Shown here: piece by piece, positions 1 to 64,000 of the stretch
Numbering within the stretch: position 1 is the first letter of the stretch
Layout of the letters: the number at the start of each line of letters is the position of its first letter
Assembly: GCA_951406725.2 (NCBI GenBank)
Contig: OX597821.1
Span: 86,180,001 to 86,244,000, forward strand
Origin: Octopus vulgaris
Taxonomy: Eukaryota
Reading direction: 5' to 3'
DNA length: 64,000 nucleotides
Notes under the pieces: generated by a model
The model's database searches: none
What the model saw: only the letters and a program-made list of their open reading frames with translations
Told to the model about the DNA's origin: nothing
Made by a program: the position numbers and the translations under genes

Positions 1-98
1 GGTGTACCCTTATCAAACGAGTAGTCATGAGGGATATACTGGGCTTCGTATATTTTACCCCAGTGTCACTTTAATAGCATGCACTGTTCTCTCACTCA

Positions 99-148
99 GT
101 AATAATAATAATAATAATAAAATTAATAATGATAATAATGATAATAAC

Positions 149-196
<48 letters not shown>

Positions 197-228
197 GTTA
201 TTATTATTATTATCATTATTATTATTGT
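99..228. repeat. (AAT)n followed by (ATT)n microsatellite
   Basis: direct reading. Confidence 0.95.
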
Positions 229-232
229 AAGA

Positions 233-445
233 CGGTGAGCTGGCAGAAGCATTAGCACGCTGGGCAGGGTGCTTAGCGGCATTTCATCTGTCCTTACATT
301 CTGAGTTCAAATCCCGCCGAGGTCGACTTTGCGTCTCATCCTCTCGGGATTGATGAAATAAGTACCAATTACGCACTGGAGCCGATGTAACTGACTGGCC
401 CTCTCCCCTACGATTTCAGGTCTTGTGCCTAGAGTAGAAAGGATT
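233..445 (+). mobile_element. SINE family C (tRNA-like head, Deu/Nin-like core)
   Basis: GAGCTGGCAGAA...GAGTTCAAATCC B box; core GTCGACTTTGC..TCATCC..CGGG.T.GAT.AAATAAGTACC recurring many times in the window. Confidence 0.8.
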
Positions 446-477
446 ATATATATATATATATATACATATAAGGCAAA

Positions 478-660
478 TGGCACTCCGTCGGTTACGACGA
501 CGAAGGTTCCAGGTAATTCGATCAACTGAATAGCCTGCTCGTGAAATTAATGTACAAGTGGCCGAGCCTTTCACACACACGCGTACTCTTAACGCAGTTC
601 TCAGGGAGATTCAGTGTGACATAGAATGTAACAAGGCTGGCCCATTGAAGTACAGGTACT
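478..660 (-). mobile_element. SINE family B, diverged 3' fragment
   Basis: GCACTCCGTCGGTTACGACGACG...GCCTGCTCGTGAAATTAA matches the full copies at 10989 and elsewhere. Confidence 0.8.
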
Positions 661-669
661 ATTCATTGC

Positions 670-1048
670 TAGACTGCGGCCATGCTGGAGCACCGCCTTT
701 AGTCGAGCAAATCAACCCCGGGACTTATTCTTTGTAAGCCCAGTACTTATTCTATCAGTCTCTTTTGCCGAACCGCTAAGTGACGGGGACGTAAACACAC
801 CAGCATCGGTTGTCAAGCAATGCTAGGGGGACAAACACAGACACACAAACACACACATACATATATATATATATATACATATATACGACAGGCTTCTTTC
901 AGTTTCCGTCTACCAAATCCACTCACAAGGCATTGGTCGGCCCGGGGCTATAGCAGAAGACACTTGCCCAAGATGCCACGCAGTGGGACTGAACCCGGAA
1001 CCATGTGGTTGGTTAGCAAGCTACTTACCACACAGCCACTCCTGCGCC
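670..1048 (-). mobile_element. SINE family A (tRNA head, internal (TA)n(TG)n)
   Basis: reverse complement begins GGCGCAGGAGTGGCTGTGTGGTAAG..GGTTCAGTCCC; near-identical to 2645-3040 and 10310-10720. Confidence 0.9.
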
Positions 1049-1334
1049 TATTGTTGAAGAAGAAAACTAAAACATATATTTGTGTTTGGAGAGAGTCATA
1101 TGGTCTTAATGCCTTATTATGTAATATACACTCATGTATTTATCAGTTCTTATAGTTGTTGAAAAGAAATATTTCAGCTTTACATTTGACATTATAAAAG
1201 TGCACAACGGCAACAACAATAACAACAACGATGACGACGAGCTCAGTGACTCCAACTATATTGACAACAAAACACACCCACAGATTTTCCATATATGTAG
1301 TAGATATATTTACATATGTGTGTGTGCGCGTGCA

Positions 1335-1369
<35 letters not shown>

Positions 1370-1370
<1 letters not shown>

Positions 1371-1578
1371 CGTGTGTCCGTGTTTATCCCCCAACCATCA
1401 TCGCTTGACAACTGATGTTGGTGTGTTTACGTCCCTGTAAGCTAGCGGCTCGGCAAAAGAGACCGATAGAACAAGTACTAGGCTTACAAAAGATAAGACC
1501 TGGGGTCAATTTGTTCGACTAAAGGCGGTGCTCCAGCATGACCGCAGTGAAATGACTGAAACAAGTAAAAGAAGAAAG
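1370..1578 (+). mobile_element. SINE family A, 3' half
   Basis: GCTTGACAAC...GGCGGTGCTCCAGCATG...GAAACAAGTAAAAG. Confidence 0.85.
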
Positions 1579-1673
1579 AATATATATGTATATACATGTG
1601 TGTGTGTGCGTGTGTATATATGTTTATGTTTATGTTTTCCAGTTTCAGCTCTTGAGCTGTGGCCATGCTGGGG

Positions 1674-1760
<87 letters not shown>

Positions 1761-2050
1761 TGAAGAAAGCATTGTCTTTCGTTTTTTATAAAGTCAAAAC
1801 AATGCAAGTTATCAGAAAAGACATGTCAAAGGTTTGTACTTTATTTTGTATTTCAATACTTCAGGATCTCTTCCTCAGGAAATCTTCGGAGAAGTGTATT
1901 GTGAGCTTATTTCTATATTCTGTAGCGTGTATGTATGTATATATGTATGCATGTATGTATGTATGTATGTATGTATGTATGTATGTATGTATGTATGTAT
2001 GTATGTATGTATGTATGTATGTATGTATGTATGTATATATGTATGTATGT

Positions 2051-2270
2051 AACGGGAAGCTTTATGAAAATAAACAAAAGACGAAGGCAGGTGGAATACA
2101 AACAAACAATTGTATTAGTATGGCGCTCAGGAATATAAATAAAAATAAAACAAGTCTTTTACGTTTCGAGCCTACGCTCTTCAACAGAAAGATACACAGA
2201 AAAGAAACACGGAGAGAAACAAGGAGAGAGAAAAAATGCGTGCAGAAGCTAGCGAATCAACATGGCGATC
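2051..2270 (-). mobile_element. short non-coding repeat with minimal hammerhead motif (Penelope-type terminal sequence), inserted in (TATG)n
   Basis: near-identical to 46080-46381 in opposite orientation; (TATG)n on both sides. Confidence 0.75.
2155..2192 (-). ncRNA. minimal type I hammerhead-like motif (core CUGUUGA variant)
   Basis: minus strand TCTTT CTGTTGA A GAGC GTAG GCTC GAAA CG TA AAAGA: stem I, stem II and a palindromic mini stem III. Confidence 0.6.
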
Positions 2271-2453
2271 ATGTATGTATGTATGTATGTATGTATGTAT
2301 GTATGTATGTATGTATGTATGTATGTACGTATGTTTGGATGGACAGATGGATGGATGGATGGATGGATGGATGGATGGATGGATGGATGGATGGATCAGT
2401 GTGAAGCAGTGCAGCAGAGGAAATGTCAATATTTTTTCTTCAATCTTTTGTAG

Positions 2454-50421
<47,968 letters not shown>

Positions 50422-50454
50422 TGACCAAAGTGTATTGGAACAAATAATTATTTA

Positions 50455-50460
50455 AATAAA
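50455..50460 (+). promoter_or_regulatory. candidate polyadenylation signal of the MOXD1-like gene
   Basis: AATAAA about 35 nt after the predicted stop; AT-rich context makes a chance match possible. Confidence 0.4.
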
Positions 50461-51670
50461 CACAAAACCCAATTTAAATTATATTACGAAATGTACTGTT
50501 TTGAGGGCTGTTCATCTTCAGATTCTAACATCAGTGGAAAAGCTAAACATTTTGAGACGAAGAAAAACCGTTTGTTGTTTAGCATGTAACTGGCACTAAT
50601 TTGATCGGTCCCAGAAGTTAAAATTCATCACGGCAGGATTTGAACGCAAAACATGAAAAATTGTAGCAAAATGCTGCAAGCTGCTGTTTTATTATTCCAC
50701 ATCCTTGTTTCTCTTATTAATGAATTCTTAAATTGATATGAGAAGCATTTAAAAGAGAAGCGTATGTTATAAGGCGACTGGATCGACAGTTGCACATGAC
50801 TGCTGCTTGTAACGTAAAATAACTTAAATTCGTGATGCGCAAATTCTAATGTTCAGAATAATTCCTTTTTAAAAGAAAAACAAAAGCAGAAAAGAGAAGT
50901 GACATGAATGTCTGCTTGTCGTTCTTAACCCTCACAGTATTCCACTCCACTTCCAGTTTCTTCCCAAAACTCACTTACCAACACGGTACTCGCTCATACC
51001 TTATTTCAGATTTTTATTGTTATTTTTCTCCTATGCAGACCTTCACCAGTTTCGTTTCGATCTAGTTCGTTTCTTCATAATTTAACAATTCATGATGAGT
51101 TTTGAAAAGGGATATAAAAGAACAAAATTAAATACTGCATGACACTTCATGCGAACCTCTAGTAAGAACAGATTCTACTATGATACGGAAAATGACAGTG
51201 AGGAACAAATTTAGTATATCTATCAACATTTCAGCTTCTACACGAAAACAAAAGTTTCAATGATGAACGACAAGCTACTAGTGTACATTAGATGATTATG
51301 CTAATTGATATTGGTTATAATTCTTTCGAACGGTTGTCAACAGAGAGAAACACTTACATATATTTAGTACGAAATTTTCGAAGCTAAAATATCATATACA
51401 CAGAAATAAGTACATATTTGACTTTGTTGGCTCAGTAGTCAGCCAAAGGTTTGTGCATATCAGTAAGACAGAATAAAGAAAAAAAGGTTACCTTATAGAC
51501 TAGAGGTTGTTAGTAAGAGAAGGACGTATAAATTGGTTTTGTTCGTAGATATATTTGACATTGTTTTAGAATTTACTGATTAAGAGTTTCGTAAATATTT
51601 TCCCGCACGCTAAAGTACGCATATACACGCGCGCATACATATATGTATGTGTATATATATATATGAGTAT

Positions 51671-51975
51671 GGTGGAGGCGCAATGGCCCAGTGGTTATGG
51701 CAGCGGACTCGCAGTCGTAGGATCGCGGTTTCGATTCCAAGACCGGGCGTTGTGAGTGTTTATTGAGCGAAAACACCTAAAAGCTCCACGAGGCTCCAGC
51801 AGGGGGTGGTGATCCCTGCTGTACTCTTTCACCACTCTTTCTCCCACTCTTTTTTCTGTTGGCCTGCTCGCTTAGCCAGCGGGGTGGCGTCATTCGAAGG
51901 CTAAAACAATGCGAACGCATTGTGACCAGCGATGTGTAACTACATCTGATGGACTGGTCGGTCACGTGATCACGT
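51671..51975 (+). mobile_element. SINE with family-B head and a third type of 3' module
   Basis: head GGAGGCGCAATGGCCCAGTGG..; diverges after CTCTTTCACCAC to ..GGTCACGTGATCACGTG. Confidence 0.85.
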
Positions 51976-52009
51976 GCTATATGAGTATGTGTATGTATGT
52001 GCATATGCG

Positions 52010-52490
52010 CATGTAAGTGTTTCCTAAAAGAAACCGGAATTTTGCAATATAATTTTATTCACTTGATTTTACGTTTACACCTTTATCGCCTTCAAACATT
52101 CTCCATTTGAAGCAATCCATCGGTCCAGACACGTTTTCCACTATTCGAAGCAATACTGGAACCTTGCGAAGGGATGCTTTTAACACCTCCGTCGTTTTTT
52201 CTTCTTCACCTCTTCCACGTCTGCAAATTCCATAGCACCAGCTTTCGTCACCAATGATGACCTTCGAAAAAAGTTCCGCACCAACTTCCAACTGTTCTTT
52301 CAGTTCATGATATGCATTTAGTCATGATTACTTTTGATCTTCCTTGAGCAAGCGAGGCACAAATTTTGCTGCAACTTTTTTCATTCGCAATTCCTCGCTC
52401 AATGTTCATTGGTAGGAGTTTCAGGACACACCAGTCATATCAAGTTCACCAATTGTTCGGGAGGTCGACTGTCGTCCTGAATGAGGTTCG
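52010..52490 (-). mobile_element. internally deleted mariner remnant related to 11372-12316
   Basis: shared GGCACAAATTTTGCTGCAAC..CATTCGCAATTCCTCGCTCAA; KVIIGDESWCYG first catalytic Asp motif. Confidence 0.75.
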
Positions 52491-52538
52491 TCAGAAGCAG
52501 TAACACCACACGAGAAATAGATATTCTCGAATGCCCAG

Positions 52539-52720
52539 GAGGATTATTAGATGAAGTAGAATCTTCATGTTACGTAGTTGACCTTATTAGCAGTGGAGGA
52601 GGTTGGTCTGAAAGTATAGTCGCTAGAATATTAACCGGCTGGAGAAAGTTCAGAGAGCAATTACCTCTAGAGGTAACAAATGGTCTCTCTCTCTCTCTTT
52701 CTCTTTCTCTCTCCTCTCAG

Positions 52721-52758
<38 letters not shown>

Positions 52759-52895
52759 CATTTGTCACCTCTAGAGGTAATTGCTCTCTGAACTTTCTCC
52801 AGCCGGTTAATATTCTAGCGACTATACTTTCAGACCAACCTCCTCCACTGCTAATAAAGTCAACTACGTAACACGAAGATTCGACTTCATCTAAT

Positions 52896-52902
<7 letters not shown>
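52539..52902. repeat. inverted duplication (144 bp arms) of an RTE LINE fragment around a (CT)n/(GA)n centre
   Basis: 52539-52682 pairs with 52759-52902; peptide ISSGGGWSESIVARILTGWRKFREQLPL is homologous to VSSGGECTESVTARVRIAWAKFRELLPL of the RTE at 33300. Confidence 0.9.
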
Positions 52903-52946
<44 letters not shown>

Positions 52947-53065
52947 CTCTCTTTCTTCCTCTCTCTCTCTCTCTCTCAGGCAGAAAAACAGATTGAATAA
53001 TGCATACATACACGCATACATACATACATGCATATATGTGTATGTTTGTATATATATATATATAT

Positions 53066-53096
<31 letters not shown>

Positions 53097-53244
53097 CAAA
53101 AAGCAATAAAGATTCAAGTTAATTTAAATGAATTTACTTGAATATGGTACCTAACTTAGATGCACCAAAAAAACTATACTGATTTAACAATACAGTAATG
53201 TGGGGTGATTATAAGCGAGAATGAAGCAACAAGAATGGATAGGT

Positions 53245-53335
53245 TTTTAGTACAATCGTTTCATACAAGGACAGGTTTTATTAAAAGTTGCAAAGATTAC
53301 AGCATATAAACGTGTCCCGTACTCATCAGCTAAAA
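53245..53335 (-). ncRNA. mirror copy of the Penelope hammerhead ribozyme
   Basis: reverse complement of 58717-58807. Confidence 0.82.
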
Positions 53336-54874
53336 TACATGTGAGTTCTCTAGACATCCTAGTGGTTGAGGCTATTACTCATGAAGTAATGTAGATAATT
53401 AAGTAACATAAACAGATTTCAAAAGTTCATTAAAGTTCTTTAAAGATGATGTACAGTCTTATCACAGAATTTTAAAAAAGTCTTAATAGCATCACAGAGA
53501 AGGTGACCCAATCCATAGTGCACATATGAATTTCCAGAGATATGATGAGGGATTACATACTCACAGAAGGCAAATTTATCCATTGTTAATTACAACTAGG
53601 TGGGTTTCAATTCCTGCTTATTAGCATTACAGAGAGGGTGAATTAATCCTTTGTATAGATGCACAATTTCCAATGGTGTAGGTGTAAATTTCCAAGGAAT
53701 TTCATATTCACAGGCGATAAATTTATCAATGGTTGAACACAATGAGGTAGGTATCAATTCTTGCTATATGATTAGGTATTTGCCACATTAATCACATTAC
53801 TGCTATTTACAAGAGGCTGTAGCTATTTAACTTTTAAAGGCTGAAGGGCTTACTGGAGCTGTATAGAATAGAAAAGGGAGGGGCATAGAAGAAAAGAGAG
53901 AAAATAAAAGAAAGAAAATAAAATAAAAGAGGAGGGGGCAAAAAGGGGGGGGAAAGGGGGACTCAAAGAGAAGAGAAAAGGAAAAAGAGAATAAGAAGAA
54001 GAAAAAGAAAAAAAGAGAAAAGAGAAAGAAAAAGAAAAGGAATAGGGAAGGAAGGGAACAAAGAAAAAGAAAAAGAAGAAAAAAAGAAAAAAGAAAAAAG
54101 AAGAAAGAAGAAAGAAAAAGATAAAAAGGGTTCTAGTTATACAGAAGAATTAGTAGACGACAAGTCTGGTTTTAGTTTACAGGCATCTAGGAATTAGAGG
54201 AGAATATTATTCTTTGACCAGTTAAAATAGCTAATTTATTGCTGTTGAAATCAGCTATGAATTTAAAGAGAATCTAAAGAGATAACACAGTTAGGGGTCT
54301 CGGGGTCAGATGCTAAAATCACCAGAAAATACATTAGGGAAAACTAGGTATAATCTTATCAAAAAGTCATTAAAATTTACTTACTTATTTATTCATTTTA
54401 TTGTCTTAAGGAGTTGCCGTTATTATTCATACATTGACGGACTACAGGTCAAATCTTAGGAGATCATTCAAAAGGTGTTAGGGGATTGTCTATCATAATG
54501 AAGATAATCATATTATCACCGAGGGAATAGTCTCATTTATTTAATTTTGAAATAGAACAATGGGTCTATAGTAACTCATTTTAATTAATTAGAGTTATGC
54601 TAATTAAATTAGATTAAGTTAGGAACTAAAATTAAAAATTACAATTAAGATTTAAAATTAAGAATTTAAAAAATTTAAAAATTGTGAGTTTGAAATTAAA
54701 TAAAGCCTCAATTAAGCGGCGAATAAGTGCTATTCATTTCCCTGTTCTCAAAAAACTGATGTAGATATAGGAAAAAGATAACTGTAGTGTGAGAACTCTT
54801 AGTTATCTACTTAAAGCAGTGCTATACCAGTAGAAATCAGGTTATATCTATCTATCTAGTTACGAATATTCTAA

Positions 54875-55752
54875 TCATTTAAAATATTTTAAAGTCTTCA
54901 ATTTAGCGTGGACACAAACTTGACCTAGTTCGATATGGTTGTTCAATAGGTTTCTATGTTTTCTATGCTTTAGAATTTCATATGTCTCCATGGAGCATAG
55001 TTGGCAACCAACCCTACTATTTTTATACGGAATTGCTCTCCTAACTATTTCCCAATTAAGGTTATAATTTTTATTATTATTTTTGAGTTCCCAGATTTTG
55101 TTTAAAAGTGTGGTGGTACCAGCTTTATGACGTAATTTAAAAGTCGAGATGTGATTTCTAACTCTAGCTAAAAAATTTATTGTACATCCAAGGTAATAAT
55201 ATTTGTTATTCTCCGTGGATATGGTACATTTATAGATTACATTATTTTCTCCACATAGACCAGGTGCCGGGCATTTTGATTTTATTCTACACTTACACAC
55301 AGGAGGAATACCTTCAGGCTTTGGATTATTCTTGGGTAGATGTTTTAGGTTCCTGTTATTTTGATTATCATTTCTATAGTTGGTGCTGATATCTAAAGTA
55401 TTGCTATTATTTCTTGATCCTTCTGTTTCATTATTTAGATCTAAAGTCCTACCATGATTTCTTATATTATTGGTAATGTTAATATTATTGCTAGTCTTTT
55501 TATCCGACTGCATATTGTTGTTATAGATATCACTAATATTTTCATTCTCCTTATTTTCTCTATTTTCCCTATTTCTATTATTTTTATTATTAACATTATT
55601 ACTTCTACTAATATCGGCATTGCTATTATTACTATTAATGTTAATGTTATTAGTCATTCTGTGGTTACTAATTTCACCTATGTTTTGATAGTTACTATTG
55701 CTGCTTTTATTGTTGGTAGTATTATTACAATTGCTATTGGTCTTCATGCCGA

Positions 55753-55783
<31 letters not shown>

Positions 55784-56104
55784 TATATTTCTATCTTTCC
55801 TGGCTAGTTTAATGTTGTTATTATTAATCTTAGCTATTAAAGTGGACATATTTGGGAGGGTTGAATAAGAAATCCTAACTGTTTTCCTAGAAATAATTCT
55901 ATGATATCTATGAGAGATAGGGAAATTTTTTTCCAGAATCACTTTGAATTTGTTCTGTATATCTGATTGTATCGCACAGTTGAAAGGAATATTCAGCCAT
56001 AATATATCTTTTTTATTAAATTTAGGGTTCGTAGAATTATTACTATTCATCTCACCGGAGTTATTGTATTTATTACCATTATTTTTATTTTTATTTGTGT
56101 GCAT
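54875..56104 (-). CDS. 5'-truncated Penelope-like ORF: linker + Cys cluster + GIY-YIG endonuclease (no RT domain)
   Basis: ILWLNIPFN..HRIISRKTVRISYSTLPNM, CKCRIKSKCPAPGLC, VIYKC..YYLGCT..RVRNH, CQLCSME; frame stays open upstream to the junction, so the Met is internal. Confidence 0.8.
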
Positions 56105-56200
56105 CTTAGGTTTATCTACTTCAATACTATCCGAGTTACCTATGTTCTGGTCAATGTTTCTATTTGAATTGTTGGGCCTGTACGCTAGACTAGCGTAAAT

Positions 56201-56266
56201 ATGTCCACTTTAATAGCTAAGATTAATAATAACAACATTAAACTAGCCAGGAAAGATAGAAATATA

Positions 56267-56297
<31 letters not shown>

Positions 56298-57175
56298 TCG
56301 GCATGAAGACCAATAGCAATTGTAATAATACTACCAACAATAAAAGCAGCAATAGTAACTATCAAAACATAGGTGAAATTAGTAACCACAGAATGACTAA
56401 TAACATTAACATTAATAGTAATAATAGCAATGCCGATATTAGTAGAAGTAATAATGTTAATAATAAAAATAATAGAAATAGGGAAAATAGAGAAAATAAG
56501 GAGAATGAAAATATTAGTGATATCTATAACAACAATATGCAGTCGGATAAAAAGACTAGCAATAATATTAACATTACCAATAATATAAGAAATCATGGTA
56601 GGACTTTAGATCTAAATAATGAAACAGAAGGATCAAGAAATAATAGCAATACTTTAGATATCAGCACCAACTATAGAAATGATAATCAAAATAACAGGAA
56701 CCTAAAACATCTACCCAAGAATAATCCAAAGCCTGAAGGTATTCCTCCTGTGTGTAAGTGTAGAATAAAATCAAAATGCCCGGCACCTGGTCTATGTGGA
56801 GAAAATAATGTAATCTATAAATGTACCATATCCACGGAGAATAACAAATATTATTACCTTGGATGTACAATAAATTTTTTAGCTAGAGTTAGAAATCACA
56901 TCTCGTCTTTTAAATTACGTCATAAAGCTGGTACCACCACACTTTCAAACAAAATCTGGGAACTCAAAAATAATAATAAAAATTATAACCTTAATTGGGA
57001 AATAGTTAGGAGAGCAATTCCGTATAAAAATAGTAGGGTTGGTTGCCAACTATGCTCCATGGAGACATATGAAATTCTAAAGCATAGAAAACATAGAAAC
57101 CTATTGAACAACCATATCGAACTAGGTCAAGTTTGTGTCCACGCTAAATTGAAGACTTTAAAATATTTTAAATGA
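56201..57175 (+). CDS. mirror, more truncated copy of the GIY-YIG ORF
   Basis: identical to the last 324 aa of the minus ORF except T/S and L/S substitutions. Confidence 0.75.
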
Positions 57176-58716
57176 TTAGAATATTCGTAACTAGATAGAT
57201 AGATATAACCTGATTTCTACTGGTATAGCACTGCTTTAAGTAGATAACTAAGAGTTCTCACACTACAGTTATCTTTTTCCTATATCTACATCAGTTTTTT
57301 GAGAACAGGGAAATGAATAGCACTTATTCGCCGCTTAATTGAGGCTTTATTTAATTTCAAACTCACAATTTTTAAATTTTTTAAATTCTTAATTTTAAAT
57401 CTTAATTGTAATTTTTAATTTTAGTTCCTAACTTAATCTAATTTAATTAGCATAACTCTAATTAATTAAAATGAGTTACTATAGACCCATTGTTCTATTT
57501 CAAAATTAAATAAATGAGACTATTCCCTCGGTGATAATATGATTATCTTCATTATGATAGACAATCCCCTAACACCTTTTGAATGATCTCCTAAGATTTG
57601 ACCTGTAGTCCGTCAATGTATGAATAATAACGGCAACTCCTTAAGACAATAAAATGAATAAATAAGTAAGTAAATTTTAATGACTTTTTGATAAGATTAT
57701 ACCTAGTTTTCCCTAATGTATTTTCTGGTGATTTTAGCATCTGACCCCGAGACCCCTAACTGTGTTATCTCTTTAGATTCTCTTTAAATTCATAGCTGAT
57801 TTCAACAGCAATAAATTAGCTATTTTAACTGGTCAAAGAATAATATTCTCCTCTAATTCCTAGATGCCTGTAAACTAAAACCAGACTTGTCGTCTACTAA
57901 TTCTTCTGTATAACTAGAACCCTTTTTATCTTTTTCTTTCTTCTTTCTTCTTTTTCTTTTTTTCTTTTTTTTCTTCTTTTTCTTTTTCTTTGTTCCCTTC
58001 CTTCCCTATTCCTTTTCTTTTTCTTTCTCTTTTTCTCTTTTTTCTTTTTCTTCTTCTTATTCTCTTTTTCCTTTTCTCTTCTCTTTGAGTCCCCCTTTCC
58101 CCCCCCTTTTTGCCCCCTCCTCTTTTATTTTATTTTCTTTCTTTTTTATTTTCTCTCTTTTCTTCTATGCCCCTCCCTTTTCTATTCTATACAGCTCCAG
58201 TAAGCCCTTCAGCCTTTAAAAGTTAAATAGCTACAGCCTCTTGTAAATAGCAGTAATGTGATTAATGTGGCAAATACCTAATCATATAGCAAGAATTGAT
58301 ACCTACCTCATTGTGTTCAACCATTGATAAATTTATCGCCTGTGAATATGAAATTCCTTGAAATTTACACCTACACCATTGGAAATTGTGCATCTATACA
58401 AAGGATTAATTCACCCTCTCTGTAATGCTAATAAGCAGGAATTGAAACCCACCTCGTTGTAATTAACAATGGATAAATTTGCCTTCTGTGAGTATGTAAT
58501 CCCTCATCATATCTCTGGAAATTCATATGTGCACTATGGATTGGGTCACCTTCTCTGTGATGCTATTAAGACTTTTTTAAAATTCTGTGATAAGACTGTA
58601 CATCATCTTTAAAGAACTTTAATGAACTTTTGAAATCTGTTTATGTTACTTAATTATCTACATTACTTCATGAGTAATAGCCTCAACCACTAGGTTGTCT
58701 AGAGAACTCACATGTA

Positions 58717-58807
58717 TTTTAGCTGATGAGTACGGGACACGTTTATATGCTGTAATCTTTGCAACTTTTAATAAAACCTGTCCTTGTATGAAACGATTGT
58801 ACTAAAA
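58717..58807 (+). ncRNA. type I hammerhead ribozyme with long stem II, at the 3' end of the Penelope-like element
   Basis: TTTTAG CTGATGA GTACGGGACA...TGTCCTTGTAT GAAA CGATTG TA CTAAAA; predicted cleavage after 58801. Confidence 0.82.
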
Positions 58808-58836
58808 ACCTATCCATTCTTGTTGCTTCATTCTCG

Positions 58837-58837
<1 letters not shown>

Positions 58838-58902
<65 letters not shown>

Positions 58903-59049
58903 CATATATATATAATATATATATATAAAATATACATATATGTAATATACATATATATATATAATATATACACACATGTATATAATGTACATATATATCA
59001 TATATATATGTATATATATATATATATATATATACTTATATATATATAA

Positions 59050-59100
<51 letters not shown>

Positions 59101-59120
59101 TATATGTATATAAATATTAG

Positions 59121-59156
<36 letters not shown>

Positions 59157-59177
59157 TCAAAAATATATATATATATG

Positions 59178-59227
<50 letters not shown>

Positions 59228-59260
59228 AATATTAGATACATATATATATATATATATATT

Positions 59261-59291
<31 letters not shown>

Positions 59292-59292
59292 G
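58838..59292. repeat. degenerate (TA)n array
   Basis: direct reading. Confidence 0.95.
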
Positions 59293-59339
59293 CTGCTCTA
59301 ACTCTTAGAGTGCGCTTCTCTCTCTCTCTTTCTCTCTCG

Positions 59340-59373
<34 letters not shown>

Positions 59374-61559
59374 TTGAGCCACTGAACTGCTGTCATTTAG
59401 CACCGACTGGTAGGATTTTATCGAACAAACGCAAAGATGCACAGATGCAATTACATGGGTGTCCGCACCCGCACAAATACGCGCGCGCACCCACACATAC
59501 ATGCCCATACACACACACACACACACACATTGCGTTTTTAATGTCCGTCTACCGATCGCTCACAAGACTTGTGTCTACACAGGACAATAGCAGAAGACGT
59601 TTGTCGAAGGTACCACGAAGTGGGACTGAACTCAGAAACATACATATATGCGTGTGTGTTTGTGTGTGTGTGTATATATATATATATATACAGAGGTAGA
59701 GAGAGAGAGAGAGAGAGGCATGTATCTACATTATGTTTGTATATGTGTATGACTATGTGCATACATACATACATACATACAAAAACATATATATTCATGT
59801 CGATTGACTGGAATTTTCCTTTAGATCGTCTTTTGACTAAGACAGATGAGTTATGGATAAAATAAGCTTTTGTAGCTATTTTCTTTATTTGAACCTACTT
59901 AATAAATGTCGTTGACCGTCTTCTTAAGAATTCATTTCTCATTTTTCATTCAAAAATTTTAAAGGATATAGTAGAATGTTACGTTTGAGAAAAATTAAGG
60001 TCATGCCTTCTGGAACCAGCACCGCGCGATGCATAATCTATAATACACTGATTTCATGAGTGTTAAAATAACCTGAATAAATAGTTGTTATTGTGTTAAA
60101 CTGTCGTATGTCCAAATTTAGCCAAATGTGTTTTTTGTTTTCAATATTTAATTTTGCTTGCAATAACCGGTTCTTTTGGTCAAACTATCGTATCTCCAGC
60201 AGCTTCACATGCCAAGATATGAAATTTGTCAAAGTGTAGTACAAGGGTTTAGCATTTTTCAAAAGTGTAGTAAGTCCTACATACGACAGTTTTGCAAAAA
60301 TATTTCTGACTGAAAAAATCATACATGCATGAAGTTACGATTTTATGCACTCAACAAAGTATTATTGTTTAAGCTGAAACTGTTGCTAATGTAAAGAGAA
60401 ATGGAATGGTGAAGCTAGTTTTGGACTTTTGCATAATACCAACGATACGTATTATACAAGAACAGTTTTTGAGGAAATTTTCTATGAGCCTTACATAGAG
60501 GAAAAATAATCGTGATGAACTAATCCTTTAGAGATACAGCGTTAACAAGGCACATATTGATGTTTTATTATATAGTTCTATTTCTCCCGTGATAGTGGAC
60601 ATTACATTTTGTGAAATACGAGTGGTGATACAATAAATGCACTTAAGAAAGGGTTCATCAACATATTCCAAATGTTATATTTAAAGATCACAGTAGTTAA
60701 AAATATATAAATAATCAATTTTAGATATAACTCCCAGATTTAAGTAGTAGCAAAAGCTCGTCTTATAAAAAAAACCAAGCGACAAATTGCAACGTGTTAA
60801 TTATAGTTTATAGTTATATTCCAGTACTCCTTAAAACTTTAATAATTTTAGAATACATGACGAGGAACCCTTTTTTTCATGATGCTCATTATCACAATGT
60901 CGCATTAAAAACAGTAGTTTAAAAAAAGACAAAGAGATATAATACGGTATAATCCAGTGTATAGTTTAAGTACTTATTTCAATGTTCCTACGATTTTTCT
61001 TTTTCTGAACCTTAAGAAATATTCCTCAGTAGAACTTAGATATCACGAAATCCTTAATAAAAGGAAACAACAGCTGCTCTATAAGCATCGATAACCATTA
61101 TAAATAGAAGAAATCCCTCGTCCATACAATTTCAGTAACACTGATATCTGTATCTTTAAATCCTTAATTCATATAGTTATTACTGAAAATCACTTTAAAA
61201 AGATTATTGCAGTTTTCTTTTACATTCATATTCTCAAATTTAGTATCAAATACTGTTCCTGTGGAGAACCAAATAAGAAATTGCTATATTTTCATATAGC
61301 TTGTAATCGTCTCCCAACAATCTCTAAAACACTATTTTAGATCCCGTTTCACAAATAGTATGGCTGTGATGCTTACGAGCTTACGATTTTCTCTGACCTT
61401 GATAAGTTTTTATAAAAATCTCTGAAAATTACAGACCACCCTTTCTGACTTTTGATAAATGCATGAAACAAATAATCATTTAGGGGAAAATTATTAGCTG
61501 AGACATAGCACGGCCTCCTTTTGAGAAGTAGATTACCCTACAACATAACGATTAGGCAT

Positions 61560-61810
61560 TGAAACAGGTGCATATCCATTGTGATATAGACTACGGTATA
61601 TTTGACTTTCGAATGGATTCGATGAAGTTTATATTGAAATAAGACGTTTCAAATTACTTGATATCTGTATTGTTGGAAAACTTAGGAAAGTGGCTGCATT
61701 ATTTTTGGAGAGGAAGAAGAGCAGTCGCAACGAACAGTGCTCTTTCAAACGAGTTATTAACTCCAAGGGGCGTCCCTCAAGGAAGTGTCTTGGGATCTAA
61801 ATGCAGTTTA
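61560..61810 (+). mobile_element. highly decayed CR1/L2-like RT fragment
   Basis: LGKWLHYF..R..V..N....GVPQGSVLG. Confidence 0.55.
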
Positions 61811-62595
61811 CAAGTGAATAACAGAAAACAAAGTATAATCTGATGCTGGAAAATTTGAAACACTCCGCAATAAGCTATTGCTGTCAAAATTCACTGGAGT
61901 AGATAAGATTGCAGTCTCAGAGTAACAACCAATGCTTGACCTGCGGATCAAAAACGTCATTGTGTAGCGTTTCATATGCATATTATTGAGATGTAATTAC
62001 TGAGACGACAACTCAGAACAGACAATTGTTGTAAGGTTTGGATTCCGGGATAATTTACAACTGGAAAAGAGAAATAATGCTGGTCGCGTAAAGGGAATCT
62101 ATCCACAGTCGTTTATTTAGACTATTGGTCTCAGTTGTGGTCGTCAAATAGTGTTAAACTGTTTGCAGAACTCGAAGCAATCCAACGCTACTTACTGCTC
62201 CATTAATGTTATCACAATGCAACATGAACAACCGGAAGTGACTGAAAAGCATCAGGACATTACTTCCTGTAGTGAAGACGGATAAAGTTGTGTAGGAGTA
62301 TTTATGTGTGCGCACGCTCGTGTGTGTTTCTGTGCGCCTGTGCGTTCTCTCTTTCTTATCTATTTCCACTTAAACTCTTTAGTACTTGATAGTCGATATT
62401 ACATGGATGAGCATATATGAGCGAAAGAGTGCGTGTTATTTGTTTGTGAGTGTTTGGGAGTAAGTTGGTGGTACTTCTAAACATAAGGCAGCAAGGGAGA
62501 TAACATCACACCATATAGCATTTACAGTAAGTTGGCAAGCGAGATAACTCCCAGGAAAGTGGTATACAGAATCATGATTACAGAAAGATTATATG

Positions 62596-62629
<34 letters not shown>

Positions 62630-62679
62630 TGTGTGTGTGTGCGTGCGAGTGTGTGTGTGCGTGCGTACGAGTATGTTTA

Positions 62680-62734
<55 letters not shown>

Positions 62735-62741
62735 GGCACTA

Positions 62742-62810
62742 TTACACATAGATGCCGCACGCTAGGAGGGACTTTTAAAGTCCCTCCTAGCGTGCGGCAT
62801 CTATGTGTAA
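62742..62810. repeat. perfect 34 bp palindrome arms, 1 nt centre, beside (TA)n(GA)n
   Basis: TTACACATAGATGCCGCACGCTAGGAGGGACTTT T AAAGTCCCTCCTAGCGTGCGGCATCTATGTGTAA. Confidence 0.95.
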
Positions 62811-62932
62811 AAATGCCCTCTATATAATATAAATAAATATTTTCAAGTTGAAAAAAATTATGGATTTTTTCTCTTACGAGGTTTTTTCACGCTAACTACT
62901 TGATAATTTCTTATGAAGATTTTATCCTATTT

Positions 62933-62964
<32 letters not shown>

Positions 62965-64000
62965 TATACTCACATACATACAGACAGATAGATAGATATA
63001 TTGATTGATATATAGATTGTAATAATCAAAAAGAAAAATCGTTAAGTAAATTTGTGAATTCTATTAATTTTTTTCGTGTTAATTACTTAATTTCAAATTG
63101 AAATTTCTAATCCTACCTCATAGTATGATGAAATGGTTATTTCCCTGCCATGACCATATGTAATGAAAAAAAAAAAGAAAAGAAACCAAGTGTAACTGTT
63201 GACTATGGTCAAGACTCGTGTTGATGAATATATGTTTGTTCAGCTACATACGCAAAGGATTACCCCACCCAAAAAGTATTTGAAATGATTGTCGTCACCT
63301 CAGAGAGTATATTGAAAAACGGCTTGTGGGTTTGTTTGTAGCTGAAACCGAAATTATTGGTTATTATAAGACATTTTCACAAGGTAGAACTACCCAAGGC
63401 AACATCTCTTATTCCATATATATACAAATAACGTCTCTTCTTAATTATCGATTCCTAAACTGCTAACGTTGTATGAAGGAAAGAAAAATACTTATTCCAT
63501 GGATTTCTTGCAGATTGTGATTATTTTCACCTTTAACGAAAATGTCTCACTTTCTAAAACAATCCTTATTTAATATGTCACAGTTTATATCATTCCCATG
63601 ATTTTTAAAAAAAGAGGGAAATAGTGCTATACATTATAATCACCGACTAGAAATTTTAAGGACATTGTAATAATTAAATAAATAAATATACAATTGAATA
63701 AAGAAATTGCAAATTCGCATCTATTTCCGCGTAATTATTTAATTTCGAATTAAAATTTCTAATGCGGACTCATATTATGAAGAAATGATTATATTCCTTG
63801 TATTAGCTTCCTTGTATCTTCCTTGTATTAGCCATTAATAGAGAAACCAAGTGCATATGTTTCTTCCTAGATGTACGTTTTATGTGCACATACTCATAAT
63901 ACATAAAAATTAACATCCAAGCAGCTGAAGTCGTTGCTTGAAGGTTTTGATTGTGATTTGATCTCGCAAACTGAAGGCGGCTGTTTGAAGGAGAGACCCT

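What the first reader, a model, noticed from the sequence alone, without database searches (positions are those of the whole stretch)
53100..58838. 5.6 kb fold-back Penelope-like element: 2.64 kb near-perfect inverted arms, endonuclease only, anchored in (TA)n
Seen: arms 53214-55853 and 56197-58838 diverge from a 343 bp spacer that is the 5' continuation of the left copy. Each arm has an open GIY-YIG ORF, a ~1.6 kb 3' region and an HHR. There is no RT domain and no obvious TSD, and both ends run into (TA)n (the left copy extends ~115 bp further). At least five differences separate the arms (e.g. HISTFK/HISSFK, TLLNK/TLSNK, a 1 nt indel near 53690/58360). Inference: a young single insertion event targeted to TA microsatellites. 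It could form a 2.6 kb hairpin RNA or cruciform ~2.7 kb downstream of the MOXD1-like stop.
Basis: partly seen in the sequence, partly recalled or inferred. Interest (0 to 1): 0.7.

Follow-up and report, generated by a model that had tools for sequence, protein, structure and literature searches.

The report
Mirror-image Penelope retrotransposon insertion
This is a back-to-back pair of shortened copies of a young jumping gene that sits in TA repeats hundreds of times in this genome, and because the two arms almost always stop at two different fixed points, the shape likely records one RNA being copied from both sides of a DNA break; the layout itself is a known feature of Penelope-type elements.

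Summary
Observation confirmed: arms 53214-55853 and 56197-58838 differ at 12 of 2644 columns; the left copy runs 117 nt further; both ends enter (TA)n. It is a 5'-truncated, head-to-head insertion of a young, roughly 4.7-kb endonuclease-bearing Penelope-like retrotransposon. Five intact 952-954-aa RT+GIY-YIG copies lie elsewhere, so 'endonuclease only' reflects truncation. The protein carries the Hydra-clade motifs (RWK, DKT, CxCX5C, CxxC/CxH) plus two Asn-rich inserts. The fold-back is the family norm. Across 103 loci, 75 pair a long end (A) with a short end (B), 4 have an odd second arm, 24 are single, and none is A/A or B/B. 85 of 85 A ends on two chromosomes enter TA repeats. Arms share locus-private variants, so they have one template. 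Best mechanism (inferred): both target strands prime reverse transcription at two start sites on one RNA. Inverted 5' copies with a one-sided tail, and two start sites in vitro, are published. This scan already noted the A/B rule on non-coding hammerhead elements of this genome. Reads did not test the junction. Any effect on the nearby monooxygenase gene is untested.

The parts
53049..53096 (.). left (TA)n target tract
53097..53213 (-). 117-nt tail on the left copy only; 53097 is the long 3' end (site A)
53214..55853 (-). left arm (A arm), shared part
53244..53335 (-). type I hammerhead motif, left arm (predicted; 1-bp helix III with palindromic loop)
   Evidence: motif reading per PMC4209133; not listed by Rfam
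54875..56196 (-). 3' part of the element ORF, about residues 515-954 of the 954-aa protein: Asn-rich inserts, CxCX5C linker, GIY-YIG endonuclease; RT core missing
55854..56196 (-). 343-nt spacer, the 5' continuation of the left copy
56182..56196 (.). 15-nt element-encoded palindrome (7-bp stem) whose edge is the arm junction; no overlap or inserted bases at 56196/56197
   Evidence: same palindrome in 3 of 22 other arms covering this site
56197..58837 (+). right arm (B arm); 58837 is the short 3' end (site B)
56197..57175 (+). 3' part of the ORF, about residues 630-954, open to the stop
56741..57175 (+). CxCX5C linker and GIY-YIG endonuclease domain
58717..58808 (+). hammerhead motif, right arm; predicted cut after 58801, 36 nt before site B
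58838..59291 (.). right (TA)n target tract

Best explanation
This is a single, recent, 5'-truncated head-to-head insertion of an endonuclease-bearing Penelope-like retrotransposon with Hydra-clade motifs into a TA microsatellite, likely made when both cut target strands primed reverse transcription on one element RNA at two fixed start sites 117 nt apart. Shown: identity, full-length RT+endonuclease relatives, TA targeting, the long-end/short-end pairing, and one template for both arms. Inferred: the GIY-YIG domain cuts both strands of (TA)n; one 3' end primes at site A and the other at site B; each cDNA stops early (here at element positions about 1598 and 1941 of about 4713); the two cDNA ends are joined and filled in. 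That gives inverted arms, a one-sided tail, and a spacer equal to the extra length of the longer cDNA. The locus lacks the RT core and is predicted to be non-autonomous.
For: Family: 543 first-look candidates, 40 scored at 97-100%; 5 intact 952-954-aa ORFs; the RT folds closest to telomerase RT (E 7e-10). Pairing: on C1+C2, 34 of 34 head-to-head end pairs within 15 kb are A+B, about 1e-11 if ends were drawn at random. Over 103 loci read: 75 A/B, 4 with a non-canonical second arm, 24 single, 0 A/A or B/B. Single copies end at either site (13 A, 11 B), so B behaves as a start of its own. Either arm can be the longer at the 5' side: 13 A-longer, 10 B-longer, 19 symmetric of 42 end-selected pairs; 18, 9 and 0 of 27 endonuclease-selected pairs. 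In B-longer pairs neither arm contains the other, so neither is a simple copy of the other. One template: arms are closer to each other than to the median other copy in 31 of 31 pairs, pooled 0.14% against a median 0.8%; 25 of 51 locus-private substitutions in arm overlaps are on both arms. TA targeting: 85 of 85 terminal A ends on C1+C2, two of them with short imperfect tracts, against 1.4% background. Published in vitro work on another PLE: both strands cut and extended, two internal RT start sites that bound the tail, dimer predicted (PMC11167929).
Against: 19 of 42 pairs have near-symmetric centres (permutation mean 2.2, maximum 9), and the window's junction sits on a template palindrome. 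Both are what snap-back self-priming predicts, and dual priming explains them only if both RTs stop at the same place. Four loci have a second arm that ends at neither site (L042, L071, L084, L102); L071 looks like a short fold-back copy. In L042 the arms differ at 4 sites where both alleles occur in other copies, which points to two templates or two events. The in vitro study saw no difference in start site between strands, so it does not itself predict strict pairing. Arm similarity could also come from gene conversion between arms.
Confidence: 0.6

Rival explanations
1. Same element, but the second arm is made by fold-back: one cDNA primed at A snaps back at a short palindrome, copies itself, and is resolved into the other TA flank at B; later deletions make the centre asymmetric.
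For: Excess of symmetric centres, 19 of 42; junction on a template palindrome here; shared private variants on both arms; L071-type short second arms; self-priming proposed for junction palindromes in PMC3846280, and endonuclease resolution proposed for the tail in PMC8557442.
Against: B-longer pairs (19 of 69) need one-sided deletions of up to 3.8 kb. Eleven B-only copies need loss of the whole A arm. Fold-back from a B-primed cDNA cannot make the tail and should give B/B pairs, of which none were seen.
Confidence: 0.3
2. The mirror image at this locus is an assembly or fold-back-read artefact.
For: No listed contig from four runs bridged the junction (see Tried and rejected; not counted as evidence). 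The window's arm differences are private to one arm, as consensus errors would be.
Against: The arms end at two different family-canonical sites with different flanks, which a mirrored read cannot produce. The same layout recurs at 74 other loci with different junctions.
Confidence: 0.03
3. Two independent insertions landed back to back, or the structure is a foldback/MITE-type DNA transposon.
For: The family is abundant and prefers TA; long inverted termini resemble foldback elements superficially.
Against: No TA tract between the arms; about 0.5 chance neighbours expected against 34 seen; arms share private variants; the full-length copy encodes an RT, not a transposase.
Confidence: 0.02
4. 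The palindrome has been kept because read-through from the upstream monooxygenase gene forms a 2.6-kb hairpin RNA that regulates the gene or silences the family.
For: 99.5% arm identity; + strand gene upstream; small RNAs from inverted Penelope copies are reported in a rotifer (PMC3846280).
Against: The insertion is very young and of a layout found throughout the genome. There is no clear A>G excess among locus-private changes (A>G 48 on 1616 A sites, T>C 31 on 1331 T sites). No transcript evidence was obtained.
Confidence: 0.05

Closest known systems
Hydra clade of C-terminal EN+ Penelope-like elements (Craig et al. 2021, PMC8557442; section 11 read whole, other passages by search)
   Same: Single ORF with RT then C-terminal GIY-YIG; RWK, DKT, CxCX5C linker, CxxC and CxH around the conserved E and N; hammerhead; (TA)n targets.
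   Different: About 4.7 kb and 954 aa, against the 'generally <3 kb' described. Two Asn-rich inserts (about residues 484-572 and 660-811) are absent or much shorter in the 22 aligned homologues. The 3' region is 1.7 kb and the tail 117 nt, against 30-40 bp. No tree with reference Hydra sequences was built.
Inverted 5'-truncated pLTR with optional tail in EN+ PLEs; Adineta vaga Penelopes (Arkhipova et al. 2013, PMC3846280; passages)
   Same: Head-to-head inverted copy at the 5' end, tail on one of the inverted repeats, palindromes at the junction, Asn-rich inserts that keep the ORF open.
   Different: The tail is described there as optional. Here it is on exactly one arm in 75 of 79 inverted loci, the arms reach kilobases, and no TSD is readable.
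Poseidon element of Anolis carolinensis, in vitro (Frangieh et al. 2024, PMC11167929; parts 1-2 of 4 read)
   Same: Two RT start sites just downstream of the hammerhead define the tail; both target strands are cut and extended; the predicted hammerhead cut site is not where insertions end.
   Different: Different clade. Start sites there lie inside the ORF start and close together. Pairing of the two sites within one insertion was not reported in the parts read.
L1 twin priming (recalled, no call)
   Same: Both target strands prime on one RNA and give an inversion.
   Different: L1 arms cover non-overlapping parts of the RNA; here both arms cover the same 3' region.

Membership tests
EN+ Penelope-like element | Telomerase-like RT in the full-length ORF | tested here: met
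   YRDD at 355; best structural match TERT, E 7e-10; Pfam blank
EN+ Penelope-like element | GIY-YIG endonuclease in the same ORF | tested here: met
   Model pLDDT 86; top match I-TevI, probability 0.98 but E 0.05, with T4 EndoII and UvrC also listed; Y, Y, G, R, E, N invariant in 29 sequences
EN+ Penelope-like element | pLTR from partial tandem copies, inverted 5' copy, one-sided tail | tested here: met
   pLTR running into the ORF in L033, L034, L040, L042, L043, L053; 15 such junctions genome-wide
EN+ Penelope-like element | Hammerhead motif in the pLTR | tested here: met
   Core and stems I/II by motif and fold; not listed by Rfam; cleavage not testable here
Hydra clade | RWK motif and DKG changed to DKT | tested here: met
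   RWK at 37, DKT at 124
Hydra clade | CxCX5C linker | tested here: met
   C815-C817-C823
Hydra clade | CCHH motif absent from the endonuclease | tested here: met
   No conserved CxxC between the VIY and YLG motifs; the position of CCHH in canonical PLEs is recalled, not taken from a call
Hydra clade | [quoted passage not shown] | tested here: met
   C912-C915 before E, C942-H944 after N; invariant
Hydra clade | Insertion into (TA)n | tested here: met
   85 of 85 terminal A ends on C1+C2
Hydra clade | Generally short, under 3 kb (stated as a tendency, not a diagnostic) | tested here: not met
   Unit about 4.7 kb, owing to Asn-rich inserts and a 1.7-kb 3' region
Hydra clade | RT phylogeny within the clade; no IFD; no N-terminal CxC domain | not tested
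   No named reference sequences were in hand (homologues are unnamed); the paper's supplements were not opened. Filed as an EN+ PLE and only as a likely Hydra member.
Foldback/MITE DNA transposon | Fixed terminal inverted repeats, transposase, TSD | tested here: not met
   Arms vary in length and have two different outer ends; full-length copies encode an RT

The most novel reading that the evidence does not exclude
Penelope-type elements integrate by an obligate two-headed reaction: a protein dimer on one RNA primes one target strand at site A and the other at site B, so inverted arms and the one-sided tail are the primary product. This young Hydra-like family, with intact coding copies and a 117-nt spacing between start sites, is an autonomous system in which that can be tested directly.
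Probability: 0.45. Interest if true: 0.7.

Novelty: new member of a known kind. Interest (0 to 1): 0.38.

Why it matters
How PLEs make their inverted and tandem insertions is named as an open question in PMC8557442. The strict pairing of two start sites on one template, counted here in a coding family with intact copies, links the genomic tail to the two start sites seen in vitro and gives a sharp prediction. The locus itself is an ordinary truncated copy.

Tried and rejected
Reads: no RNA holder was on record. Contigs of four runs laid on 55790-56262 covered the element sequence, but no listed piece bridged the 56196/56197 junction and 183 pieces were not shown. This is inconclusive; no long reads were laid, and presence or absence across individuals stays open. 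Dimer prediction for residues 1-480 gave no answer. Pfam found nothing in the window ORFs, the full-length ORF or five homologues. Rfam listed only simple-repeat matches below threshold. A PDB profile search gave one weak RT match. An ADAR footprint in the copies was sought and not found. The idea that the junction palindrome was made by snap-back was dropped because 3 other arms carry it. The first junction-overlap measure was spoiled by polymorphisms. The redo gave 10 of 27 junctions with 1-6 nt overlap, 8 blunt and 9 with apparent inserts, some of which may still be polymorphism; no claim of microhomology dependence is made. L034/L035 and L042 were left out. The arm difference for L034 comes mostly from an alignment end at an internal duplication. 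Literature searches for a dual-priming model of PLE inversions found none; the library lacks most subscription papers, including Arkhipova 2006 and Evgen'ev and Arkhipova 2005, which I did not see.
Full report
Observation. The inverted repeat is real sequence at the stated place: arms 53214-55853 and 56197-58838 with 343 nt between them. They differ at 12 of 2644 columns, 6 substitutions and 6 gap columns. The left copy reads on the minus strand through the spacer in one open frame of 444 codons, the right copy in one of 328. The left copy extends 117 nt beyond the right, to 53097. Both outer ends run into (TA)n. A hammerhead core lies in each arm, with a predicted cut 36 nt before the short end; Rfam did not list it. 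Its 1-bp helix III with a palindromic loop is the metazoan type that PMC4209133 (passages read) describes as needing a dimer.

Identity. A 701-nt probe from the endonuclease region gave 543 first-look candidates in the 2.8-Gb genome; the 40 scored are 97-100% identical. Among 35 other loci fetched, five carry uninterrupted ORFs of 952-954 aa. The unit is about 4.7 kb, and in six loci a copy of its 3' end runs directly into the ORF start, forming a pLTR; 15 exact pLTR-ORF junctions exist genome-wide. The full protein models well apart from two Asn-rich stretches and matches telomerase RT best. The window's C-terminal domain matches GIY-YIG nucleases, weakly by E-value but consistently. Thirty-two homologues were found with the RT half, 31 of them at 31-40% identity and one partial match at 69% named from an octopus. 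An alignment with 22 of them shows RWK, DKT, a CxCX5C linker, CxxC before the conserved E and CxH after the conserved N. These are the features given for the Hydra clade in PMC8557442. The family is longer than the described members and no tree was built, so it is filed as an EN+ PLE and a likely Hydra member. The window's copies start at about residues 515 and 630, so the RT core was lost by 5' truncation. The nearest copy is 0.18-0.19% away and the nearest intact one 0.44-0.53%.

The fold-back is the family norm. Copies end at one of two sites: A (window 53097) or B (window 58837). Exact patterns gave 578 matches for the A core and 313 for B followed by TA, the latter with some double counts. 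On C1 and C2, where both lists were complete, 47 B ends and 74 A ends form 34 head-to-head neighbours within 15 kb, all A+B, with one direct A-A neighbour and no tail-to-tail pair. I then read 103 loci. The 36 endonuclease-selected loci (window included) gave 27 A/B, 1 odd and 8 single. Sixty end-selected loci (20 of them already known pairs) gave 43 A/B, 3 odd and 14 single. Seven further A ends gave 5 A/B and 2 single. In total: 75 A/B, 4 odd, 24 single (13 A, 11 B), and no A/A or B/B. These classes are my reading of the alignments; L058 and L098 were read from flank sequence, and L040's upstream side is unresolved near an assembly gap. Twelve unpaired A ends and 9 short pairs on C1+C2 were not fetched. 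All 85 terminal A cores on C1+C2 run into TA repeats, two of them short and imperfect; the background in the window is 1.4%.

One template per insertion. In 31 of 31 pairs with at least 300 scored sites, the arms are closer to each other than to the median other copy: pooled 35 differences in 24,994 sites (L034/L035 and L042 left out). Of 51 locus-private substitutions in arm overlaps, 25 are on both arms. The four scored differences in the window are each private to one arm. L042 is an exception, with four sites where both alleles occur elsewhere. Gene conversion could add to the similarity.

Mechanism. Dual priming on one RNA explains the strict pairing, single copies of both kinds, and the fact that either arm can be longer. 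In B-longer pairs each arm holds sequence the other lacks. It fits PMC11167929, where a Poseidon protein cut and extended both strands from two internal start sites that bound the tail, and hammerhead cleavage was not needed. Here too neither fixed end is at the predicted cut. Against it stand the 19 of 42 symmetric centres, the window's junction at a template palindrome and four odd second arms; these suit the self-priming proposed in PMC3846280. Symmetry is compatible with dual priming if a trailing RT stops where the leading one did; that step is inference. I put dual priming at 0.6 and fold-back at 0.3.

Artefact and function. A mirrored read cannot give two different canonical ends with different flanks, and the layout recurs at 74 other loci, so an artefact is unlikely; the read check was inconclusive. 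A copper-monooxygenase gene lies upstream on the + strand. Nothing was obtained on read-through, and the copies show no clear A>G excess.

Novelty. Inverted 5' copies with a tail at one end, TA targeting and Asn-rich inserts are all published. Active Penelope families are reported in an octopus repeat annotation (PMC13282606, passages); bioRxiv 10.64898/2026.07.22.740005 was seen as abstract and outline only. Five searches found no paper stating the pairing rule or dual priming for PLEs, within a library that lacks the older key reviews. Earlier notes of this scan already report the long-end/short-end rule for non-coding hammerhead elements and PLE ends in this genome, though none for this sequence; I had reached the rule before reading them. 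What this locus adds is the same rule in a coding family with intact copies, the shared-template test and the symmetry counts. Verdict: a new member of a known kind, interest 0.38.

Noticed in passing
window 46741-48563: A second, unrelated head-to-head element: 239-nt arms 99% complementary, TA on both sides, right arm about 70 nt longer, with a hammerhead-like core near 48434-48460 read by eye. Same layout, different family; the 1.3-kb centre is low-complexity sequence.
   Followed up: partly
window 52539-52902: 174-nt inverted arms (95%) of what looks like a LINE fragment around a (CT)/(AG) centre, 200 nt left of the element; Pfam blank.
   Followed up: partly
window 18202-50420 (+): Copper type II monooxygenase gene with exons at 18202, 22075, 24589 and 38946 and a candidate last exon at 50296-50418.
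   Followed up: partly
B ends across fetched loci: 51 of 80 B ends read CGCG-TATA where the template has CGCT-TATA, i.e. a G that no A arm carries at that place; possibly a non-templated first nucleotide.
   Followed up: partly
L034/L035 (G000:C2:37617236-37627973): A 10.7-kb A/B insertion in which both arms are longer than one unit, each with its own pLTR; consistent with a tandem or circular template.
   Followed up: partly
L064:864-1913; L067: Diverged subfamilies (82-85% to the reference) also show long-end/short-end inverted pairs in TA.
   Followed up: no
L036:3033-3989: ORF fragment of a different PLE of the same type beside a copy of this family.
   Followed up: no
window 10989-16222, 26457, 49313: Dispersed copies of a 200-300-nt repeat, three at about 2-kb spacing (families D16 and D20).
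   Followed up: no
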